Below, piece after piece: positions 1-60,845 of a stretch of DNA of 60,845 nucleotides (positions are counted from its first letter, which is position 1; each line of letters opens with the position of its first letter). The notes below the pieces were generated by a model. That model did not search any database. It was not told where the DNA came from and worked only from the letters and a program-made list of their open reading frames with translations. The position numbers and the translations under genes were made by a program. This stretch comes from Elusimicrobiota bacterium. Lineage in GTDB: Bacteria; Elusimicrobiota; Elusimicrobia; Elusimicrobiales; UBA9959. The stretch is taken from contig JACQWV010000010.1 of the NCBI GenBank assembly GCA_016209085.1, positions 1 through 60,845 on the forward strand. Reading direction: 5' to 3'.

Positions 1-1
1 A

Positions 2-1633
2 CTAGTTCCTGTCCCGTCCCCTCAGAAAAAGGATGAGCTTTCCGATAGTGTACGTCTCCTGTCCCGGGGGCGATAGAGCGAGCAGTTCCCTGACTGCGTG
101 GAAATCCTCTCCGAGCGTGACAATGGGCGGTTCCACATATCCGCCTGCGCGTATCTGGGCAAAACCGGCAGTGGCAAGCAGGCCGTTGCACAGACATACT
201 CGGCCAGCTGTATTCTGCAGCCTGCCGCCCTTTGACGTAAAATCTTCAACCGGCTCGGCCGGGCACCGGTAGCCTAAATCTCCTTCAGGAGTGACATAGT
301 TGGCCTGCAGTAGCCGGATGTCGCAGACGCGTTTTCGGCCCTGATAGACCGCCTTATCGGAAATCGTTCCCGGGATTTGAGCCACCTTAAACGGAAATCC
401 GGTCGGCGATATCATTGTATCCGTTACTACAAGTTCGTTGCGCGCTGCCATCCGCAAGGCCTGAGCCCTGAGATTAGGGGCCATTCCGGATTGCCCGGAA
501 AGCGCTGCTGCCGTGCCTATTTGTATGCCGGCGGCGCCTTTGTCCAGAGCCTCTCTAAGAAATTCAGGACTGGCATAAGAGCCGGCCAGCCAAAACGGCA
601 GACCGAGTTTGTAGATGGCGCCGATGTCGGCGCGGTCGTGCTCTGTATACTTGAGAACCTGCTGGCCCTGGTCGTTAAAATGCATCTTCGCCGGTGGAGC
701 GTTATGCCCGCCCGCTTCCGGTCCCTCTACCACAAAACCGTACGGCCGGGTCGCTGGGTTGGAGGCTAATGCCCGGGCTAAAGCGAAAGATGACACGATG
801 GCCAGAAATCTCGGCCGCTTCAACTCGCCTGACTGGGGGCCGACTAAAGTATCCGGTCTGATTAAGACGAAAAACTCTCCCGATCCCGAGCGGGTCCCGT
901 GGACTTTCAGAGGCAATGACGCCGGCTCGTGGCAAGACAACCGAGCTATCATCCCGGGAAGTTCAGGCGGACTACCGGCCCCGACCACCACGTAATCCAC
1001 GCCGGCCAACATGGCGCCATAGAGCGCCCAGGGCAATGGCCTCTCTAATTTGCGCAAAAAATTAATCCCGACTAAGCCGTTGTGTCCCTCCTTGGCCAGC
1101 CAAACCTCGGCGAAGTTAGCAGCTATAGTCAGCGCCTGCGTATCTCGCTCCCACTCCCAAAACGAGGACAGTCCGGTCGTCGGCATAGCCTCCGACACCT
1201 GGGGTGGCAGAGCCGCTGTTCCGTCAGAAAAATCTTTAATGCGGTTCAGTTTCCATGTGGGCACCGGTTTGTAGGGCTTGTCGGCCGGCTTGCCGCCTTC
1301 AATGTAGTAATTGTCTATCAGCCGCTTGAGGGGTTCGGCCAGCGTTGACTGGCGTTTAGATAACTCGGCAAACGCTCTCCGTGTGTGCCCGCCCGGGTCG
1401 CCGAGCTGCAATATGCGGGCATGAACGATATCAAGCGCTGTGCCTGATACGACGCCCAGCCCGTCCATTAAGGCAACTATCCTGGCCATTTGCCAGCAGG
1501 AAACATGTACGCCCATGCCGCCGGAGATAATCACCGGGTCAGGACGATTAGCCGTCGGCATAGCCTCCGGCACCTGTGGCCCCTGAGGGGCTGTTCCGTT
1601 CAGCGCTTTTTTGTCTGATTCAAAAGGCGACAT
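2..1633 (-). CDS. NMO-family FMN oxidoreductase (nitronate monooxygenase / 2-nitropropane dioxygenase-like)
   Basis: 543-aa complete ORF. IISGGMGVHVS and VVEGPEAGGH motifs are typical of NMO/FabK-type TIM-barrel flavoenzymes. It contains two in-frame copies of a short repeat. Confidence 0.75.
   Translation of the reverse strand: MSPFESDKKALNGTAPQGPQVPEAMPTANRPDPVIISGGMGVHVSCWQMARIVALMDGLGVVSGTALDIVHARILQLGDPGGHTRRAFAELSKRQSTLAEPLKRLIDNYYIEGGKPADKPYKPVPTWKLNRIKDFSDGTAALPPQVSEAMPTTGLSSFWEWERDTQALTIAANFAEVWLAKEGHNGLVGINFLRKLERPLPWALYGAMLAGVDYVVVGAGSPPELPGMIARLSCHEPASLPLKVHGTRSGSGEFFVLIRPDTLVGPQSGELKRPRFLAIVSSFALARALASNPATRPYGFVVEGPEAGGHNAPPAKMHFNDQGQQVLKYTEHDRADIGAIYKLGLPFWLAGSYASPEFLREALDKGAAGIQIGTAAALSGQSGMAPNLRAQALRMAARNELVVTDTMISPTGFPFKVAQIPGTISDKAVYQGRKRVCDIRLLQANYVTPEGDLGYRCPAEPVEDFTSKGGRLQNTAGRVCLCNGLLATAGFAQIRAGGYVEPPIVTLGEDFHAVRELLALSPPGQETYTIGKLILFLRGRDRN
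1174..1227. repeat. In-frame short repeat, family 'GTCGGCATAGCCTCCGACACCTG', copy 1 (inside the NMO-like CDS)
   Basis: Near-identical to 1561-1613 and 3447-3552. It contains the GTCGG...CCGAC mini-hairpin and is translated as [17 protein letters not shown]. Confidence 0.8.
1561..1613. repeat. In-frame short repeat, same family, copy 2 (inside the NMO-like CDS)
   Basis: gccgtcggcatagcctccggcacctgtgg...ctgttccgttcag, translated as GTAPQGPQVPEAMPTAN. Confidence 0.8.
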
Positions 1634-1810
1634 TTAATTCCTTGCGTTCCCTTACCCGACAGAAACAATAAATTAGTATCAATGGAAAAATAGAAAAAGA
1701 AAATCAGGAAAGAATCTGCTCTATGGCAGTTATAATAGATGACATATATTATATTTTATTAAAAAACTCCCCAGTAAATCCACTAAAAGTCCGTTTTCTA
1801 CTTTATTTTA

Positions 1811-1935
1811 CCCCGTTAGAGACAGGTCGTGCTTGCACGACCGTGCTTTGTTTCAGAGCTTTTGTCTGAACTTTCATAATTTAAACGTTTTCAGCATTTG
1901 TAATCGACGCTTTCACCAGTGTGTCTCTAACGGGG
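1811..1935. mobile_element. MITE-like element, family 1 (terminal inverted repeat CCCCGTTAGAGAYA), intergenic copy
   Basis: 125 nt. It has 14-nt terminal inverted repeats (ccccgttagagaca / tgtctctaacgggg) and an internal perfect hairpin ggtcgtgc-tt-gcacgacc. It is about 80% identical and colinear with 29187-29311, and is flanked by ttta / tttac. Confidence 0.8.
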
Positions 1936-1936
1936 T

Positions 1937-2191
1937 TTACGGCACAACCTTGAAAACCTTATCGCCTGGGTGAACCTTGCCCGGGACTTTCATGCCAGCT
2001 ATTTGCCCTTTAACGGCTTCTGTCACATTTTTGTGGTCCACCTGCATGGACTCCACAGGCATCGTGATGTCCGTGACGTTCCCCTTGATATGAACGGTGT
2101 CGCCGACCTTCAGCGTCTCTGCCACTTCCACCAAGCCGACTCCCACGCGTCCGAAATAATGCGTTATTTTTCCCGCTTCTATTTCCGGCAT
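1937..2191 (-). CDS. Small translation-elongation-factor-domain-II-like protein
   Basis: 84 aa. KITHYFGRVGVGLVEV...VGDTVHIKG...ESMQVDHKNV matches the small EF-Tu-domain-2-like beta-barrel proteins. Confidence 0.6.
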   Translation of the reverse strand: MPEIEAGKITHYFGRVGVGLVEVAETLKVGDTVHIKGNVTDITMPVESMQVDHKNVTEAVKGQIAGMKVPGKVHPGDKVFKVVP

Positions 2192-2366
2192 ATGTTCTCC
2201 TGTATTTCTAGAATTACCGCTTCCGAATCCGCGGCATCTTTAAAGAATATTGTATTATATTTTTAATTTAATCATAAAAAGGACACAGGAAGCGCCCGAG
2301 TCCTGCCCGCTTTGCGCTCATCCCAGGGAGTATTTTAAGCCATTGACAGAAAACTGACCAGATGTA

Positions 2367-4304
2367 TTACTTGCCGCTTCTTTTGCGGAGGGAATGGTCC
2401 AGAACTTTTTTACGCAGACGCAGGGATTTCGGCGTTGCCTCTACGAATTCATCCTCTTCAACGTATTCTATGGCCTGTTCCAGGCTGAACCGCCTCGGCG
2501 GCGTGAGGATGATGGACTCGTCGCAGGCGCTGGAGCGCATATTGGTCTGCTTTTTTTCCTTGCAGGGATTAACCACCAGGTCGTTGCCGCGGCAGTTCTC
2601 GCCGACTATCTGCCCGGCGTAAACTTTTTCGCCGGGTCCCACAAACATAGTTCCATGTTCCTGCAGGCTGTTAAGCGCGTAGGCCGCAGACTGCCCCGGC
2701 TCCTTGGCTATGAAAGCCCCGTTGCGTTTGGGCGGGGTGAACTTCCCCTCCGGCAGGTATCCGCCGAAACTGTAATTCATCAGGCCATTACCCTTTGTGA
2801 AAGCCATGAACTCGGATTTAAAGCCTATAAGCGCCCTGGCGGATATTACATATTCAAACCTGACTCTCTTGTCCTCTGACAGCCGCATATCCCTCATCTG
2901 CGCGCCGCGGCGCCCCAGAACCTCCATAACCGCGCCCTGGTATTCTGCCGGGGCATCCAGGACAAGGTGTTCCACCGGCTCCATGATAATGCCGTTCTCC
3001 GCGCGTGTTATCACGGTCATCTTGGAAACGCACAGTTCAAAGCCTTCGCGCCTCATAATTTCTATCAGTATTGCCAGATGCAGTTCCCCGCGGCCTGAGA
3101 CCTTGAACCCGCCCTTGCCCGCTATTTCCTCCACTTTAAGGCCCACATTGGACTCTGCTTCTAAAAGGAGACGGTCTCTGAGCTGCGCGGCAGTGACGAA
3201 CTTTCCGTCTCGGCCCGCGAACGGGCTGTCGCTTGCGTAAAATTCCATGGAAACAGTGGGTTTTTCTATCTCAAGCGTGTCCAAGAAAGCCGGCTCCTCG
3301 GAAGGCGAAAGCGTGTCCCCGGCTTCCACGCCTTCAAGCCCGGAAACCGCCACAATGTCGCCTGAGCGGGCTTTTTCAAGCTGGACCCGTTCAAGCCCCT
3401 TAAAACCCATGACCTGCATGACCTTGCGCGTGACCGGCGCCCGCTCCCGGTCGTCGGCATAGCCTCCGACACCTGTGGGTCGGGTGGCATAGCGCCCGAC
3501 ACTTGATGAGCCAGAGGCTCGTTGTTCCGCCGCAGTGCGGCTGTTCCGAGAGCCCATGGCAACCATCTGACCTGGAACTATCTTTCCCTGGAATATGCGC
3601 CCTATGCCGATGCGTCCGGTGTAAGAGCTGTAATCCAGCATGGTAATAAGCATGCGCAGCGGCTCTGCGTCCTTTTCAAACGGTCCGGGCACATGTTTTA
3701 TTATGGCGTCAAACAGCGGTTTAAGATCAGTCCCTTTCTTCGCCGTGTCCGTGGTAGCCCAGCCTTCCCTGCCGCACGCATAGATGACCGGAAAATCCAG
3801 CTGTTTGTCGTCCGCTCCAAGTTCCATGCACAGGTGAAAAACCTTATCAAGCGCGGCGTGCGGATCACAGTTCCGGCGGTCTATTTTGTTTATCACAACT
3901 ATGGGTTTGAGGCCAAGAGCCAGAGACTTTTTCAGCACAAAGCGGGTCTGCGGCATGGGCCCGTCCATCGCGTCCACCAGCAGCAATACGCCGTCAACCA
4001 TTCTCAGCACGCGCTCAACCTCGCTGCCGAAATCCGCGTGGCCGGGCGTGTCCACTATGTGTATGACTGTTCCGCCGTATTTCACGGAGGTGTTTTTTGA
4101 AAGTATGGTTATGCCGCGTTCGCGTTCCAGGTCAATGGAATCCATGATGCACTCACGCCCGGCGTCGTCCTTTGCCGAGATAGAGCCGGTCTGCCTCAGC
4201 ATGGCGTCCACCAGCGTAGTCTTGCCGTGGTCCACATGGGCTATGATAGCTATATTGCGCAGGTCGTCTCTTCTATTATTGCTGTTGTTTGGCGCGGCAG
4301 CCAT
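2367..4304 (-). CDS. typA: Translational GTPase TypA/BipA
   Basis: 645 aa. G1 motif [12 protein letters not shown] and DTPGHADF are present, with trGTPase architecture throughout. An extra segment of about 35 aa in domain II is encoded by the repeat at 3447-3552. Confidence 0.95.
3447..3552. repeat. In-frame short repeat, same family as 1174/1561; composite (internally duplicated) copy inside typA
   Basis: cggtcgtcggcatagcctccgacacctgtgg is followed by the degenerate second unit ggcatagcgcccgacacttg and by ...gctgttccg. typA reads it in a different frame (..TGVGGYADD..) from the frame used in the NMO gene (..QVSEAMPTT..). Confidence 0.8.
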
Positions 4305-4330
4305 AATTTTAAGAACTATTTTATCTATAC

Positions 4331-4416
4331 AAACGGATTTACACTCCCTCGTCCCACGAGCTTTTGAGTTCCCCGATTTCGTTCTGGACAGATTCCAGAA
4401 TTTGGCAGTTTTTGAC
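4331..4416. repeat. Degenerate duplicate of the hutH 3' end plus about 18 nt downstream (left direct repeat of a cassette)
   Basis: aacggattt...ccacgagcttttgagttccccgatttcgttctggacagattccagaatttggcagtttttgac aligns with 5469-5552 at roughly 85% identity by eye. Confidence 0.8.
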
Positions 4417-4530
4417 TCTGCCCCCTTTTTCTTATGGGTAAACCAAATTTTACCCCACCACTGAAACTGGAATATCGTCTTTTAAGAATAACTCAAGTTT
4501 CGTTTCGCCGCAAGCGTTGGTGTAATGTGT

Positions 4531-5331
4531 TCAAGCATGGCCAAAGCGGGCATGTCTTAAACTTTCAAGTTCTTTTAAAAGCGGCTGCCAGTAATGTTTG
4601 TCTTTTTTCCTTTCTATAAGTTCTTCTTTAAGAATCAATTTTTCAAGATTGTTCAGATTGTTTTTGAGAACAGACTTTAATAATGGCCGCGTTTTTACGC
4701 ATTCTACGGCAAATTTTCTATATTTTCTTGATAAGTCAATTAATGTTTGAGCAGTTCTGCATTCACAGAGCCACCATTTTATTTTATTAACATTTGGTCT
4801 GGCTGTAAGCAATATGTCATTTTCAATAAGTTTTTTTATCATTAACCAGTCTTTATCTCTTTGTGTTTTTTTGCTTTGAACGAGGTCTTCGACAGAAATA
4901 ACGTTCACAACCAGATCATTTCGGAGTTTAAGAACGAATTTTCTTTCCCATAGTTTCAAAAATTCGTCACAGCCTCGCATTTTTACCATAACATCTATGC
5001 GCAATCCTTCAATTCCTTTTGCAAAACAGCGGAAATGGCAGGCGTGACCTCTTTCAAGGTATTCTTTTTTTAGAGGCGGGAGATAAATGTTTTTTGCTTT
5101 AAGAAGTTTTAGAGCTTTTTTAAGACGGAATAAATTTTCTTTTTCACAAAGTATGACAAAATCAGAATCCCTGCTAAATTCTGCGGCGCCGTAAATTATG
5201 CAGGCTTGTCCGCCTATTAAAAGGTTTTTTACCCCGCATTTCTGGAAAATTGAAAGGACTTTGAGGATCGGGTTCCGGGTCAAGGCTGCCTCCAAAAGAC
5301 AGATATATTTGCCATAGTTTGGCTGATTCAA
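4531..5331 (-). CDS. Nucleotidyltransferase-fold protein (pol-beta superfamily; AbiEii/DUF6036-like)
   Basis: 266 aa. LLIGGQACIIYGAAEFSRDSDFVI fits the hG[GS]-x9-13-[DE]h[DE]h nucleotidyltransferase signature. Confidence 0.55.
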   Translation of the reverse strand: MNQPNYGKYICLLEAALTRNPILKVLSIFQKCGVKNLLIGGQACIIYGAAEFSRDSDFVILCEKENLFRLKKALKLLKAKNIYLPPLKKEYLERGHACHFRCFAKGIEGLRIDVMVKMRGCDEFLKLWERKFVLKLRNDLVVNVISVEDLVQSKKTQRDKDWLMIKKLIENDILLTARPNVNKIKWWLCECRTAQTLIDLSRKYRKFAVECVKTRPLLKSVLKNNLNNLEKLILKEELIERKKDKHYWQPLLKELESLRHARFGHA

Positions 5332-5392
5332 GCATTCTCTGTGCTGGCGTCAAATTGAGCCATTCTGTTTCCTCATTGACATATTTCCTCAT
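5174..5392 (-). CDS. Small hypothetical protein upstream of the nucleotidyltransferase gene, overlapping it
   Basis: 72-aa ORF. The N-terminal ~47 aa look protein-like (..LTPAQRMLESAKLWQIYLSFGGSLDPEPDPQSPF). The basic tail overlaps the nucleotidyltransferase N-terminus out of frame by 158 nt. Confidence 0.35.
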   Translation of the reverse strand: MRKYVNEETEWLNLTPAQRMLESAKLWQIYLSFGGSLDPEPDPQSPFNFPEMRGKKPFNRRTSLHNLRRRRI

Positions 5393-5468
5393 ATTTCAAA
5401 TTATACAAATTTACTTCGCTGCCCGAACAGGCGTCCGCAGTTCTGCGGGACGTTCGGGTAGTAGGGTT

Positions 5469-5552
5469 AACGGATTTGCTGTCCCCCTACCACGAGCTTT
5501 TGAGTTCTCCGATTTCGTTCCGGACAGCGTCCAGAATCTCGCAGTTTTTGAC
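5469..5552. repeat. Right direct repeat of the cassette (functional 3' end of hutH)
   Basis: Partner of 4331-4416. Confidence 0.8.
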
Positions 5553-7025
5553 CGCTTGTTTCATTGCATTGTGATCCGGAAACAAGGGTCTGTCTTCTTC
5601 CAAGTGTTTTACTGTTTTGCGGACAGCCGCGTGAGCCGCTTGCGTCCCTTTGCCATAAGTAAATTTTCTAAAATCCAGAGCCTGCGCCGCAGCTATAAAC
5701 TCTATTCCAAGCACTCCATAGGCATTGTCAAGAATTTGAGCTGTTTTCAAAGCGGCATTCATTCCCATGCTTACGAAATCCTCCTGGTCTGCCGCAGCCG
5801 GAATGGACTGGATGCAGGAAGGCGCGCTCAAAATCCGCTGTTCCACAATCATCATGTCGGCAGTATACTGGCTCAGCATCAATCCTGAAAACATCCCGGC
5901 TCCTTTGGTCAGAAAAGCAGGCAGACCCACGCTCAGAGCAGGATTTAAAAGGCGGTTCAGCCGGCGCTCGGAGAGAACGCTTACCATGGTCACGCCTGCT
6001 CCTGCCATGTCCAGAGGCATGCTTACAGGCGTGCCCTGGAAATTGGCTCCTGTCAGGACAGTATCGGTTTCCGGCAGGAAAATTGGATTGTCGGCCACTC
6101 CGTTAAGCTCTGTTTCAAACTGTTTGCGGGTATATGCCAGATGGTCCCTGAGAGCGCCTATGACCTGGGGCGTTGAGCGCATGGAATAGGCGTCCTGCAC
6201 CTTGACTTTCAGTTTTCCGGTAACAAGGTCGGAGCCTGCAATCACGGAGCGTATGTTTCCCGCAGATGTCATTGCTCCCCTGAATCCCCGCAGTTCGTGA
6301 AGTTTAGGTTCATAAGGCTTCATGTTGGCCATGAGGGCTTCAAGCGTCATTGCTGCCGCTATCTCGGCCTGCTTTACCCAGCGTTCAATATCATAAAGCT
6401 CAAGGCAGCCCATGCCCGTGATTAAATTGGAGCCGTTTATAGCGGCCAACCCGTCCCTTGCTTTAAGCCCCGGAATCTTAATTCCGGCTTTTTGCATGGC
6501 AATTTTGGACGGCATGCGTTTGCCTTTGTAAAAACATTCTCCCTCGCCCATGAGAGAAAGAGCCATCTGGCTCATGGGAGACAAATCTCCGCACGCGCCC
6601 ACGCTCCCTTTTTGGCAGGCAACCGGCGTGACTCCCTTGTTCAGCATGTCAAGGTAGGCGCGCGTTATTTCAAGCCTGCAGCCCGAATGTCCCTTTGCGT
6701 GCACGTTTATGCGGCTGAGCATTGCCGCCCTGACATGTTCAACCGGACAGGGCTCTCCTATGCCTGCTGCGTGATTATAAATCAGATAGCGCTGAAAATC
6801 CCTGACCTGTTTGTCGTTAAGCACCACTTCCGAGAATTCGCCTATGCCCGTGTTGACGCCGTACATTATTTCCCTGGCTTTTATTTTCTTTTCAAGCATT
6901 TCCCTGCATTTTTTAATGCGTTCAACAGCCTTGTGCGCGAGCTCTATTTTTTTTCCATACAGCGCTACATTAACCACATCTTCAATCGTAAGAGAACTGC
7001 CGTCTATTTTAATTGACATAATCAT
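5487..7025 (-). CDS. hutH: Histidine / aromatic amino acid ammonia-lyase (MIO-dependent family)
   Basis: 512 aa. YGVNTGIGEF and GSVGACGDLSPMS (MIO-forming tripeptide region) are present, and the length is typical of HAL. Confidence 0.85.
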   Translation of the reverse strand: MIMSIKIDGSSLTIEDVVNVALYGKKIELAHKAVERIKKCREMLEKKIKAREIMYGVNTGIGEFSEVVLNDKQVRDFQRYLIYNHAAGIGEPCPVEHVRAAMLSRINVHAKGHSGCRLEITRAYLDMLNKGVTPVACQKGSVGACGDLSPMSQMALSLMGEGECFYKGKRMPSKIAMQKAGIKIPGLKARDGLAAINGSNLITGMGCLELYDIERWVKQAEIAAAMTLEALMANMKPYEPKLHELRGFRGAMTSAGNIRSVIAGSDLVTGKLKVKVQDAYSMRSTPQVIGALRDHLAYTRKQFETELNGVADNPIFLPETDTVLTGANFQGTPVSMPLDMAGAGVTMVSVLSERRLNRLLNPALSVGLPAFLTKGAGMFSGLMLSQYTADMMIVEQRILSAPSCIQSIPAAADQEDFVSMGMNAALKTAQILDNAYGVLGIEFIAAAQALDFRKFTYGKGTQAAHAAVRKTVKHLEEDRPLFPDHNAMKQAVKNCEILDAVRNEIGELKSSW

Positions 7026-7179
7026 CTCCTAACATCAGTGATTAAGTGATTGAGAGATTAAGCGATTAAGTTTTTAAAAGCATTTTCTTAATTCCCGTAT
7101 TCTTTAGGCAGAGCATCACACCATGTCGGTATGACGTGGAGCTCTGTAACTACAAGGCGAATAGCGAAGCTCAGTAAAT

Positions 7180-8829
7180 TTAATGATATTTTATCAAATA
7201 TAATGTTCCGGGTTTTTTTGAAAGGGGCGTTTTGTATTCAATAGACGCTATTGTTTCTTGTTCAGGCGCAGTTCCCTGCTTATTGATTGCAGGGACGGGC
7301 CTGAACGAGACGAATGCTTTGGTTTTAAGCAGTTCCGGCTTCTGCCACTCCCATTCCGATATCATTTTCAGCGGCTTGATTGATTTTAAAAGCTTCATGT
7401 TTTTTTCGTAGTGAAACCAGGCGTTATAGTCAAACCCGGCCGAAACTTCTTCCCGGTTTATGCCGCGTTCAGCTCCCATGCCTGATATTTTCCACTTGAC
7501 TGAATTCCACGCAAAATAGTCTTTTGTCCCGGCCAGCGCAAGCCCGGCCGATAATGCCAGGCCCGCCAGAGCCAAAGCCGTGGAGTAATTCAATCTACGC
7601 GCCAGAAACGCGGTTGATGCGAGAAACCATATAAAAAACGTGATTATGTACCTGTCAAAAAATCTTGCGCCCGCTATTGACAGCATAAAATGAAAAAGGG
7701 CGCAGTAAAGCAGGAAATTTATTGCTTTATCCCGCGCCCTGATTGTGAAAAGCGTTGTTGACAGGAATATGGAGCCGCATAGAGCGCCTAACCCTGTTGC
7801 AATAAACCAGAACCATGTCCGGCTGAATATCCCTGAATTTTTCAAATCCGAGGCTCCGACCGTAATAACACCTAACCCGTGTCTGGTGAAGTTGTTCTCA
7901 AGATACGGAAGATAACCTTTTGAAAAAACATAAACTGCCGTTAAGACCAGAAAGACAATCATTGAAAAACGGGAAACCCTTGCTTTAAATTCATTTTTTC
8001 CGTAAAGCTCCTTAATATAAGGAATAAAGCCCAGCGCGGCCGGGAAAAGAAAAAATCCGGTTTCAATCAGGGAATCGGCAAACCTTTGCATTCCTGAAAC
8101 CAGAAAACCGGCCGGGGACAAAAGGTGTTTTGCCGTCTTTGCCATCAGGTAGCTTTCAACTATCCAGGTCGGGCCGTGAACGTATTTGAACCAGAGCCAG
8201 TGCCCTAAAAACGCCAGCGCAGGAATCAGCCATATCCTGAGGAGATTCCTGAAACTCATTTTTTTCTGCAAAAGCAGGCTTAGAGTGAATGCGGGAGGCA
8301 GAGCCATTCCCAGCTGGCGCGTAAGATATGCGAACGCTGAAAAAAGAGAAGCCAAATAGATAAATTTTTCATTTTCGGTCCTGAGATATTTCACGTAAAA
8401 ATACGCTGAAACAGTCATCCAGAAAAGATACGGGATGTCGTTCATGAAAGAGTGGCTGAGAAGAAAGCACAGGGGATTGAAAGCCAGAACAGCTGCTATG
8501 GCGATTGAGTGTTTTGGCTTTGCGTCCATCTCTTGCAGAATCATCTGAAAAACAAAAAGAAGGCAGGTAAAAAGCAGGATTGTGGAAAGTCTTAATATCC
8601 CGAAATGAAAACCGAAGAGTCCGGCGAATAAACCGCCGAAGAGCACGTGCGTTATCTGGGTTGCCGGCGCCCAGTCGGAAAGTATTATTCTGCCGTCTTC
8701 CATTAAATGCCTGACCGCTATGGAATATGCCCAGTCGTCGTTCAGGGGAAAGTCCATGGAAAAAGTTTTAAGGAAAAGAGAAACAGCCAGATAGGCCAAG
8801 GGGACAATAAATTTGTAATATTTTCCCAT
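7180..8829 (-). CDS. GT-C fold membrane glycosyltransferase (GT39/ArnT-PMT-like)
   Basis: 549 aa and polytopic. The first loop contains NDDWAY, and the overall layout resembles ArnT/PMT-family proteins. Confidence 0.5.
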   Translation of the reverse strand: MGKYYKFIVPLAYLAVSLFLKTFSMDFPLNDDWAYSIAVRHLMEDGRIILSDWAPATQITHVLFGGLFAGLFGFHFGILRLSTILLFTCLLFVFQMILQEMDAKPKHSIAIAAVLAFNPLCFLLSHSFMNDIPYLFWMTVSAYFYVKYLRTENEKFIYLASLFSAFAYLTRQLGMALPPAFTLSLLLQKKMSFRNLLRIWLIPALAFLGHWLWFKYVHGPTWIVESYLMAKTAKHLLSPAGFLVSGMQRFADSLIETGFFLFPAALGFIPYIKELYGKNEFKARVSRFSMIVFLVLTAVYVFSKGYLPYLENNFTRHGLGVITVGASDLKNSGIFSRTWFWFIATGLGALCGSIFLSTTLFTIRARDKAINFLLYCALFHFMLSIAGARFFDRYIITFFIWFLASTAFLARRLNYSTALALAGLALSAGLALAGTKDYFAWNSVKWKISGMGAERGINREEVSAGFDYNAWFHYEKNMKLLKSIKPLKMISEWEWQKPELLKTKAFVSFRPVPAINKQGTAPEQETIASIEYKTPLSKKPGTLYLIKYH

Positions 8830-8906
8830 TATTAATCAATTTTAAAAAACAAATGCAACTTTAATCAATTTAATTCTGCGCGGAGTTTTGCTAAAATAAA
8901 CATATT

Positions 8907-9746
8907 ATGCGCATAAAATTCTGGGGAGTGCGTGGAAGCACGCCTGTAAGCGGAAAGGAATACCTCAGGCACGGCGGAGACACTACCTGCGTTGAAATAA
9001 GAGACAACAGCAAAGAGGTCATCATCATAGACGCAGGCACCGGAATCCGGGCGCTTGGAAAAAAGCTCGCCAGGGAAAACCTCAAAAGTTTTACAATGCT
9101 TTTCACCCATTCCCACTGGGACCACGTCATAGGATTTCCTTTTTTTAAGCCCGTTTACAATAAAAACACCCGCATTACCGTGATGGGGTGCTCCTTTTCT
9201 CCCGACCCGGTAAGGGAAATAGTGGCAAAAACCATGCAGCCTCCGGGTTTTCCGGTGAAATTTGAGGAAATATCCGCTCATTTTGAGTTTAAATCAGTCT
9301 TAGAGACAGGATGCGATTTCGAAAAGATTAGAATGATTCCGATTGAAACGAGCCATCCGAACCAGGGACTCGGGTACAAATTTGAGGAAGGCGGGAGAAA
9401 ATTCGTATTCATTACCGACAATGAATTAGGCTTTCAGCATCCCGGAGGAAAGACTTTTCAGGATTATGTCCAATTTTGCCGAGGCGCCGACCTGCTGGTG
9501 CATGACGCGACTTACACGGACGCAGAATATCCGAGAAAAAAAACATGGGGTCATTCCACTTTTCAGCAGGCCGTTGAACTGGCGGTCAAAGCGCGGGTCA
9601 GAAAACTCGGGCTTTGCCACCATGACCATGATAGAACTGACTCTGAAATAGGCAGAATGGTAAAAAAGTCCGGGAAAATTCTGAAAGCCCGCAAATCAGA
9701 CGTTAAATGTTTTGCGGTTTATCAGGGACAGGAGATAGAGCTGTAG
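8907..9746 (+). CDS. MBL-fold metallo-hydrolase
   Basis: 279 aa with the THSHWDH (HxHxDH) motif. Confidence 0.85.
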   Translation: MRIKFWGVRGSTPVSGKEYLRHGGDTTCVEIRDNSKEVIIIDAGTGIRALGKKLARENLKSFTMLFTHSHWDHVIGFPFFKPVYNKNTRITVMGCSFSPDPVREIVAKTMQPPGFPVKFEEISAHFEFKSVLETGCDFEKIRMIPIETSHPNQGLGYKFEEGGRKFVFITDNELGFQHPGGKTFQDYVQFCRGADLLVHDATYTDAEYPRKKTWGHSTFQQAVELAVKARVRKLGLCHHDHDRTDSEIGRMVKKSGKILKARKSDVKCFAVYQGQEIEL

Positions 9747-9818
9747 TAACCAGTAATCAGTAACCAGTAACAGCAAACAGCAGCAGCCAGTGGCCAGTAA
9801 CCAAGTAACCAGTAACTG
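9745..9818. repeat. Stop-codon-rich word repeat (CAGTAAC-type words)
   Basis: tagtaaccagtaatcagtaaccagtaacagcaaacagcagcagccagtggccagtaaccaagtaaccagtaac. Confidence 0.7.
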
Positions 9819-9867
9819 CAAGATACGGACTGCAAATTACGGAATTATTTAGTAGAATGTTTTAATT

Positions 9868-10320
9868 ATGCCGATACCGAATTTTTATTCAGCGTGGCTG
9901 GACCCTGTTTTTTACGCGTCAGCCGTTGTTTTTGCCTTTGGTCTGACGTTTTTGGTGTATTCAATAAAAAAGCGTCTTGAAGTCTCGGACTCGCTCGCCT
10001 TCGGCGAAATTTCTACTGAAAAGGGCGGACCTGTTTTAGCGCAAGAGGGCCTGTCCTCCGTAGCTTTAGCGAAGGAGGAAGCGCCGGATTCCCAGCATGA
10101 GGAACATCCGAAGGCCGAGGTCTTTGTAAAAGGAATTTTTGACAATCTCAAAGACATGGATGTGAGACTTAAAAACATTGAAGGGACTTTGTCCAGGGAA
10201 AAATCCAAAACTTATCTTGCCACGACCTATCTTGAGGATTTACTGAACAATTGTGATGAAATTGACAAGGAAAAAATCAAAGCCAGGATAGAGTTCCTGA
10301 TTTTCAGCCTGAAACAGTGA
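9868..10320 (+). CDS. Hypothetical membrane-anchored protein
   Basis: 150 aa with one N-terminal TM segment. It overlaps the next gene by 4 nt (ATGA-type coupling). Confidence 0.5.
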   Translation: MPIPNFYSAWLDPVFYASAVVFAFGLTFLVYSIKKRLEVSDSLAFGEISTEKGGPVLAQEGLSSVALAKEEAPDSQHEEHPKAEVFVKGIFDNLKDMDVRLKNIEGTLSREKSKTYLATTYLEDLLNNCDEIDKEKIKARIEFLIFSLKQ

Positions 10321-11741
10321 AACCCGCAAAATTTCTTTTTGTTTTTTTTGTATCCTCTATTTATTTTTCCATTTCCCATTCAGGCATATTTCCCGAACAT
10401 TCTTTTTCAGACGAAGCAAGAGGCGCTACATCCGCTAATTTCCTTAAAACCCCTGCCAGCGCCAGGTTTGAGGCCATGGGCGGAGCCGGTCTTGCCCTGA
10501 AAACCCCTGATTCCTTTTTTTACAACCCTGCGGGTCTGGCTTTTTTGCGGAAAAAATCCTCCGTCCTGATTCTGAATTACGAAACCATGCTGGAAACATC
10601 CGGCAGAACCAGCATGGCGTACATAAAAGCTTCTGAACCGTGGGTTTTGGGGGCGGGTTTTCTTTTTTATTCAAGCGCGGATTTTGAGGAATTAAGCGCA
10701 GGCGGAGTGAAAACAGGGGATTTTTCGGTTTATGACCTTTCAGCAATATTTTCATTTTCAAGAAGATTCGGGTTCGCTGATTTCGGCGCGGCAGTGAAAT
10801 TGCTAAGGTCAAAACTGCATACTGAAACCGGAAATTCAGCGGCATGTGATTTCGGCATTATTTTTAAGGACAGGGAAGGATTCGGTCCTTCGGCTGATCT
10901 TGCCGTTGCAGTAAGGAATCTGGGGTTCCCCATGAAATCAGGCTCGGAATCTTTTCCCCTTCCTTTTGAACTTGCAGGCGGCTTGAACTGGCATTATACA
11001 AGAAACATGGATTTAATCGTTGAAGGGAAGCTTCCGGTTGACCACGCTCCTTTTGTAGCAGCCGGCGCGGAACTATTCGTTCCTTTCAGCAGGAAGGTTT
11101 CCGGGAACGGAGTTTTTTTAAGGACAGGCTATAGTTTCAAAAATCACAGGGACCTCGGATTCATGGGAGGATTCAGCGCGGGCTTCGGAGCAAAATTAAA
11201 CAGCATAGGCATTGATTATGCTTTTGTGCCGTACGGGGATTTAGGCTCCACTCACAGGGCAACCCTGTCTTATGGTTTCGGGGACATATCAGCCGAAAGA
11301 CCCGATTCTCCGGCCCGCAAGCCGGATTTGAGGACAGACAAATTCCTGAAAAGACTGGCGGTAGCCGGCATTGAAGCAAAACACGGGACAAGAGATGCAG
11401 AAGCAATAATGGCTGAAAATTTCATTGAATCCGAGCTGATAAAATCCGGGGCGTATAAAGTTCTGGAAAGAACGAGCATGGAAATGATTCTTGCGGAAAA
11501 AAACCGGGCAGAATCCAAATCTTACGGCGTTGAATACGCTGTGGGGCTCGGAACATTCGTGCTTGCGGATGAAATGGTTTTCGGAACTCTGTCAAAAATT
11601 GACAACAAATTTCAGTTATCCGTGAAAATCGTGGAAGTCGGAACCGGCGAGATTATTGCCTCCGAATCTGAAACCGCAAAGACAGCGTACGATTTGAAAC
11701 AGGCGGTAAAAATCCTAGTAAAAAGAATGCTCTCTGAGTGA
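10317..11741 (+). CDS. Outer-membrane beta-barrel (PorV/UPF0164-like N-terminal motif) fused to a CsgG/LpoB-like C-terminal domain
   Basis: 474 aa with a signal peptide. The barrel signature is FLKTPASARFEAMGGAGLAL...FYNPAGLAF. The C-terminal ~130 aa are LAVAGIEA...ENFIESELIKSGAYKVLERTSMEMILAEKN...LGTFVLADEMVFGTLSKIDNKFQLSVKIVEVGTGEII. Confidence 0.55.
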   Translation: MKPAKFLFVFFVSSIYFSISHSGIFPEHSFSDEARGATSANFLKTPASARFEAMGGAGLALKTPDSFFYNPAGLAFLRKKSSVLILNYETMLETSGRTSMAYIKASEPWVLGAGFLFYSSADFEELSAGGVKTGDFSVYDLSAIFSFSRRFGFADFGAAVKLLRSKLHTETGNSAACDFGIIFKDREGFGPSADLAVAVRNLGFPMKSGSESFPLPFELAGGLNWHYTRNMDLIVEGKLPVDHAPFVAAGAELFVPFSRKVSGNGVFLRTGYSFKNHRDLGFMGGFSAGFGAKLNSIGIDYAFVPYGDLGSTHRATLSYGFGDISAERPDSPARKPDLRTDKFLKRLAVAGIEAKHGTRDAEAIMAENFIESELIKSGAYKVLERTSMEMILAEKNRAESKSYGVEYAVGLGTFVLADEMVFGTLSKIDNKFQLSVKIVEVGTGEIIASESETAKTAYDLKQAVKILVKRMLSE

Positions 11742-11742
11742 T

Positions 11743-12603
11743 TCACTTCCTCAGGACTGCCAGCATTTCAGCGTGTATCCTGTTGTTTGTGACAAGGGTT
11801 TCTTTTCCGTAATCCCGGACATTTTCATGGGCCTTGCCGCTGAAGTCGGTCATTTTCCCTCCGGCTTCTTCCAGTATGATTTTGCCTGCGGACACGTCCC
11901 ACGGTTTTAATCCGAATTCCCAGTACCCGTCAAACCTTCCGCAGGCCGTGTAAGCCATATCTATTGAAGCGGCTCCGGTTCTTCTGATGTCGTGGCACAT
12001 CTCCATGAATCTGGAATAAAACGAGCAGTAAAATTTTGACTTGTTCCCCCTGTCGTACGGGAACCCGGTGACGAGCAGGGCTTCGGATAGACGGCTTGTT
12101 TTTGAGACTTTTATTTTCCTGCTGTTCAAAAAAGCGCCTTTGTTTTTAACTGCCCGGAACAATTCCTTTCTGAAAGGGTCAAATATGCCTCCGGCAATCA
12201 TTTTCCCGTCTGACATGAAACCTATTGACACGCTTGCCATGGGAAAGCCGTGGGCGTAATTGGTCGTGCCGTCAAGAGGGTCTATTATCCAAAGCCGCTC
12301 TGTCGCGATGCTTGTTAAATCCCCCTTCCCGTCCCCCTTTGTAAAAGGGGGATTGAGGGGGATTTCTCCGATGTTTTCCCTGTCTTCTTCCGCGAGAAAA
12401 GAATCAAGAGGAAAATGTTTTTTTATGATTTTTATGACTTGTCTCTGGGATTCCAGGTCCGCTTTGGTCAGGAGGTTCGCTTTTCCCTTGAGGGAATAAC
12501 CCACTTTTCCGAAATATTTAAGCAGGATTTCACCGCCTTTCAGAGCCGCTTTTTTCAGAATTTCCGCTTCTTTCATAAGTAATATTTTTTTCCGCGTTCT
12601 CAA
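11743..12603 (-). CDS. suhB: Inositol monophosphatase family protein (SuhB-like)
   Basis: WIIDPLDGTTNYAHGFP motif. The likely start is the MKEAEIL Met at 12576. The gene contains an in-frame palindromic element encoding NPPFTKGDGKGDL. Confidence 0.85.
   Translation of the reverse strand: MRTRKKILLMKEAEILKKAALKGGEILLKYFGKVGYSLKGKANLLTKADLESQRQVIKIIKKHFPLDSFLAEEDRENIGEIPLNPPFTKGDGKGDLTSIATERLWIIDPLDGTTNYAHGFPMASVSIGFMSDGKMIAGGIFDPFRKELFRAVKNKGAFLNSRKIKVSKTSRLSEALLVTGFPYDRGNKSKFYCSFYSRFMEMCHDIRRTGAASIDMAYTACGRFDGYWEFGLKPWDVSAGKIILEEAGGKMTDFSGKAHENVRDYGKETLVTNNRIHAEMLAVLRK
12318..12366. repeat. Palindromic element, 'CCCCCTTTGTAAAAGGGGG' family, in frame in suhB
   Basis: aaatcccccttcccgtccccctttgtaaaagggggattgagggggattt has nested inverted repeats. 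A second copy lies at 31694-31773. Confidence 0.8.
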
Positions 12604-13711
12604 CGCCGTGTTCCTGTCTTAAATTCTCTATGTAATTTACGGTTTTTTCAAGCTTATTTCTTCTGGCGCTTACAAGCTCAGTGTATTTTTCCTGAGCAGC
12701 TGAAATCTTTTCGCCCATATCGTCCATTGTCTTTATAAATTTTCCCCACTCTTCGGAAAATTTTGATACGGACGTCAGAATTTGTTTTATGTTCTGTTCA
12801 AAGTTGAAATTATCCATGGCCTGTCTTATTACCGCAAGCACCGCGTAAAGCGTAACCGGCGAAACCAGTACGGCTTTTTTGCCTAATGCCTCGTCTATTA
12901 TGCCGCGGTCGTTTTCATTTATGAAATGAAAGACCTGTTCGTTGGGTATGAAAACTATGATGTAGTCCAGGCTGTTTTCCTCCCTGTGATATTCTTTGGA
13001 AGTTACGAGGCTGATGGTTTTCCTGACATCATGCAGGAACTTCTCCCTGTGGTCTTTTTTCTCTAATTCGTTCTCGGCTTCAAGATATTTGAGATAATTG
13101 TCCAGGGGAAATTTAACATCCATGTTTAATTTCATATCTTTCGGGAGGAAAAAGGTAAAATCAGGCATTTTCTGGTTTTCGGAGCGTTTCTGCTTGACGT
13201 AGTTTATGCCTTCAATCAAACCCGCAAATTTTAGAATGTCTTCGGCCATCCTCTCGCCCCATGAGCCTCTTGCCTTTGAGCCTGACAGTGCCTGGTTCAG
13301 TTTTCCGGCGGTCTCATGCAGGCGGAGATTGGCGTCGTTCAAGTTCTTTATCTGCGTTGAAAGTTCGCTGAATTTGTTTTCACGGTCTTTTTCAAGGGAT
13401 TTCATCAGGTCTTCCACCTTTTTCAGTTCCGAGGAGACGGCGTCCAGATTTTTATCTATCAGGTTTTTTTTGTTCTCCAGCTCTTTGGCGCCTTCCATTG
13501 TCCGGTTTGCCAGGACCTGTTCGGATAATTTCAGGAATTCATTGCTTGTTTTTGACAGGGTTTCAAGGGAAATTGAGGCAAAGGAATTTTTCAGATATTC
13601 CAGCGTTTTTTCGTGCTCTTTTTCCTTTTGTTTTTCTTTGAAAAAACTGATTATAAAAGTTAAAACGGCTCCTGCCAGAAATCCGGTTATGAATGTGATT
13701 GCGAGGGACAT
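12530..13711 (-). CDS. rmuC: DNA recombination protein RmuC
   Basis: 393 aa. It has an N-terminal TM segment and coiled coil, then ARGSWGERMAEDIL and a C-terminal RmuC nuclease-like region. Confidence 0.8.
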   Translation of the reverse strand: MSLAITFITGFLAGAVLTFIISFFKEKQKEKEHEKTLEYLKNSFASISLETLSKTSNEFLKLSEQVLANRTMEGAKELENKKNLIDKNLDAVSSELKKVEDLMKSLEKDRENKFSELSTQIKNLNDANLRLHETAGKLNQALSGSKARGSWGERMAEDILKFAGLIEGINYVKQKRSENQKMPDFTFFLPKDMKLNMDVKFPLDNYLKYLEAENELEKKDHREKFLHDVRKTISLVTSKEYHREENSLDYIIVFIPNEQVFHFINENDRGIIDEALGKKAVLVSPVTLYAVLAVIRQAMDNFNFEQNIKQILTSVSKFSEEWGKFIKTMDDMGEKISAAQEKYTELVSARRNKLEKTVNYIENLRQEHGVENAEKNITYERSGNSEKSGSERR

Positions 13712-13724
13712 AACGCTCCAATAA

Positions 13725-13803
13725 CAGCAGTGAATAGTGGTTAGTGATTAGTTTTTTACTTACCACTAACCACTCGCCACTGTAGTTAGCCACTTGCCAC
13801 TGC
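13725..13803. repeat. Long imperfect hairpin built from TAG/TGA/TAA-rich words, located in a divergent intergenic region
   Basis: The agtgaatagtggttagtgattag arm and the cttaccactaaccactcgccact arm are separated by a T-rich loop. It lies between the starts of rmuC (-) and the EIIA-like gene (+). Confidence 0.7.
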
Positions 13804-13858
13804 TTTTAGTTGACTGCTGTTTTATCTTAATGATAGCATAATACTGTTCTATATTGTT

Positions 13859-14344
13859 ATGGCCAAACGCTCCGACGATATTGCCATAAGCCAGGTTTTG
13901 CGGCCTGAATTTATATTTTTCCTCAACGGGAAATTAACCAAGGAAGACTCCCTCAGATTCCTTTCCGGCAAAATACATGAACTGGTCAAAGAAATAATAG
14001 ACTATAAAACCCTGTACGAGAGGCTCGTTGAGGTTGACAAGCTCAACAACGTGCTGGAAAGCGGTTTTTACATTCCGCACGCCAAATTCAAGGAAATCAG
14101 CCGGTTTTTCGCTGCGCTTGCGCTTCTGCCCGGGGGCTTTTATGACGAGAAATCCGGAAAGACCGTAAAATCAATGTTCCTTCTTCTTTCTCCCAATAAG
14201 CCCCATTTTTTCCAGAAACACCTCAATCTGCTTGCCAGGCTCTCCGGAATTTTTCAGACTTCTTTTATTGAAAAACTGTTTTCCTTTAAAACTCCGCAGG
14301 AAGTAATGGAAACAATCAGGAATTTGGAATCCCCAGCCATATAA
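13859..14344 (+). CDS. PTS EIIA type-2 (PtsN-like) domain protein
   Basis: 161 aa. GFYIPHAKF resembles the EIIA-2 active-site His region. Confidence 0.55.
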   Translation: MAKRSDDIAISQVLRPEFIFFLNGKLTKEDSLRFLSGKIHELVKEIIDYKTLYERLVEVDKLNNVLESGFYIPHAKFKEISRFFAALALLPGGFYDEKSGKTVKSMFLLLSPNKPHFFQKHLNLLARLSGIFQTSFIEKLFSFKTPQEVMETIRNLESPAI

Positions 14345-14381
14345 AATATATAATCACTAAATAATAGTATTTTCAATTCCT

Positions 14382-16403
14382 ATGAATCCCAATCCGCAAG
14401 TTCAAAAATTCAAGCAGGTATTGGTGCTGAGCACGGCCATGCTCACCTTCATTTCTTTCTGGAGAGCCGCTTCAGTGGTGTTATGCGATTTCGGCTCAAG
14501 CGCCTATTACGCGGGCGGCATAGCCATGAAAGCGTTCGGGCCCGCTTTCCCGTGGTACATAATGGCAGTAATGCTTTTTGCCGGAATCATGCTCATGGTA
14601 TATATTGAATCCTGCTCAATGTTCGTAAGAGGCGGGGTCTATGTCGTAGTAAAACATGCCATGGGCAAAGTAATGGCAAAATTTTCTGTTTCCGCCCTGG
14701 TATTTGATTACATGCTTACAGGTCCGATAAGCGCTGTAAGCGCGGGATTATATATTTCAGCTCTTTTGCATAATGTGCTTCCTCTTATCGGCGCGGACTG
14801 GCAGATTTCCAACAAATTTTTTGCAGTCATATTCGGCGTTTCAGTAGTGGCTTATTTCTGGAAGGAAAACATCAAGGGGGTTGAAGAATCCAGCGGGAAC
14901 AATTCAAAAATAATCGGTTTCGTGTCAGTAATTGCCGCAGTTCTTCTTGTATGGTCATTGTTGACCATATATATAAGAGGAGCCAAACTCCCCCCGTTTG
15001 ATTTGCATTTTACCGGACACGCTCTCGGATGGGCAAAGCATGTTCCATGGCTTGAGACAATAGGGCTTTTCGGCATTTTTATGGCTTTCGGCCATTCCAT
15101 TCTGGCTTTGAGCGGGCTTGAAACCCTGGCTCAGGTTTACAGGGAAATAGAAGACCCCAAGATTAAAAATCTGAAAAAAGCGGTTGTTATAATTTTTCTT
15201 TTCAGCCTGATGTTTACAGGGGTTTTGACCTTCCTGTCTGCTCTGATAATCCCTTCTGATTTAATAGCAGACAGGTACGCTGATAATCTTTTAAGCGGAC
15301 TGGCTCTTGAGCTTCACGGGCCTTACTGGGCGAAACTGATTCTTCAGACTTTTGTGGTGGTTTCAGGCGGACTTATGCTTGTGGGAGCCGTAAATACCTC
15401 GTTTGTCGGAGCGAACGGGATTTTGAACAGGGTAGCCGAGGACGGCGTTCTGCATGATTCTTTCAGAAGACTTCATTCAAAATACGGAACCACCTACAGA
15501 ATGATAAACATAATCGCGATTATGCAGACTGCCATAATAATTTTGTCAGGCGGCGATATATATCTTCTGGGCGAGGCTTATGCTTTCGGAGTCCTGTGGA
15601 GTCTTGTATTTAATACAGCGTCCCTGATAGTGTTAAGATTTAAGAACGGAGAATCTGAAAGGGAATGGCTGTTTCCTTTTAACATAAAGATAAAGAGAAT
15701 CCATTTCCCGGCGGGTCTTGTTTTTGTCTTTGCTGTTCTGCTTATGACCGCTCTTATGAACCTGATAACAAAGAAAACAGCCACGATTTCAGGAATAGTT
15801 TTTACAACCGCGTTTTTCATTGTTTTCCAGATTTCGGAGAAGCTGAATGAAAAAAAGGCGCGTATTTACGCTGAGGCAGAGAAACCGGACGAGAAGTTGA
15901 ATCTCAGGGAGGAATCCGACATTAATACTCTGGTGCCTGAGCTTGCAAAACCGAATAAGATACTCGTTCCGGTCAGGAACCCGAACAATCTCGTGCATTT
16001 AAAGCAGGTTCTTGAAACAGCTGACGACGCTACCACGGACATTCTCGTGCTTTGCGCCAAAATAGCCAGAGGCATTCAGCTTGACAGGGAAAAAGGCGAG
16101 ATTACCATGGAGGACAGAGATTTGTTTACGGCAGTCGTTCTTATGGCCGAGAAATACGGCAAGACCGTAAAACCCCTGCTTGTTTTTTCAAACGACCCGT
16201 TTCACTCCATAGCCCAAGTCGCCCAGACCGCAAACGTTGATGAAATAGTTCTGGGCGTTTCAGGAACCATGGGAGCGGAGATACAGCTTGAGCGTCTTGC
16301 AATGGCATGGGGAATGCTTAAAACAGGCGGAAAGGATTTTTCAAAGCCGGTTGTGGCGAAAGTGGTCTGGGAAGGAAGGCAGATGACGTGTGAACTGACA
16401 TAA
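14382..16403 (+). CDS. APC-family amino acid/polyamine permease fused to a C-terminal universal stress protein (Usp) domain
   Basis: 673 aa. About 12 TM segments are followed by KILVPVRNPNNLVHL...ILVLCAK...EIVLGVSGT (Usp-like). Confidence 0.7.
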   Translation: MNPNPQVQKFKQVLVLSTAMLTFISFWRAASVVLCDFGSSAYYAGGIAMKAFGPAFPWYIMAVMLFAGIMLMVYIESCSMFVRGGVYVVVKHAMGKVMAKFSVSALVFDYMLTGPISAVSAGLYISALLHNVLPLIGADWQISNKFFAVIFGVSVVAYFWKENIKGVEESSGNNSKIIGFVSVIAAVLLVWSLLTIYIRGAKLPPFDLHFTGHALGWAKHVPWLETIGLFGIFMAFGHSILALSGLETLAQVYREIEDPKIKNLKKAVVIIFLFSLMFTGVLTFLSALIIPSDLIADRYADNLLSGLALELHGPYWAKLILQTFVVVSGGLMLVGAVNTSFVGANGILNRVAEDGVLHDSFRRLHSKYGTTYRMINIIAIMQTAIIILSGGDIYLLGEAYAFGVLWSLVFNTASLIVLRFKNGESEREWLFPFNIKIKRIHFPAGLVFVFAVLLMTALMNLITKKTATISGIVFTTAFFIVFQISEKLNEKKARIYAEAEKPDEKLNLREESDINTLVPELAKPNKILVPVRNPNNLVHLKQVLETADDATTDILVLCAKIARGIQLDREKGEITMEDRDLFTAVVLMAEKYGKTVKPLLVFSNDPFHSIAQVAQTANVDEIVLGVSGTMGAEIQLERLAMAWGMLKTGGKDFSKPVVAKVVWEGRQMTCELT

Positions 16404-16443
16404 AAAGGTGATAAGATTATAAGGTGATAAGGGAACGGTTGAG

Positions 16444-16986
16444 ATGGCAATCAAAAGAATTTGCAAATACGGGGAAAAGATACTTAAAAAAAAGACAAAG
16501 CCTGTTGATTTTAAAAAAATTAAAATCCATCTGCCTGATATAATAAAAAACATGTTTGACACGCTTGACGCGGTCAACGGCGTGGGCCTGGCAGCCAACC
16601 AGATAGGCATGGATTTGAGAATGGCAATTATAAAAATCAAAAATAAGAACGACGAAGAAACAAAATTCGTGCTTATAAATCCGGAGATGGTTGAAAAATC
16701 CGAGGTCGTTATTGAACAGGAAGGCTGTCTTTCTTTTCCCGGTCTTTTTGCGAGAATAAAAAGATTCAATAAACTGAAGGCAAAAGCCCTGAACGAAAAA
16801 GGCATTCCGGTTGAAATCGCCGCAGACGGGCTTCTTGCAAGAGCGGTTCAGCACGAAATAGACCATCTTGACGGGATTCTTTTTGTTGAAAAACTGCCGT
16901 TAATTTCAAGAATAAAACTGAAGCCGGTCTTATTCAAACTGAAAAAACAGTGGGCGAAGATTGATGAAAGCAAAAATAACAGGTGA
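16444..16986 (+). CDS. def: Peptide deformylase
   Basis: GVGLAANQIG, EGCLSFPG and QHEIDHLDG motifs. Confidence 0.95.
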   Translation: MAIKRICKYGEKILKKKTKPVDFKKIKIHLPDIIKNMFDTLDAVNGVGLAANQIGMDLRMAIIKIKNKNDEETKFVLINPEMVEKSEVVIEQEGCLSFPGLFARIKRFNKLKAKALNEKGIPVEIAADGLLARAVQHEIDHLDGILFVEKLPLISRIKLKPVLFKLKKQWAKIDESKNNR

Positions 16987-17021
16987 TAAGGTTACAAGGT
17001 TATAAGGTGATAAGGGAAAGA

Positions 17022-17120
17022 GGATAGTGAATAGTGGATAGTGGCGAGTAAATAGTGGTGAGTGAATAGTAAAAAACTAACCACTAATCACTAACCACTA
17101 ATCACTAACCACTAATCACT
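17022..17120. terminator. About 100-nt imperfect hairpin of stop-rich words downstream of def
   Basis: The atagtgaatagtggatagtggcgagtaaatagtggtgagtgaatagt arm and the ctaaccactaatcactaaccactaatcactaaccactaatcact arm are separated by aaaaaa. It is preceded by GGTGATAAG-type words from 16983. Confidence 0.45.
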
Positions 17121-17128
17121 GATGTTAT

Positions 17129-18091
17129 ATGAAAATAGTTTTTTTGGGGACTCCTGAAATTTCCTGCGCTTTTCTGGAGAGGCTTGTAAAAGACGGGTTA
17201 GAGGTGGTCGGAGTCGTTTCACAGCCTGACAAGCCTCAGGGGAGGGGCTTATGCATCGGCTGTCCGCCGGTTAAAACCCGCGCCGAGCAGTTGAAATTAA
17301 AGGTTTTCCAGCCGAAAACCCGGACAGAGCTTTCCGGGGTACTGCGCTCTATTGAGCCGGATTTGTGCGTTGCCGTGGCATACGGCCGGCTTTTAAAAAA
17401 GGAAGAGCTTGAAATCCCTAAAACCGGTTTTTTGAACGTGCATTTTTCCCTTCTTCCGAAATACAGGGGGGCGGCTCCTGTCCAGTGGGCTTTGATACAT
17501 GGAGAAAAGACCACGGGCGTTACGATTTTCTGGATTGACGAAGGCATGGATACCGGGCCTGTTTTCTCGCAGAAACAGATGGAAATATCCGGGGAAGACG
17601 ACGCTTTTTCCCTTTTCGGCAAGCTTGCGGATGCCGGAGTGGAGATGCTTTCCGGCTGCATAAAAGAGATAGAAAAGGGTTCTTTGCCGAGAATCCCCCA
17701 GACAGGGGAGCCGTCCTGCGCTCCGATGTTGACAGCCGGCGACGCTCTGATTGATTTCAAAGACAAAGCCGTAAACGTTCACAATAAAATCAGGGCGCTT
17801 AAATGCGGGCCCAGAGCCAGATTTATCTGCGTCGCGAACGGCAGAAAAATTTCGGTGCAGGTCATAAAATCCTCAATGCCGGGGACAGTTTGCGGGTTTT
17901 CCGGCTGTTCCGGAAATTTCGCCCCGGGTTCAATATCGGCTGTTGTAGAGGGAAAAGGCATTTTTATAAAATGTGGAGAGGGATATGTTTTACTTGAACG
18001 GCTTCAGCCTGAGGCCGGAAAGGCCATGACATCTGTGGATTTTATAAACGGCTTCAGGCTTAAAAAAGGCGATGTTCTGGGCGTGTTATGA
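17129..18091 (+). CDS. fmt: Methionyl-tRNA formyltransferase
   Basis: HFSLLPKYRGAAPVQWALIHGEKTTGVTIF, in def-fmt synteny. Confidence 0.95.
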   Translation: MKIVFLGTPEISCAFLERLVKDGLEVVGVVSQPDKPQGRGLCIGCPPVKTRAEQLKLKVFQPKTRTELSGVLRSIEPDLCVAVAYGRLLKKEELEIPKTGFLNVHFSLLPKYRGAAPVQWALIHGEKTTGVTIFWIDEGMDTGPVFSQKQMEISGEDDAFSLFGKLADAGVEMLSGCIKEIEKGSLPRIPQTGEPSCAPMLTAGDALIDFKDKAVNVHNKIRALKCGPRARFICVANGRKISVQVIKSSMPGTVCGFSGCSGNFAPGSISAVVEGKGIFIKCGEGYVLLERLQPEAGKAMTSVDFINGFRLKKGDVLGVL

Positions 18092-19110
18092 CATTAAAAG
18101 ATCCTATTAAATTTAAAAATGCGGTTTCCCAATACAAATACGCTTTATTTGATTATTCAAACCTAATTTTCTTCGTAAAAACCGGGATTTCCGCTCTCGT
18201 TTTGTTTTTTCTCACCTATTTTTCATTTTCATGGACCATGGAGTCGGTAATCCATCAGAGGAAAGAAGTCCTTGTGCCGGACGTTCTCGGCAGGTCCGTG
18301 ATGACCGCTCTCCAGCTTTTGTCCGAGAATGATCTCGCGGGGAAAATAGAAGGATTTGAATTCAACGATTCCGTCCCGATAGGCACTGTTTTAAGGCAGA
18401 ATCCCGAAGCGGGCATTACCGTAAGGGAAGGCAAAATCGTCAAAATAGTTTTCAGCCAGGGCGGAGAATCCGTGTTCGTGCCGAACCTGGTCGGGCTTCC
18501 TTTGAGAAACGCGGAACTGATGATCAGGCAGAGACAGCTTCTTTTAGGAGAAGTCAGCGAATCTTATTCTCTTAAAGCCGGGAAGGGCGCTGTTCTCTTT
18601 CAGGACCCCAAACCCGAGACCAGCGTTGCAAAAAATACTCTTGTGCAGGTAGTGGTTTCAGCCGGGAAGCCTCCCGAAGGAATAATTCTCATGCCTGATT
18701 TCAGGCAGAAAAAAGCGGATGAAGTCAGGCGCTGGTCGTCCGAATCCGGATTCAAGGCGGAGGAAAAGGAAGACGAGTCTTCCATGTTTTCATACGGCAC
18801 GGTCATTGAACAGACCCCTCCCCCTGATTCCGTGATTTCAGCCGATACTATGATAACCGTCACGGTGAGCGCCAGGGAGGAATCAGGCTCTTCAACCGAA
18901 GGAGATTATCGCGTGCATTACGAAGTTTCCCAGAGCGGCTCCCAGAAAAACATCAGGATTGTGGCCGTTTTCCAGTCCGGCCAGAAGGAAATTTTTAACG
19001 GAATCAGGGATTCCGGCTCCAAGATAGATTTCACCATACCCTACGGCAGCGCTGAGAAAATCAGGATATTCGTGAACGGCATCCTTGTGGAAGAAAGGCC
19101 GGTGAAATAA
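18088..19110 (+). CDS. PASTA domain-containing membrane protein
   Basis: 340 aa. An N-terminal TM segment is followed by three VP(D/N)(V/L)xG-type PASTA repeats. Confidence 0.7.
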   Translation: MTLKDPIKFKNAVSQYKYALFDYSNLIFFVKTGISALVLFFLTYFSFSWTMESVIHQRKEVLVPDVLGRSVMTALQLLSENDLAGKIEGFEFNDSVPIGTVLRQNPEAGITVREGKIVKIVFSQGGESVFVPNLVGLPLRNAELMIRQRQLLLGEVSESYSLKAGKGAVLFQDPKPETSVAKNTLVQVVVSAGKPPEGIILMPDFRQKKADEVRRWSSESGFKAEEKEDESSMFSYGTVIEQTPPPDSVISADTMITVTVSAREESGSSTEGDYRVHYEVSQSGSQKNIRIVAVFQSGQKEIFNGIRDSGSKIDFTIPYGSAEKIRIFVNGILVEERPVK

Positions 19111-19185
19111 CAGCAGTAAACGGTAACCAGTAACAGCAAAGCATGTAGCGGCAGAGCTTGCTCTGCCATTAAAGAAAGAAAACTA

Positions 19186-19896
19186 ATGATTAAACATAAC
19201 AGGTTTCCGGAGCCGGATGGAAAAATCTCGGTAGTGCCTTCCGTGCTCTCAGCCGATTTTTCATGTCTTAAATCCCAGTTCGCGGGATTTGAAAAACACG
19301 CGGACTGGATTCAGGTTGACGTGATGGACGGGCATTTCGTGCCGAATATCAGTTTCGGGCCGCATATCGTGAAGTGCATAAAAAAAGCCTTTTCCCTTCC
19401 GGTGGACGTCCATCTTATGGTTGAGAGGCCGGACAGATTTATAAAAAGCTTTTTTCAGGCCGGAGCCGATCTCATAACGGTGCATCTGGAATCAAAATGC
19501 GGTATAAAAGAATGTCTTAAAAAAATACGCTCTTTTAACATGAAATCAGGCATTGCCCTGAAGCCGAAAACGGAAATTAACGGGATCCGGGAATTTCTGC
19601 CTTTCATGGATCTCCTTCTGGTAATGACCGTTGAACCGGGCTTCGGCGGCCAGGAATTTGTTTCCGGAACGCTTGCTAAAATAGACCGCGGCCGGAAAAT
19701 CATAGACAAGACCGGATTAAAAATATGGCTGCAGGTCGACGGCGGCATAAACGCCGAGACGGGAACAGCCGTACTGAAAAAAGGAGCGGATTCCCTGGTG
19801 GTCGGGAATGCGCTGTTTTCATCTAAAAATCCCGTTAAATTGATAAAATATCTTAAGAATTACCGCTTCGGAGGTTCAAGAGCGAGCGAGCAATAA
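19186..19896 (+). CDS. rpe: Ribulose-phosphate 3-epimerase
   Basis: PSVLSADF, VDVMDGHFVPNISFG and MTVEPGFGGQEF motifs. Confidence 0.95.
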   Translation: MIKHNRFPEPDGKISVVPSVLSADFSCLKSQFAGFEKHADWIQVDVMDGHFVPNISFGPHIVKCIKKAFSLPVDVHLMVERPDRFIKSFFQAGADLITVHLESKCGIKECLKKIRSFNMKSGIALKPKTEINGIREFLPFMDLLLVMTVEPGFGGQEFVSGTLAKIDRGRKIIDKTGLKIWLQVDGGINAETGTAVLKKGADSLVVGNALFSSKNPVKLIKYLKNYRFGGSRASEQ

Positions 19897-19899
19897 AGA

Positions 19900-19959
19900 A
19901 GTGAATAGTGGCGAGTGGTTAGTAAAAGACTAATCACTATCCACTAAGCACTAACCACT
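19900..19959. terminator. Imperfect stop-rich hairpin downstream of rpe
   Basis: agtgaatagtggcgagtggttagt / aaaaga / ctaatcactatccactaagcactaaccact. Confidence 0.45.
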
Positions 19960-19985
19960 TTGGTTGGAAGGGTGCGACAGAACGC

Positions 19986-20351
19986 ATGTCAAAGAAAATC
20001 CTGATTATAGAAGACGAGGGACTGATTGCAGAAGTTCTTTCCATAAGACTGCAGAATGCGGGATACCAGACAGTCACGGCTTTTGACGGCCAGGAAGGCT
20101 GGAAAAAAGTAAATTCGGAAAAACCCGATTTGATAATTCTTGACATAGGTCTTCCGATAATGGACGGCAACACGCTTTGCGGGTTGATAAAATCCGGTAA
20201 AAAGACGCAGAAAATTCCCGTCATCATGCTTACCGGAAAAAAACTGGTAGGCGACATGGAAGATTCTTTCAGAGCCGGCGCGGAAGTCTACATCAACAAA
20301 CCGTATGACTGGGAGCGGCTTTTTGACCACATCAAGAAACTTCTTCCGTAA
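19986..20351 (+). CDS. Single-domain response regulator (CheY-like receiver)
   Basis: 121 aa. ILIIEDE...DLIILDIGLPIMDG...KP pattern. Confidence 0.9.
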   Translation: MSKKILIIEDEGLIAEVLSIRLQNAGYQTVTAFDGQEGWKKVNSEKPDLIILDIGLPIMDGNTLCGLIKSGKKTQKIPVIMLTGKKLVGDMEDSFRAGAEVYINKPYDWERLFDHIKKLLP

Positions 20352-20465
20352 CTACTCCGTTCTTGCCTAAAAATTTCATATAATATAACAAAAGCAGAGA
20401 ATAGAGACGAGATTGCTAACCTCTCGCCTCTAACCTCTATCCTCTGCTATTATGGAGGTTTTTTT

Positions 20466-20708
20466 ATGGCGGTTGTGGTCAGACTTCAGAGATTCGGGAA
20501 AAGGACTCAGCCTCATTTCAGAGTCGTGGCAATAGACAAAAGAGCGGGCTCCGGCGGAAAACCGCTGGAGGTTTTGGGTCATTATAATCCCAAAGTCGAT
20601 AAAGCCGCTCACAAGGCGAACATTGACATGAGCAGGCTTGAGTCATGGTTGAAGAAAGGCGCGGTCCCGTCGGAAACGGTCTCTTCTCTTTTGAAAAAAT
20701 TAAAATAA
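20466..20708 (+). CDS. rpsP: 30S ribosomal protein S16
   Basis: MAVVVRLQRFGKRTQPHFRVVAIDKR. Confidence 0.95.
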   Translation: MAVVVRLQRFGKRTQPHFRVVAIDKRAGSGGKPLEVLGHYNPKVDKAAHKANIDMSRLESWLKKGAVPSETVSSLLKKLK

Positions 20709-20793
20709 GCGCAGAAGCGCGTAAGAGCGTAAGCATGAAAGCGCTAACTTGGGCGCTTACAAACTTACGAGCTTTCTTGCTGGTATCTGATAT

Positions 20794-21021
20794 ATGAAAG
20801 AACTTTTGACGTACATTGCGAAATCGCTCGTGCATGAGCCGGATAAAGTGTTTCTGGATTGCGTTGAGGAAGGCGGCGCAGTCAGGCTTAAACTGACTCT
20901 TTCCCCTTTAGATAAAGGCAGGATAATAGGCAGGGAAGGCCGCATTGTAAAATCAATAAGATCCCTTCTCCATGCCGCAGCTGCGAAAAAAGGCAAAAAA
21001 GTGTTTCTTGACATCGTATAA
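20794..21021 (+). CDS. KH-domain RNA-binding protein (UPF0109/YlqC family)
   Basis: 75 aa with GRIIGREGRIVKSIRSLL, in its conserved position after rpsP. Confidence 0.9.
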   Translation: MKELLTYIAKSLVHEPDKVFLDCVEEGGAVRLKLTLSPLDKGRIIGREGRIVKSIRSLLHAAAAKKGKKVFLDIV

Positions 21022-21028
21022 ACCGGGT

Positions 21029-21697
21029 ATGAGAATTGACGTAATTACCCTGTTTCCGCGCATGGTGGAAGCTCCTTTGTCCGAGAGCATAGTAGGCAGG
21101 GCAAGGAAAGACGGCTTTCTTAAATTAAATTTCGTCAATCCGAGAGATTTTACCGAAGACCGTCATAAAACCGTTGACGACCGTCCTTACGGCGGCGGAG
21201 CCGGCATGATTATGATGGCCGAGCCGGTTTACCGGGCGCTGGAAAAAGTTAAAACCAAAAACGCCTGCACGGTTCTGCTCTCGCCTGCCGGGATGAAATT
21301 CAGCCACGAGACGGCCGTGCGCTTTTCCGGGAAAAAGCATCTGATTCTGATATGCGGCCGTTATGAAGGGATAGACGAAAGGATTTCAAAATTCGTTGAT
21401 ATTAAGCTTTCAATAGGCGATTATGTGCTTACCGGCGGGGAGCCTGCGGCTGTTGCGGTAATAGACGCAGTCACCCGGCTTCTGCCCGGCGTTTTAAAAA
21501 AGAAAGAAGCGGTTTCCATAGAGAGCTTCGTGCACGGATTTCTTGAGTCTCCCCAGTACACGAGGCCGAGAATATGGAGAAAATTGAAGGTTCCGGAGGT
21601 TCTTTTAAGCGGGAATCACGAGTCAATCGCCGAATGGCGGCGGAAAGAATCTTTGAAAGTAACGCGTAAAAAAAGGCCCGATTTGCTGAAAAAATAA
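21029..21697 (+). CDS. trmD: tRNA (guanine37-N1)-methyltransferase
   Basis: [12 protein letters not shown]..., [11 protein letters not shown] and [12 protein letters not shown]. The start was moved to the Met at 21029 within the longer ORF 20972..21697. Confidence 0.95.
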
Positions 21698-21720
21698 CGA
21701 TTAATCTGAGAGGTAGAATT

Positions 21721-22203
21721 ATGAACATTGAAAAGCATCTGGGATTAAAAATAGAGAAGTTTGATTTTAAATCCGGAGATACCGTAAGAGTTCACACCAA
21801 AGTTTCTGAAGGCGACAGCGAAAGAATCCAGGTTTTTGACGGAGTCGTCATCTCCAGAAGGGGCAGAGGCATAAGCGAGACCTTTACGGTCCGGAAAGTG
21901 TCTTACGGCGTCGGGGTTGAAAGGATATTCCAGCTTCATTCCCCCAAAATAGAGACGGTTGAAGTCGTTAAAAAAGGCAAGGTAAGACGCTCAAAACTTT
22001 ATTATCTGAGAAATCTTTCGGGGAAATCAGCGAGGCTTCAGGAAGAAAAAAAGACGGCTGATGATAAGGTCTCCGGAACAGGAACCTCCGCCGGCCAGGT
22101 TCAGAATGCGCCTGATTCAAGCAATGAAATGGCGGCGGCTTCCGCGCAGATCCCGGCGTCAGCGCAGGCGAATCCGGAGCAGGCCGCAAAACAGAATTTC
22201 TGA
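21721..22203 (+). CDS. rplS: 50S ribosomal protein L19 with a low-complexity C-terminal extension of about 45 aa
   Basis: The core is [33 protein letters not shown]...KLYYLR. The tail is A/Q/S-rich. Confidence 0.9.
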
Positions 22204-22222
22204 ATCTTTTTAGAGAGTACAC

Positions 22223-23008
22223 ATGCCAGAATTGTCTGAGACGCCGGTTTTCCCTTCTTTACGCTCCAGACGCCGCTTGAGTGTTTCCGAAAAATCCACC
22301 GCGCTCCTCCCGCTTGCGGAGTTTGATTTTTCAATAATCAAAAAACACGGCTGTGAAATTCTGATAGGGGTCGACGAGGCGGGCAGAGGTCCCCTGGCCG
22401 GTCCTGTCGTCGCTGCCGCGGCCTGGATTCCGGCCGGAGCCCGTCCGAATCTTTCATGCGTGCGGGACAGCAAGACTTTATCCGCGTCAAAAAGACTTCT
22501 GGTTTTCAGAAAGCTGATATCAGAGGGAGTCAGATTCGGATTCGGCTTTGCATCAGCTGCCCAGATTGACTCGGAAAACATTCTTAACGCCACTTTTAAA
22601 GCCATGTCCTGTGCCGTTGCCAGGCTTGTAAAACATTTGGAACCGGAACAAATTAATCTGCCGGAACAGCCGCTCTGCGGCTCCAGGTGCAGTGAGCTAT
22701 GCGAACTGCCGGAAATTCTTGTTCTGGTGGACGGCCCGCATAAAATAAGGAATTTCAGTTTCAGGCAGATGCCCGTGGTTTCCGGAGACGCCAAATCCAT
22801 GTCAGTGGCGTGCGCGGGCATATTTGCCAAAGTCATAAGAGACAGGTGGATGGACATACTGGATATCAGGCATCCAGGGTACGGCTTTTCAAAACACAAA
22901 GGATACGGCACCAGAGAGCATTTGAATTTTTTAAAGGAAAAAGGACCAAGCCCCGTTCACAGGAAAACTTTTGCCCCTGTGAAAGAAAGGACGGCATGCG
23001 GCAGATAG
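22223..23008 (+). CDS. rnhB: Ribonuclease HII
   Basis: IGVDEAGRGPLAGPVVAAA and a C-terminal GYGFSKHKGYGT motif. The N-terminal start is uncertain. Confidence 0.9.
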   Translation: MPELSETPVFPSLRSRRRLSVSEKSTALLPLAEFDFSIIKKHGCEILIGVDEAGRGPLAGPVVAAAAWIPAGARPNLSCVRDSKTLSASKRLLVFRKLISEGVRFGFGFASAAQIDSENILNATFKAMSCAVARLVKHLEPEQINLPEQPLCGSRCSELCELPEILVLVDGPHKIRNFSFRQMPVVSGDAKSMSVACAGIFAKVIRDRWMDILDIRHPGYGFSKHKGYGTREHLNFLKEKGPSPVHRKTFAPVKERTACGR

Positions 23009-23352
23009 GAAGAGAATACGAAGAAGTCGCGGCTCAGTTCCTGCGCCGCCAGGGCTTTAAAATCGTGGAACATTCATACAGATGCCGGCTGGGAGAAGTG
23101 GATATAGTGGCTTATGAAGGAGAGGCTCTGGTTTTCGTTGAAGTAAAAGCCAGGTCCAATCCTGATTTCGGCGGCCCGTTTTGCGCCGTAGCCGAAGCCC
23201 AGAAAAAAAGAATAGTTAAGGCCGCCATCGCTTACATTAAAGCAAAAAACGTCAAGCCGGAAAGCATAAGATTTGACGTCGTAGGCATCGTGCCGGGGGA
23301 AGAGCCGGAGCTTGTCAGGAACGCGTTCAGTTCGGACAGATATTTCATGTAG
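22996..23352 (+). CDS. yraN: YraN-family (UPF0102) endonuclease-like protein
   Basis: GREYEEVAAQFLRRQGFKIVEHSYRCRLGEVDIVA...VFVEVKAR. The start is taken at the internal Met of ORF 22810..23352. Confidence 0.85.
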   Translation: MRQIGREYEEVAAQFLRRQGFKIVEHSYRCRLGEVDIVAYEGEALVFVEVKARSNPDFGGPFCAVAEAQKKRIVKAAIAYIKAKNVKPESIRFDVVGIVPGEEPELVRNAFSSDRYFM

Positions 23353-23360
23353 GAGAGCGT

Positions 23361-24182
23361 ATGAGCAAAGATTTTGTGGATTCCGTAAACGCCGCCGCAG
23401 AATGGTTCGCTAAGAAAACCGGAAATCTGAAGCCGGATGTCGCCCTGATAACCGGCAGCGGGCTTGCCAATTCAATGCCCGGTCTTGAGGATGCCGTAAC
23501 GATTGAGTATAAGGAAGTTCCCGGTTTGCCGCGCACTACGGTAAAAGGGCATAAGGGAGAATTCGTATTCGGAAAATTCGGCGGTAAAAAACTGGCGATA
23601 ATGAGAGGCAGATTTCATTATTATGAAGGCCGGCCCATGAATTTCATCGCTTTTCCGATAAGAGTGCTGCAGCGTCTCGGAGCCGGAACCCTTGTGCTTA
23701 CGTCGGCTGTCGGCTCGTTGAAAAACGAGATTGAACCGGGCCATATAGTGATTTTAAAAGACCATATAAATCTGATGGGTTCAAATCCGCTGATAGGCAA
23801 TTACGACGATGCGTTCGGAGAAATGTTCCCCGACATGAACGAGCCTTACGACCATGAATTGAGAAACAATGCCCTGAAAATATGCAGGAAGCTAAATTTG
23901 CCTTCCGTAGAAGGAGTTTATGTCGCTGTTTCAGGGCCTTCTTACGAGACCCCGGCCGAGGTGAAAGCCTATAAGATGCTGGGCGGCGACGTGGTCGGAA
24001 TGTCAATGGTTCCGGAAGTCATAGCCGCAAGGCAGTTAAAAATGAAGATTCTGGGAATCTGCTGGATTTCCAATTTTGCGAGCGGGATTTCCAAGAAGGC
24101 TCTTTCCCACGCCGAGGTTCTTGAATTAGGCGAGAACATGTCCAAAAACATCAAAAAACTGATTGAGGAACTGCTAAAGTGA
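23361..24182 (+). CDS. punA: Purine nucleoside phosphorylase (trimeric PNP family)
   Basis: 273 aa. GRFHYYEG, SGPSYETPAE and VGMS motifs. Confidence 0.9.
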   Translation: MSKDFVDSVNAAAEWFAKKTGNLKPDVALITGSGLANSMPGLEDAVTIEYKEVPGLPRTTVKGHKGEFVFGKFGGKKLAIMRGRFHYYEGRPMNFIAFPIRVLQRLGAGTLVLTSAVGSLKNEIEPGHIVILKDHINLMGSNPLIGNYDDAFGEMFPDMNEPYDHELRNNALKICRKLNLPSVEGVYVAVSGPSYETPAEVKAYKMLGGDVVGMSMVPEVIAARQLKMKILGICWISNFASGISKKALSHAEVLELGENMSKNIKKLIEELLK

Positions 24183-25489
24183 GGATTCTTGAACTGATTT
24201 TAAAAAAACGTTCGGGCTTTGAGCACAATTTCAGAGAACTTGAGTTCATAGCAAAAGGAGCGGCTGAAGGCAACATAGCCGATTACCAGCTCTCCGCGTG
24301 GCTCATGGCCGTTTATTTCAAAGGCATGAAACCCGCCGAGACAGCCGGGTTTACAAGAGCCATGGCTATGTCCGGCGCAAGGCTGAATTTAAAATCCGTT
24401 AACGCTTTCAAAATAGACAAACATTCAACCGGCGGAGTAGGCGACGGCATTTCTCTTGCCCTTGCGCCGGTTGCAGCCGCGTGCGGGGTAGCGGTGCCGA
24501 TGATGTCCGGAAGGGGGCTCGGACATACGGGCGGAACCCTGGATAAACTTGAATCCGTCAGGGGATTTAAAGTCGGGCTTTCCCCTTCGCACATAATCAG
24601 ACAGCTCAAAGAAACCGGAGTGTGCATGTTCGGCCAGACCCGGGAGCTGGCGCCGAGCGACAGGAAACTTTACGCTCTCAGGGACGCCACCGGCACGGTT
24701 GAATCTCTTCCGCTGATTGTTTCAAGCATTTTGTCCAAAAAATACGCCGAGAGTCTGGACGGTCTTGTCATGGACGTAAAATACGGTTCAGGAGCTTTTT
24801 TAAAGGATTTCAGGCAATCCAGAGAGCTTGCGGTCGCCTTGATAAAAACCGCCGGCATGCTCGGAATGAAGTGCGTAGCGGTTTTGACGAACATGGAGGA
24901 GCCCCTTGGCATGGCCATAGGCAACAGCCTTGAAATGGAGCAGAGCGTAAAAATTCTGAACGGCTGGAAAGGACCTGATGATTTTATGAAAATACTTTTG
25001 ACCCTTTCCGGCTGGATGGTTTATTTAGGCAGGAAAGCAAGAACTCCGGACGAGGGATTTGAAAAGGCATGGAGAGCGGTCAAAGACGGCTCTGCCCTTA
25101 AGAAAATGAAACAAATGGTCAGGTGGCAGTCCGGCGACGAAAGAGTCGTTGATTATCCGGAAAGATTTCTGAAAAAATCAAGGCTTGTAACTGAAATCAG
25201 GGCCGGCAGAAACGGGTACGTTAAAAGGATTGACGCAAAAACAGCAGGCATAGCTGCAGTAATGTTAGGGGCGGGAAGGTTCAAGGCTGAAGATGAAATA
25301 GACCATGGAGCCGGAATAGCGCTTGAGAAGAAAACAGGAGACGCGGTAAGTCCCGACACTGTCGTGGCAAGGCTCTATTCATCCGAAGCCGCGAAACTGA
25401 TGGAAGCGAAAAAGAAATTCCTGGGTTCTTTTGAAATAAGCCCCTCCTCTGTCAAAAAAACGGAACTGGTAAAAGAAATTATTAGCTGA
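24179..25489 (+). CDS. deoA: Thymidine / pyrimidine-nucleoside phosphorylase
   Basis: 436 aa. KHSTGGVGD and SGRGLGHTGGTLDKLE motifs. Confidence 0.9.
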   Translation: MRILELILKKRSGFEHNFRELEFIAKGAAEGNIADYQLSAWLMAVYFKGMKPAETAGFTRAMAMSGARLNLKSVNAFKIDKHSTGGVGDGISLALAPVAAACGVAVPMMSGRGLGHTGGTLDKLESVRGFKVGLSPSHIIRQLKETGVCMFGQTRELAPSDRKLYALRDATGTVESLPLIVSSILSKKYAESLDGLVMDVKYGSGAFLKDFRQSRELAVALIKTAGMLGMKCVAVLTNMEEPLGMAIGNSLEMEQSVKILNGWKGPDDFMKILLTLSGWMVYLGRKARTPDEGFEKAWRAVKDGSALKKMKQMVRWQSGDERVVDYPERFLKKSRLVTEIRAGRNGYVKRIDAKTAGIAAVMLGAGRFKAEDEIDHGAGIALEKKTGDAVSPDTVVARLYSSEAAKLMEAKKKFLGSFEISPSSVKKTELVKEIIS

Positions 25490-25503
25490 AAACGGAGAGA
25501 GAA

Positions 25504-26130
25504 ATGAACAATGTTTTCGTTTCCAGACATCCTTTCATTCTGGATAAAATCGCAAAGCTCAGAGATAAAAACACTTCCATATTAGATTTCAGGAGACTGA
25601 CCGCGGAAATCTCAATGTTTCTCGGATATGAAGCCCTTAAAGACGCAAAGACGCGCAAAGCAAAAGTTCCGACTCCGCTGGGGTTTTCAAATTCTTCCAA
25701 GATAAACCAGGAAGTGATTTTTGTCGCAATATTAAGAGCGGGGCTCGGAATGCTTGAAGGCCTTTCAAAACTTTATCCCGAGGCGAAACTGGCGCACATA
25801 GGTATTTACAGAAACGAAGAGACGCTGGAGCCGGTCAGGTATTATTCAAAACTTCCCAGAGACATAAAGGAAAGCCTCGTAATTCTCGCGGACCCGATGC
25901 TTGCCACCGGAGGCTCGGTGATTGAATCGGTCAACATATTAAAAGCGCATGGAGCCGGAGAAATCCGTTTTATAGCGTTGATAGCGGCAAGGAACGGTAT
26001 TGAACGACTCAGAAAAGCCCATCCCGGCGTGCCGATTTATGTGGGAGCGGTGGACGACAGGCTTAACGAGAAAGGCTACATAGTTCCGGGACTCGGAGAC
26101 GCGGGCGACAGGATGTTCGGAACGAATTAA
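25504..26130 (+). CDS. upp: Uracil phosphoribosyltransferase
   Basis: 208 aa. ILRAGLGM, DPMLATGGS and GYIVPGLGDAGDRMFGT motifs. Confidence 0.95.
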   Translation: MNNVFVSRHPFILDKIAKLRDKNTSILDFRRLTAEISMFLGYEALKDAKTRKAKVPTPLGFSNSSKINQEVIFVAILRAGLGMLEGLSKLYPEAKLAHIGIYRNEETLEPVRYYSKLPRDIKESLVILADPMLATGGSVIESVNILKAHGAGEIRFIALIAARNGIERLRKAHPGVPIYVGAVDDRLNEKGYIVPGLGDAGDRMFGTN

Positions 26131-26245
26131 CCCAAATTCTTCAGTTGGAATTTGGGAATATTTATAACTCCGAAAAACTCAGGCGAATTTTTTTATGCGC
26201 CTATTTATCAATAAAAATCATAGACAACTGAGTTTTTCGGGTTAA
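26127..26245. mobile_element. MITE-like element, family 2 (TTAACCC termini), short copy
   Basis: 119 nt. Its reverse complement aligns end to end with 35114-35290, except for an AT-rich block of about 60 nt found only in that copy. It has an internal inverted repeat ccgaaaaactcagg / caactgagtttttcgg. Its TTAA ends supply the stop codons of both convergent genes, upp and the Crp/Fnr gene. Confidence 0.8.
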
Positions 26246-26925
26246 TGTCTTGCTATTTTTTTGAGGGCGTTGATATCCAGGATTTTTATCGCTTTTGCCT
26301 CTCTCATGATTATCTTCTTTTTTTCAAAAGAAGCCAGGGTCCTGACCACTGTTTCAAGCGCAAGCCCCGTGATGTCCGCAAGCTCGGTTCTTTTCAGGCC
26401 GTAAATGGTGGGGGTCGGAGAATCTTTTGACCTGAAGGATACTGATTTTATCAGAGTGTCCGCGAGCCGCACTTTTGCGGGCTTATGCAGGGCGTCTTTC
26501 AGTTTCCTGTAAAGATTCTGTATTTCAAGGCTTACTGTTTTGAGCATCAAAAGATTAAGGCTTGGATACTCCTTTAAAAAATTAAGAACATTGACGCCGG
26601 GCACAAAAGATACGACGGTATCCCCCATGGACTGGGCGTGGCATATGTGGCTCTGGCATGAGAAAAAACCCACGTGCCCGAACAGTTCTCCGGGGTGTTT
26701 TACCCTGTAAATCATCTGCTGGCCCATGGCATCCGAGGAAAAAACTTTTATCCTTCCCTTGCAGACTATGTAAATTCCGTCCGGAGCGTCTCCCTGGTTG
26801 ATGATTGCTTCCTCGTTTTTGAAATTTCCGGAAACTTTTGCGTCGTTCCATGCCTTTTGCAGTTTCGGTTCCAGAGAAATGAAAAAACAGCAAATTCTGA
26901 ATTTACAATTATAACAGTCGGTTGC
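26242..26925 (-). CDS. Crp/Fnr-family transcriptional regulator (FNR-like Cys-rich N-terminus); no canonical start codon covers the conserved N-terminal part
   Basis: The frame is open from the in-frame TAA at 26926-26928 down to the stop at 26242 (227 codons). The upstream part reads ..DCYNCKFRICCFFISLEPKLQKAW...FKNEEAIINQGDAPDGIYIVCKGRIKVF (cNMP-binding beta-roll). The first ATG/GTG/TTG is at 26727. The C-terminal HTH is RTELADITGLALETVVRTL. Confidence 0.7.
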   Translation of the reverse strand, partial: ATDCYNCKFRICCFFISLEPKLQKAWNDAKVSGNFKNEEAIINQGDAPDGIYIVCKGRIKVFSSDAMGQQMIYRVKHPGELFGHVGFFSCQSHICHAQSMGDTVVSFVPGVNVLNFLKEYPSLNLLMLKTVSLEIQNLYRKLKDALHKPAKVRLADTLIKSVSFRSKDSPTPTIYGLKRTELADITGLALETVVRTLASFEKKKIIMREAKAIKILDINALKKIARH

Positions 26926-26969
26926 TTACGGGATTAAGATTAATATATTTATATATTAACTGAACCATT

Positions 26970-26982
26970 TTGTCAATGACAA
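26970..26982. promoter_or_regulatory. Palindrome TTGTCA-N-TGACAA upstream of the Crp/Fnr gene (candidate operator)
   Basis: ttgtcaatgacaa has 6-1-6 dyad symmetry and flanking A/T symmetry. It lies in the divergent intergenic region. Confidence 0.35.
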
Positions 26983-26989
26983 AAATCAA

Positions 26990-27004
26990 ATATTTGTCAA
27001 ATAT
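26990..27004. promoter_or_regulatory. Perfect 7-1-7 palindrome ATATTTG-T-CAAATAT
   Basis: Read directly from the sequence. It shares the TTTGTCAAA core with 26970-26982. Confidence 0.3.
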
Positions 27005-27029
27005 ATAGTTACCCCCGAGTAACCGCCCC

Positions 27030-27063
27030 AACCCCGCGGGTTGAAGTTCCAACCCGCGGGGTT
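27030..27063. promoter_or_regulatory. Perfect 14-bp inverted repeat AACCCCGCGGGTTG-aagttc-CAACCCGCGGGGTT
   Basis: A GC-rich hairpin or dyad in an AT-rich divergent promoter region between the Crp/Fnr gene and the flippase gene. Confidence 0.5.
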
Positions 27064-27134
27064 GATGGGGTAGCGGCGGGCAGGATTAATGGCAGTTTCT
27101 AACAGGGTCAATCTTTTTGATAATATATTTATAT

Positions 27135-28601
27135 ATGTTCAAAGATATACAGGTTCTGGGAAAAGAATCTCTCATATACGGTCTTTCCACGGTTATCGCG
27201 AGGCTTTTGAATTTCATCCTCATGCCTTTTTACACCCATTACCTGGCGCCCGGGGAATACGGAATTATCGCAGCTGTTTATTCCTACATCGCTTTCCTCA
27301 ACATAATCTATCACTATGGAATGGACCAGGCTTACATGCGGCATTTTGAGGAGAAGGAAAAAGCTTTTCCTTCTTCGTTTGTTTGCCTGATTTTGAGCTC
27401 TGCGCTTTTTTCAGGCGCGTTAGCTCTGAATCCGGTTTTTTTCGCTAAAATCTCGGGCATAGGCGGGGAATATTCAAAATTCATGCTTTATTCGGCCGCT
27501 ATTCTCTTTCTGGATACCCTGACCGTAATTCCGTTTGCGGATTTAAGAATGAGACATAAGGCTTTTTATTTCGCAAACGTCAAAATCATGGGCATCGTCC
27601 TGAACGTGATTTTAAACGTAATGTTCATAAAATACATGGATAAAGGAATTGAGGGCGTGTTTCTGGCGAATCTGGCGTCTTCCGCGGTTTCCGCCGCAAT
27701 GCTTTCAAACTATTTTGCAGACATAAAATTCAAAATTTATCCCGACGTTCTTAAAAAACTTCTGCATTTCGCCCTGCCTCTGCTGCCGGCGGGCCTCAGT
27801 TCAATGGCAATTCAGGTGATAGACAGACCCCTGCTTTTGTTTCTGGCCGACAAGACTTCGGTGGGGATTTACCAGGCGAATTACAGGCTCGGGATATTCG
27901 TCATGCTTCTGGTGGTGATGTTTGACCAGGCATGGAGGCCGTTTTTCATTGAAAGGGCGGACAGGACTGACGCAAAACGGATTTTCGCGAGAGTCTTCAG
28001 TTATTTCGCCGTTATTCTCGTATGGATTGTTCTTGCTCTGTCGTTTTTTATTTCAGACATCGCAAAATTTGAAATCAGGAATACCCCTTTGATTCATCCC
28101 GGATACTGGAGCGGAATCGGGATTGCGCCCGTGGTTTTTGTCGCTTATCTGTTCAACGGCTTTTACATAAATTTCCTCGCCCCGGTCATAATTTCAAAAA
28201 GGACGGGGTTTTTGTTCGTAATTTCCATTGCAGGCGCGGCCGTAAGCGTGATTTCCAATTTGATTCTTATACCCGTTCTTAACATATACGGCTCCGCTAT
28301 TTCAACATTGCTGTCTTATGTCACGATGGCCTCATTAGCGTATCTGGCAGGCAGAAAGCTTTACAGCATACCGTACGAATTTAAAAGGATTTTTAAAATT
28401 GTAGTTATAACTTTTGTCCTTTTAACGCCGGTTTTATTTCTGGAATTAAATGCCGGAGCGTGGTCTCTTTACCGTACAGGCGTTTTAACGATTTATCCGT
28501 TTCTGATTTTTTTCAGCGGATTCTTTGACGACAGAGAAAAAGAGCAAATCCGGAGTTTACTGAGGATTATTTCGTCTGCTGGAGTTCGCCGAAGAATTTG
28601 A
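27135..28601 (+). CDS. MOP-superfamily polysaccharide/oligosaccharide flippase (Wzx/MurJ-like)
   Basis: About 488 aa and polytopic. The N-terminus is typical (LGKESLIYGLSTVIARLLNFILMPFYTHYL). The ATG at 27135 is preferred over the TTG at 27117. Confidence 0.7.
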   Translation: MFKDIQVLGKESLIYGLSTVIARLLNFILMPFYTHYLAPGEYGIIAAVYSYIAFLNIIYHYGMDQAYMRHFEEKEKAFPSSFVCLILSSALFSGALALNPVFFAKISGIGGEYSKFMLYSAAILFLDTLTVIPFADLRMRHKAFYFANVKIMGIVLNVILNVMFIKYMDKGIEGVFLANLASSAVSAAMLSNYFADIKFKIYPDVLKKLLHFALPLLPAGLSSMAIQVIDRPLLLFLADKTSVGIYQANYRLGIFVMLLVVMFDQAWRPFFIERADRTDAKRIFARVFSYFAVILVWIVLALSFFISDIAKFEIRNTPLIHPGYWSGIGIAPVVFVAYLFNGFYINFLAPVIISKRTGFLFVISIAGAAVSVISNLILIPVLNIYGSAISTLLSYVTMASLAYLAGRKLYSIPYEFKRIFKIVVITFVLLTPVLFLELNAGAWSLYRTGVLTIYPFLIFFSGFFDDREKEQIRSLLRIISSAGVRRRI

Positions 28602-29445
28602 TTCCTATAAAAGTGGTAAGAACGGCAAAAAATCCCACCGCTGTAATGTTTGTGTATGCCGAAAAATTTCCGTATCCCAGGAGAATCCTCCTGACCATGT
28701 CAACCGCGTAGGTCATCGGGTCAAAAAAACTTATTGTTTTAATGACCGGGCTCGTTCCTGAAATTTCAAAAAGCGCGCCGCTGAAAAAAAACATGGGCCA
28801 GGTGAGAAAACTCATTACAAGCCCGAATCCTTCCATGCTCTTCATCCTGGCGCCTATTGAAAGGCCGATGTTGGCGACCATGTATGAAACCGGTATCAGC
28901 CACAAAACGCACAGGAGAAACTTCCACAAAGGGACCGGAAGAATGAAAAAATACCCTATCAGAAGGACAATCACGACTTCTATCATGGCTCCGGTGATTC
29001 CGCCTATTGATTTTCCCATAAACAGGCTTGTTCTTGAAATCGGGGCCACGAGCACTTCTTTCAGAAAATCCAGTCTTTTGTCCCAGATTATGTAAAGCCC
29101 GTAGGTTATTGAAGTGAAAAGACATACCATAACCAGAATCCCCGGAAAGATGAACTGCTGGTAAGTATAACCCTGAACCGGGCTTGCCCCGTTAGAGATA
29201 GGTCGTGCTTGCACGACCGTGCTCTGTAATGAGTCTTTTGTTTGACCTTCTATAATTTGAATGTTTTCAGCATTTTTAATTGCCACTTCCACAGGTGTAT
29301 CTCTAACGGGGTTTGCCCCTGTGCCGATGCTCCTTCCGATGACAAACAGAAATAAAAGCGGGGAGACAAGAATTGAAATTATCCTTTCTTTTTCCCTGAA
29401 AAAAATTTTAACTTCCCTCAAAAGTATGGCGTATATTCCGTTCAT
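28567..29445 (-). CDS. ABC-2 type transporter permease
   Basis: 292 aa and 6 TM segments, translationally coupled to the upstream ATPase gene by a 4-nt overlap. A family-1 MITE is inserted in the first external loop and is read through in frame. Confidence 0.8.
   Translation of the reverse strand: MNGIYAILLREVKIFFREKERIISILVSPLLFLFVIGRSIGTGANPVRDTPVEVAIKNAENIQIIEGQTKDSLQSTVVQARPISNGASPVQGYTYQQFIFPGILVMVCLFTSITYGLYIIWDKRLDFLKEVLVAPISRTSLFMGKSIGGITGAMIEVVIVLLIGYFFILPVPLWKFLLCVLWLIPVSYMVANIGLSIGARMKSMEGFGLVMSFLTWPMFFFSGALFEISGTSPVIKTISFFDPMTYAVDMVRRILLGYGNFSAYTNITAVGFFAVLTTFIGIKFFGELQQTK
29187..29311. mobile_element. MITE-like element, family 1, copy inserted in frame in the ABC-2 permease gene
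   Basis: ccccgttagagata...tatctctaacgggg, 125 nt. Adding a 4-nt flank duplication (cttg/tttg) gives 129 nt, or 43 codons. It is translated as ..NPVRDTPVEVAIKNAENIQIIEGQTKDSLQSTVVQARPISNGAS.. Confidence 0.8.
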
Positions 29446-30413
29446 TTATTTGTTTTCACCGATACTATTCTTTCAAAAATAGTGTCTTGCGATTCTTCGT
29501 TTTTTATCTCATGCCCGGTAAATTTCAAAAAAACGTCCTCAAGAGTCACGGGCCTTATTTCAACCCTGTCTATTTCTCCCGCGTGTTTCAAAAGAACCGG
29601 CAGATTGTCTGCAGCGTCCATAACCGTGATTTCAGCCTTGCCGTTTCCGGCATGAACGCTTTTTATGAAATTCAGGCCTTTAAGAGCTTCAATCTCTATA
29701 GTTCCTTCAAGAATAACTATGTCTCCCCCTACTTTTCTCTTGAGTTCCTCCGGACTTCCCAACTGAACTATTCTTCCATGATCAATTATTCCTATCCTGT
29801 CGCAGAGAAAATCCGCTTCTTCCATATAATGAGTGGTCAGAATTATCGTGATATCTCCGGTTTCCGAGAGGTTCTTGACGTAATTCCAGATTATTTTTCT
29901 GGCAGCTGGGTCCAGGCCGAGAGTCGGCTCGTCAAGAAAAAGGACTTTTGGCTGGTGCAGAAGCCCGCGGGCTATTTCAAGCCTTCTTCTCATTCCGCCG
30001 GAATAGGTTTTTACGAAACTATCCGCCCTGGCGGACAAACTCACCAGTTCCAGCATTTCAGAAATGCGTTTTTTCCGTTCGTCTCTGGCCATCCCGTAGA
30101 GCATTGCGTGAAGCTCCAGATTTTCCCTGCCTGTCAGAAGGTCGTCAACGCTCGGCTCCTGAAAGACTATTCCTATGTTTTTCCTGACCTGAAGGGAATC
30201 ATTAGAGACTTCAATGCCCGCCACCCACGCTCTTCCCGAGGTCGGTTTTAAAAGAGTGCTGAGCATGCTGATGAAAGTGGTTTTGCCCGCGCCGTTCGGG
30301 CCCAACAGGCCGAAAACCTCGCCTTTCGGAATGTCAAGGCTGATTTCATTTACTGCGATAAGACCGTCAAATCTTCTGGAGAGTTTTTCAGTGTGGATTA
30401 TTAAGGAGGGCAT
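29442..30413 (-). CDS. ABC transporter ATP-binding protein (DrrA/CcmA-like exporter ATPase)
   Basis: Walker A GPNGAGKTT, signature YSGGMRRRLEIA and Walker B LFLDEPTLGLD. Confidence 0.95.
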   Translation of the reverse strand: MPSLIIHTEKLSRRFDGLIAVNEISLDIPKGEVFGLLGPNGAGKTTFISMLSTLLKPTSGRAWVAGIEVSNDSLQVRKNIGIVFQEPSVDDLLTGRENLELHAMLYGMARDERKKRISEMLELVSLSARADSFVKTYSGGMRRRLEIARGLLHQPKVLFLDEPTLGLDPAARKIIWNYVKNLSETGDITIILTTHYMEEADFLCDRIGIIDHGRIVQLGSPEELKRKVGGDIVILEGTIEIEALKGLNFIKSVHAGNGKAEITVMDAADNLPVLLKHAGEIDRVEIRPVTLEDVFLKFTGHEIKNEESQDTIFERIVSVKTNK

Positions 30414-30456
30414 AAACTTATTGTAATAGTTTAATCACGCTAAAAACCGATTTTAT

Positions 30457-30517
30457 TTTGTAGGGGTTTGATTTATCAAACCCGCATAATCGGGTCGCAT
30501 AAATGCGACCCCTACAA
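30457..30517. repeat. REP-like compound palindrome ('TTTGTAGGGG...CCCCTACAAA')
   Basis: The outer 10-bp inverted repeat encloses two hairpins, ggtttgatttatcaaacc and gggtcgcataaatgcgaccc. Only one copy is in the window. Confidence 0.7.
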
Positions 30518-30562
30518 ATAACAACTAATTTTAAAGAAACTAAACTATTACCTCTACTTTGG

Positions 30563-31031
30563 TTAGAACAACAGTCCCAGGCTTGCGGAAACCATGCCTT
30601 TTTCAGGATATTCGGTCCCTTCAACTTCCACGGACCCGCTGCTCATCACCCCTGCAAAGTCTATGTGCAGATGAACCATGTTTATCCCTATGCCGGCCGT
30701 ATATGCAAGTTTTGAATCGCTTTCAGCAAGGTTTTTCATCAGACCTAATCTAAGCGGAATATTTTGAAGCTAAGTCTCCCAAGTCGCTTGCGTTTTCAAG
30801 CATATTGCCCGTGAATTCAACGCTTGCCAGAACAGGAAAATTAAATCCCGACACATTGTCGGCCTGCGCAAGACCCGCAGGGTTCCAATACTGGGCGATG
30901 GGCCCTTTTGCCATTGCCACAAAAGCCCCGCCCATTCCCATGGGCCTTGTGCCTAACACCTGCCACTGCTCGGCGCGGCACTGAATTCCCGCAAACAAAA
31001 GAACTATTGAAAAAATCAGTATTTTTTTCAT
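30563..31031 (-). pseudogene. Split or truncated PorV/UPF0164-like outer-membrane beta-barrel gene
   Basis: The 93-aa ORF (30750-31031) carries a signal peptide and PMGMGGAFVAMAKGPIAQYWNPAGLA, then ends in TAG. A 58-codon ORF (30563-30739) in another frame ends ...GMVSASLGLLF, a typical OMP C-terminal Phe. The combined length is far shorter than usual for this motif family. Confidence 0.5.
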
Positions 31032-31055
31032 ATTTACTGCCTCCTGAAATTCAGT

Positions 31056-31985
31056 TTACAAATTTTTCCTGAAAAACTCCAGAACTTTTTTCTCGTATTG
31101 CATGCCGGTCAGCATGTGTCCCTGGCCGTGGTCTGCTTCGGGTATTATCCACAATTCAGAGCCCGGCTTTTTTGAATGAAGCGCTTTTGCGGCTGAGACG
31201 GGTATCTGCGAGTCTTTTTCGCAGTGTATAAGAAGAACCGGCTTTTTTATGTCTGCTATGGAATCAGCCGGAGAGACTCTGCCTGTATTGAGATTGAAAA
31301 ACAGTCTTCCCCAGAATTTCATAAGCCATACGATGGGCTTTCCGAAAATCCCGAAGCCGCTGAAAATTGAATCCAGCACGGAATTCAGATTTTCATACGA
31401 AGAATCTACTACAATCGCTTTTATGTCCGGGGAATTTGCCATTAAAACAACCGCTCCCCCGAGAGAAAATCCGAACGCCCCGATGTCTTTAAATCCTCTT
31501 TTTTTCAGAAAATCAACTGCCGCGAGGAAATCCCTTGTCTCCTTCCATCCGCCTGTTGAGATTGCTCCTTTGCTTTTTCCCATTGCCCTGAAATCAAAAA
31601 GAAGCACGTTGTATTCTTTTGCAAGAAACGAGGCTGTTTCAAGAAGATTGCCCTTGTCCATGGGATACCCGTGGCATATGATTACAGCTTTCTTAAATCC
31701 CCCTCTTTCCCCCTTTGTAAAAGGGGGATGTAAGGGGGATTTGCCGCCGGTTAAAGGGGGATTTGAGGGTGGTTTTTTTGCAGGCAGAAACCATGCTGAA
31801 ATTTCAATATTGTCCGAAGTTTTAAAGGAAATCTCCTCGTATTCAAGCCCGAATGCGTCGGGGTTATAGGGGCTCACGTATCTTGAAGGCTTTACGTAAA
31901 GATAAAAAAATATCAATGAGACAATCAGATACGCTATCGCAGGATAGAGTATTGCTCTGACCAGAATTTTAATTGCAAGTTCCAT
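31056..31985 (-). CDS. Alpha/beta hydrolase (N-terminal TM anchor)
   Basis: 309 aa. It has a GFSLGG nucleophile elbow and a late HGQGH. It contains an in-frame palindromic element encoding PPLTGGKSPLHPPFTKGERGGF. Confidence 0.8.
   Translation of the reverse strand: MELAIKILVRAILYPAIAYLIVSLIFFYLYVKPSRYVSPYNPDAFGLEYEEISFKTSDNIEISAWFLPAKKPPSNPPLTGGKSPLHPPFTKGERGGFKKAVIICHGYPMDKGNLLETASFLAKEYNVLLFDFRAMGKSKGAISTGGWKETRDFLAAVDFLKKRGFKDIGAFGFSLGGAVVLMANSPDIKAIVVDSSYENLNSVLDSIFSGFGIFGKPIVWLMKFWGRLFFNLNTGRVSPADSIADIKKPVLLIHCEKDSQIPVSAAKALHSKKPGSELWIIPEADHGQGHMLTGMQYEKKVLEFFRKNL
31694..31773. repeat. Palindromic element, 'CCCCCTTTGTAAAAGGGGG' family, extended copy in frame in the hydrolase gene
   Basis: taaatccccctctttccccctttgtaaaagggggatgtaagggggattt is followed by an extra half-unit, gccgccggttaaagggggatttgagggtgg. 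Confidence 0.8.
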
Positions 31986-31989
31986 TTGA

Positions 31990-32631
31990 CTATTTTGTCA
32001 TAGGCACAAAACTGACTGAGGCAGCGTCTTTTTCTTTTATGTTGTTGCTTTCTTTTATTATGAGTTTCAAAGTCTGGAAATAAGCCCCGACAGGAATAAC
32101 GATTCTTCCCCCCTCTTTAACCTGTTCTACCAGAGTTTGGGGAATTTTTTCAGGAGCGCAGGCTGCCATTATCCCGCCGTACGGGGCGAATTCCTTCCAT
32201 CCTTCGTATCCGTTGCCTGATTTGAATTTAACGTTTGAATAGCCCAGCTCTCCCAGAAGCTTTTCCGCGTTTCTTGAAAGTTCAGGGCAGGAATCCATTG
32301 TAAAAACCCGGCCGGCAATCTCGGCAAGAATAGCGGTCTGGTATCCGCTGCCTGTTCCTATCTCAAGAATTATTCCCCCTCCCTGAATGTCCAAAAGTTC
32401 TGTCATGAGAGCCACAATGTAAGGCTGGGAAATGGTCTGGCCGAATCCTATGGGAAGGGGATGGTCTTCATAGGCCTGCGGGACCAGATTCTCAGACACG
32501 AACAGATGCCTTTCAACTTTAAGCATCGCATCCAGGACTTTTTTGTCTTTTATGTTTCTTTTTACAAGCTGTTCCCTGACCATGTTGTTCCGCAAACGCG
32601 CAAAGTCAAGTTCTCTCTTAAACAAACTCAT
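31990..32631 (-). CDS. pcm: Protein-L-isoaspartate O-methyltransferase
   Basis: GFGQTISQPYIVALMTE and ILEIGTGSGYQTAILAE motifs. Confidence 0.95.
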   Translation of the reverse strand: MSLFKRELDFARLRNNMVREQLVKRNIKDKKVLDAMLKVERHLFVSENLVPQAYEDHPLPIGFGQTISQPYIVALMTELLDIQGGGIILEIGTGSGYQTAILAEIAGRVFTMDSCPELSRNAEKLLGELGYSNVKFKSGNGYEGWKEFAPYGGIMAACAPEKIPQTLVEQVKEGGRIVIPVGAYFQTLKLIIKESNNIKEKDAASVSFVPMTK

Positions 32632-32641
32632 AAATATTATG

Positions 32642-33067
32642 TTACCTCAGTAATTCCTTTATAAATTTTTCAATCTCTATTTTTATTTCGTCCCGTACTT
32701 TTCTGAAAACCTTTAAAACTTCCTCATCCGTTCCTTTCGCTTGGGCAGGGTCTTCAAAATTCCAGTGCAATCTGTTTCCTGCTTTTCCCATGAAAGAGGG
32801 GCAGGATTCTTTTGCAGAATCCCCGCAGACTGTTATCACGTAGTCAAATTCCCTTCCTTTGAATTTCAGAACCGGCTTGCTTCTCTGTCCTGAAATATCA
32901 ATCCCCGTTTCACCGAGAACTTTTACGGCAAAGGGATGCACGAAACTCGCTTTTGCTCCTGCGCTGAAAACTTCAAACTTTTCGGGAGCCAGGGCTTTCA
33001 GGATGCCTTCAGCCATCTGGGAGCGGCAGGAATTGGAAATGCACAGAAACAACACTTTTTTAGTCAT
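32642..33067 (-). CDS. arsC: Arsenate reductase, LMW-PTP/thioredoxin-coupled type
   Basis: VLFLCISNSCRSQMAEG P-loop plus downstream Cys residues (VCGDSAKESCP). Confidence 0.85.
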   Translation of the reverse strand: MTKKVLFLCISNSCRSQMAEGILKALAPEKFEVFSAGAKASFVHPFAVKVLGETGIDISGQRSKPVLKFKGREFDYVITVCGDSAKESCPSFMGKAGNRLHWNFEDPAQAKGTDEEVLKVFRKVRDEIKIEIEKFIKELLR

Positions 33068-33071
33068 GGTT

Positions 33072-35111
33072 TCAAGGGCTGAAAGCGTCTGCGTGGTCGG
33101 GCTGAAGCTCAGTAACGGAATTTAGGGCTTTTTTTGCAGCGTTTATAAGGGCTTCAGGGGAAATATTCCGGTTTATGGCCTGTCTCATCCATTCGTCAGG
33201 CGTGATGCTTCCCAGCATGCACATCCTCGGCATTTCAGCGCCTAAATTACGGGTTTTAAAATATTCCTCAATCTGGAACGCTATTATGTGTCCCAGCGGG
33301 TAATCCGGAAGATAAAGTCCGTGTTCTATCATGTGGGAATATACGGCCAGAATCGGCGTGTCTTTTACCCCGATAAGAGGGGCGTAATGCCTGTTCCATA
33401 TTTGTTTTGCTATTGCCAGAACTGCTTTTTTCAGGGTTTCCGCATTTGCGTCCGGGCGCTTGTACATCCATCTCCAGACTTTCATGTCAACAAGAGAAAC
33501 TCCTGCTATTTCCCTTGCGCACCAGAAAGCGTCCAGCGTTTTCATGGCAGCTGTTTCTTCGTTTTCAGTCGCCGGCCGCTCGCAGCGCTCGCGGCACCGA
33601 TTGCGGTCAATGCCGCCCTGTTCCGTTATGCCCAGTATTTCCATGTCCCTGGCCTGAAAAATAAAAGCAAAGCTCTCGGTAAAAGCGGTATTCGGCACTC
33701 CTTCAAGAAGCGTGTGGTCTATTTTGCACATTGAAATCACCTGCTCCACGCAGTGTCCCAGTTCGTGCATAGCAATGTTTAACCCCTGGTAATTCATTCC
33801 GTTTCTGGTAACCCTTGTCCTGAGATGAGCTTTTTCCTCCCGCATGCCCGGCCCCCACGCGTGGCCTGAGCCTCTTGCAAGGTCCGTTTCTATTTTTGAC
33901 CCTATGAATTTCGCAAGGCCTTTTGAAAAGCCTAATTTTTCAAGAATGCGGGGTATGTCTTTTTCAAAAACCGCTGTGTCCGGATATTTCCGTGCAGTGA
34001 TTTTGTCAAGTTCTTCGGAAGAGATTTTTGAGCGGATTTTAAACCCGTCGTACCAGATGTCAAACGGTTCAAGGTTCCTGTCAAGCCTTCTTCTGATTAA
34101 TTCCGCTGTTTCCTTTCCCGTTTCCGCATCAAGCAGTTCCTCAAGCATGTTTTCAACTTCTCTTTCAGGCATTTCCCTCTGGATTTTGAATTTCCTGTCC
34201 ATGTAATTCGGAATTAAAGGGCAGTATTTGTCTTCAAGCCTGTGCGCCCTGAAAACATCCAGAAGATGTCGGTATCTTGCCCTGTCCGGCTTGCCGCGTT
34301 TTCCGTCAAGCGTGTTTGAAAAAGGTTCATAGGAATGTTGAACCGAGTTAATGAATTTCGCAGGTATTTCCTGCGCCGTTATTCTCTCCATTATTTTAAA
34401 TATGATTTGCTGCTTTTTAAGGTTTTCCCGCGGATTTGAATAAAGCGATTTTATCCTGTCTCTGAGCCCCCAGTGGGATATGAGTTTTCCTCCTGCCTTG
34501 AACATCGGCGATTTATTGCAGTCAAGGATTTTGTCAAGATAGATGTTATAGTCGGCAATGTAGTTTTCCGCCTTGACGTATGCCTGATTGATTTTCCGCG
34601 TGATTTCAGGAGGAATCCGGAACATAAATTTCTTTGCGAGCCTCGCCTGAGCCCATTCTTTTCTTGAAAACTTCACGCCGTTTTCAAGACATTCTTCCAG
34701 GTATTTAACAGGGAAGTTTAAAAGCGCCGTGAACGCTAATTTTGTCTGAAACATGTCTTCAAGAAAGTGGGCAAATGGAGCGTAGGAAGCAAACATCTGG
34801 TCAACGGGATGAGATTCGCCGGTGTCTTCGTCCATCTGGAGCCTCAGTTTCAGCATCATGGCCGTAAAATGTCCGTTTATGCATTCAATTTTTTCCTCAA
34901 ATCTCTCAAACAGAATTTCAAGGGATTCTCCGGTAAAAAAATTATCAAGGCAGAAGTTTTCAAAATCCCGGGGACTTCCGTCCCTGCCCTTCCAGAGTTT
35001 TGCCGTTTGTCTGACGCAGGTTTTTATTCTTCCGGTTTCCGTCGGATATTTATCCGCCAGTTTTTTGACGATTTTTCTAATAGCCTTTTCTTTTATCATT
35101 TTCCCTCCCAC
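33072..35111 (-). CDS. Large HEXXH-motif protein (putative gluzincin metallopeptidase)
   Basis: 679 aa. The only clear signature is MHELGHCVEQ. The family is not recognised. Confidence 0.4.
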   Translation of the reverse strand: MGGKMIKEKAIRKIVKKLADKYPTETGRIKTCVRQTAKLWKGRDGSPRDFENFCLDNFFTGESLEILFERFEEKIECINGHFTAMMLKLRLQMDEDTGESHPVDQMFASYAPFAHFLEDMFQTKLAFTALLNFPVKYLEECLENGVKFSRKEWAQARLAKKFMFRIPPEITRKINQAYVKAENYIADYNIYLDKILDCNKSPMFKAGGKLISHWGLRDRIKSLYSNPRENLKKQQIIFKIMERITAQEIPAKFINSVQHSYEPFSNTLDGKRGKPDRARYRHLLDVFRAHRLEDKYCPLIPNYMDRKFKIQREMPEREVENMLEELLDAETGKETAELIRRRLDRNLEPFDIWYDGFKIRSKISSEELDKITARKYPDTAVFEKDIPRILEKLGFSKGLAKFIGSKIETDLARGSGHAWGPGMREEKAHLRTRVTRNGMNYQGLNIAMHELGHCVEQVISMCKIDHTLLEGVPNTAFTESFAFIFQARDMEILGITEQGGIDRNRCRERCERPATENEETAAMKTLDAFWCAREIAGVSLVDMKVWRWMYKRPDANAETLKKAVLAIAKQIWNRHYAPLIGVKDTPILAVYSHMIEHGLYLPDYPLGHIIAFQIEEYFKTRNLGAEMPRMCMLGSITPDEWMRQAINRNISPEALINAAKKALNSVTELQPDHADAFSP

Positions 35112-35113
35112 AC

Positions 35114-35290
35114 TTAACCCGAAAAACTCAGTTGCCTATGGCTTTCATTGAGAAATAGCCGTATAAAAAAATGCACCTGAGTTTTTCGTAATTCTAAATT
35201 TTAAATTATAAATTCTTAATTTAGGAATAATTCAAAATTCAACACTCAAAACTCATAATTCCCGAATTCCAACTGAGGAATTTGGGTTAA
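35114..35290. mobile_element. MITE-like element, family 2, long copy (inverted relative to 26127-26245)
   Basis: ttaacccgaaaaactcagttgcctatg...cctgagtttttcg...ccgaattccaactgaggaatttgggttaa. Imperfect terminal inverted repeats are TTAACCCGAAAAACTCAG / CTGAGGAATTTGGGTTAA. An extra cacttaaccc lies just outside at 35298-35307, echoing 35111-35120. Confidence 0.8.
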
Positions 35291-35311
35291 CACTTATCAC
35301 TTAACCCTTCT

Positions 35312-35998
35312 TCAATACTTATACCATTCCGTTCCTTTTGTATCTTTATGGGAACAGTCTATCAAAACAGTTCCCCAGTTGATGGAAGAAGTATTTGAAA
35401 AATAAATCCAGCCGCCCGTGTCTTTTATCGCTGATTCAAGCTCAGTGTCAAAATCAGCCTGGTCTATAACCGTGATTTTGTTTGTTTTCGCGTGTCCGGG
35501 AACTTCAATTTCCGGGATTTCTTTGAGATACGCGGGCACGAGTTCTTCAAAGTTTTTCGGGTAGTTTCCTTCAAAGTCGCCGTAATATATCATAAGAGCC
35601 GACCTGATTGACGCTAGCGTCTGTTTAACCCGTATTTCTTTTATTGCTTCTGCTTGTTTTTTCTCTTTTTCTTCAATTTCCTTGAGCATTTCCGGACCGA
35701 GAGCGGTTTTGAGTTTCAGCGTCAGATCAGCTACCTGTTTGATTATATCTTCCATTGTTTTTGAGTCAATTTTGTCGGATTTGTCCTTTAAAAATGAAAG
35801 ATACTTTATCGCTTCGGATATCTCGGCGCCGTATTTCGGGACATAATCAAGATTCTCCTGGGCCGGTTTCGCCTCTGTTTCTATGATTTCTTCTTTTTTA
35901 ATCCGGTCAATGTCGTCTACCTTGGCTTCTTCCTGGCTGAAGGAAGAAACAACGCCGAACATGGCCGACGCCGCAAAAAACAGGAAAAATTTTTTCAT
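35312..35998 (-). CDS. Secreted hypothetical protein with a pseudopilin (GspG-like) C-terminal region
   Basis: 228 aa with a signal peptide. LASIRSALMIYYGDFEGNYPKNFEELVPAYLKEIP resembles type II secretion/type IV pilin-like folds. Confidence 0.4.
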   Translation of the reverse strand: MKKFFLFFAASAMFGVVSSFSQEEAKVDDIDRIKKEEIIETEAKPAQENLDYVPKYGAEISEAIKYLSFLKDKSDKIDSKTMEDIIKQVADLTLKLKTALGPEMLKEIEEKEKKQAEAIKEIRVKQTLASIRSALMIYYGDFEGNYPKNFEELVPAYLKEIPEIEVPGHAKTNKITVIDQADFDTELESAIKDTGGWIYFSNTSSINWGTVLIDCSHKDTKGTEWYKY

Positions 35999-36033
35999 AA
36001 TCAGTCCTCCAGAAATTTATTATACTAAACTAT

Positions 36034-36240
36034 ATGACAATGAGCTTTAACAGCGGTTCATTCCCGTATTCCAGAATAGTCCTGATGCACGTGTCAATTA
36101 TAGCCGGAGCCTTCGCAATGCAGATATTTAAGGGACAGAATTACATTCTGCCTGTTTTTATGTTTCTCAAGACAATCATTGATTTGCACGCGCACCTCAA
36201 AGAAAGAAAAAATACGGGAGTTGCTTGCCGCCGGCGGTGA
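36034..36240 (+). pseudogene. Possible 3' remnant of a membrane-protein gene
   Basis: The 68-aa ORF looks like the last TM segments of a larger protein (..VLMHVSIIAGAFAMQIF...VFMFLKTIIDLHAHLKERK). No upstream coding sequence continues it. Confidence 0.3.
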
Positions 36241-36263
36241 CTGGTTGGCCAAGAGAATATGTC

Positions 36264-38642
36264 CTAATCTTCAAGAAGTAGTTTGCCTATAAGAGATGTT
36301 GGCATAGGTCCCTCCTTCAAGAAATCGCGGTGGAACTGTGCCTCCGAATAGGCTTTACCCTTGGCTTTTTTGTATTCCTCTTTCAATCTTTCAATCTCCA
36401 TCTGACCCAGGGTGAAATCAAGCATACGGAGGGGCCACAACGCCGAATCCTGGAAATATCCTTGCGACTCACTTTGCGTCATTCCATCAGTAACGACATC
36501 GTGCCAAGTCACCTTCCTGGCATGCAGCTTGATCTCCCAAATGGCATACTCAATGAACGATATTTGTTGGTTTATACAAAAATATTCTTCCGCCTTGGTG
36601 AAGAAGCCTTTACGACGCATAAGATCAGTAACATACATAGCCCATCCCTCAATATTAAAACCTGATTCGCCCAACCAGAGGTATCTGGGAATCTCGTTTC
36701 GAAAGGCATGAAACTGTCTGAATTGAAGATCGTGTCCAGGCAGCGCCTCATGCACAGTATTCACTGCAATTTCCGGGATGGGCGGCATATCTTGCGAGGT
36801 GCCGCTGGACTTTGTAATATAAAATATTCCTCGAATATCGTCGCGGAATATGGGCACAGGCCGATAGAAAGCCCATGCGTCCTCATGCATTCCAGACGGA
36901 CCCGACATGACCTCCACTTTGAAAGAAGATGGCAAGTCAAATAGATTCTCAAGTCGGATAAAGTTTTCAGCTCGAATTATCGCATCATGGTAATACCTGA
37001 GCATTTCCCTCTCGTCTACGGGGGTGGTATTGATATTATTGTGAACCTCCGCTACGGAGACCTTCATCTCATGCGCGAGTTCGATTTTCAGTCTGTCCAG
37101 ATCGCCACTCAGTTCCGCTAAACGGGTTTCCAGTCGCCGAAGTATTTGGTCCGCATCCTCATTAACATACAACTGATTCTTTAATCTCCAATTCAGTTCT
37201 TCCATACCAAGAGCATAATCCTGACTGGCTTCAGGAAGCACCTCCCGATTGAGGAAATCAGTAAAACTGCCAAGAGCTCTGATTGTCCGCGTTGAAGCGT
37301 GCTCCAGTCTTTCTACGATTGCATGGTTCCTGTCTAACGACATCGCGGCGAATGCTGGGAGTTTTGCATAATATTCCGCCGCCTTTGGGGCTACCTTGGA
37401 GCCGTAGTATTCCGTCGAAATTTTGTTCGGGATATTTCCTTCGGCCAAACCTTCCCGAAGGTGGCTCTCCGCTTCTTTATAGTAATTAGGCAGCTTTTCC
37501 AGAATTCGAGCTATTTCCTCCCAGCCCTGGATGGTTTCTTTGCTAAAGGATAAGAACTCCTTTCGAGCCATTATATATCCCCACGGGTACGAAATATAAT
37601 CCCGCAAATCTACTATAGGATAGGATCTATGTAAGAGGCGGGGACGAAGATCGGAGTGTATCAAACTCTCCAGAAAATCAAAATAGATCCGCTCCCGATG
37701 CGGTAGTGACTTCCGGTGAATTTTCAGTGCCTGCAGACGGATGTTTAATTGCGATAGTTCTGCCTCATAGCGTTGGAGGGCGGGGAACGAAATGTCTGTG
37801 AGCACTTCATGGGAGGGAATCCCCAGGTCAAAAGCTCGTTCGGGCTTATATCTCAACCGTACTTCCCAATAATCATTCTGGAGTTGTTCGATATCCGTGG
37901 ATGCTTGAGATACTGTTCTATCCGCCGCGTGCGAAGAATCCGCCGCGGCTTGTTCGCCGGATTCCTTGCAAGCATACGCCAGCATGGGATAAGACTGCCA
38001 CTGACCTGCTCTCACGGTATTGAGTATCTTATCGATCTTTACTGTAAGACTTCTGATTAGCTCCTGCTGTGGCGGATGCACAGTAAAGGGATATCCCAGT
38101 TTGGCGCTACTGCCCAAATCAGAAAACAACTCGTTATAAGTTTTGGGCGCCATTTCTCCGTATAACGTTACCATCCTGAGAAAGTATCTATCGCGGGCTG
38201 CCGCTATTCCGGATGCCGCCGCCGCTTCCGGAATAATATGAAGCTTCTGCGCGCCAGTGAAACAGGCGTCAAGTTGTTTCCAAACATCGATCTGGGCAAC
38301 TTCAATGTCTTGCAGGCGCGCTCGCATTTGATCCATGACACATAGGGTGGCAATGTCTGAAAGAAACTCCTTCCTTAATGCGCGGTCTCGGCGGTTTGTC
38401 TCCCTTTTGAATTCTGCCGCCTGGTCAGATAAACGAGTGGGGTCTGCGCATAATGCCCGTCTTCCTGGAAGAGACCATGCAAATAGAAAGAAAATCAGTC
38501 CGCATTTAAAAATTTTAGGAAGAGCTTGTCGGATATGATTAGAGGGTGTAGTTTCAACCCCCAGACATATTGCGGAAAACCAAAAACCCAAAATTGCGCA
38601 AAGTCCGGGTACAAGTTTTTTCATTCGCGGAAAATTGACCAT
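36264..38642 (-). CDS. DUF885-family protein with a long N-terminal extension
   Basis: 792 aa. HEALPGHDLQF matches the DUF885 HExxPGHxxQ signature. It has an N-terminal TM or signal region. Confidence 0.65.
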   Translation of the reverse strand: MVNFPRMKKLVPGLCAILGFWFSAICLGVETTPSNHIRQALPKIFKCGLIFFLFAWSLPGRRALCADPTRLSDQAAEFKRETNRRDRALRKEFLSDIATLCVMDQMRARLQDIEVAQIDVWKQLDACFTGAQKLHIIPEAAAASGIAAARDRYFLRMVTLYGEMAPKTYNELFSDLGSSAKLGYPFTVHPPQQELIRSLTVKIDKILNTVRAGQWQSYPMLAYACKESGEQAAADSSHAADRTVSQASTDIEQLQNDYWEVRLRYKPERAFDLGIPSHEVLTDISFPALQRYEAELSQLNIRLQALKIHRKSLPHRERIYFDFLESLIHSDLRPRLLHRSYPIVDLRDYISYPWGYIMARKEFLSFSKETIQGWEEIARILEKLPNYYKEAESHLREGLAEGNIPNKISTEYYGSKVAPKAAEYYAKLPAFAAMSLDRNHAIVERLEHASTRTIRALGSFTDFLNREVLPEASQDYALGMEELNWRLKNQLYVNEDADQILRRLETRLAELSGDLDRLKIELAHEMKVSVAEVHNNINTTPVDEREMLRYYHDAIIRAENFIRLENLFDLPSSFKVEVMSGPSGMHEDAWAFYRPVPIFRDDIRGIFYITKSSGTSQDMPPIPEIAVNTVHEALPGHDLQFRQFHAFRNEIPRYLWLGESGFNIEGWAMYVTDLMRRKGFFTKAEEYFCINQQISFIEYAIWEIKLHARKVTWHDVVTDGMTQSESQGYFQDSALWPLRMLDFTLGQMEIERLKEEYKKAKGKAYSEAQFHRDFLKEGPMPTSLIGKLLLED

Positions 38643-38834
38643 ACAGGGATATTATATACTTTCAACTGAATGGTGCGATGTGGCCCGCTTGGAGTGAGTG
38701 TCGGATTACCCTCTTTCGCCAAAGCTTCAGATGGGCAGGCCGTCAATTCATTCTGCTTCGCCGCGTCGGTTTTGTCGCGGCTTTGCAGGAATAGATTCCT
38801 ACGAAGCGCTGCCCCGTTAGGGACAGCGCGAAGT

Positions 38835-38847
38835 AGAAGGGTGGCTG
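38835..38847. repeat. 13-nt direct repeat of the tRNA-His 3' end plus flank (agaagggtggctg)
   Basis: Identical to 40129-40141. Together the two copies bracket only the Fic gene. Confidence 0.6.
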
Positions 38848-38939
38848 TTCCGACGCTGTGCGAACATTTTTGGACCAGGGCAAAGTGTACTATGGATTCC
38901 TTTGGATATTACCCTTATTATTACCCTTATTTAAGGGTA

Positions 38940-39983
38940 TTACCCTCTTTTTGACCAAAGCGCTCCGGGACCCTTGCCAAGGCATTTTACTACGCCCTTC
39001 CTGCTCAGGTCTTTTAATACGAGCCGTATCATATCCCTGCTTACGCCTGGGCAGGCCTTTTCCAAATCAGCCAATGTAAAATTCCCCGCAAAAGATTTTA
39101 TAGCGTTCAGTACGAAACCGGTTTTTGCGCCTTTTGCGGACTTAACCTTTCCGGCTCTATCTTCAAATTCAATGTATGCCCGCCGGATTATGGAGAGAAA
39201 ATAATTAAACCAGGGGATAATGTTGTGCCTGCCTTCATGCCATTTCCGGGAACTTTCCAAAAGAACGCGGTAGTAATCTTCTCTGGTATCCTCAACGAGT
39301 CGTTCTATGCTGATGTATCTGCCGACGTCTATCCCGCGTTGATAAAGCGCCAGCAAAGTCAGGAGCCGGGCGACCCGGCCGTTGCCGTCGCGGAACGGAT
39401 GAATGCACAGGAAATCCAGTACAAAAGCCGCGATAGCAAGTATGGGAGGGACATGCTCCTGATTTATAGCGTGACGGTATGCGACGCACAATTCTTCCGC
39501 GGCTTTAGGAGTATCTTTGAAGGAAACCGGCTTGAAGCGGATAAACGGGGCCTGCCCCGGTTTCGTTTCAATGATTTCATTATCAATATTTTTGAACTGG
39601 CCAGCGTCGCCGGACCCTTCCTGAATCATCAGATGCAATTTCTTCATCAGTTCCGGCGTGATGGCTAAATTTTTATGGTTTGCGTGTATCAGGTTTAAAG
39701 CCTTGCGGTATCCCTGCACTTCCTCTTCAGAGCGATTTTTGGGACGGACATTTCCGAGGACCAGGGGCTTAAGCCGCTGCGCCTGAACCGTAATGCCTTC
39801 TATGCGGTTTGAAGATTCCACGCTCTGAACCAGAGCCATATCCCTAAGGGCTTTTAAAATCTGCGGGGACTGTTTTGTGTAAAGGTCCTGCCGGCCCTTG
39901 CTTTGTGCGATATCTGTCATGAGCCAGACCGACCCGGCAGGAATGGCGAAATTTTTTAATCTTTCATTTCGGAATGACATCAT
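38940..39983 (-). CDS. Fic-family protein (AMPylase-type; class II with N-terminal inhibitory motif) with a C-terminal winged-helix domain
   Basis: HPFRDGNGRVARLL core motif. SNRIEG fits the (S/T)xxxE(G/N) inhibitory helix. Confidence 0.9.
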   Translation of the reverse strand: MMSFRNERLKNFAIPAGSVWLMTDIAQSKGRQDLYTKQSPQILKALRDMALVQSVESSNRIEGITVQAQRLKPLVLGNVRPKNRSEEEVQGYRKALNLIHANHKNLAITPELMKKLHLMIQEGSGDAGQFKNIDNEIIETKPGQAPFIRFKPVSFKDTPKAAEELCVAYRHAINQEHVPPILAIAAFVLDFLCIHPFRDGNGRVARLLTLLALYQRGIDVGRYISIERLVEDTREDYYRVLLESSRKWHEGRHNIIPWFNYFLSIIRRAYIEFEDRAGKVKSAKGAKTGFVLNAIKSFAGNFTLADLEKACPGVSRDMIRLVLKDLSRKGVVKCLGKGPGALWSKRG

Positions 39984-40128
39984 AAATGTTTTTTCCCTAA
40001 CATTATATCTTGAGATATATGCGTCTTGTCTCCCGTTGTCTCCCTCCTTTTAAAGAGTTCAATATACCAAAAAGTGTAAACCATGTGCCCGGAATAAAGT
40101 GTTAAGAATGTCCTCGGAATATACCTTG

Positions 40129-40141
40129 AGAAGGGTGGCTG
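40129..40141. repeat. 13-nt direct repeat partner (overlaps the tRNA-His 3' end)
   Basis: agaagggtggctg. Confidence 0.6.
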
Positions 40142-40207
40142 ACGGGATTTGAACCCGCGACCTTCCGGGCCACAGCCGGACGCTCTAACCGCTGAGCTAC
40201 AACCACC
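40134..40207 (-). tRNA. tRNA-His (anticodon GTG)
   Basis: Cloverleaf folded by hand. G-1 is encoded. The acceptor is GTGGTTG/CAGCCAC, the D stem GCTC/GAGC, the anticodon stem TCCGG/CCGGA with loop CTGTGGC, and the T arm GCGGG-TTCAAAT-CCCGT. CCA is not encoded. Confidence 0.9.
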
Positions 40208-40390
40208 ATGAAAAACAGTAATCAGTAACCAGTTGACAGTAATCAGTAACAGCAACTGCAAAAACAGCAAAAAATAAACGCTACTAACTCTATTTTAAGA
40301 TTTTTGGAAAGCGTTAAGCAAACTCTCATTTATAGTATAATAATCTAAAGAAAAATTTGCGCCTGTTTATTTCTATTTGCGGGGGACATC

Positions 40391-40756
40391 ATGAGCAAAA
40401 TACTCGTTATTGACGACGACATAGAAATTCTTAATCTTATAAAAAAGGCATTGTCCGACGCGGGCCATCAAGTTGACACCTGCGAGAACGGAAGCGACGT
40501 AATGCGCGCCATAAGGGACACGAATCCCGATTTGCTTTTGCTTGACGTCATGCTTCCCGGCGTGGACGGATTTTCCCTGGCAAACCGCGTCAGGGTGTCT
40601 CCTGAAACGGTTAATCTGCCGATAATAATAATATCGGCTCTGGGGCCGTCAAGACCTTTGTTTGAAAGCATGCCCCAGGTCAAGGCATTTTTCCCCAAGC
40701 CTTTTGACGTGAACGACCTGACCGACAAGGTGAACGAGATCCTGACCGGGGGATGA
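40391..40756 (+). CDS. Single-domain response regulator (CheY-like receiver)
   Basis: 121 aa. ILVIDDD...DLLLLDVMLPGVDG...KPF pattern. Confidence 0.9.
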   Translation: MSKILVIDDDIEILNLIKKALSDAGHQVDTCENGSDVMRAIRDTNPDLLLLDVMLPGVDGFSLANRVRVSPETVNLPIIIISALGPSRPLFESMPQVKAFFPKPFDVNDLTDKVNEILTGG

Positions 40757-40829
40757 GCAAAAGATAGTTGAGAGTGTAGAGATTAGAGTGTAGAGGAAAG
40801 AAAAAGAGAGGAGTAAGAAGGGAGTTCCT

Positions 40830-42245
40830 ATGATCAGGAAACCAGTGGCGGCCGGACGCTTTTACGAATCCGACGCCGCCAGGCTTAAAGACGCTGTCGC
40901 GTCTTATCTCAGGAAAGTTGAGCCCGTAAAAGGGAAATTGCTCGGCATCCTCGCTCCTCACGCGGGCTATGTGTATTCGGGGAAAACAGCCGGCCAGGCT
41001 TTTTCTTACCTGATGGATGCGGATTTTGACACGGTTGTTTTTTTCGGGACAGGGCACGCTCTTCCGGTAAAAGGCGGGGCGCTTCTTTACAAGGATGCTT
41101 TTGAAACTCCTCTGGGCAGGGTTGAAATAGACTCTATCATAGCCGTAAAACTTCTTGAACAGCCAAAAATATTTGAAAACGTTCCGGAAGCGCATGAAAG
41201 GGAGCATTCAATAGAAGTTCAGATTCCGTTCCTGCAGGTTTTGAAAAAAAATTTCAAAATAGTTCCCATTCTGTTCAATACGCACAAGCTTGAGATTTTA
41301 CAGGAGGCGGGCAGGGCGGTCGCCGAAGCCGTGAAGGGCAAAAAAGCCGTGATTTGCGTTTCAACCGACCTCTCGCATTATCCCCCGGCGGACGTGGCTG
41401 AAAAAGCGGACAAATCCCTGATGACCGCGTTAGGCATAGCAATACGGAACAAAGACATGTCTTATTTTGACACGGCCTGCAGGCTGATTCTTGAAAAAGA
41501 AAGATACAGCCTTGACACTGTCTGCTGCGGCCAGTCGGCTGTCATAGCAGGGGTCTGCGCAGCTATTGAATTAGGAGCCGACGACTTTGACCTCATAAAA
41601 TACACTCATTCCGGAATGGTTTCAAAAGACGACAGTAACGTGGTGGGATACGCCAGCGGGCTGCTCCTCAAGTCTGAAAATCCCCTAGATGGCAGAATAC
41701 CTTTGTCCGTTGAAATGAAAAAAGAGCTTCTTTATTACGCGAGGAAAAGCATAGAGCTTTATCTCAAGGAAAAGAAAATTCCCGCCGCTTCCCTGTCGGA
41801 TACCGTTGAATTCAACCAGCCCGGCGCGGTTTTCGTCACGCTTTCCAAAAGAGGAAGTTTGAGAGGCTGTATAGGAACGATGAATCCGAAAAGCACTCTG
41901 CTTGACGCTGTCAGGAGTTTTGCGGTTGCCAGCGCCTCGGAGGACCCGAGATTCCCGGCTCTGACCGCCTCCGAGCTGTCTATGGTCTCAATAGAAATAT
42001 CAATATTGTCTCCTCTGAGAAGAGCAAGCGGCCATGATGAAGTAAAAGAAAAAATGCACGGCGTATATATTAAAAAGGGTTATTTAAGCGGAACTTATCT
42101 CCCCCAGGTCTGGGAGCACTTCAAGACAAAAGAAGAATTTCTGAATTCCCTCTGCGCGGAAAAAGCAGGACTTGCCGGAGATGCGTGGAAAGACAAATCA
42201 ACTGAAATATACGTTTACACTGTTGACGCTTTCAGAGAAGAATAA
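40830..42245 (+). CDS. Fusion of MEMO1-family (AmmeMemoRadiSam protein B) and AMMECR1 (protein A) domains
   Basis: The N-terminus is RKPVAAGRFYESD...ILAPHAGYVYSG (Memo). The C-terminus is GAVFVTLSKRGSLRGCIGT...DPRF (AMMECR1). Confidence 0.85.
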   Translation: MIRKPVAAGRFYESDAARLKDAVASYLRKVEPVKGKLLGILAPHAGYVYSGKTAGQAFSYLMDADFDTVVFFGTGHALPVKGGALLYKDAFETPLGRVEIDSIIAVKLLEQPKIFENVPEAHEREHSIEVQIPFLQVLKKNFKIVPILFNTHKLEILQEAGRAVAEAVKGKKAVICVSTDLSHYPPADVAEKADKSLMTALGIAIRNKDMSYFDTACRLILEKERYSLDTVCCGQSAVIAGVCAAIELGADDFDLIKYTHSGMVSKDDSNVVGYASGLLLKSENPLDGRIPLSVEMKKELLYYARKSIELYLKEKKIPAASLSDTVEFNQPGAVFVTLSKRGSLRGCIGTMNPKSTLLDAVRSFAVASASEDPRFPALTASELSMVSIEISILSPLRRASGHDEVKEKMHGVYIKKGYLSGTYLPQVWEHFKTKEEFLNSLCAEKAGLAGDAWKDKSTEIYVYTVDAFREE

Positions 42246-42351
42246 AAAATAAAAAAATTAATCTCCATTGACAGCTTTTGATTTGCCAAGAGGAATGTTT
42301 CAAGGGGAAAAATGCAAGGAGTTGAACGCAAAAATTTGGAGGTAAAATAAA

Positions 42352-43122
42352 ATGCAATCTTTTTCTTTAATGGCGGTTTTTCTATTTATACAAATCAGTG
42401 TTTTTGCTGCTAATCCTTGGATGGAGGGCGTGGTAAGACAAGTAATAGACGGAGATACTATTATAGTTCAATTAGATATAGATACATCAATGTATCCATC
42501 ATATGTAATACCTCCTTCATATTTTGAAGATCCTGACATTACGGAAGTTTTAGATAAAACAAAAGCTATTCATCTATCTCAAATAGATGCCCCAGAGATG
42601 GGACAAACTTATGGAGTAATCGCTAAAAAGAATTTGCTACAAAAAGTGCTTCATAAAAAAATCCGAATTATTGAACAAGATGCACCCGGGACCGCCGGAT
42701 TAATATCCGCAGAAATTTGGTATGCTGATGAAAATGAAAAATTTATTAATCTAAATAAGATTTTGATAGATGAAGGAATGGCCTGGGTCGATAGATTTTC
42801 TTATACCCAAGAATTTAAAATAGCAGAACAGGACGCACAAAAAAATAAAAAAGGGTTATGGGGCACAGTTAATCCCACGCCCCCATGGATGTATAGAGAA
42901 AAAAGAGAACGAATTAAATATAAAATACTTACAAATCTAAACTGTGTGGCAAGCGCAAAAACCTGTCTGCAAATGGCAAATTGTAGAGAAGCGATTTTCC
43001 GTTTGCAACAATGCGGAAGAACAGATTTAGACCCCGACCGAGACGGAACACCATGTGAGCGAACAGCATGCGTTAATAAGATTTCTGTACAAGCTAATTT
43101 TGATTTAGAAAATGACGACTAA
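42352..43122 (+). CDS. Secreted thermonuclease (SNase-like) with a C-terminal Excalibur calcium-binding domain
   Basis: It has a signal peptide, VVRQVIDGDTIIV, IDAPE and KKGLWG, plus the DPDRDGTPCE Excalibur motif. The local composition is AT-rich. Confidence 0.8.
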   Translation: MQSFSLMAVFLFIQISVFAANPWMEGVVRQVIDGDTIIVQLDIDTSMYPSYVIPPSYFEDPDITEVLDKTKAIHLSQIDAPEMGQTYGVIAKKNLLQKVLHKKIRIIEQDAPGTAGLISAEIWYADENEKFINLNKILIDEGMAWVDRFSYTQEFKIAEQDAQKNKKGLWGTVNPTPPWMYREKRERIKYKILTNLNCVASAKTCLQMANCREAIFRLQQCGRTDLDPDRDGTPCERTACVNKISVQANFDLENDD

Positions 43123-43306
43123 TTAAGATACCTTATAAAATGAAACAAAGGCATTGCGGAGGGTTCGCGGGTTAAATTTGTCCGAAAAATACATATTATT
43201 GAAGCCAATGTATCAAGTTGGATAAACGGACGATGTGCCACTTCCGAAGACTTCTCCAATTTATAAGAAGCTTTGAAAATTCCGGCTTTATGATGTAAAC
43301 TATTTA

Positions 43307-43652
43307 ATGAAGAAGAAAATAATCTTTAAAATTCATGATAAATTAGGCAATCCGACAATCCTTGATACTTGGTGTATTCAACATGTTCGTTTAAGACATC
43401 CTGATGTTTTACCGTATATTGAAAAAATTAAAGAGGCGTTGCTTACTCCTTCCTTAATTAATGAAAGACCAAGCAGGAGCTTTTCTGTTCTATAAGAAGT
43501 TAGATGATTCTTTTAAAGCGATATTAAACACATCTGCGAACTATCTGGCAGTATGCACTAAAAAAGAAAAGAATAGCGGGAATAGATTCGTTGCCTCCTA
43601 TTACCTTGTGGCAGAACCCAGAAAACATGGAGACAAAAGATATGAAAAATAA
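43307..43652 (+). pseudogene. Frameshifted small toxin-like gene (DUF4258/RelE-fold-like family by resemblance)
   Basis: ORF 43307-43495 (..WCIQHVRLRHPDVLPYIEKIKEALLTPSLI) and ORF 43461-43652 (..DQAGAFLFYKKLDD...NYLAVCTKKEKNSGNRFVASYYLV) together look like one gene of about 110 aa, split by a 1-nt frame change near 43460-43470. Confidence 0.5.
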
Positions 43653-44028
43653 AATAATAATGCATGAAACCATTTTAAATAGCAAAAAATTTAAAGTTAT
43701 AATCAATTTAGAACATAATACTGCTTCTGCAAATTTCGTTACGAATGAAACTATTATTTCGTCTGAGATAGACGATTATATTGTGCTTCACTATGGAGAG
43801 CAGACGAAAACTTTAGTAGGTTTTACCATATTGCATTTACAAGAATTTTTTGAATATATAGAGGCTAAATTCAAAAAATATGTTGAAGAGAAAAGATTAA
43901 AGGAACAAGAATGGCTCAAACGTAAAGCTGAAGAATCAATATATAAAGTAATAAGTGAAAAGAAATACAGGAGCGTCTTTCAAATCCCAGAGCCGTTATG
44001 GCATATGTCTTCTCACCGAAGTAGATAA
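43627..44028 (+). CDS. DUF2283-like small protein (putative antitoxin partner) with a coiled-coil tail
   Basis: ..DDYIVLHYGEQTKTLVGFTILHLQEFF resembles the DUF2283 core. It overlaps the end of the upstream toxin-like gene. Confidence 0.45.
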   Translation: METKDMKNKIIMHETILNSKKFKVIINLEHNTASANFVTNETIISSEIDDYIVLHYGEQTKTLVGFTILHLQEFFEYIEAKFKKYVEEKRLKEQEWLKRKAEESIYKVISEKKYRSVFQIPEPLWHMSSHRSR

Positions 44029-44196
44029 CGGCCGATTTTTACAAATCTACGGAAGATATATTTACGCTGAAAAATAAGTAAATCTGCGTAATCAATCTGC
44101 GAGGATTGTCCTAAAATAGACCTGTCCCAAAAACATATTGCGTAATTCAAGATAGAAACATAATAATGGAAATTTAAGGACAGAAGAACCAATATG

Positions 44197-44408
44197 TATC
44201 CAAGTCCGGTAAGGGAGCGATTTGCGAGGTTTAGTCTTGCGAGCCCCGCCATCGGCGGGGGAAGAAAACCCTTCAGAGAGTGTTGCCGAGCATGTATGTT
44301 TGAGCCTGCCGAACTATGAGAGGCAGGCGAGTTGCGGAGGCGCTGACAAAGGCGCAACGAACAACGGCGTTAAAAACCTCGCCATGAGCGAGTCTGCGGA
44401 CTTGGATA
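44197..44408. ncRNA. Candidate structured RNA or structured DNA element (unknown class)
   Basis: A perfect 12-bp closing helix pairs 44197-44208 with 44397-44408. A nested perfect 9-bp helix pairs 44224-44232 with 44374-44382. Internal hairpins are 44244-44260, 44304-44328 and 44331-44358. The element is GC-rich within AT-rich DNA and has no credible ORF. Confidence 0.45.
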
Positions 44409-44503
44409 TTTCTATGCGGGAAAAACCTACTGCCAAGACCCCGTCGTGAGTACAATCTACAGGCGTTGCCTTACAAAAATTTTCTTGGGGGATAGTCGTG
44501 GTT

Positions 44504-44890
44504 CTAAAGCCCGAGGAACCAGATAAGGCCTATCAGCGCTATCCCGCCTGTGAGAGCTCCCGCAACCGTGCCGAACAGTAAGAACCCGGCCAGAGCCCCT
44601 GCCATACCCACTATAGCCCATGGTTTTGCTTTTTGCAGCGTTTGTTTGACCGATTCCCATGTAGACGTCTTTTCTTTCTCTACGGTAACGGTTGATTTGG
44701 CATCCAGGCCTTTGACTTCAGTTCCGGCAGTCGTTCCGCTGTAGGATTTTGAGCCGTCAAATGCGGACGGAGCGTTAAGAGCTGCTCCATTAAGCTGTTC
44801 TATGGCTTCGCCTGCAAAAGCCCAGTTCAGAGCAGTTGCGGAAAATGCGATGATTAAAATTTTAAGGCATATTGTTTTGTATGTTTTCAT
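44504..44890 (-). CDS. Small secreted/membrane protein with a C-terminal glycine-zipper TM segment
   Basis: 128 aa with a signal peptide. The C-terminus is PWAIVGMAGALAGFLLFGTVAGALTGGIALIGLIWFLGL. Confidence 0.5.
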   Translation of the reverse strand: MKTYKTICLKILIIAFSATALNWAFAGEAIEQLNGAALNAPSAFDGSKSYSGTTAGTEVKGLDAKSTVTVEKEKTSTWESVKQTLQKAKPWAIVGMAGALAGFLLFGTVAGALTGGIALIGLIWFLGL

Positions 44891-44975
44891 AATTTATATT
44901 TTAGTATAAATTTCAGGTTTTGTTAAGGTAAGAACAGCCCCTTATTTAATAGGCCCAAAGACCCATATAAAAAAG

Positions 44976-45047
44976 TACCCCCACCTGGAATCGAACCAGG
45001 ATCACCTGCTTAGAAGGCAGGTGCTTTATCCATTAAGCTATGGGGGC
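44976..45047 (-). tRNA. tRNA-Arg (anticodon TCT)
   Basis: Hand-folded. The acceptor is GCCCCCA/TGGGGGT (G1-U72), the D stem GCTT/AAGC, the anticodon stem CCTGC/GCAGG with loop CTTCTAA, and the T arm CCTGG-TTCGATT-CCAGG. The variable loop is 4 nt. Confidence 0.85.
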
Positions 45048-45319
45048 ATCTATCGCACCCTCGCACTTATTGTGCTCGGGCGGAATAACCGCCCCGCCTT
45101 TTAAGGTTATCGGCGGGGTGCTCTACAAGGGGAGATAATCTCCCCATTTCATCGTCGTTCGCTCCGCACTTTTTCAGTGCTACGCTCACTGAACCCCTCT
45201 TATAAGGTTTATTCCTATAAGTGTCGCACCCTCTATAAAGCAGAGACCAGAGGTCAGGGGTCAGAGAAGAATGATTTAATGAGTTACCAACTTATTCCAA
45301 ATTTATTATTATATAAAGT

Positions 45320-46168
45320 ATGTTCTCTAATTTAAAATCCCTTCTTCCATTATCCCTTTACTCTCTTATCACCTTATCATCTTATTATCTTATTATCTCT
45401 TTTGTTCTTTTTTCCACCGGCTGTTCCGGTTATTACTACGACGACGCCGTAAAATTTGAAAAACAGGGAGCGCTTTTGAAAGCCGCAAAAATCTACGAGA
45501 TGTTCGTGAAAAAACATCCTGAAGACCCCAGGGCAGGGCCCGCGCTTTTAAAAGCAGCGGACATATATTCAAAAAAATTCCAGCTTTGCAGGAAAGCAGT
45601 TCCCCTGTATGAGCTGATTCTTAAAGATTACGGCAAACTTGAATCCGTAAACGCGGCGAAGAAAGGGCTTTACATGTGTCCGGATTATTTTCCGCTTGAG
45701 AAAAACAGAACCTGGACTTACGGCGATTCCCAGACTTTCGGCAGGAACATTAAAGAGATTCACATCGTTAAAGAGGAAAAAAATCTCGGCGCGTCCGTGA
45801 AAATAGAGCAGTACGCGGGAAAAAAACTTGCAGGCAGAATCAGGCAGGATTATTCTTTTACCGGAGACGGGATTTCTATCAACACCTCCGATTTCAAAGG
45901 CCTCAGGTTTAAATATCCGGTCAAAAAAGGAATAAAATGGACTTCAAAAATCAGAGGACAGAAGGTTATGTTTGAAATAACCGGCGTTTCCCTTAAAATT
46001 GAAGTGGACGCGGGAGCGTTTGAAAACTGCATCCGCATAGAACAGCGTTTTAAAAACGCGCCTTCATGGGTCAACGAGTATTATGCGCCGTGGGTCGGCA
46101 GGATAATGACCGCCACGGCCGGAACGGATTTTGAAAACAGGATAATGGAGCTTCTTTCATATGAGTAA
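45320..46168 (+). CDS. Putative lipoprotein with an N-terminal TPR-like helical region
   Basis: 282 aa with a lipobox-like LFSTGC. The start is uncertain, and the first ~25 codons overlap a CTTATCA word repeat. Confidence 0.45.
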   Translation: MFSNLKSLLPLSLYSLITLSSYYLIISFVLFSTGCSGYYYDDAVKFEKQGALLKAAKIYEMFVKKHPEDPRAGPALLKAADIYSKKFQLCRKAVPLYELILKDYGKLESVNAAKKGLYMCPDYFPLEKNRTWTYGDSQTFGRNIKEIHIVKEEKNLGASVKIEQYAGKKLAGRIRQDYSFTGDGISINTSDFKGLRFKYPVKKGIKWTSKIRGQKVMFEITGVSLKIEVDAGAFENCIRIEQRFKNAPSWVNEYYAPWVGRIMTATAGTDFENRIMELLSYE

Positions 46169-46207
46169 ACGCAACAATTATGAAGACCAGCCGGATCCAA
46201 GCTTTCA

Positions 46208-47389
46208 ATGTACGAAGAATGCCCCATGAAGTACAAATTCAAATACATTGAAAAAATAAAGGAAAAACCTAAATCCTACTTTGCCTTCGGTCACAGCATT
46301 CATTCCGCCATGGAGTTTCTCTATGCCGTGAAATCCCCGCCTTTTCCTTCTCTTGAAGAAGTTCTGGAATTTTTCACTACGGGCTGGGACAGAAAATCCT
46401 GGCTTGAGAAAGGATACAAAGACGCGGCAAAAGCCGAGAATGACTTTCAGGAAGGCCGCAGAATGCTCGCCGCATATTACAAAAAGCATTGCAAAACTCT
46501 TGAAGTTCCGTTCCTCCTTGAGTACGAATCAGAGGTTGAGACTGACGGTCTCATGGTAAAAATAATAGCGGACAGGATAAATTATCTCGGAAAAGGCGAG
46601 ATTTTGATAATAGACTACAAGACCGGAAAGGACGTGAAAAGAGAGCCGGACCAGCTTTACATGTATCAGAGAATCTGCGAGATGGACGAACGGCTGAAAA
46701 AACGGGTTAATGAAGTCTACGGAGAGAATCCGCCTGACATAAAAGTCAGGAATCTCGTTTATTACCACGTGCCCTCTCTCAGGGAGGTCGCTTTTGAAAG
46801 GGCGAAGGAGACCGAGATAAATTCCTTCTGGCAGAGAGTATTGTCGGTTGCGGACAGAATAAGAAAATCTGAGTTTGAACCGAATCCCGGAGAATTTCAA
46901 TGCAGGTTCTGCGATTACGGCCAGTTGTGCCCTGTTTACGCAAAAAACGGGTCTTTTACTGGAGAGGCGGACCTGTCCGCCGGAAAAGAATTACAGGGAG
47001 CGAAACTTGAAGACATGATAGACGAGTACGCCGAGTTGAAGCTGAATTCAGAGTCCATGAAAAGCCGGATGGAAACTTTGAAAAACGCCATACTTGCCGC
47101 AGCCGGAGGCCCCCGTTCCGGCCCCCTGAACGGCAGGAAGTACTCCATGGAAATCAGAAAAGACGAGAAATGGTTGTTTAAAGACAGGGAAAACATAACA
47201 AAAGTTTTAAAGGAAACCGGCATGTATGAAAAAACCGTTTCCCCCACGGTGAAAGGCATTGTGGATTTACTCAAAGACGGGACAATACCGGAAACCGTTA
47301 AAGAGAAAATAAGAAAGGCCGGGGAGCGGGTGGAGGAAGTAGAATTTGAAATTACTACTTTGCGAGGCTCAGTAAACCAGCGATTATGA
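46208..47389 (+). CDS. PD-(D/E)XK nuclease family protein (Cas4/AddB-nuclease-like, with a Cys cluster)
   Basis: ECPMKYKFKYI, IADRINY...LIIDYKTGK, and the C-terminal CRFCDYGQLCP. Confidence 0.75.
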   Translation: MYEECPMKYKFKYIEKIKEKPKSYFAFGHSIHSAMEFLYAVKSPPFPSLEEVLEFFTTGWDRKSWLEKGYKDAAKAENDFQEGRRMLAAYYKKHCKTLEVPFLLEYESEVETDGLMVKIIADRINYLGKGEILIIDYKTGKDVKREPDQLYMYQRICEMDERLKKRVNEVYGENPPDIKVRNLVYYHVPSLREVAFERAKETEINSFWQRVLSVADRIRKSEFEPNPGEFQCRFCDYGQLCPVYAKNGSFTGEADLSAGKELQGAKLEDMIDEYAELKLNSESMKSRMETLKNAILAAAGGPRSGPLNGRKYSMEIRKDEKWLFKDRENITKVLKETGMYEKTVSPTVKGIVDLLKDGTIPETVKEKIRKAGERVEEVEFEITTLRGSVNQRL

Positions 47390-48864
47390 ACGAATACATT
47401 CTCGTTGTTGACCAGGGAAGTTCAAGTTCCAGATGTTTTGCCTTTGATTTAAACGGCAAGGTCGCGTTTTACGCAAAAAGGGAATTGAGAGTTTCTTACC
47501 CGGAACAGGGCTTTGCCGAATACGAACCGCGGGACATCCTGCGAACCCAGACAGAGGTCATTGACCGGACTCTCCGGATAATGAAACCCGGTTCAAAGAT
47601 TCTCGGGCTCGGAATAGCATCCCAGAGGTCAACCATAGTGTTGTGGGATAGAAACACCGGCGTTCCCCTGTGCCCGGCGTTAAGCTGGCAGGACGGCAGG
47701 TCTTTCAGAGAAGCCGAAGCCGCGCCTGTTTCAAACAGCCGGATCCACGCGATAACCGGGCTTTACAAGACTCCTTATTATTCCGCCTCCAAAATAGTCT
47801 GGTGCATGAAAAATTATCCGGCGGTCCGCAGGGCGCTTGAAAGGCGGAATCTTCTTATTTCTCCGGTCGCCTCTTTCATACTCTGGCATTTATCAAAAGG
47901 CGGAATCTTTGCTGCTGACCCGACCCTAGCCCAGAGAACTCTGCTTTTCAACATTCATGCCATGCAGTGGGACAAAACCCTGCTGGACGCTTTCGGAATC
48001 AGCGCAGGGATTCTTCCTCAGATTAAGCCGACGTTCTCCGATTTCGGAGAAATTCAGAGAAACGGGTTCAAAATTCCGGTTCGCGCCATGATGGGCGACC
48101 AGCAGTCCGCCATGCTCGGTTTAGGCATAGAAAACAGAAACACTGCATGCCTGAATTACGGAACCGGGGCTTTCTTGCTTGTAAACACCGGAGGCCGGAT
48201 AGTGAAAACAACCGGGCTTCTCAACTCAATCGGCTGGCAGGACGGGTTTAATAAGAATAAAACCGTTTATTTCTCGGAAGGGACCGTGAATTCCTGCGCA
48301 ACCGTGCTTGAATGGCTGAAACTCAATTTCGGTTTTTACAAAGAACTTTCTGAAATAGACGCCATGTGCGCCAAATCAAAAAACAGGATTTTTGTTCTGC
48401 CCGCCATAGGAGGCATCGGCTCGCCTCACTGGGATTACAGGACTTTTACGACTTTTACCGGACTGACCGCCGGGACGGATAAAAACGATTTAATCAGGGG
48501 CTGTGTTGAGGGAATTTGTTTTATGGTCTCTGACATCGTTGAAGCCGTGAAAGAAAGCGGCGTTAAAATAAAAGAGATTAAAGTTTCCGGAGGAGTTTCA
48601 AACATTGATTATCTTCTTCAGTTTCAATCCGACGTTACCGGTTTGAAAGTCGTCCGCGTCGGACAGATTGAGGCCACTGCCGCCGGGCTTGCGGGCCGGA
48701 TTGCAAAGATTTCCGGAAGTGACGTTAAAAAATGGAAATTAGGCTCAGGCGACTCCGTATTCTTTCCCCGCATAAACCCGTCCCGGAGAAAATCCGTTAT
48801 TGCCTGCTGGAAAAACTTCCTGAACCATTCCGTAGAGATGAGCAAAAAAATAACCTGGAAATAA
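47386..48864 (+). CDS. glpK: FGGY-family carbohydrate kinase (glycerol kinase-like)
   Basis: 492 aa. VVDQGSSSSR, GDQQSAMLG and a C-terminal GG..N motif. Confidence 0.7.
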   Translation: MNEYILVVDQGSSSSRCFAFDLNGKVAFYAKRELRVSYPEQGFAEYEPRDILRTQTEVIDRTLRIMKPGSKILGLGIASQRSTIVLWDRNTGVPLCPALSWQDGRSFREAEAAPVSNSRIHAITGLYKTPYYSASKIVWCMKNYPAVRRALERRNLLISPVASFILWHLSKGGIFAADPTLAQRTLLFNIHAMQWDKTLLDAFGISAGILPQIKPTFSDFGEIQRNGFKIPVRAMMGDQQSAMLGLGIENRNTACLNYGTGAFLLVNTGGRIVKTTGLLNSIGWQDGFNKNKTVYFSEGTVNSCATVLEWLKLNFGFYKELSEIDAMCAKSKNRIFVLPAIGGIGSPHWDYRTFTTFTGLTAGTDKNDLIRGCVEGICFMVSDIVEAVKESGVKIKEIKVSGGVSNIDYLLQFQSDVTGLKVVRVGQIEATAAGLAGRIAKISGSDVKKWKLGSGDSVFFPRINPSRRKSVIACWKNFLNHSVEMSKKITWK

Positions 48865-48882
48865 AAAAATTGCGGAAATTTA

Positions 48883-48953
48883 CCCCGTTAGAAATAAGCC
48901 GCCCCGAGGCGGCTGTCGCCGTGCCCAAAGGGCAGGGCGGATTTCTAACGGGG
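48883..48953. mobile_element. Short variant sharing the family-1 termini (CCCCGTTAGAAAT...ATTTCTAACGGGG) with a different GC-rich core
   Basis: 71 nt, flanked by ttta / tttac like copy 1811-1935. The core forms hairpins gccgcc-ccga-ggcggc and tgccc-aaa-gggca. It sits between convergent glpK-like and trxB. Confidence 0.7.
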
Positions 48954-48972
48954 TTTACCGGCGGTTTTGTTT

Positions 48973-49908
48973 TTATGTTGTTGTATTTTCAATGTATTTG
49001 AGCGCTTCAAGAGCCGCCATGCAGCCGGTTCCTGAGGCTATAACAGCCTGTTTATAAAGCGGATCCGCTACGTCGCCTGCGGCAAAAACGCCTTCAATAG
49101 AGGTTCTGGTTTTTCCGTCAGTCAGAATATAACCTTTTTCATCCGTCTTCAGACTATCTCTGAATAATTTCGTTTCAGGTTCATGTCCTATCGCTATAAA
49201 AACGCCCTGGGCCGGTATTTCCCTGATTTGTCCTGTTTTTACGTTTTTGATTTTGACTCCGCTTACCTTTTTGTCGCCCATAACCTGTTCAAGAACAGAA
49301 TCATAAACCAGCTCTATTTTTGGATTTTTGAGTCTTTCCTGAAGCCTGTAAGCCGTTCTCAGCTTGTCTCTTCTGTGGATTAAATAAACTCTGGCCGCAA
49401 ACTTTGTCAGGAATACTGCGTCTTCAGCCGCAGTGTCCCCCCCGCCTATCACGCAGACTTCTTTGTTCCTGAAAAACGCTCCGTCGCACGTGGCGCAGGC
49501 TGAAACGCCTTTGCCGATGAATTTCTGTTCTGATTCCAGATTTAACCACCTGGCTCTTGCGCCTGACGCTATTATGACGGCTTTGCAGTAAAAACTGTTT
49601 TCTCCGGCAGATGTGATTTCATAAGGCTTTTTGTCGAATTTGACGTCTGCGGCTTCTTCATGGATAACTTCCGCTCCTAACCTCTTTGCCTGGTTAAGCA
49701 TGTTTTGCATCAGATCCGGCCCTGCAACCGGCTTGGGAAAGCCCGGAAAATTTTCAATCTCAGTAGTCATCAAAAGCTGGCCTCCGGGCGCAATTCCCCC
49801 GAAAACGAGGGTTTTCGCCCCGCCTCTCGCGCAGTAGACAGCCGCAGTCATGCCCGCAGGACCTGCTCCGATTATAATAATGTCATAGCTATTTGGATTT
49901 TCCGTCAT
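48973..49908 (-). CDS. trxB: Thioredoxin-disulfide reductase
   Basis: GAGPAGMTAA, the CATCDG redox site and GGGDTA. Confidence 0.95.
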   Translation of the reverse strand: MTENPNSYDIIIIGAGPAGMTAAVYCARGGAKTLVFGGIAPGGQLLMTTEIENFPGFPKPVAGPDLMQNMLNQAKRLGAEVIHEEAADVKFDKKPYEITSAGENSFYCKAVIIASGARARWLNLESEQKFIGKGVSACATCDGAFFRNKEVCVIGGGDTAAEDAVFLTKFAARVYLIHRRDKLRTAYRLQERLKNPKIELVYDSVLEQVMGDKKVSGVKIKNVKTGQIREIPAQGVFIAIGHEPETKLFRDSLKTDEKGYILTDGKTRTSIEGVFAAGDVADPLYKQAVIASGTGCMAALEALKYIENTTT

Positions 49909-49927
49909 AAATTCTCCTGTTGCTAAA

Positions 49928-50009
49928 GAAGTCAGAACACAGAAGTCAGAGATCAGATTTCCGAGTATTTATTCTTCTGATTTCTGGCTTCTGACCTCTG
50001 ATTTCTGAT
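49928..50009. repeat. Imperfect hairpin of CAGAAGTCAGAG-type words; the right arm is translated as the queD C-terminus
   Basis: agaagtcagaacacagaagtcagagatcag ... ttctgatttctggcttctgacctctgatttctga. The queD tail reads ..SYQKSEVRSQKSEE. Confidence 0.6.
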
Positions 50010-50409
50010 AGGAAGCGCAGGAATTTTCAGTTTCCCAGAATTTAACTTTTTTAACAGGCAGTTTCCTGTCTTTTGCAAAATCAAATATCAATTCAGCCAG
50101 GACCTCCGCGGTCGGATTTCCGGGGGTAAGGAAAAGAGCCTGTTTGTTCTTTTTAAGGACTTTCGCCAGCGGGTCGTTTTCCGCAAGAACGGTTTTATGG
50201 TCCAGATTGGAATCCAGCCAGCTCCCGATGATTTTTTTTATTTTTTCAAAATCCACGACCATCTTCCGGCTGTTCAAAAGTCCTGATTTAAGAATGATTT
50301 CAACTTTTGCGTTATGGCCGTGAAGATTTGAACACCTGCCTTTGTAATTCAGAAGCCTGTGGCCGTAACAGATATGAAAAATTTTTTTTACCGTAAACAT
50401 AGGCTGCAT
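49969..50409 (-). CDS. queD: 6-carboxy-5,6,7,8-tetrahydropterin synthase
   Basis: FHICYGHRLLNYKGRCSNLHGHN and later catalytic residues. 146 aa. Confidence 0.9.
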   Translation of the reverse strand: MQPMFTVKKIFHICYGHRLLNYKGRCSNLHGHNAKVEIILKSGLLNSRKMVVDFEKIKKIIGSWLDSNLDHKTVLAENDPLAKVLKKNKQALFLTPGNPTAEVLAELIFDFAKDRKLPVKKVKFWETENSCASYQKSEVRSQKSEE

Positions 50410-50412
50410 TCC

Positions 50413-50982
50413 TCAAATAGCTATACCAGCTTTTCTTAGAAATTTTATCACAATGTTCATCGGAAGCCCGACCACTGTGTCATATCGTCCCTTTATCCTT
50501 TCGATGAAAAAGTCGCCGGAATCCTGCGCCGCGTATCCTCCTGCTTTGTCCAGATGTTTGACCGCTATTTGTTCAAGACATGTCCCGGCAAGCTTTCTCG
50601 CTTTGCATTCAGCCATGTCGCAGCCGGAGATACAAAGTCCTCTGGAAAGCCATACCAGGGAAACTCCGCTATAAACCGTTTGCCATGCTCCGTTCTGCAT
50701 GGAAAGCATTTTTAAGGCGTGTTTTCTGGATTTCGGCTTTCCTATGATTTTTCCCCTGCAGTATACTATGGTATCCGCTCCGAGAACCGGCGAGCGCGGA
50801 TGCCTGACTGCGACTGCCATGGCTTTCCTGCAAGCCATGTCCTTTACTATTGAGGACGGTTTCCTGAAGCGGGTCGTTTCTTTTATCCGGCTTGGAATTT
50901 TTTTAAATTTTATCCCTGCTTTTTTGAGAAGCGCCGTTCTCCTCGGAGATTGGGATGCAAGAATCAGAATTGGAAAACTCAT
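50413..50982 (-). CDS. maf: Maf-family nucleoside triphosphate pyrophosphatase
   Basis: LILASQSPRR..LL, GADTIV and GAYGIQ-like GGYAAQD motifs. Confidence 0.9.
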   Translation of the reverse strand: MSFPILILASQSPRRTALLKKAGIKFKKIPSRIKETTRFRKPSSIVKDMACRKAMAVAVRHPRSPVLGADTIVYCRGKIIGKPKSRKHALKMLSMQNGAWQTVYSGVSLVWLSRGLCISGCDMAECKARKLAGTCLEQIAVKHLDKAGGYAAQDSGDFFIERIKGRYDTVVGLPMNIVIKFLRKAGIAI

Positions 50983-51239
50983 TTGACCAACTGTTTGTAA
51001 ATTACGGCCGAAATGAATATGCCGATGAGGCTGGCGATGTTGAATTTGAATATGAGGCCTATGGTGAATTCAAACAGACTCAGGTCAATGGTCGTGGGTT
51101 TCAGACCCGTATTTATGCCGGTGCTCATAAGCTCGGCTATTTTTCCGGCTGCAAACCAGACGTTGAACAGCTTGTTTATGAACATTCCGATGAGGGAACC
51201 TACGACGACGATGATGATTACATGAATGGCGTTTTTCAT
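50979..51239 (-). CDS. Small membrane protein (DUF4321-like)
   Basis: 86 aa with two TM segments. It overlaps both neighbours by 4 nt. Confidence 0.45.
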   Translation of the reverse strand: MKNAIHVIIIVVVGSLIGMFINKLFNVWFAAGKIAELMSTGINTGLKPTTIDLSLFEFTIGLIFKFNIASLIGIFISAVIYKQLVK

Positions 51240-51619
51240 TTAAGGAAGCCGGTTTTATGATTTTTTTCCCTGTCCCTGTCTTTTGAGATGTTGGTGGAAA
51301 ACAGGGTATTCGCTCCCAGCCATGTCAGATAATCCTTATTTCCGGAAGATATTTCAAAAAACACGGTTTCAGGGACGGTATAAGAGTGATTTTCTTTGAC
51401 GAATTGTATTATGTCCGCTGAAAGGGTTTTTCTTGTTTTAACTATGAACAGGCATTCCTTTGAATTCTCAATTTTGCCTTTCCACCAGTAAGAAGACGAA
51501 ACGTTTTCAATAATCATAACGCACGCTGCCAGTTTGTTTTTGAGCAGCCCGTCTCTCAGCTTTTCCGCCGTTTTTGCGTCTCCGGCTGTTATAAAGCAAA
51601 TCTGATAAGGCGTAGCCAT
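51236..51619 (-). CDS. cutA: Divalent-cation tolerance protein CutA
   Basis: ..LLKNKLAACVMIIENVSSSYWWKGKIENSKECLFIVKT.. matches the CutA1 core. Confidence 0.75.
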   Translation of the reverse strand: MATPYQICFITAGDAKTAEKLRDGLLKNKLAACVMIIENVSSSYWWKGKIENSKECLFIVKTRKTLSADIIQFVKENHSYTVPETVFFEISSGNKDYLTWLGANTLFSTNISKDRDREKNHKTGFLK

Positions 51620-51670
51620 ATAATAAGATAATATAAATACAACGCTGTTTCAGTCAACCCTGAGCGACAA

Positions 51671-51684
51671 CCTGAGCGACCCTA
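51671..51684. repeat. 14-nt direct repeat cctgagcgacccta (left boundary of the ATPase/DUF4276/GIY-YIG islet)
   Basis: Identical to 54133-54146. It is preceded by a tandem partial copy, cctgagcgac, at 51659-51668. Confidence 0.7.
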
Positions 51685-51692
51685 AAAAAAGA

Positions 51693-52121
51693 TTACTTCG
51701 TCTCTACAACATTTTTGGGGGATGATGGTTTCTTCCTGTGGCATGATTTCACTGGTTGGCGAAAGGTACGGCTGTCTTGTTCTCCCGTCGAACTCACATT
51801 AGCTGGAATGAATGGTTTAACACATTGTTTAGTAAGAATAATTTCCTCTTTCTTGGAGCGAGGCATCGCTTTAATCTGTGCTTCTTGGATTAGGGCTTTG
51901 GAATGCGTCAAACCCTCTTGCTGAAATAATAGATTTACCGGCAAGCGAGTTCTGGTATATGTCGCCCCTTTGCCATTATTGTGCTGTTTTAACCGCGCCT
52001 CGACATCTTTCGCTATCCCCGTGTAAAGCGATCCGTCCCCGCAACAGAGAATATAGACTGACCATTCCCGTTTGCGGCCTTTTTTCATTCCTCGGATCAT
52101 TTTCAGATATTTTGGATTCAT
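51693..52121 (-). CDS. GIY-YIG nuclease family protein (UPF0213/YhbQ-like core with a basic tail of about 50 aa)
   Basis: [62 protein letters not shown]. Confidence 0.85.
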
Positions 52122-52152
52122 TTTAAAATAAGTATTGTGTCCCCGAAATTCC

Positions 52153-52779
52153 TTAAGAAACTCGCAGTTCCCTGAGCATTTTCTCTATGTCTCTGTAACA
52201 TTTATCAAATGATTCGGAATTTGTTCGTGCGGCCGTCATATCAAGTAATTCTGTAAATGCAGGTTGATCTGTTGTTTCTGTGTATCTTTGACCTTCCGGC
52301 ATCTGGTCGCTAATCCACTCTTTTGCACCGCGAATATTCTCTGGATTCAGAGGAGATACTAATGTTTCTGGGAGTCCGCTCTTCCCGCGAAGCGACTCAG
52401 CAGCAGCCAAAAGCCATGTTTCATATTCCATCTTTGCCAACACAACAAATATCGGTATGTTCCTACGGGCTGCCTGGGCGCGCGCCCGCAGCTCAGGTCC
52501 ATTTATTGCGGGACAACAATCTTTAAAATCACCATCAAGGAGTATAAAAATGCCTCCATTTCCATTTAGCTTATAGGATGCCAGGACCACAGCGCGTTCA
52601 ATCTCCCCGGCCTTTAACAGGAGCGAAGCTGGAATACGTATAGGATAAAGTATTTGGGGGACAAAATCAGGAAAGATATCCAACGCAATTCTGCGGATTA
52701 AAATGGGGATCGCTTCACATTCCCCGTGCCCTTCAACTATTGGGATAATTTTTACTTGGCCCATGTTTGTAGTTCTCAA
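52153..52779 (-). CDS. DUF4276-family protein (Toprim-like fold)
   Basis: About 203 aa from the Met at 52764. [14 protein letters not shown] (acidic EG..E), ILLDGDF (DxD) and [14 protein letters not shown] agree with my recollection of DUF4276 hallmarks. It overlaps the 3' end of the ATPase gene. Confidence 0.65.
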
Positions 52780-53983
52780 AAAGATCTGGTTGAGTTGGAG
52801 TTGTATATTCCGTACAATCGGGTTCTAACTGATTTATCCTAAGAAGTTCGCCTGGCGTATATAGGCGTTCCTTTATTGCTTTTTTTCCCGCTGAATCCAA
52901 AGGACCCATTTTGGTCTCTCCGTTTTTATTAATAACCGGCCAAATACACGACTCGGAAATATCCTTATCATCCAACAAGTCAGGGCTATGACTGGTAACT
53001 ATAATTTGGGTTTTCTGGGAAGCAGCCAGAAGCGCGTCACGCAAAATTCCGGCTGCGCCCGGATGTAATGCCACCTCTGGCTCTTCAATACCGACAAATG
53101 GAACTTTTTTTTGGCTGTTATTGGAAGATTGGAATAAAGCTGTCAGTACGCCAAGCGCCCTAAGTGTGCCATCGGACATGTTTTCTGCCATGAATCGCCA
53201 TGGGTCACTACTGTTCCCAACATTTTGGCGAAACTCCAGCGTCTCCTTTTTTCCGATGTGTTTCACATCTACACTTTGAATACCAGGCACCGCAGTTGAA
53301 AGGAAATCAATTACCCTGTCGTGCGTTTCTTTGTTTTCCCGTTTCATCATATCCAGGACACTCGCAAGATTGCCGCCATCCCGCCTCAAGACCTCCCCCG
53401 CATCCGATGGTTGTAATTCTCTGATTTCATCCGGGCTAAGGTTATAAAATCCCATATGTGATAACGCATTATATAAAGATTTAAATTTAGGGACACCGGC
53501 AGCCATAACTAAAAAGAGTCGGTCGGTGTTTATTGGCAGGTCACTGCCTATGTTGTGCTCTTTGAGCTCTCCATCCTCAACTTTATAAAAACTGTCCTCA
53601 CCTAAGTTTTTACCAAAAATTTTGCACTCCTCGCGTTGAACTGCAAACCCCCCTTTCTCACGAGACTTTACGCGGAACGCATACATCCCTTCCGTCCCAT
53701 CTGCCAGTTGCCACTCCAATCTGATTCCAAAATGAGTCGGATGCCCGGCAGATCTTCGCCTTACTTCGTTTATCCCCCCCCGGTCTCGTAAGGCATGCTC
53801 TAGAGAAGTATTTAATGACTCCGTCACAAGGCGCAGAGCATCAAGAAAATTGCTCTTTCCTGCCCCATTTTGACCGACAAGAAAAGTCAATGGCCCAGGT
53901 TGAACACTACATTCTTTTATGCTCTTATAATTGTTGAGGATTATTCGTTTTAAAAAGACAGGGGAATTCATAATTATCTCCAC
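52733..53983 (-). CDS. ABC/SMC-type AAA ATPase (AAA_15/AAA_21, OLD/RloA/PtuA/AriA-like)
   Basis: 416 aa. Walker A is GQNGAGKSN, the signature-like motif is MSDGTLRAL, Walker B is FVGIEEPEVALHP and the H-loop is VTSHSPDLL. Confidence 0.85.
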   Translation of the reverse strand: MEIIMNSPVFLKRIILNNYKSIKECSVQPGPLTFLVGQNGAGKSNFLDALRLVTESLNTSLEHALRDRGGINEVRRRSAGHPTHFGIRLEWQLADGTEGMYAFRVKSREKGGFAVQREECKIFGKNLGEDSFYKVEDGELKEHNIGSDLPINTDRLFLVMAAGVPKFKSLYNALSHMGFYNLSPDEIRELQPSDAGEVLRRDGGNLASVLDMMKRENKETHDRVIDFLSTAVPGIQSVDVKHIGKKETLEFRQNVGNSSDPWRFMAENMSDGTLRALGVLTALFQSSNNSQKKVPFVGIEEPEVALHPGAAGILRDALLAASQKTQIIVTSHSPDLLDDKDISESCIWPVINKNGETKMGPLDSAGKKAIKERLYTPGELLRINQLEPDCTEYTTPTQPDLFENYKHGPSKNYPNS

Positions 53984-54132
53984 AAAAAAGGTTCGTATGC
54001 CACTAGCCGATTATAGGACTCACGTAATTAAACGAGTCTGTTTATCTATTCTCTAAAACCCGGAAAATTCTCGCCTTTTCCTAACCTTATCTAATTCTAA
54101 TAAATTAATTGCTGTTTTAAAAAGTAAAAAGG

Positions 54133-54146
54133 CCTGAGCGACCCTA
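54133..54146. repeat. 14-nt direct repeat cctgagcgacccta (right boundary of the islet)
   Basis: Partner of 51671-51684. It is followed by hairpins cgaccct..agggtcg and tcgtccc..gggacga. Confidence 0.7.
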
Positions 54147-54197
54147 CGACAAGCTCAGGGTCGTCCCGAGTGGAACCGAGGGACGAAGCCGAACGGG

Positions 54198-55088
54198 TCA
54201 ATACTCGCAGGTCTGGGAGAAATCCAGCTGAAGTCTTTCAACGTCCGACTGCCGGGCGAGCCTCCATTTCCTGTCTTTTTCCAGTTCTTCCATGTAAGTT
54301 TTCTGAATTTTGGCAAGTACGTCCGTTTGTATTTCGTAGAATTCCCGCTGGAACCTGTAAATGTCGTATCTCGGGAGAGCTTTTATCCTGGCCTCGTTTT
54401 TTATGGCGTCGGCTCTTGAAAGTATTCCCCTTTCAACCTTTCTCAAATCTCTTTCATAAAGAAGCTGAAAAAATTTGGACTCGTCGGTCATCGCCTCTTT
54501 TGTCTTGTCAAGCCATCCTTTTACCGAATTCATGGTCTCAAGGGGTCTCAGGCATGCCGGCTCATCAGAAAGGGCGGTGTTTCTGGCTGTTTCCATCGCC
54601 CTGTGCGAGCCTTCCATAACATAAGCGCAGAACTCGTTCAGGGTGTTTTTGGCAAAATCCCCTTCAAAATCCTCAGGTATGAAGCTCAAATCCGCCGCCA
54701 TCCTGGCCTGCAGGAGAGTCGCAAGCTCCTCTTCTTCGGATATAATCTGTTCAAGGCCGGTTTTCACGGACATGTCGTAGATGTAAAGAACCTTTGCGAT
54801 TTTAAGGGCGAGCATCGTATCCGATTTCTTCAAATCCCGCGGCAGATATATGATTCTTGAATTTGCCAGAAACTTGTGGCAGTTTTCCGGAGTGTTGGAA
54901 TATTCAAGCCGCGGAGGAAATTTTGACACTGACGCAATCAATATCCGGCCTTCCGCTGTGTGGGAAATTATGTCAAGGGCTCTTTCTATGGAGGGCTCGG
55001 CAGTCATTGATTTGTCTTTTCTTAAACTGCCGGAGCATGCGCTTAAAAAAATCATTGAGGCAAGCAAAAGCAGCGTATGTTTTCCCAT
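54198..55088 (-). CDS. Hypothetical lipoprotein
   Basis: 296 aa with the lipobox LSAC. Confidence 0.5.
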   Translation of the reverse strand: MGKHTLLLLASMIFLSACSGSLRKDKSMTAEPSIERALDIISHTAEGRILIASVSKFPPRLEYSNTPENCHKFLANSRIIYLPRDLKKSDTMLALKIAKVLYIYDMSVKTGLEQIISEEEELATLLQARMAADLSFIPEDFEGDFAKNTLNEFCAYVMEGSHRAMETARNTALSDEPACLRPLETMNSVKGWLDKTKEAMTDESKFFQLLYERDLRKVERGILSRADAIKNEARIKALPRYDIYRFQREFYEIQTDVLAKIQKTYMEELEKDRKWRLARQSDVERLQLDFSQTCEY

Positions 55089-55173
55089 TTCCGATTACCA
55101 AGTATTCTTCTTTATCCGCCGTCTGATGCGGACAGCTTCGGCGGATTCCGCTCCGCAGTAATTCTGCGGAGCT

Positions 55174-57540
55174 TCATTTTTTTAATCTCTCCAAAAGTTT
55201 TTCCAGCCCTTGTACAATGGTTTTTTTGACAGCCGGCTGTTCAATTACCGATTTCACGTCAAGCTTCACGGAAGGATTTGAAAAAGTCCCTTTTACGTAC
55301 ATTCCCACCGGCGCTGACATGCTGATTCCTGAAGCTTTGAGCAGAGTCGTGTTTATTTTCAAGTCAAGATTCTCCGTGGGAAGATTTATGTTCCCGGATG
55401 AATTTACTATCGCCATCTCGGAGTTCAGGACCGATTTGTCTATTTTCATCAATCCTTCGCTGAAAGCGTACGCTCCTTCAATAAGAGAATAGTTTATGTT
55501 GTCAAAATCGGGAAGAAATTTGGATTTGGCTGTTTTTGACGCTTTCTGCAGGAGAATCACGGGATACAAAGCCACTTTTGCGATTTTAAATTTCTGCGCA
55601 AGCTCGTATAAATTCGTGAGCCGTCCTTCTTTTATCTCAAAAGAGGCGTTCCCGTAGAGGTTCTTCAAATCGGCTGAAATGTTTTTAAGATTATAAGTCA
55701 TGACCGCGTTGTTCCCGGTAAAATTGGGGAGGCTTATAGCGCCTATTCTGGATTTCCCGCTGAGGTCAATGAACGAATTCCCGCCTTTTGATTCATCCGC
55801 TTTTTTTCCGGGTTTGTCTTTGTCCGTTCCGGCTGTTTTTTGTTCCTGAGCGGGTTTCGGGAATTCCTTGAGTTCAAACTTCGCAAGATTCAGGTTGAAA
55901 TTTATGTCCAGGTGTTTCCGGAACAGGGCGGCATTGTCCGTCCCGCCGAATGGCGGGACGAGCGGCAGATAGTTTTTAACTGAAACCGAAGATGAAAAGT
56001 TTTCATTATTCAGTTTCCCTGTTTTCTGGTTTAAATGCAGCGCGTCGTCCGAAACCGTCAGGCTGCCTGAGAGGTTTGAGAAAGAATGATTGAAACAGGC
56101 GAATTTTACGTCCGTAAAATCAGCCGCGCCTGAAATTGACGCCTTCTTATCATACGAATATTTAAACGAACCCCTCAGGATTCCGTCCGGGTTGAAATCT
56201 TTCGCTGCCGGCAATATCCCGGCCAGTTCTGATATCCGCGCTCTGTCCATGTTTACTGTCCCTGAAGCCTTCATGCCCTGTCCGGCGAAATTAAGTTTCG
56301 TATCCAATGAAATTGCCGTTTCCCTTAGATTTATCTTTACAGGGTTAACAATCATGAACGAAGGGGTCAGCCGCGCCCGGGCGCTTGCGGAAAAAGACGG
56401 TATCTTGAGATTTTTCGGGACAGCCGGAACTCTTTTTCCGATGTGGGTTGAGTCCATCTCCGGGAAATTCCCGTTTATTTCAGCGTTTAAATCATAGTTG
56501 AACGCAGGGTTCCAGACAATCATGCCTGAAAACCTTCCGTTTGCAGGCCCTGCTTTGAAAGTTGACCGGCGGAAACTGACGGATTTTGCGGTCAGTTTGA
56601 AATTTGAGTCTATTTTTATCCCGGGCATGGGCGTTTTTCCCGGAACAGCCGGGAAAAATTCCTTGAGACTTGTCGTGTTAAAAGGCTCAACAGTAAGCGT
56701 TGCTTTTGCGTCAGGCTCAAGCAGGTTTTTGAAACTGCCTTCCAAGCGGCATTTGATTTTTCCGAATCCGGCTTCGGTTTTTTTCAGGACTGCTTCCGCC
56801 TCTTCAATTTTGCCGCCTGCCATATTGAGACTGCCCAACATGGAAACCGGAAATTTCCCGTTGAGGTATTTTGATTTAACTTCAAGCGTAAACGCCGTAT
56901 TGAAGCTGAAATTTTTAGTCAGGGAGATGTTTTTAGACGCGAACGAAAGCGAGTTAAAAGATACTTCTATTAAATTTTGCAGATTTTTATATTTAACGCT
57001 GGAATCTTTTAATTCAAAATTTGAGATGACAAATTCAACCGGGATTTTTTCCTGCTTTTCCTCCGGAGGTCGTGCGGCCTCGGCGGCGGGAAGAATGTCC
57101 GAAAAATTGAAAACGTTTTCTTTTGCCTGTATGAGATTGAAATGGAGCCCCGAAATTTTAACCGAGTCTATCTTCACTTTTTTTCTCAGGATGTCTTTCC
57201 ATGAAGGGATTACACGGAGTTCCCTTGCGGAAACGAAATTTCCTTTTTTAAAATCCGGGTATTCGGATATTTTCAGGTTTTTAAACACAAAGCCAGTCAG
57301 CCTGAGGGAGGCGGATTCTATTGAAATTTCCCTTTTGAGTTTTCTGGAGGCGTAATCTACGGCTATTTTTTTGATTTTTTCCGAAGTAAAATAAACCTTG
57401 AGGAAGATGAAAAGACACAGCAAAACCAAAACAAAAAAACCGGCGAAATAAAGAAAAAATTTTACCAGCTTTCGCATTAAGGAAATTATATAAAATATTA
57501 TTATGCAGACTTTAAAAAAAATTGAAACAATACTTGACAA
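55174..57540 (-). CDS. AsmA-family outer-membrane biogenesis protein
   Basis: 788-aa ORF. The likely start is the MRKLVKFF Met at 57477. An N-terminal TM segment is followed by a long beta-rich region typical of AsmA/DUF748. Confidence 0.55.
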   Translation of the reverse strand: MSSIVSIFFKVCIIIFYIISLMRKLVKFFLYFAGFFVLVLLCLFIFLKVYFTSEKIKKIAVDYASRKLKREISIESASLRLTGFVFKNLKISEYPDFKKGNFVSARELRVIPSWKDILRKKVKIDSVKISGLHFNLIQAKENVFNFSDILPAAEAARPPEEKQEKIPVEFVISNFELKDSSVKYKNLQNLIEVSFNSLSFASKNISLTKNFSFNTAFTLEVKSKYLNGKFPVSMLGSLNMAGGKIEEAEAVLKKTEAGFGKIKCRLEGSFKNLLEPDAKATLTVEPFNTTSLKEFFPAVPGKTPMPGIKIDSNFKLTAKSVSFRRSTFKAGPANGRFSGMIVWNPAFNYDLNAEINGNFPEMDSTHIGKRVPAVPKNLKIPSFSASARARLTPSFMIVNPVKINLRETAISLDTKLNFAGQGMKASGTVNMDRARISELAGILPAAKDFNPDGILRGSFKYSYDKKASISGAADFTDVKFACFNHSFSNLSGSLTVSDDALHLNQKTGKLNNENFSSSVSVKNYLPLVPPFGGTDNAALFRKHLDINFNLNLAKFELKEFPKPAQEQKTAGTDKDKPGKKADESKGGNSFIDLSGKSRIGAISLPNFTGNNAVMTYNLKNISADLKNLYGNASFEIKEGRLTNLYELAQKFKIAKVALYPVILLQKASKTAKSKFLPDFDNINYSLIEGAYAFSEGLMKIDKSVLNSEMAIVNSSGNINLPTENLDLKINTTLLKASGISMSAPVGMYVKGTFSNPSVKLDVKSVIEQPAVKKTIVQGLEKLLERLKK

Positions 57541-59764
57541 TGTTGCCGCGGAAAACAGATATTCATTGTCTGAACCCGAAGTTTACGAAATCTTCACGGG
57601 TTTGGGCCTGAACCTCCCCCAGTACCTGTATTTCAGCTTGCGGGACGTATCGGAAATTCCGTCCATGCTTGCTGGCCTGGCTGAAAAACTGCCCGGAGCA
57701 AAAATCGCGGTTAAAATTTCCTCTTCAAAAACTTTGCACAAAACAGATTCAGGCGGGATCTTGACAGTTCCCAAACAGAAAGACGCAATTCAAAAAGCCC
57801 TCAATTCCCTTAAAGGAAAATTCAAAGACTGTGAAGGAATCCTTGCCGCTGAATTCATTGAGCATCCGGGCCTGTCTTTAGGCGGGGAATTGCTTTTAGG
57901 CGCAAGATCCGACCATGCTTTCGGTCCAATCATAACGCTCGGCCCGGGCGGAACCCATGCGGAGTCCTTAAACTCTTCCCTCAGGGAAGGCGTTTCCCTG
58001 TCTGTAGCCCCTGTTGACGCGTCGCCAGACTGGAAGGATTTTCTGGATTCAAGCTGGATATGGAAATACGTTTCAGGCAAAGTAAGGGGAGCGGAAAAAC
58101 TGGCTGATGAGTCTGAAATAATCAGATGGCTTGAGGCTTTCAGTCTGGTAATGAAAAATTTCAGGGATTCTGGCGATTTTAAATACGCGGTTGAAGAAAT
58201 GGAAGTAAACCCCCTTGCTGTTTCAAAAGGCCAAATCATAGCCCTTGACGCTCTTTTGCGCTTCAGAAAAGCTGAAAAAAAACAAAGAACAAAGCCCTCT
58301 AAAAAAGGAGTGTCCGGACTGCTCAATCCGGCTAAAGTAGGCGTGACAGGCGTTAGCGAAAAGAAAATGAACATGGGAAGGATAATTCTGAACAACGTGC
58401 TGAAAGCCGGATTTGTCAAGGAAAACATGTTCATAATCAAAGACGGCATTGACAGCATAGACGGGGTAAAATGCTTCCCCTCCGCCTCCAGTCTGCCGTT
58501 TACCGCAGATATGTACGTTGTAGCCGTCCCGTCCAGCCAAGCGCCTGAAGTCATAAAAGACGCGGGCCTGTCAAAAAAAGTAAACGGCGTGATTCTGATA
58601 AGCGGAGGAATGGGCGAGAAATCCGGCAGCGAAGGCCTGGCGGACAGATTGCTGGATGAAATAAAAAAGGCAAAACAAAACAACCCTGATTTTGTCCTAA
58701 GCGGAGGAAACTCCCTGGGCATAGTGCTGAACCGGGCCAGAGTCAACACCCTGTTCATACCTGAATACAAAATGACCTACCCGCTCGGTTCAAATCCAAA
58801 CATGGTTAAAACCGCTTTTGTAAGCCAGAGCGGCGCCTTTGTCGTATCAGTCATAAGCAAAATGCCGTGGCTAAAACCCGTTTACAGCATAACTGTCGGC
58901 AACCAGCAGGACATAACAGTCGTTGATTACCTTGAAAATCTGGTTGACGACGACGAGTTGAAGGTAATGCTTGTTTACATTGAAGGATTCAAATATTCCG
59001 ACGGGCTCAATCTTGTGAAAATCATACAAAAGGCAAAAGCAAAAGGAAAACGCGTGATAATTTACAAGGCAGGCAGAACCTCTGCCGGACAAAAAGCAGT
59101 AATGGGTCATACCGCCTCAATTGCCGGAGATTATGCGGTCTCAAAACTTTTAATGGAAAAAGCAGGAGCTTTAGTGTTAGATACATTTGACGACTTCTGC
59201 GATTTCGCAATGCTTGCGTGTTATTGCGATAATTATAAAATCAAGGGCCCGGGAGCGTTTTTCATGAGCAATGCCGGATTTGAAACAGCAGGCATGGCAG
59301 ACAATATTTCAGGCATCCTGAACGCGAGAATACAAGACGAGGGGCTTATAAAGCGGCTCAACGGAATAATGAAAGAATTCAAGCTTGACGCAATAGTTGA
59401 CGTCAAGAACCCGATGGACATGACCCCCATGGCGAACGACAAGGCGGTGGCGGAAACAGTAAAAGCTGTTCTCGCGTCTGAGGAATTTGCAGGCGTGATT
59501 CTGTCAATGGTTCCACTTACGCCCGAACTGAACGCTTTGCCGAAATCAGGCGGTTATCCTGACGACATGGAAAAATCTTTCCTGAAAGAAACAGCAGATG
59601 AAATGAAAAACGCAGGCAAACCCGTTATTTTCTGCGCAGCGTCCGGCCTGATTTACGAACCTTATGTTGAATACGCCCTGAATTTGGGAATCCCGGTATT
59701 CCGCTCCGCTGACAGGGCAGTCCGGATTTACTCAAAATACATCGCAGTATCGGAATTTCAGTAA
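57503..59764 (+). CDS. ADP-forming acetyl-CoA synthetase family protein (fused ATP-grasp, CoA-binding and ligase-CoA domains)
   Basis: 753 aa. An ATP-grasp-like N-terminal third is followed by VGVTGVSEKK (CoA-binding) and the GHTASIAG phosphohistidine loop. Confidence 0.7.
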   Translation: MQTLKKIETILDNVAAENRYSLSEPEVYEIFTGLGLNLPQYLYFSLRDVSEIPSMLAGLAEKLPGAKIAVKISSSKTLHKTDSGGILTVPKQKDAIQKALNSLKGKFKDCEGILAAEFIEHPGLSLGGELLLGARSDHAFGPIITLGPGGTHAESLNSSLREGVSLSVAPVDASPDWKDFLDSSWIWKYVSGKVRGAEKLADESEIIRWLEAFSLVMKNFRDSGDFKYAVEEMEVNPLAVSKGQIIALDALLRFRKAEKKQRTKPSKKGVSGLLNPAKVGVTGVSEKKMNMGRIILNNVLKAGFVKENMFIIKDGIDSIDGVKCFPSASSLPFTADMYVVAVPSSQAPEVIKDAGLSKKVNGVILISGGMGEKSGSEGLADRLLDEIKKAKQNNPDFVLSGGNSLGIVLNRARVNTLFIPEYKMTYPLGSNPNMVKTAFVSQSGAFVVSVISKMPWLKPVYSITVGNQQDITVVDYLENLVDDDELKVMLVYIEGFKYSDGLNLVKIIQKAKAKGKRVIIYKAGRTSAGQKAVMGHTASIAGDYAVSKLLMEKAGALVLDTFDDFCDFAMLACYCDNYKIKGPGAFFMSNAGFETAGMADNISGILNARIQDEGLIKRLNGIMKEFKLDAIVDVKNPMDMTPMANDKAVAETVKAVLASEEFAGVILSMVPLTPELNALPKSGGYPDDMEKSFLKETADEMKNAGKPVIFCAASGLIYEPYVEYALNLGIPVFRSADRAVRIYSKYIAVSEFQ

Positions 59765-59768
59765 GTCC

Positions 59769-60845
59769 CTAAATTGCGTGGGAGAGGATTTCTTCAATGG
59801 TTTTTTTTGAGTAGCGCATTCCCCAGAGTCTTACAAGCCCCATGGCGTTTTCAGCGATTTGCGGAATGTCCGCCTCGGGTATTTTTACATCTTTGAGGCT
59901 TATTGGCGCGCCGATTTGTCTGAACCACTTCTTTAATGTTTCTATTCCTTCTTGGGCGGTTTGTTCCGGATTTTTAGCGCTGATTTTCAGGACTTTTTCC
60001 GCGAATTTGGCTGTTCTTATATGATTGCCTTTTTTAAAACAATATTTCAAATACGCTGGAATGACAATGGCAAGGCCTGCTCCGTGAGGAATGTCGTAAA
60101 TCGCGCTTAAAGAATGCTCTATCGCGTGGTTTATAAAGTCAACTCCAGCGTATCCGCACACGGGGAGGCCGTTGAGAGCCAGAGTAGCTGACCACATCAT
60201 TGAAGCCCTTGCGTCATAATCCTTAGGGTTTTTTATGATTCTGTCGGCGCTCACAATGATTGAGCGGGCCAGGGCTTCCACGAGTTCGTCCGTAACCGCA
60301 CAGTCTGAATCTTTTGTCGTAAAATACCCCTCAAGAATGTGAGCCAGAGCGTCAACAGCTCCGTAGGCAGTCTGTTCTTCGGGCAGGCTCATCGTGGTTT
60401 CAGGGTCAAGTATTGAGACTTTCGGGAAAGTTTTTGAAGAGCCTGCCGAGTATTTTTGTTTTGTTTCCTCGTTGGTTATGACAAAACCGCTGTTCATTTC
60501 AGAGCCGGTTGCAGGCAGGGTCAGCGCGGTTACAACGGGCAGGGCGTCTTTTATCCCGGCTTTCCCAATGAAAAAATCCCATGCGTCTCCGCCATGTTTT
60601 GCGCCTGCGGCGATGGCTTTTGCCTCGTCTATTACGCTTCCCCCTCCTGCCGCAATTATCACCTCTATGTTTTCTTTTTTCGCTGTTTTTATGCCTTCCC
60701 TTGCGTGTGATAAAACTGGATTCGGTTTTACTCCCGCATGTTCTATAAAATCAACCTTGTTTTCTTTGAGAGTTTTTACGATTGCTTCGTAAACCCCGTT
60801 TTTCTTTATGCTGTTTCTGCCGTAGACAAAAAGGGCTTTTTTCCC
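59769..60845 (-). CDS. Iron-containing alcohol dehydrogenase (BdhA/YqhD-like), with its 5' end outside the window
   Basis: The frame stays open upstream of the listed ORF to the window edge (GKKALFVYGRNSIKKNGVYEAIV...VIIAAGGGSVID). GGGS and metal-binding His residues (HAIEHSL, HGAG) are present. Confidence 0.9.
   Translation of the reverse strand, partial: GKKALFVYGRNSIKKNGVYEAIVKTLKENKVDFIEHAGVKPNPVLSHAREGIKTAKKENIEVIIAAGGGSVIDEAKAIAAGAKHGGDAWDFFIGKAGIKDALPVVTALTLPATGSEMNSGFVITNEETKQKYSAGSSKTFPKVSILDPETTMSLPEEQTAYGAVDALAHILEGYFTTKDSDCAVTDELVEALARSIIVSADRIIKNPKDYDARASMMWSATLALNGLPVCGYAGVDFINHAIEHSLSAIYDIPHGAGLAIVIPAYLKYCFKKGNHIRTAKFAEKVLKISAKNPEQTAQEGIETLKKWFRQIGAPISLKDVKIPEADIPQIAENAMGLVRLWGMRYSKKTIEEILSHAI

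Follow-up and report, generated by a model that had tools for sequence, protein, structure and literature searches.

Apart from Rickettsia and a scattering of intragenic REPs, hardly any cases are known of selfish DNA that inserts in frame into protein genes. According to PMC10969869 and PMC3733652, the Rickettsia palindromic elements (RPEs; Ogata et al. 2000 and 2002) are lineage-restricted, lie in frame in housekeeping genes, where they are translated and tolerated in loops, and have no known transposase; RPE-1 elements, in the former source, are palindromes of ~100–150 bp encoding one conserved peptide each, with about half of the copies intragenic (PMC10969869). REPs and REPINs are GC-rich hairpins with short unpaired tails that insert into or beside each other, and a Y1 transposase has been proposed as their driver (PMC3733652, PMC3116915); in the GTAG and CGTC super-families some lie in genes (Opitutus terrae, R. 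conorii), with dimers encoding 20–30 amino acids (Di Nocera et al. 2013, PMC3733652). Classical MITEs have terminal inverted repeats and a target-site duplication. The SDR of Nostocaceae, reported by Elhai et al. in 2008, are said to be very small mobile repeats that nest in each other and occupy both coding and non-coding DNA. Elements of the IS200/IS605 type have subterminal hairpins, neither terminal inverted repeats nor target duplication, a short preferred 5′ sequence, and cleavage a few nucleotides 3′ of the hairpin. Single-strand transposition by an HUH/Y1 enzyme, the mechanism of these elements and of RAYT systems, has been described for IS608 (PMC3116915).

The repeats described here are in-frame selfish repeats, a known kind, with a new architecture, and we consider it highly probable that they constitute a non-autonomous, RPE-like family of selfish mobile DNA of the Elusimicrobia, whose units are dimers of a hairpin and its tail. 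RPEs are the closest known system in behaviour, since our units, which are of type A (48 nt) or type B (51 nt), are also short in-frame repeats in unrelated protein genes; the differences lie in the unit lengths, in two independent hairpins in direct order, in the use of five reading frames, in a location that is ~95% intragenic and in strict nesting. The comparison is by description and no sequence relationship is claimed. The analogy with RPEs drawn in the first-pass annotation of this locus holds as a functional likeness; the architecture, in which hairpin modules form direct dimers of 48/51 nt that nest, is another, and nothing points to homology. Like REPs, A/B units are small hairpins with short tails, and their genome contains RAYT-like genes with GTAG REPs of their own; REPs and REPINs, however, are mostly extragenic, carry a GTAG/CGTC tag, form inverted dimers and flank a RAYT, and the A/B units have none of these four traits. 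Neither GTAG nor CGTC tags their ends: the units start with GTCG, GCCG, GCAG or GCAC, all of which are part of the stem, and CGTC is found within one subfamily only. Nor is their location predominantly extragenic, with 91 of 96 copies in ORFs of at least 150 aa. With IS200/IS605 elements they share subterminal hairpins and the lack of terminal inverted repeats and of a target-site duplication, the net insert being exactly 48 or 51 nt, but no cognate TnpA with their ends was found, and their target preference is loose and includes homology to the right of the junction. Both hallmarks of a classical MITE are absent. The likeness to SDR, again by description only, extends to nesting and small size, whereas phylum and sequence differ.

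The window, by which we mean the whole stretch of 60,845 nt analysed here, is one contig (C4) of a fragmented metagenome-assembled genome from an uncultured Elusimicrobia bacterium of groundwater (G000; 2.35 Mb in 140 contigs, 98% complete, 44.8% GC), in which genes were called from ORFs. A token parse of this genome yielded 86 elements, and nhmmer searches with A and B profiles 96 regions; a 23-nt core counted genome-wide, as the first-pass annotation had proposed, recurs in 55 copies, with 0 in reversed controls, and the annotation's suggestion of a repeat family tolerated in coding regions is borne out, with ~96 copies, ~95% of them inside long ORFs and read in five frames. The A unit consists of an imperfect 21-nt hairpin, ACCTGNGG, an 11–13-nt hairpin with a triloop, and TGTTCCG, and the B unit of a 22-nt hairpin (7–8 bp, 6-nt loop), ACTTGATGAG, a second hairpin (GAGCC-AGA-GGCTC) and GTTGTTCCG. 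The left and right modules of a unit appear homologous, each being a hairpin followed by a YTGWT-type tail of 7–11 nt, and the unit is on this ground a direct dimer rather than a palindrome, with ends that are not inverted repeats of each other.

Units are found alone or nested. Solo A (aA, 37), A(B) (abBA, 22) and solo B (bB, 11) are the commonest architectures in the token parse, joined by the rarer A(B(A)) (abaABA), B(A(B)) (babBAB) and B(A) (baAB); the types alternate, and neither A-in-A (aaAA) nor B-in-B (bbBB) occurs among the parsed elements. Wherever units nest, the outer one is interrupted precisely where its two modules meet. Element lengths are 48, 51, 99, 147 or 150 nt, save for a few truncated copies, and nearly all are multiples of 3. 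Among the 21 A(B) 99-mers, two subfamilies of near-identical copies at unrelated loci, one with 6 members and one with 7, account for thirteen, which shows that composites have themselves propagated as units, while the remaining eight are independent combinations of outer and inner unit, and nesting has thus happened repeatedly. In one case (G000 C42:43534–43668), an A unit is followed by a B unit with a 39-nt foreign hairpin (CCTGCCCCCATGC...GTGGGGG) at its centre, and the middle of a unit is thus a site for other small elements as well.

Selection on the hairpins is visible as covariation. In the left hairpin of the A unit, pair 2–20 is TA in 19 copies and CG in 34, and pair 9–13 CG in 42 and TA in 10; in the right hairpin, pair 31–39 is GC in 31 and CG in 22, and pair 32–38 GC in 34 and CG in 19. 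Paired fractions are 96–100%. In fold energy, single units are only weakly better than shuffled sequences (z between −0.1 and −2.2), and the structural evidence is therefore the covariation. No Rfam family was found at E ≤ 1 in positions 1–6000 of the window; a hammerhead-like reading of CTTGATGAG was rejected on the same lack of a match and because the GAAA core does not follow the motif.

The first two copies in the window lie in one gene (positions 2–1633, minus strand; ORF with a Pfam NMO match), encoding an NMO-family flavoenzyme (nitronate monooxygenase / YrpB-like) of 543 aa. Copy 1 (1176–1223, plus strand, i.e., antisense to the NMO gene) is an A-type unit of 48 nt that encodes residues 138–153, and copy 2 (1551–1598, plus strand), also an A-type unit of 48 nt but of the GCCG...CGGC stem subfamily, encodes residues 13–28 (GTAPQGPQVPEAMPTA). 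That two repeats lie in frame within this gene had been read from the letters by the first-pass annotation and is borne out: the 23-nt core is present at 1179–1201 and 1554–1576 (as well as at 3453–3475), with 0 matches expected in shuffles, and both peptides it had quoted are found at the residues just given. Its interval 1174–1227 does contain copy 1, but 1561–1613 is displaced ~10–15 nt rightward of copy 2; the unit it had put at ~54 nt measures 48 nt; and in place of its mini-hairpin, GTCGG/CCGAC, covariation backs G-Y-C-G...C-G-R-C (element positions 1–4 with 18–21) together with GGC/GCC around an ATA loop. Six genes of the genome hold two elements each, so that the NMO gene is no exception.

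The NMO-family protein has thousands of homologues, the closest of them, of 505–509 aa, from Elusimicrobia MAGs. Alignment with orthologues, the check that had been proposed for these segments, shows residues 13–28 and 138–153 both missing from 14 of 15 orthologues (16-sequence alignment). In the AlphaFold model, itself of modest quality (mean pLDDT 62.7, built from 16 sequences), both segments fall in unstructured, low-confidence loops, residues 1–29 and 136–153 being coil with pLDDT <50, the latter flanked by well-modelled strands. The alignment supports the view that both are lineage-specific insertions. The exception is the nearest orthologue (P0002, on JGI contig L009; 85% identity), in which both sites are occupied, and whose contig has an orthologous counterpart of copy 2. 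The A unit at site 1 is orthologous and has since gained two more nested inserts; in L009:440–500, this unit holds a 45-nt palindrome (CCTGCCTG...CAGGCAGG) within its left hairpin and, centrally, a B unit. Site 2 is occupied by different A subtypes, namely a solo unit and then an A(B) composite.

The region was reproduced independently by Logan contigs from four groundwater runs. One of these (X1) spans positions 1–1580 with zero differences and bridges copy 1, and copy 2 is covered by overlapping Logan contigs; the copy in typA is not bridged. These assembler contigs give no evidence of empty sites or circles.

Three further members lie in the window. In typA/bipA (2367–4304, minus strand, 645 aa; ORF and Pfam), the third copy named by the first-pass annotation is present, though as a 99-nt A(B) composite (3450–3548, plus strand), in which a 51-nt B unit splits a 48-nt A unit at its middle; it encodes TypA residues ~253–285 in a frame unlike that of the NMO copies, and is one of the six 99-mers that make up the smaller of the two composite subfamilies. 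The fourth copy (22662–22709, minus strand; nhmmer E = 4e-11) is an A-type unit of 48 nt of the GCAG...CTGC stem subfamily. It lies in the gene for RNase HII (22223–23008, plus strand), where it is read in a Cys-rich frame as residues 147–163 and splits the Pfam RNase_HII match into two stretches. Finally, a diverged member of ~51 nt (33574–33625, plus strand), with the same ...CCTGTTCCG end and another right hairpin, lies in a 679-aa ORF (33072–35111, minus strand); it has relatives on three other contigs of the genome (C112, C74 and C130).

Most copies are thus coding, but this has to be set against the density of genes. With a minimum ORF length of 100, 150 and 200 aa, respectively, 93, 91 and 89 of the 96 nhmmer regions (97%, 95% and 93%) are inside ORFs, compared with 92%, 88% and 83% of random 48-nt windows. 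An exclusively coding location, as might be read from the 86 of 86 parsed elements in long stop-to-stop ORFs, was rejected on this random-window baseline; the family shows no avoidance of genes and at most a slight excess in them. The host ORFs are bona fide genes in 17 of 20 sampled cases, with strong Pfam matches flanking or spanning the insert, and include PolA (DNA polymerase I), PPDK, GcvP (glycine-cleavage P protein), Era, Alr, an H+-PPase, a UvrD-like helicase and TauE. The inserts are spread fairly evenly along the host proteins, though slightly more of them lie towards the N-terminus.

Translation constrains the inserts. Five frames are used, antisense-0 in 26 elements, antisense-2 and sense-0 in 16 each, sense-1 in 12 and antisense-1 in 7, while the stop-bearing frame is used in 0 of 77, where ~13 would be expected were frame irrelevant. 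This argues that the inserts stay translated within their host genes. The ratio of antisense to sense (49:28) is near 3:2, the value expected if insertion is random and copies in stop-bearing frames are then lost. With lengths of 3n and five of six frames free of stops, insertion into a gene merely adds 16–17 mostly small or polar residues, which would be tolerated in loops.

The family is concentrated in two genomes. A hairpin-agnostic pattern, run over 401 Elusimicrobiota genomes, gave many copies only in G000 (36) and in G230 (17), which shares the family of G000 but not its genus; a few matches came from G015, G021, G378 and G360, and the rest were at chance level. In wider genome contigs the matches listed were single, chance-level ones in unrelated taxa, and in metagenome contigs three real solo copies were found, all inside ORFs. 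G230 has ~33 solo A/B units inside long ORFs, and in addition a third, outer element type of ~55 nt (L061, L069, L071 and L057), formed by GGCCGGATCAGGGCGGCATTGCCCGC..GGTGCCGGG and then AGCTCTGCGACCGGCC; it is empty in L057, and elsewhere is interrupted by an A or B unit precisely between GGTGCCGGG and AGCTCTGCGACCGGCC.

That the element truly inserts is clear from filled and empty orthologous sites in this sister genus (g12). At the first site, G230 and G378 have an A unit that G021, G011 and G363 lack; at the second and third, a B unit and an A unit, respectively, are present in G230 only. Filled and empty alleles differ by exactly 48, 51 and 48 nt. The three empty targets share 5–6 nt (GGCCG, TCCGG(C) and CGGCA) with the sequence formed when the 3′ end of the element is abutted to its own subfamily-specific 5′ end, and no target duplication beyond these shared nucleotides was seen at the three sites. 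A 5-bp target duplication was considered and rejected: both conserved ends fall within the 48-nt net insert, and the repeats at the junctions therefore represent target homology.

In G000, the 5′ flanks have the consensus TTCCG, which equals the 3′ end of the element, at 50–70% per position, and the flank microhomology averages 3.4 nt compared with 0.67 in controls. Its distribution is bimodal, with 0–1 nt in 32 of 75 copies, so the target rule is either loose or eroded. Two of the three recent sites fit homology at the junction better than a fixed 5′ target. Nested insertions have ~1 nt of homology and an insertion point that is always 8–11 nt 3′ of the left hairpin, and because of this position they seem to be directed by structure.

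Could the repeat nevertheless serve its host, as a DNA or RNA signal under selection at each locus (an uptake or recombination signal, an mRNA pause or structure, or a generator of protein linkers)? Hairpins maintained by compensatory changes, the near-identity of many copies and their presence in housekeeping genes without apparent damage would all be in keeping with this, but subfamilies amplified from hairpin-competent masters would also yield covariation, orientation and frame vary among the copies (both orientations, five frames) much as random insertion with loss of stop-bearing frames would predict, sister species have the same genes without copies, and no Rfam family matches. We regard such a function as improbable. 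Much less probable again is that the segments are removed after transcription, as tiny intron-like elements absent from the protein; here the avoidance of the sole stop-containing frame (0 of 77) and the host ORF, which stays open with every copy, weigh more than the fact that typA, polA and other essential genes hold structured, GC-rich inserts, and Rfam gave no ribozyme or intron match.

Two other explanations we hold to be extremely improbable. The fragmentation of the assembly into 140 contigs, the breaks of Logan contigs at the repeats and the unbridged typA copy might raise the suspicion that the repeats are artefacts of assembly or binning; yet copy 1 is bridged without differences, the insert lengths are exact multiples of 3 with open frames, and the same family is found in frame in independent genomes (G230, G378 and G015) and in JGI contigs. 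Nor is there much to suggest that the segments are ancestral features of the protein, or that selection on the protein maintains them as a peptide module. Translated, the same DNA gives five unrelated peptides, and while the nearest NMO orthologue does have inserts at both sites, those at site 2 are of different element subtypes, and the fourteen other orthologues lack both segments; the reading is thereby already contradicted.

G000 has ten Y1_Tnp genes and no TnpB. No A/B modules flank any of the ten, the flanks carrying other (GTAG) hairpins, and no copies were found in the position expected beside a cognate RAYT. An association with the C47-type gene, the one Y1 gene common to both element-rich genomes, is not supported, since orthologues are found not only in G230 but also in the element-free G236 and G412. 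No autonomous copy, which would combine these ends with a tnpA gene in one full-length element, was found in G000, its relatives or the metagenome contigs, and no driver enzyme emerged. At G000 C36:2700–3390, a RAYT-like Y1 gene has an upstream GTAG-type REP that is split by a B-type copy, and its coding sequence includes an extra REP-like stretch of ~28 aa that is lacking in its paralogues.

Our tentative model, to which we give slightly less than an even chance, is that the units move as single-stranded DNA through a trans-acting HUH/Y1 enzyme, either IS200/IS605- or RAYT-like. Such an enzyme would recognise a hairpin with its tail and cut 7–11 nt 3′ of the hairpin foot (the element end being hairpin + CTGTTCCG), which would account for the ends and the nesting point, both 7–11 nt from a hairpin, and for the lack of terminal inverted repeats and of target duplication. 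A circle-junction recombinase of another kind, suggested by the 5–6 nt that recent targets share with the abutted ends, we think rather unlikely; at the recent sites, where homology flanks the junction on either side, recombination of a circular intermediate with a look-alike target would fit equally well. What probability remains lies with some mechanism outside these two. A-in-A nesting may be missing because slippage quickly deletes modules that are identical and in tandem.

A bolder, and in our view doubtful, proposal is that the A/B family typifies an undescribed class of “codon-phased” mobile DNA, in which hairpin-and-tail dimers of 3n length, with frames free of stops, would be near-neutral in genes and would insert in two modes, directed by structure between the modules of a resident unit or at genomic sites sharing 5–6 nt with the abutted ends. 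The driver would then be an enzyme as yet linked to no repeat family, e.g., an orphan Y1/HUH acting in trans. Whatever its class, the family shows in-frame selfish DNA in a phylum that is free-living in groundwater, and takes it to an extreme, with copies spread about as gene density predicts. It is also a tractable system, with tiny units, a clear grammar, filled and empty sites in close species, and explicit rules for hairpin and tail. For annotation, the inserts add 16–50 residues to core enzymes (TypA, PolA, PPDK and RNase HII), and assemblies break at the repeats.

Other repeats accompany the family. An unrelated repeat of 125–130 nt with an internal perfect hairpin occurs at 1807–1938, intergenic and adjoining the NMO gene, and at 29183–29317, its copies being 83–93% identical; Logan contig depth over 1765–1911 is 10–20 times that of the neighbours, indicating that this repeat is multi-copy in the sample. 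A 70-nt direct repeat of 87% identity (4347–4416 and 5483–5552) has its copies 1.1 kb apart, and heptamer-like arrays (AGTAACC / AGTAATC and complements), some in inverted pairs, lie at 9745–9776, 13726–13781, 17026–17121, 19108–19139, 19897–19959 and 40213–40255. Elsewhere in G000, a different element of ~60 nt (ATAAGCCGCCCC.AGGCGGCTGA.GCCGTCCGC.TGAGGCGGAGGGCGGATTTGGAACGGGG) is present in five copies (C34:5240–5300, C47:7150–7210, C88:18266–18326, and C140:8893 and 10128), one of which adjoins the apparent start of a tRNA gene.

Follow-up and report, generated by a model that had tools for sequence, protein, structure and literature searches.

Programmed translational bypass is known from T4 gene 60 and from the GC-rich 'byps' of Magnusiomyces mitochondria, and elements of this kind need be neither multiples of three nor free of stop codons. 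Transposition of the IS200/IS605 type proceeds by insertion 3' of a short specific target sequence. The RPEs of Rickettsia are repeats of about 150 bp, with 44 copies, about half of them in ORFs, in an obligate intracellular alphaproteobacterium (Ogata et al. 2000, 2002; PMC10969869). REPs are overwhelmingly extragenic; in SBW25, 14 of 1,067 16-mers overlap genes (Bertels and Rainey 2011, PMC3116915). REPINs consist of inverted doublets, with each family flanking a RAYT of its own (PMC3116915).

A repeat comparable to these systems lies in the window analysed here, i.e. the whole 60,845-nt stretch of contig JACQWV010000010.1. The genome is a 2.35-Mb MAG of 140 contigs with a GC content of 44.8% and an estimated contamination of 1.19%, and belongs to an uncultivated groundwater Elusimicrobia bacterium. 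The explanation which we consider very probable is an RPE-like, in-frame selfish hairpin element in typA, the gene of the translational GTPase TypA/BipA (Table 1).

Table 1 Features of the window that bear on the repeat in typA
Feature	Position	Strand	Description	Basis
typA/BipA translational GTPase gene	2367..4304	minus	645 aa, intact, single-copy, host of the insertion	ORF and translation
99-nt composite element U1[U2]	3450..3548	+ (element orientation)	Gap in all orthologues, empty site in closest relative	
U1 left half	3450..3477	+	Large imperfect hairpin GTCG-tc-GGC-ata-GCC-tc-CGAC, tail ACCTGTG	DNA fold
Nested 51-nt unit U2a	3478..3528	+	Hairpin with 8-bp stem GTCGGGTG/CGCCCGAC, tail ACTTGAT, 5-bp hairpin GAGCC-AGA-GGCTC, tail ending GTTGTTCC	
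U1 right half	3529..3548	+	Small hairpin GCCGC-AGT-GCGGC, tail TGTTCCG	DNA fold
U1 copy (48 nt)	1176..1223	+	Within minus-strand ORF 2-1633 of the NMO family, giving 16 residues	
U1 copy (48 nt, GCCGTC subfamily)	1551..1598	+	5' end of NMO ORF; translation GTAPQGPQVPEAMPTA with the upstream ATG as start	
U1-type variant, GCAGTTCGCATAGCTCACTGC hairpin	22660..22706	minus	Inside 262-aa ORF	
U3 copy (51 nt)	33575..33625	+	Inside 680-aa ORF, minus strand	

The typA gene and its additional segment

The ORF of typA is continuous with 0 stop codons, and its product is matched by PDB BipA chains at E = 1e-181. In alignment A1 the protein is 70-76% identical to 18 Elusimicrobia orthologues, and the orthologue alignment shows that the invariant GTPase residues are retained. 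A second typA or a paralogue was not found in the genome, the remaining GTPase matches being 37-39% identical over the G domain. The possibility, raised in the first-pass annotation, of a pseudogene with an intact paralogue elsewhere is thereby set aside.

The same annotation had placed about 35 extra residues at 3447-3552. An extra segment does lie there; by alignment it spans 3450-3548 and comprises exactly 99 bases, or 33 codons, and typA reads the reverse complement of the element as a 33-residue peptide (RNS...GGYADD) with its reading frame unbroken. In a MAFFT alignment with 22 orthologues from Elusimicrobia and Omnitrophota the insert appears as a single clean gap of 33 columns, which recurs with 25 orthologues and with the nearest database homologues. 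The nearest 120 of these homologues are 581-633 aa long, compared with 645 aa here, and none has the insert. E. coli BipA (PDB 4zcm and 5a9v) is aligned on both flanks and has nothing at the insert, and none of the orthologues compared has a homologous insertion that could have pointed to an origin apart from the repeat. The closest relative (88% identity) has the uninterrupted site TCT|CCGGAG. Since the junction codon differs by one base between the two genomes (CCG vs CGG), the exact insertion point is left ambiguous.

The public runs with the typA locus hold DNA only and come from a groundwater metagenome. Four metagenome runs yielded contigs among which none joins the two flanks without the 99 nt; as each repeat copy interrupts the Logan contigs, these do not span the insert and reveal no empty allele.

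AlphaFold2 assigns a pLDDT below 50 to TypA residues 256-287, which lie between the confident strands 247-251 and 291-294. In this model the insert probably forms a disordered loop projecting from the turn of a beta-hairpin in domain II, with the GTPase otherwise intact. We infer that the insert is translated in TypA, as argued by the frame filter on the copies inside ORFs (see below); transcription and translation of its reverse complement would give a loop rich in Gly, Ser, Ala and Arg. As part of the explanation favoured above, the 33 extra residues very likely stem from a small non-autonomous repeat element that inserted recently and in this lineage only.

Units, nesting and reading frames of the repeat family

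The repeat in typA is the same dispersed repeat as that in the NMO gene, as had been claimed from the sequence, and both genes contain the core GTCGGCATAGCCTCCGACACCTG. In the window this core is present at 1179, 1554 (1 mismatch) and 3453, where shuffles of the window lead to an expectation of 0 matches. The 2.35-Mb genome holds 54 copies of the 20-mer core (at most 2 mismatches; reversed-pattern control 0) and 131 repeat regions, 114 of which measure at least 40 nt. The earlier picture of two affected genes was thus understated, about 100 ORFs being affected. Wholly inside ORFs are 108 of the 114 regions (94.7%), as compared with 85.7% of random segments (p = 0.003). They are carried by 100 distinct ORFs, which are unrelated and spread over more than 60 contigs, and 90 regions are 30 codons or more away from either ORF end. 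With genes called as the longest ORF, 14 regions fall within 30 codons of an ORF start, some of them maybe upstream of the true start. At most 6 of the 114 regions could be gene-breaking, and both orientations relative to transcription occur (70 vs 38). The same units are found in other genera of the family, identical ones in genera whose TypA is about 70% identical, and in four metagenome runs; owing to this recurrence the repeat family is not an artefact. G041, G106 and G090 of genus g12 count among the element-rich genomes, genus g4 and family f2 among the relatives free of the elements.

For the copy at 1176..1223 the NMO orthologues in G153 and G041 show a gap of 16 residues. The copy at 1551..1598 is aligned with the start-methionine region of the orthologues and may therefore be situated at or before the real NMO start codon.

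Three homologous unit types make up the family, the 48-nt U1 and the 51-nt U2 and U3. In all of them a large, GC-rich hairpin is joined by a linker of 7 nt to a small hairpin, which is followed by a tail with TGTTCCG at its end. This genome contains 70 matches to the pattern GSSSCNNNGSSSCTGTTCCG, whereas 8 genomes of genus g4 contain 0. The typA insert is a U1 unit with a U2 unit between its two hairpins (48 + 51 = 99 nt). The first-pass annotation had rightly seen a composite of repeats in typA, but its 'degenerate second copy' ggcatagcgcccgacacttg turns out to be the large hairpin of U2 and not a decayed duplicate. A comparison of 30 simple copies gives a sharp conservation boundary at the first base of U1. 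The boundary between U1 and U2 is marked by contigs of four metagenome runs which join 3477 to 3529, a skip of 51 nt that corresponds to U1 without U2; in typA the boundary of U2a can shift by one base. Lengths are exact in 35/35 copies of U1 (48 nt), 38/38 of U2 (51 nt) and 33/33 of U3 (51 nt). Composites of the U1[U2] type measure 99 nt in 17/17 copies, and these 17 loci share their internal structure; in general, composites are 99 nt long or larger sums of 48- and 51-nt units. A balanced nested-string parse succeeds for 99 of the 114 regions (ab 34, acdb 24, ef 20, cd 12, plus cabd, acabdb and cacdbd). Furthermore, tandem U3 arrays of 2-3 copies are present.

By DNA folding, each element has two to four hairpins. 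Folding energies are weakly better than those of shuffles (z 0 to -2.2), and the structural argument for the hairpins is carried by covariation, not by folding energy. In the U2 stem, pair 2 is divided into TA:21/CG:18 and pair 3 into CG:25/AT:12, and in the small hairpin of U1 the values are CG:22/GC:19 for pair 3 and GC:29/CG:11 for pair 4. Such double-sided (compensatory) changes preserve the stems.

That typA reads the shared core as GGYADD and the NMO gene as SEAMPT could be reproduced; on the same strand, the two readings are offset by one base. The two U1 copies of the NMO gene are read as GTAAL..SEAMPTT and PQVPEAMPTA. A check of all six frames of the genomic copies for stop codons, which had been proposed at the outset, shows U3 in use in all six phases (6, 6, 5, 5, 5 and 3 copies). 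U1 has one frame with a TAG and occupies the other five; 0 of its 52 in-ORF copies stand in the TAG frame, where about 9 are expected ((5/6)^52 = 8e-5). Hence every stop-free frame is used, and no in-ORF copy is found in a stop-containing one. The GC content of the units is 63-73% vs 44.8% in the genome, and when the letters of a unit are shuffled, the number of open frames equals or exceeds that of the unit itself in 18-59% of trials. GC-richness therefore suffices to explain the openness of the units, and a design open in all frames was rejected, composition-matched shuffles being equally open. The proposal that the element is 'selected, or filtered, for translatability' survives in its second half, given the lengths divisible by three, the 108 of 114 regions in ORFs and the lack of stop frames, whereas selection is not needed to account for what the shuffles reproduce.

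The family probably arose as follows. Units would insert into host DNA as well as into the inter-hairpin linker of resident copies, and the nested composites would then be copied as wholes. Because the units are multiples of three in length and have few stops owing to their GC-richness, most insertions into genes would leave the frame open, and copies which bring a stop into frame would be lost.

Mobility and alternative explanations

We infer that the elements are mobile; within one population, no site was seen in both the filled and the empty state. Both boundaries of the element are sharp. No inverted repeat is formed by the ends GTCGTCGG... and ...CTGTTCCG, and no target-site duplication was seen in the flanks examined, so that both of these MITE features are lacking. 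CCG is the last triplet of the left flank in 31-59% of copies (background 1.8%), and G is its last base in 79%; the CCG mirrors the element's own 3' end and represents a target preference, not a strict target. A profile search of the genome with PF01797 yielded 10 matches, a family named REP-associated tyrosine transposases in NCBIfam, and at least 8 RAYT-like genes are present. U-type hairpins and tails are absent from the 350-nt flanks of 8/8 RAYT-like ORFs, and four small RAYT-like ORFs are flanked by different, GTAG-type REPs. Orthologues of the C47 RAYT (56-61% identity) exist in six g4 genomes, and in the four of these checked, small hairpins followed by TGTTCCG number 0. The C47 RAYT, the best candidate and the one lineage tested phyletically, thus has orthologues in genomes without elements as well, and no enzyme is assigned to the units. 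An autonomous copy with a transposase between unit-type ends was not found in the genome. Concerning the chemistry, a mechanism of the IS200/IS605/RAYT type that acts on single strands, recognises hairpins and inserts 3' of a ...CCG-like site can be suggested tentatively.

Two further candidates were dismissed by eye. The tail CTGATGAG suggested a hammerhead or another ribozyme, but there is no GAAA core and the copies occur in either orientation; nor do the tails match an integron attC-like site (GTTRRRY core).

A first alternative is that the typA insert is excised from the mRNA or passed over by the ribosome (bypass), which would leave TypA unaltered. The element is rich in hairpins, the insert starts with CGG and is followed by CGG, so that take-off and landing codons could be a matched pair, and the product of a skip would read ...GS-R-ERAPV, near the GS-P-ERAPV of the closest relative. 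However, removal or bypass needs neither lengths divisible by three nor open frames, and 123 of 123 exact units and composites have 48, 51 or 99 nt. The scarcity of gene-breaking regions (at most 6/114), the empty stop frame of U1 (0/52, about 9 expected), the two orientations (70 vs 38), by which no single RNA motif is presented, and a CCG flank in only 31-59% of copies all make bypass highly improbable. Under co-option, BipA would owe a new, selected function to the 33-aa loop, e.g. an altered ribosome contact or regulation, and this reading could appeal to the position in domain II of a ribosome-binding GTPase and to the intact, in-frame typA copy. We see very little chance for it: the insert DNA equals the consensus of U1 plus U2a base for base, two other U1[U2a] loci share the same 90 nt, and the peptide is 100% and 92% identical to two C2 copies, so that there is no sign of host-specific divergence. 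In addition, the insert is absent from every relative, including the one at 88% identity, the model assigns it no structure, and the same peptides recur in dozens of unrelated enzymes.

The remaining two explanations dispense with a mobile element. A local origin by replication slippage, hairpin-templated synthesis or gene conversion between pre-existing similar coding segments is very improbable; the tandem U3 arrays could grow by slippage, and it is in agreement with such an origin that a transposase link was not found and that target duplication is absent. It fails to account for near-identical units that stand, in either orientation and in all phases, within 100 unrelated ORFs spread over more than 60 contigs, for the clean empty sites in the typA and NMO orthologues, for 99-nt composites with the same internal structure at 17 loci and for identical units in other genera with TypA about 70% identical. 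Least probable of all is an assembly artefact (mis-join at a repeat) or a decaying typA pseudogene. The genome is a 140-contig MAG and no Logan contig bridges 3352-3522, but the ORF runs through without a break, with the same gene carried on in phase at either side, the insert has exactly 33 codons and sits at a loop, and a joint skipping 99 nt is found in none of the four runs. Nor do the absence of a second typA from the genome, the low estimated contamination and the retained invariant GTPase residues agree with it.

Relation to known elements and significance

An RPE-like selfish element as the preferred reading rests on a dispersed hairpin repeat which is found in frame in unrelated genes, with empty sites in the typA and NMO orthologues. 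Like the RPEs summarised in PMC10969869, the units are dispersed palindromic repeats, stand in frame in unrelated housekeeping genes with a putative extra peptide compatible with the fold, form several families per genome and have no known transposase. They differ from RPEs in their length of 48/51 nt, in the 114 regions with 95% in ORFs, in the use of both orientations and up to six phases, in the bracket-like nesting and in their host, a groundwater Elusimicrobia MAG. From Rickettsia RPE-1 to RPE-10 proper they are set apart by their length (vs about 100-150 bp) and by a non-Rickettsiales host. By analogy, they resemble the in-gene selfish DNA of Rickettsia, in a new phylum and in a more extreme form.

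With REP, REPIN and BIME sequences the units share the very short, GC-rich imperfect palindromes in many copies, the formation of clusters by insertion into or beside resident copies, and a genome that encodes several RAYT homologues. In contrast to the mostly extragenic REPs they are 95% intragenic, and unlike REPINs they are direct or nested and flank no RAYT gene. Hairpins near both ends, the lack of terminal inverted repeats and target-site duplications and the fixed orientation of the two ends are similar to IS200/IS605 (IS608 comparison, PMC3116915), as is insertion beside a short site resembling the element's own end (CCG). However, the CCG target is a preference here (31-59%) and no transposase-bearing copy was found; a link to IS200/IS605 is conjectural. 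As in the case of bypass elements, small GC-rich hairpin inserts are located inside essential genes; in contrast to these, they are always multiples of three and stop-free in the frame used.

A more far-reaching interpretation, which we hold to be unlikely though worth stating, is a distinct class of 'codon-compatible' mobile DNA. Its 48/51-nt double-hairpin units would be moved by single-strand, hairpin-specific machinery other than recognisable RAYTs, prefer coding or transcribed DNA and each other's inter-hairpin linker, spread between Elusimicrobia genera and write loops of 16-17 residues into about 5% of proteins, including essential translation factors.

Should the inserts be translated, recent selfish-DNA loops of 16-50 residues would be present in about 100 proteins of a single free-living bacterium, among them a conserved ribosome-binding GTPase. 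This would amount to a natural large-scale experiment on insertion tolerance and a possible route to new protein segments, and the phenomenon known from Rickettsia would be uncoupled from intracellular genome decay. The strict size of 48/51 nt, the bracket nesting and the CCG-biased flank are handles on the mechanism of movement. For the phylogenomics of MAGs, the inserts inflate and fragment marker-gene alignments such as that of typA.

Insertion in typA

The genome examined comprises 2.35 Mb in 140 contigs (44.8% GC), of which the window is contig C4. Judged by the relatives of its typA, the genome belongs to the Elusimicrobia/Elusimicrobiales, and the locus is present in four groundwater-metagenome DNA runs. 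Alignments with 22 and then 25 orthologues reveal one clean 33-column insertion between ...VAMGS and the following segment; the insertion proposed in the first-pass annotation is thus confirmed, but its size of about 35 residues has to be corrected to 33. Since the DNA site is uninterrupted in the closest relative, 88% identical (GGT TCT/CCG GAG; ...CTCCGG/AGA in element orientation), the window gene contains exactly 99 extra bases. No homologous insertion was found among the 25 aligned orthologues or the 120 nearest homologues in a search among 5.8 billion proteins; all 120 have 581-633 aa, and the longer ones carry their extra length at the termini, not at the insertion site. Nor is the gene a pseudogene beside an intact paralogue, as it has no stop codons and no paralogue in the genome, where the remaining matches come from different GTPases (37-39% identity across the G domain) or from further copies of the insert peptide. 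The 33-residue insertion and its repeat family are a real feature.

On E. coli BipA the insert falls between about residue 243 and residue 247, where the beta-barrel of domain II makes a turn, in agreement with the domain originally named. In an AlphaFold2 model (26 sequences, mean pLDDT 68) residues 256-287 have a pLDDT below 50, and the bracketing strands 247-251 and 291-294 are confident, with block means above 90. The invariant GTPase residues are retained.

Unit types and nesting

The core 23-mer of the repeat occurs three times in the window (0 expected) and a 20-mer 54 times in the genome (0 for the control). An iterative BLAST census of the genome yielded 131 repeat regions, 114 of them at least 40 nt long, which can be assigned to three mutually homologous types of unit, U1, U2 (variants U2a and U2b) and U3. 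The canonical length is kept in all exact matches (U1 35/35, U2 38/38, U3 33/33), and the composite U1[U2], a U2 nested inside U1, measures 99 nt in 17/17 copies. With half-units as tokens (ab for U1, cd for U2, ef for U3), a balanced-bracket parse was obtained for 99 of the 114 regions: ab 34, acdb 24, ef 20 and cd 12, further strings being cabd, acabdb, cacdbd and the tandem efefef. As nesting is seen in both directions, composites would form when a whole unit inserts into the linker between the hairpins of a resident copy, and would afterwards be copied as a whole. Metagenome contigs joining 3477 to 3529 represent U1 copies without the nested unit.

At every base, the DNA of the typA insert agrees with the consensus of U1 and U2a. 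At two further U1[U2a] loci, which are on contig C2, the 90 listed nt are the same as in the insert, and their peptides are 100% and 92% identical to that of typA. There is therefore no sign of host-specific adaptation, and the insert looks like a recent passenger.

Positions of the features (window unless a contig is named) and composition of the units
Feature	Position	Strand	Description
typA/BipA	2367-4304	minus	ORF, 645 aa; solved BipA structures matched at E = 1e-181
typA insert	3450-3548		99 bases
U1 in typA	3450-3477 + 3529-3548
U2a in typA	3478-3528		nested between the two hairpins of U1
NMO gene	2-1633	minus	ORF, neighbour of typA
N-terminal U1 copy	1551-1598		5' end of NMO ORF
Different repeat	1807-1937		between NMO and typA
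U1			48 nt; GTCGTCGGCATAGCCTCCGAC-ACCTGTG-GCCGCAGTGCGGC-TGTTCCG
U2			51 nt; 8-bp-stem hairpin, ACTTGAT, GAGCCAGAGGCTC, GTTGTTCCG
U3			51 nt; GCCGCTCGCAGCGCTCGCGGC-ACCGATT-GCGGACAATGCCGC-CCTGTTCCG
U3 triplets	C108:14406-14564; C47:3423-3582; C138:32616-32772		head-to-tail, 3 x 51 nt
U1[U2] with gap	C71:4469-4577		six Ns
Left-half variants	C26:14858-14987; C37:3421-3504		longer hairpin, CCTGCCTGCCGAAGCCTCGGCGCAGGCAGG
Second REP family	C36:2760-3560		TGTAG + GCAGAGC...GCTCTGC-type hairpin

Further subtypes exist beyond these three: in two regions a longer-hairpin left-half variant replaces the large hairpin of U1. The three U3 triplets all lie within ORFs, which they each lengthen by a peptide repeat of 51 residues; the phase in which they are read differs between the three (RNRAALSAIGAESAANG, RSQSSRHRLRTMPPCSG, EQGGIARNRCSEHCELP). 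The repeats do locally break or confuse assembly, as a scaffold gap lies within one U1[U2] copy.

Reading frames and base composition

That typA and the NMO gene read the same repeat in different frames proved right: typA reads the reverse complement of the insert in phase RNS..., and the NMO gene reads its two U1 copies, one as 16 aa and the other as GTAPQGPQVPEAMPTA, one base out of phase with typA. Across the genome 108 of the 114 regions lie wholly within long ORFs, compared to 85.7% for random segments of equal lengths (p = 0.003), and 90 are at least 30 codons away from both ORF ends. They affect 100 distinct ORFs of about 2,180 called, with an orientation opposite to the host gene in 70 cases and the same in 38.

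The U3 consensus and 23 of 33 copies are stop-free in all six frames, and all six phases are used (6, 6, 5, 5, 5, 3). U1 has TAG in one frame; its copies occupy the other five phases (19, 16, 11, 4, 2), with 0/52 in-ORF copies in the TAG frame, and U2 copies avoid the TGA-TGA frame of U2. The first-pass annotation had regarded the element as selected, or filtered, for translatability. Filtering is borne out by these avoided frames; selection is not, because the units are no more open than their composition implies. Shuffles of their own letters equal or exceed them in number of open frames in 50% (U1), 59% (U2a), 27% (U2b) and 18% (U3) of trials. Five to six open frames occur in about 3% of random 51-mers at genome composition, and the GC content of the units is 63-73%. 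GC-richness together with a 3n length explains the ability of the family to live in genes. Since RNA removal or ribosomal bypass would impose neither 3n lengths nor open frames, the frame filter points to translation of the inserts, for which it is indirect evidence.

The N-terminal U1 copy of the NMO gene aligns with the start-Met region of NMO orthologues. The ATG within the element (in GGAGGCTATG) falls where these orthologues probably start; this copy may therefore be part of a leader or supply the start codon rather than being an internal insertion. The different repeat between NMO and typA stands out by an increase of about 10-fold in the depth of metagenome contigs and by alignments of several diverged ones.

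Hairpins, mobility and distribution

Single-strand folds gave the expected hairpins, with energies slightly better than those of shuffles (z from 0 to -2.2). Covariation is strong evidence for the stems, both in the large stem of U2 (pair 2 TA:21/CG:18, pair 3 CG:25/AT:12, pair 7 GC:16/CG:11/TG:9/AT:3) and in the small stem of U1 (pair 3 CG:22/GC:19, pair 4 GC:29/CG:11), where broken pairs are nearly absent. Because both orientations relative to transcription occur and one T:G pair of the typA copy becomes C-A in mRNA, DNA is a likelier place of action for the hairpins than mRNA.

At either end of a unit conservation falls off abruptly, and neither terminal inverted repeats nor a target duplication were found at the unit ends and flanks. 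The host base directly before the element is mostly G (79% of copies), and the left flank closes with CCG in 31% (U1), 59% (U3) and 35% (U2) of copies versus 1.8% background, which mirrors the element's own ...TTCCG end. Subterminal hairpins, fixed polarity, missing inverted repeats and target duplications, and a right-end-like flank are the anatomy expected from single-strand HUH/Y1 transposition (IS200/IS605, RAYT), the preferred but unproven mechanism by which the units would move.

Ten Y1_Tnp matches exist in the genome; five of the proteins were tested and all match the NCBIfam model of REP-associated tyrosine transposases (RAYT), three above cut-off. A RAYT as mover of the units is unsupported, since none of the eight RAYT-like ORFs checked has U-type units in its 350-nt flanks and orthologues of the C47 RAYT (56-67% identity) occur not only in the element-bearing relative G041 but also in six genomes of genus g4, four of which were checked and contain no small-hairpin+TGTTCCG units. 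The small RAYT-like genes, four in number, instead have at their flanks a second REP family of the classical GTAG-plus-hairpin kind. This family lies on C36 and at the flanks of the RAYT-like genes on C24 and C56, and one REP-like segment apparently lies in frame within the C36 RAYT ORF itself (AGGLPTAKNVATRLPSRESSHGNATATGKG).

Nearest among known phenomena are the palindromic elements of Rickettsia, which measure about 150 bp and number 44 copies, about half of them in ORFs as in-frame fusions (PMC10969869). REP/REPIN elements resemble the units as small GC-rich palindromes that insert into each other. Their location is outside genes and beside their RAYT genes (PMC3116915), and neither trait was found in the units described here. 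Searching full texts of the literature turned up no account of elements of this kind in Elusimicrobia.

Among relatives the units are patchy within the same taxonomic family. U3 is present in all seven genomes sampled from genus g12, and G041 has 65 copies. One U3 copy was checked in each of five g12 genomes, and every one of the five is inside a long open frame (328-470 aa). The U1 core is almost confined to the present genome, and no units were found in 40 g4 genomes or in 74 genomes of family f2. U2 was found in genera g12, g5, g2 and g3, the last with a single copy; the g3 genome providing the closest typA has one U2-like copy, no U1 and no U3. Near-identical units in genera with TypA about 70% identical suggest horizontal spread or a strong constraint from the mobilising machinery.

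Follow-up and report, generated by a model that had tools for sequence, protein, structure and literature searches.

Restriction-modification gene complexes can enter a chromosome by insertion with long target duplication, in which more than 30 to about 420 bp of DNA are duplicated without the help of mobility genes (Nobusato et al. 2000, Gene 259:99; Furuta, Abe & Kobayashi 2010, NAR 38:2428, PMC2853133; PMC3874152). Furuta et al. (2010) recognized such events by a repeat longer than 30 bp that is not dispersed, by an insert shorter than 20 kb that forms a complete selfish unit and contains no mobility genes, and by an empty site whose one copy aligns to both repeats. In the searchable literature the term is used for restriction-modification systems only. 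A second point of comparison is the MenA1-MenT1 pair of Mycobacterium tuberculosis (Rv0078B-Rv0078A), in which the gene of a 68-aa antitoxin lies directly upstream of that of MenT1 (PMC10435456; PDB 8AN4, 8AN5, 8RR5). The abortive-infection AbiEi/AbiEii toxin-antitoxin pairs (DUF1814, PF08843) likewise combine a nucleotidyltransferase with an upstream partner. Phage 21 and the element e14 represent a different mode of entry: integrating in icd, they carry a replacement 3' end for the gene, and they need an integrase and a fixed target. To our knowledge, the movement of chromosomal toxin-antitoxin modules that are not part of a transposon, integron or prophage is poorly understood.

The window, by which we mean the whole 60,845-nt stretch of Elusimicrobiota DNA that was analysed, carries a small two-gene cassette between hutH and typA. 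The features of the locus are as follows.

2367–4304, minus strand: typA/bipA, 645 aa, on the far side of the insertion, with GTP_EFTU, BipA_C and EFG_C domains
4332–4416, no strand assigned: distal repeat copy, a displaced, decaying hutH 3' end that has lost its stop, 27 nt upstream of the typA ATG
4417–4530, minus strand: right arm of the insert, 114 nt, without a homologue in L022 and with a fold no better than that of shuffles
4531–5283, minus strand: nucleotidyltransferase-fold gene, 250 aa plus stop, a putative MenT/AbiEii-like toxin with more than 3,800 homologues
5174–5392, minus strand: small ORF, 72 aa, a putative antitoxin with 25 database homologues and 17 invariant residues
5283–5297, minus strand: internal ribosome-binding site GGAGG (5289–5293) and TTG start (5281–5283) of the nucleotidyltransferase, within the GGSLD codons of the small ORF
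5393–5468, minus strand: left arm of the insert, 76 nt, with a hairpin at about 5422–5458 and a perfect TATAAT at 5400–5405
5469–5552, no strand assigned: proximal repeat copy, made up of the hutH end (63 coding nt and the TAG stop) and the 18 nt that follow it
5487–7025, minus strand: hutH, histidine ammonia-lyase, 512 aa, intact (PF00221 over its full length, E 1.5e-162; NF006871, 535 bits)

A reading made from the sequence only had claimed that the 3' end of hutH is repeated in direct orientation at the far end of the cassette, and this claim withstood a computed alignment. A gapped local alignment pairs 4332–4416 with 5469–5552 in the same orientation, at 86% identity over 85 columns, with a score of 108 against 19.3 ± 2.3 in shuffled flanks (z about 39). 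It consists of two ungapped blocks, 70 nt at 87% and 17 nt at 82%, separated by one 1-nt indel, and the gene-internal end of the repeat opens with 12 identical nt. BLAST finds exactly two copies in the 2.35-Mb assembly (second copy at E 1.3e-21); the next-best matches are 14–16 nt long, which is chance level. The peptide said to occur twice among the plus-strand shadow ORFs reads in both places exactly as described, and, also as described, the copy attached to hutH keeps both frame and stop. The distal copy retains the hutH frame as a 21-residue peptide, but GAC stands in place of the TAG, and a new stop, TAA, comes four codons further on. The C-terminal 18 residues of hutH agree with the hutH ends of relatives. 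The order hutH-cassette-typA recurs base for base in two independent Logan assemblies of other runs, and the arrangement is therefore not an artefact of binning or assembly.

The insert between the repeats is a compact cassette of 1,052 nt (4417–5468) with two intact overlapping genes, and it is foreign in composition, its GC content being 31–37% against 50–60% in the hutH and typA flanks. The hairpin of the left arm has a predicted energy of -19.8 kcal/mol (z -2.5). The TATAAT ends 7 nt before the ATG of the small ORF, and the stretch from TATAAT to ATG is common to L022, the closest relative, known from a Logan contig; it may be a promoter, at which a simple sigma-70 scan made no call. Rfam returned no match for positions 3800–6000. 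As the earlier reading had it, no integrase is left: we found no recombinase, integrase or other mobility gene within about 4 kb of the cassette in the window, whose neighbouring genes are, besides hutH and typA, a PMT-like glycosyltransferase, an NMO-family gene and an MBL hydrolase.

Of the features used by Furuta et al. (2010), the window agrees in the length of its repeat (85 nt), in the occurrence of that repeat as two copies only in the assembly, and in its insert of 1,052 nt with two intact genes and no mobility gene. The locus is like the restriction-modification cases in being a small, putatively selfish unit of post-segregational-killing type without transposase or integrase, flanked by direct repeats of target DNA; such repeats vary in length from tens to hundreds of bp and often include the end of a neighbouring gene. 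A relative with one copy at the empty site, as in those cases, was seen for the family member L044. It is unlike them in that its cargo is a nucleotidyltransferase/small-protein pair, that its hosts belong to uncultivated groundwater phyla and are not naturally competent pathogens, and that the empty site is known for another family member (L044) and not for hutH-typA. With phage 21 and e14 in icd the locus shares a gene 3' end that occurs twice, one copy attached and one displaced to the far end of the insert, and a target gene that stays functional; it departs from them in having no integrase, many targets across the family and, in L044, a second copy that is resident.

Only two ORFs lie between the repeats, as had been read, while the larger protein, given as 266 aa, is better read as 250 aa from the TTG at 5283. 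The fold assigned to it was supported. Among toxins, the model (pLDDT 94) most resembles MenT1 and AbiEii, with MenT1 as the top structural match in the PDB (Foldseek E 4e-5, VIA Z 11.8; about 16% sequence identity) and an AbiEii/AbiGii cluster in the AFDB as the best full-length match among predicted structures (TM 0.81/0.79, E 1.5e-14, 26% identity), the toxin name of that cluster being an automatic annotation. Alignment and model both contain the pol-beta nucleotidyltransferase pattern, hG[GS], DxD and a downstream K/D motif. Within the active site G24-G25, D41, K138-K139 and D156 are invariant across the family, D39, D97, D143 and D145 reach at least 90% conservation in it, and the window protein has all 45 family-invariant residues. 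Neither Pfam (including AbiEii/DUF1814, PF08843) nor NCBIfam nor PADLOC gave a match at E values up to 1, and a PDB sequence search to E 10 returned no MenT/AbiEii or other nucleotidyltransferase chain, its best hit being a chance MAP kinase (E 0.026). We regard the family as a candidate new branch of the MenT/AbiEii-type nucleotidyltransferase toxins.

The small protein has a conserved core, EWLxLTPAQRxxExxKLWxxYLxxGGSLDPEPDPQSPF, and is modelled as helices at residues 7–12 and 16–32 followed by a disordered tail. Like MenA1-MenT1, the pair joins a short helical partner, encoded upstream, to a minimal nucleotidyltransferase that keeps the GG...DxD and K...D pattern. The two systems also differ. 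The 250-aa enzyme has a long extra C-terminal helical bundle and no sequence-level match to MenT1; the small protein is unrelated in sequence to MenA1, and the 3' third of its gene is dual-coded with the N-terminus of the putative toxin, which starts at an internal TTG. The window pair, moreover, is known from sequence and model. The upstream partner and the structural match recall AbiEi/AbiEii, whereas the failure of PF08843 to match and the nature of the partner, a conserved core of about 45 aa rather than a COG5340 winged-helix AbiEi, set the pair apart from it.

The homologues of the nucleotidyltransferase are found in Elusimicrobiota, Omnitrophota, Planctomycetota, CPR and other phyla, and the gene pair is a widespread unnamed module. 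The partnership with the small ORF, proposed from the window, proved to be obligate: a small ORF lies upstream, with the same +1 overlap, in 79/79 testable loci across phyla. This overlap is 110 nt in the window and ranges from 110 to 158 nt across loci. In an alignment of 80 loci, the codon of nucleotidyltransferase residue 1 is TTG in 68, ATG in 9 and GTG in 3, a GGAGG-like sequence stands 5–6 nt upstream of it, and the swaps between start codons change the residue of the small ORF. Most small ORFs end 1–5 codons past SPFYF. These observations bear on whether the two ORFs might be a single gene, split by a pseudogene frameshift or read through a programmed +1 shift into one fused protein. 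The long out-of-frame overlap would suit such a gene, and one database protein (P0131) does read through in frame. Yet the frame relation and the overlap are kept in every testable locus, a start codon after GGAGG is always maintained at the cost of the residue of the small ORF, and most small ORFs stop early; we consider a single split gene extremely improbable and have rejected it, on the grounds of the universal start codon with GGAGG and the early stops.

Distribution of the family is patchy, single-copy and beside housekeeping genes. The cassette also occurs at unrelated sites in other genomes, often with flanking repeats of its own. Its targets differ from locus to locus and include hutH, ruvB, mnmG and polA-adjacent sites; six relatives of the same order or family have it in six different contexts, none beside hutH. 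The proposal that the element targets the 3' end of hutH was not sustained, since 0/86 homologous loci in species-representative genomes (6 relatives and 80 genome-scan loci) adjoin hutH, and one close Logan contig, L022, alone shares the position. A tRNA or integron-type target was also rejected: none of eight loci examined has a tRNA gene, the repeats of the window are hutH coding sequence, and the Rfam search was empty. A Pfam scan of nine neighbouring ORFs found no integrase among those flanking five loci with flanking repeats (L044, L066, L071, L096 and L102). Between repeat and genes, the arms show no conservation and vary in length, the right arm measuring 2–7 nt in several loci.

Flanking repeats scoring at least 40 were present at 11/64 family loci (about 17%, or one in six) against 4/232 shifted pseudo-cassettes (about 2%); a check that covered the family repeats showed some of them to be paralogous or dispersed sequence rather than target duplications, and the true excess is below 17%. 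They are not a universal feature of the cassette, being absent around it in the six nearest relatives. The repeat pair is unique in its own genome in L044 (62 nt, 95%) and L066 (95 nt, 85%), while the pair of L071 (60 nt, 98%) stands in DNA rich in repeats, where one further weak match, of 25 nt, adds to the two copies. The duplicated pieces are starts or ends of housekeeping genes, namely the 5' end of ruvB and the 3' end of mnmG. The repeats of L043 and L090 proved to be paralogous sequence present in multiple copies, and we therefore discarded these loci as clean target duplications; nor did we accept L096 and L102 as fully clean because short dispersed pieces lie inside the repeats. No clean empty site was readable for L071, whose region is a mosaic of dispersed repeats.

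The occupied and the empty state can be compared at L044. Its 92%-identical relative G108 has an empty site with a single 62-nt target copy, and L044 has a 1,118-nt insert between two copies, to both of which the single copy of G108 aligns. Relative to this empty site, the two L044 copies have 7 derived states in common and differ from each other at 3 positions. Their joint derived states indicate that resident DNA was duplicated and not replaced by a copy borne on the element. The idea that the element had brought its own hutH end, along with an integrase since lost, is not supported by this comparison. What is supported of the small mobile toxin-antitoxin-type cassette proposed at the outset is a foreign two-gene unit with the expected fold, its partner and scattered sites; hutH targeting and an integrase-type mechanism are not supported. 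We set G125 aside as the empty counterpart of L066: the target is present once, at the end of mnmG, but a RelE/ParE-like pair occupies the site, which suggests that toxin-antitoxin modules may be interchangeable there.

No empty hutH-typA site was found in 40 relatives, in all of which typA and hutH lie on different contigs and none of which belongs to the same genus. Among metagenomic hutH loci, the 80 closest (aa identity up to 82%) had neither typA nor the cassette within 3.5 kb, and no empty or excision joint was seen in Logan contigs of four groundwater runs, contigs which cannot show absence. In L022 the cassette again follows hutH, but the nucleotidyltransferase is not directly followed by a distal copy, and the gene downstream is another one. 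The earlier reading would have been weakened by relatives with the same arrangement and no repeat, and L022 goes part of the way; its arrangement does not do away with the insertion but places it earlier than the split from that species.

From these observations, we think it probable that a selfish toxin-antitoxin-like cassette arrived at hutH/typA by insertion with long target duplication. The foreign segment would have entered a junction at which hutH and typA were presumably already adjacent. In the process 85 bp of the resident sequence, 66 nt from the hutH end including the stop and 18 nt of spacer, would have been copied, leaving hutH complete at its 3' end and typA still preceded by the sequence it had before. 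The gene encoded first would give a protein of roughly 60–70 aa with two helices and a disordered proline-rich tail. The 250-aa pol-beta-type nucleotidyltransferase would be translated from the GGAGG and TTG inside the small gene; because the start is embedded there, expression of the two genes would be coupled, and the enzyme would probably be made in lower amounts. By analogy with MenA1 and MenT1, the small protein may hold the nucleotidyltransferase inactive, and the free enzyme may add nucleotides to tRNA 3' ends and thereby block translation. A toxin-antitoxin pair, for addiction or for defence, is the most likely function of the module.

The insertion may be real and the function a different one. 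The pair could consist of an enzyme that modifies small molecules or serves defence (LnuA/ANT-like or other) and a regulator or chaperone, for the VIA-align scores of LnuA (11.6), TM1012 (11.5) and ANT(2'') (10.2) are near the 11.8 of MenT1, and scores computed from the model do not set MenT1 apart from these enzymes. The helical C-terminal extension of about 90 residues, which has no counterpart in MenT1, and the empty PADLOC, Pfam and NCBIfam searches also fit this explanation. We nevertheless hold it to be unlikely, given an obligate, translationally coupled small partner in all 79 loci, a best full-length structural match (TM 0.81) named as an AbiEii/AbiGii toxin, if by automatic annotation, and a patchy, single-copy family beside housekeeping genes, with a RelE/ParE-like pair at the mnmG-end site in a relative.

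Two other histories would account for the repeat. By homology-facilitated illegitimate recombination, DNA of a relative in which the cassette already lay behind hutH would have recombined homologously inside hutH, with an illegitimate join 85 nt short of where the resident hutH region ends; the proximal copy would then come from the donor, and the distal copy would be the gene end that was there before. A related species, L022, does have the cassette at the same hutH position, and the proximal, distal and L022 hutH ends differ pairwise at 6, 5 and 6 positions in 63 nt, as donor and recipient might; the three ends form a star, which does not identify the two copies as sisters. A 340-nt contig of run X3 that has 3 mismatches in 64 to the distal copy and then diverges could be the hutH end of a related strain. 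Such an import would leave the first arrival of the cassette behind hutH unexplained, light inspection revealed no donor-like mosaic boundary within hutH, and both L044 copies carry the derived states of the resident lineage; we consider it distinctly unlikely. Slightly more doubtful still is an island or prophage that integrated at the hutH 3' end with a hutH end of its own, the repeats being attL and attR, and was later reduced by deletion to a toxin-antitoxin module. Modules of this kind resist loss, the variable, non-conserved arms resemble deletion remnants, the 12 identical nt at the gene-internal end of the repeat are a possible crossover core, and other DNA follows the nucleotidyltransferase in L022. 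Against it stand the lack of a mobility gene near the window cassette and flanking the five scanned repeat loci, targets that differ at every locus and are never a tRNA gene, the very short right arm of several loci, and the resident origin of the duplicated sequence in L044.

Insertion with long target duplication, as we favour it here, leaves a concrete and repeatable footprint, in which a module of about 1 kb sits beside core genes (hutH/typA, ruvB, mnmG), with a long target duplication and with the genes whole. This footprint equals that of restriction-modification systems and points to a common recombinase-free entry route for addiction-type modules. A more far-reaching proposal, that the gene pair is an autonomous recombinase-free selfish element and that post-segregational-killing modules, restriction-modification systems included, use a general host-repair-driven route with 30–100-bp target duplications, is speculative and in our view improbable. 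One possible route would be the filling-in of staggered breaks around captured linear DNA, and selection would favour the duplication because it leaves the housekeeping genes on either side intact, together with their signals.

The family is large and unannotated, and it can be recognized by its invariant dual-coded junction, which makes a survey of occupied and empty sites possible. Its putative toxin would be under unusual control, through an internal weak start codon. For annotation of the window, the distal hutH fragment is not to be taken for a gene, a gene call is due for the small ORF, and the nucleotidyltransferase should be started at the TTG at 5283.

On the minus strand, the 72-aa small ORF and the nucleotidyltransferase-like ORF lie between hutH and typA/bipA, in the order hutH, small ORF, nucleotidyltransferase-like ORF, typA/bipA.

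Features of the hutH-typA region
2367-4304, minus strand: typA/bipA
4332-4416: distal repeat, 27 nt 5' of the typA ATG
4531-5331, minus strand: nucleotidyltransferase-like ORF, counted from its first TTG
5174-5392, minus strand: small ORF, 72 aa
5281-5283, minus strand: TTG start of the nucleotidyltransferase, with GGAGG at 5289-5293, inside the small protein's invariant GGSLD codons
5469-5552: proximal repeat, comprising the final 63 coding nt of hutH, its TAG stop and 18 nt further
5487-7025, minus strand: hutH, 512 aa, aromatic-lyase domain complete

A repeat search matched the two direct repeats in two adjacent blocks that are out of register by 1 base, one of 70 nt at 87% identity and one of 17 nt at 82%. 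Gapped local alignment gave 86% identity over 85 columns and a score of 108, against 19.3 ± 2.3 for shuffled flanks, which bears out the duplication of the hutH end claimed in the sequence-only reading. The pair are the sole two copies in the whole 2.35 Mb assembly. The hutH frame is still readable in the distal copy, with TAG changed to GAC and a TAA four codons on. Logan assemblies of other runs in the same groundwater study, two in all, exactly reproduce hutH-cassette-typA. In run X3, a low-depth 340-nt contig has 3 mismatches in 64 nt against the distal hutH copy (window 4354-4417) and is divergent beyond, perhaps representing the end of hutH in a related strain from the same aquifer.

The insert (4417-5468; 1,052 nt) has a GC content of 31-37%, compared with 50-60% in hutH and typA. 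Its two ORFs overlap out of frame, in an identical +1 relation in six relatives. Across 80 loci in species-representative genomes, drawn from many phyla, we found the small ORF in all 79 having upstream sequence, its stop mostly falling 1-5 codons past the invariant ...DPEPDPQSPF(Y)F. At the position of nucleotidyltransferase residue 1, all 80 loci have a start codon (TTG 68, ATG 9, GTG 3), with a GGAGG-like sequence 5-6 nt 5' of it. Because the +1 overlap is kept, the start codon and its GGAGG-like site are universal, and the small ORFs are ubiquitous and stop early, we rejected a single broken gene in favour of two separate genes. The nucleotidyltransferase is thus translated from a weak start within the small ORF and is 250 aa long, in agreement with gene callers; the two genes overlap by 110 nt in the window and by 50-56 nt at most loci. 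We also observed that ~25 nt just past this start (GAACCCGATCCTCAAAGTCCTTT; window 5243-5283, aligned in loci L023-L102) are near-invariant across many phyla, at first, second and third codon positions alike. Much of this is accounted for by dual coding, and an additional RNA-level role, for example in translational control, is possible.

More than 3,800 proteins, every one labelled 'hypothetical', belong to the nucleotidyltransferase family at E up to 1e-3, and the protein has no match in Pfam, NCBIfam, PADLOC or PDB sequences. AlphaFold, run with 57 homologues, gave a confident model of it (pLDDT 94). The top Foldseek match in the PDB was MenT1, a toxin of M. tuberculosis (E 4e-5), followed by JHP933, LnuA, TM1012 and ANT(2''); VIA-align Z scores were 11.8 for MenT1, 11.6 for LnuA and 11.5 for TM1012. 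The best full-length match among AlphaFold DB clusters is an AbiEii/AbiGii toxin family protein, so named by automatic annotation (TM 0.81/0.79, E 1.5e-14). Residues G24-G25, D41, K138-K139 and D156 are invariant, and at least 90% of sequences keep D39, D97, D143 and D145, a pattern that fits the pol-β nucleotidyltransferase signature. The small protein is modelled as one helix at 7-12, another at 16-32 and a disordered tail. In MenAT1, a 68-aa helical antitoxin gene lies directly 5' of MenT1, which adds CMP onto tRNA 3' ends (PMC10435456); the cassette has a like layout, with a short helical partner gene 5' of the nucleotidyltransferase. From the fold matches, the conserved residues and this layout, rather than from sequence-level membership of either family, we read the cassette as a putative MenT/AbiEii-like toxin-antitoxin module of predicted activity. 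The window's genome also contains one distant nucleotidyltransferase paralogue (G000:C138:28302-29039; 31% identity, E 5e-20), besides several ORFs with a weaker likeness to nucleotidyltransferases. In the relative G026, an unrelated pair, a 72-aa small ORF and a 176-aa nucleotidyltransferase-like ORF (locus L014, 4536-5257, minus strand), lies ~2 kb from that genome's own cassette in like orientation and may be another toxin-antitoxin-like module.

Aligning the upstream with the downstream flank of every cassette, over 400 nt for the controlled comparison and up to 700 nt in a first pass, we found a significant direct repeat at 11 of 64 loci (score at least 40, highest 277), compared with 4 of 232 same-length pseudo-cassettes shifted within the same loci (maximum 61). 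The repeats span 26-219 nt at 80-98% identity, and lie 0-260 nt from the small-ORF start and, except for two of the weakest pairs, 2-150 nt from the nucleotidyltransferase stop. Some of these repeats are something other than clean target duplications: those at L043 and L090 were rejected as paralogous, multi-copy sequence, and those at L096 and L102 contain short dispersed elements. The pairs at L044 (62 nt, 95%) and L066 (95 nt, 85%) are, like the window pair, unique in their own genomes; at L071 the pair (60 nt, 98%) sits amid repeat-rich DNA and has a single further match, weak and 25 nt long. Each duplicated piece comes from a housekeeping gene: the opening 20 codons of ruvB at L044, the convergent mnmG 3' end at L066 and the hutH 3' end in the window. 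At L066 2596-2745, immediately 5' of the duplicated target, are two tandem ~75-nt units, not a tRNA, repeated on many contigs there and in relatives.

An empty site was found for L044. Its relative G108, ~92% identical across the region, has a pilin-like gene end, 21 nt and the ruvB start, with the 62-nt target single. L044 has the same flanks, and there two copies of the 62 nt enclose an insert of 1,118 nt, in which the small ORF and the nucleotidyltransferase lie between two arms. Three positions distinguish the two copies, and at 7 positions they share a difference from G108; the insertion therefore duplicated resident DNA and imported no foreign copy. At the mnmG site of L066, the insertion is shared by G123 (90%), and G125 (80%) has a single target copy with a RelE/ParE-like pair instead of the cassette. 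This suggests interchangeable addiction modules, and the mnmG end may be a hot spot at which toxin-antitoxin modules replace one another. In the G125 pair (L203, G125:C241, reverse strand, first ~580 nt), a small partner gene lies upstream of the RelE/ParE-like toxin gene.

In restriction-modification systems, this footprint is known from Nobusato et al. (2000) and Furuta et al. (2010) as 'insertion with long target duplication', for which the latter require a unique flanking direct repeat >30 bp, a short insert, no mobility genes and a single-copy empty site (PMC2853133). The window presents the first three of these four features; the empty site was found for L044 and applies to the window only by analogy. 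In the searchable literature the phrase is used only of restriction-modification systems; new here are the recurrence of long target duplication, set against a control, an empty site for one family member and a connection to that literature. The sequence-only reading had instead proposed that an integrative element brought in its own copy of the gene end and later lost its integrase. This is possible for the window, and less likely given that no recombinase lies within about 4 kb of the window cassette or is encoded by the ORFs scanned beside five other loci with flanking repeats, that the targets vary, with no tRNA gene in eight loci, and that the L044 duplication is resident DNA. It is also possible that the window's cassette was imported from a relative by one-sided homologous recombination. 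What stands of the original interpretation is a toxin-antitoxin-like cassette that is or was mobile; it is probably not integrase-borne, and it is not hutH-specific.

In the 40 nearest genomes, all of other genera, typA and hutH are on separate contigs, and cassette homologues occupy other sites, including among sugar-nucleotide genes and after polA. Neither typA nor the cassette lies downstream of hutH in the 80 closest metagenomic hutH loci. Only L022, a Logan contig with the closest nucleotidyltransferase homologue (82% nt identity over 1,054 nt), has the cassette at hutH, so across these samples we find no evidence of a family preference for hutH. In L022 the nucleotidyltransferase is followed by a different 266-aa ORF and the distal hutH copy is absent. 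Over the last 63 nt of hutH, the proximal, distal and L022 sequences show pairwise differences of 6, 5 and 6, with no informative shared changes. The insertion is therefore about as old as the split from the L022 species.

Three minor observations concern the neighbouring genes. An 84-aa ORF just 3' of typA (1937-2191, minus strand) matches EF-Tu domain 2 (PF03144, E 2e-6, under the curated cut-off) and is not copied from domain II of typA, which itself carries a low-complexity insert (residues ~250-292, window ~3430-3560). The MIO-forming tripeptide is usually Ala-Ser-Gly; at window 6588-6596, hutH has GSVGACGDLSPMS, and its tripeptide is Ala-Cys-Gly.

Follow-up and report, generated by a model that had tools for sequence, protein, structure and literature searches.

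Rickettsia palindromic elements (RPE) are palindromic repeats of about 100-150 bp that sit in frame in unrelated housekeeping genes, and each RPE family encodes a conserved peptide, which becomes joined to the host protein (PMC10969869). Other short repeats, such as Correia/nemis, RUP, and ERIC, are classical bacterial MITEs that come from DDE insertion sequences (PMC10969869). As well, single-domain GIY-YIG genes of about 100 aa or less, termed Ssn, have been described as flanked by inverted hairpin-forming NTS/SRM repeats (PMC11893778). The SRM repeats also have many gene-less copies in genomes, and the authors likened this architecture to that of an insertion sequence (Chenal et al. 2025, PMC11893778). 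Cleavage of single-stranded DNA and an effect on transformation were shown in the Ssn paper, while mobility was not (PMC11893778).

The element described here lies in a 60,845-nt stretch of DNA (the window, contig C4) of a groundwater Elusimicrobiota bacterium, whose assembly consists of 2.35 Mb in 140 contigs and is 98% complete. Similar to RPE, it is short, belongs to elements that were repeatedly inserted in frame, and carries a family-specific peptide, which is a functional resemblance. Unlike RPE, these elements are found in another phylum with a free-living groundwater habit, they have sharply defined ends and 4-bp duplications, several size classes have a common end sequence although their cores are unrelated, and there is a candidate gene-carrying partner. 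The element is, by analogy, an RPE-like in-frame MITE, the likeness being one of function. With its terminal inverted repeats (TIRs), its short target-site duplication (TSD) of fixed length, its small size, its multiple copies, the lack of a mobility gene of its own, and occasional in-frame intragenic copies, it also resembles classical bacterial MITEs. In contrast to those, no DDE partner with these ends was found here, and the gene-carrying relatives are about 280 bp long and encode a nuclease of a superfamily that is not known to transpose.

A first-pass annotation, made from the letters of the window, described a 125-nt MITE with 14-nt TIRs lying in frame in an ABC-2 permease gene, and this description holds (Table 1). 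The element is bounded by ccccgttagagata and tatctctaacgggg, which form a perfect inverted repeat, and the permease frame crosses it over 43 codons without a stop. The perfect hairpin named in the same annotation was also located, and the colinear copy that had been put at about 80% identity measures 83%. This second copy directly abuts the stop codon that closes an 84-aa ORF. Its right TSD (TTTA, 1936-1939) includes that stop, TAA on the minus strand, which fits a T-N-N-A target often coinciding with stop codons.

Table 1. Coordinates of the element, its host operon, and related elements in the window
Feature	Position	Strand	Basis or remark
ABC-2 type transporter permease gene, 292 aa including 43 inserted (45-87)	28567..29445	-	Pfam ABC2_membrane, E 1.2e-26
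Partner ABC ATPase gene, intact	29442..30413	-	stop overlaps permease start
125-nt non-autonomous element (MITE)	29187..29311	.	TIRs, ~20 genome relatives, absent in orthologues
Left terminal inverted repeat ccccgttagagata	29187..29200	+	sequence
Right terminal inverted repeat tatctctaacgggg	29298..29311	+	sequence
Subterminal perfect hairpin ggtcgtgc-tt-gcacgacc (8 bp)	29201..29218	.	sequence, fold
Target-site duplication, left: CTTG (gene strand CAAG)	29183..29186	+	equals single orthologue copy
Target-site duplication, right: TTTG (gene strand CAAA)	29312..29315	+	one substitution compared with left
Second copy of the 125-nt family, TSD TTTA	1811..1935	.	between ORFs; one stop in the frame used by the permease
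71-nt element, ends CCCCGTTAGAAAT, TSD TTTA	48883..48953	.	GC-rich two-hairpin core; same superfamily

Folded as a single strand, the 125-nt element pairs its two ends (z -4.98), and the 71-nt element of the window reaches a z of -8.99. Relatives in sister genera carry an equivalent GC hairpin at the same end, with a different sequence. An Rfam search and a terminator scan of the 125-nt element returned neither Rfam families nor terminator-like sites, and an intron, ribozyme, or terminator within the element was rejected for this reason.

In the window, the end 12-mer CCCCGTTAGAGA occurs seven times with at most one mismatch, compared with 0.17 expected, and none of 100 shuffles reached seven. 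A solo end-like 12-mer with one mismatch, CCCCGTTAGGGA, lies at 38812-38823, and its partner end is absent within 150 nt. Throughout the 2.35 Mb of the assembly, 53 elements of at most 150 nt with CCCCGTT...AACGGGG ends were counted. Their end consensus CCCCGTTAGA[AG]A, with the variant CCCCGTTCCAAA, bounds several size classes, of which those of 71, 74, and 125 nt are abundant and each have a length of 2 mod 3. The 71- and 74-nt classes contain a GC-rich two-hairpin core, and a 73-nt class as well as minimal forms of 25-41 nt also occur. The 125-nt family has about 20 copies in the genome, which are 70-95% identical and mostly located outside genes.

Verification of the duplications over many copies, which had been proposed as a check, gave exact 4-bp TSDs for 30 of the 53 elements, whereas shuffling the flanks among elements gave 5.9 on average and 14 at most. 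For the permease copy, the flanks cttg and tttg and the added length of 129 nt stand as first annotated, but the suggested TTTR target does not, the target given by all copies being T-N-N-A (Y-N-N-R), with a consensus of T(74%)-N-N-A(77%). By copy number, 38 of the 53 elements in this genome have a length of 2 mod 3. This length was rejected as a general law, because a hand tally of the distinct size classes in seven genomes of the family came to about 12:8:8, and it is presented here as a survivorship filter for intragenic copies.

The comparison with permease orthologues bore out the insertion. Besides the window permease, 119 homologues were listed, with lengths of 249-267 aa save one of 302 aa, in which the surplus is an N-terminal extension. 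The inserted segment is absent in all 41 aligned homologues, the 302-aa protein among them. The two closest orthologues are 81% identical and 249 aa long, which equals 292 minus 43, and their DNA presents the empty site: both read ...GCAAG(C/T)CC... once, where the window reads GCAAAC-element-GCAAGC. The single CAAG in these orthologues indicates that a target CAAG (gene strand) was duplicated and that the upstream copy was later changed by one base. A protein search found no near-identical permease allele, the next match being 81% identical, and an empty-site allele was not found over 28700-29800 in the contigs of four groundwater runs, a kind of data in which rare variants are dropped. The groundwater-run contigs break inside the repeat, and none of their joints bypasses the element. 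For a 79-nt unitig that is specific to this copy, the depth equals that of the flanks, which argues against a mis-join. The data support 29187-29311 as a real insertion, in keeping with the earlier interpretation.

In the permease, the inserted residues are N45-A87, and the minus-strand reading is PVRDTPVEVAIKNAENIQIIEGQTKDSLQSTVVQARPISNG. The 125 nt of the element and one 4-nt flank make 129 nt, or 43 codons, and thus the downstream frame is kept. An AlphaFold2 model of the permease, built with 40 sequences, has a mean pLDDT of 79.9; the transmembrane core (residues 95-292) scores 80-97, while the insert scores 44-59 and is modelled as a low-confidence loop between helices 19-41 and 95-121. 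The N-terminus of the permease contains five Lys/Arg within 21 residues, so that, according to the positive-inside rule, the enlarged loop should face outward. The net charge of the 43-residue insert is about -1. We infer that the permease tolerates this enlarged outer loop. The preference for a tolerated over an inactivated transporter is one of analogy, and it is favored by nineteen other read-through insertions, several of which lie in essential genes.

Altogether, 20 of the 53 elements are read through in ORFs of at least 140 aa, and Pfam domains back most of these ORFs as real genes. They include Mfd/TRCF, Obg, PheT, Ham1, a MiaB-like radical-SAM enzyme (two insertions), and AnmK, as well as a phosphopantetheinyl transferase (PPTase), a histidine kinase, an NlpC/P60 peptidase, an O-antigen ligase-like protein (Wzy_C), and others. 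In 19 of the 20, the length of the element is 2 mod 3, which together with the 4-bp duplication preserves the downstream frame. Among the other 33 elements, removal restores a long ORF in at most two, while 72% of random positions fall in long open frames; disruptive insertions are therefore rare, and the copies that survive inside genes are those that preserve the frame. Insertions that would break a gene appear to be purged. The one clear disruptive candidate is a 131-nt relative of the 125-nt family at C82:12289-12419, the removal of which restores a 463-aa frame. At C138:2295-3752, separate elements of 74 and 77 nt lie in frame in one MiaB-like radical-SAM gene, 100 nt apart, and the gene is still open.

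It had been proposed to check whether the element is free of stops in the permease frame more often than expected, and all four intragenic 125-nt copies (in the permease, AnmK, PPTase, and an unassigned 358-aa ORF) were found in one shared orientation and frame, which is the sole reading that is usually stop-free in the 125-nt family. They share the common peptide [PS][VI]RDTPV...QARP[VI]SNG. Of the four open readings available to the 71- and 74-nt classes, two, PVRNPPCPKGTAAA...SNG and PLEIS...GGFLTG, account for 11 of 12 intragenic copies, and the Arg-rich readings are nearly absent. The 125-nt copies in anmK and in the PPTase gene are 81-87% identical and older, and these genes are still open.

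The first-pass annotation had proposed a search with the TIR for an autonomous parent carrying a transposase. The ends indeed proved to be common to about 50 elements of the genome and to bound gene-carrying units elsewhere, but the likely parent, as predicted from sequence, is a unit of about 280 bp that encodes a small GIY-YIG nuclease and no classical transposase. Five small GIY-YIG genes are present in this genome. One of them occupies a 281-bp unit (C38:30369-30649) made of CCCCGTGAAATAA, an 84-aa GIY-YIG ORF, and TTATTTCACGGGG, with the stop codon TGA in the flank, and the ends of this unit are the MITE ends minus two bases. The C38 protein matches Pfam GIY-YIG with 54 bits and is 33% identical to an Ssn-like paralogue in the same genome. 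Within C38:30369-30660, 5 nt separate the end of the unit from the ATG of the following ORF, which starts with MRTDIHPRYG and which we take, by eye, to be ribosomal protein L31-like. A GIY-YIG unit with exact CCCCGTTAGAGA ends was not found in this assembly.

On C140, the GIY-YIG gene has the repeat of the 73-nt family, TTTGGAAACGGGGG, at its end. In this region (C140:8883-9257), a 73-nt element with ends CCCCGTTCCAAAT and the TSD CGTG lies directly behind the 3' end of the GIY-YIG mini-gene and just upstream of a tRNA gene, and the nuclease ORF now reads on through the inserted element. The window itself contains a GIY-YIG domain gene (51852-52064, minus strand; Pfam 57.8 bits) inside a 163-aa open frame, and since it lacks CCCC...GGGG ends it is not the partner of the element. 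Two further small GIY-YIG genes, at C113:23780-24067 and C122:1827-2045, have flank motifs resembling Ssn/SRM repeats (GTCATTGCGAGG and GGAATGACA), and a second nuclease-and-repeat system probably coexists in this genome.

Units of this kind are widespread. In species-representative genomes, the pattern CCCCGTTAGA-N245-275-TCTAACGGGG (265-295 bp) matched at least 120 stretches, and the matches listed span many phyla, including Omnitrophota, Patescibacteria, Nitrospirota, Planctomycetota, Bacteroidota, and Elusimicrobiota. Among the matches listed, 86 of 121 units (71%) encode a GIY-YIG ORF of 84-93 aa that is homologous to the C38 protein, and in 45 of these 86 a stop codon comes right after the terminal GGGG. 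The flanks of the GIY-YIG units, again among the matches listed, are exact duplications in 25 of 86 and TTCA...TAAA in 20 of 86; such unequal flanks are not accounted for by simple cut-and-paste with a 4-bp duplication. In ten units from other phyla, the ORF starts at the ATG of the flank (ATGAA directly before CCCCGTTAGA), so that the nuclease begins with MNPVR..., and these units read the inverted repeat in the same frame as the host genes with intragenic MITEs.

The relationship between the units and the gene-less elements was followed in the bacterial family of the window, in which a GIY-YIG hit is present in all seven genomes with at least four such MITEs, compared with 10 of the 73 others, a co-occurrence that is not an independent test because the MITE-rich genomes are kin. 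One sister genus has a degraded GIY-YIG gene with CCCGTTAGAGATAC, an end as in the 125-nt family, in front of it. In sister genus g5, MITEs of about 120 nt have interiors that resemble the 5' coding part of that gene, with a score reached by only 0-1 of 1000 shuffles, which indicates that these MITEs are deletion derivatives of a GIY-YIG unit. The 125-nt family of the window and the sister-genus MITEs have a conserved block at a shared offset (p <=0.008), and a TGCTGA[AG]AA block has the same offset (40-48) in the 125-nt family and in the GIY-YIG gene. Between the 125-nt interior and the GIY-YIG gene, the similarity is weak, with 19-22 of 45 positions identical at zero shift where other shifts average 12, and local alignment gives a p of about 0.12. 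An nhmmer search of the genome with a profile of the 86 gene-carrying units recovered the units on C38 and C140 but no MITEs. In a search of a GIY-YIG ORF profile against six-frame MITE translations with decoys, the 125-nt peptides of this genome did not rise above the decoys, and one sister-genus MITE alone passed them. With this protein-profile test negative, the 43 residues are not claimed as a relic of the nuclease N-terminus.

Several other explanations of the locus were weighed. It is barely conceivable that the permease has the 43 residues as an ancestral or lineage-specific loop, or that the junction is an assembly artefact at a repeat. The breaks of the public-run contigs inside the element would suit an artefact, but both flanking contigs run into the element, the copy-specific unitig stands at flank depth, and each flank contains one half of a single gene. 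As for an inherited loop, it is opposed by the 70-95% DNA identity to about 20 copies that are scattered over the genome and mostly lie outside genes, by the TIR ends and the target duplication, and by the lack of the segment in every aligned homologue. Unlikely, though to be taken more seriously, is the view that the insertion has just inactivated the transporter, leaving the permease gene as a young pseudogene without further damage yet. The copy is 95% identical to two others and thus too young for decay to show, a short and well-conserved loop has been made four times as long by the insert, and AlphaFold2 gives no confident structure for the insert. However, the permease frame is unbroken, its start still overlaps the ATPase gene, and its transmembrane core is intact throughout, nineteen other elements are read through in genes including pheT, obg, and mfd, the older copies lie in anmK and PPTase genes that have stayed open, and with at most two elements looking disruptive, insertions of that kind appear to be purged. 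A tolerated insertion is preferred here.

The nature of the mobilizing enzyme allows another alternative, namely that these are ordinary MITEs whose parent, a DDE-type insertion sequence with the same ends, is unassembled or lost, the GIY-YIG gene being a passenger or a settled homing nuclease; we regard this as quite unlikely. DDE_Tnp_1 and rve transposases are present in the genome on short, truncated contigs where their ends are not visible, a strand transfer by GIY-YIG would be without known precedent, and 35 of the 121 long units among the matches listed have no GIY-YIG hit. Yet no CCCCGTTAGA-like end was found on the eight transposase contigs (DDE_Tnp_1 and rve, four loci each, the contigs being truncated). 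Moreover, among the matches listed, 71% of the 265-295 bp units share one tiny gene, with the stop at the boundary in 45 of 86; a unit of this length leaves no room for a transposase; and deletion derivatives of the GIY-YIG gene have multiplied as MITEs in sister genera.

Our preferred account, which we consider probable as a whole, is that the 125-nt element inserted at CAAG between transmembrane helices 1 and 2, was tolerated, and was mobilized in trans by a GIY-YIG nuclease. The element entered a CAAG tetranucleotide in the codons of the short loop between these helices, and duplication of 4 bp brought the added DNA to 129 nt, with the frame kept and 43 extra residues (45-87) now encoded. 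A small GIY-YIG nuclease of about 84-93 aa may move the elements; among the matches listed, the only gene-carrying elements with these ends are the units of about 280 bp that encode it. Such a nuclease would probably recognize the paired ends and make 4-nt staggered cuts, and the 4-nt gaps would then be filled by host repair. Relatives in the Ssn family cleave hairpin repeats in single-stranded DNA (PMC11893778). As for the 125-nt family, either it may have lost its mobility by now or the related C38 unit may cross-mobilize it.

Like Ssn, the units described here consist of a small single-domain GIY-YIG gene between inverted repeats, and these repeats also occur in gene-less copies. In contrast, the present consensus is CCCCGTTAGA... 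as compared with the Ssn repeat CGTCATTCCCGCG...GCGGGAATC, and the present ends, CCCCGTTAGAGA or CCCCGTGAAAT, depart from the NTS/SRM consensus (published NTS CGTCATTCCCGCGMAVGCGGGAATCYRG). Furthermore, the present repeats are the termini of discrete elements with TSDs and exchangeable cores, and many copies are intragenic. A literature search found no description of bacterial TIR-bounded, target-duplicating elements tied to a GIY-YIG gene. Judged from sequence, the element and its probable GIY-YIG partner are probably a new variant of mobile element, with a mechanism that is so far a prediction. To our knowledge, GIY-YIG enzymes are nucleases and not strand-transfer enzymes, with no strand-transfer precedent, and we know of no autonomous transposon smaller than about 280 bp.

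As both the filled and the empty site are in hand, the single insertion forms a clean natural experiment, in which 43 residues from mobile DNA now form part, in frame, of a predicted outer loop, the transporter gene being intact in all other respects. More weight attaches to the picture across the genome than to this one case. In-frame colonization of housekeeping genes across a genome, best known from Rickettsia, is here found in a free-living member of another phylum, and the elements point to a partner that has not been recognized as a transposase. We put forward tentatively, as a possibility short of probable, that the GIY-YIG unit of about 280 bp is a true autonomous transposon, the gene-less derivatives of which are shaped for survival in coding sequence and feed peptide insertions into proteins across many phyla. 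If so, this shaping would consist of a length of 2 mod 3 combined with the 4-bp duplication, of stop-free frames, and of ends that read PVR...SNG or PLE...LTG. If the nuclease does move the elements, this would be a new and very compact mechanism of prokaryotic transposition, and it would provide a function for a large group of "hypothetical" GIY-YIG mini-genes.
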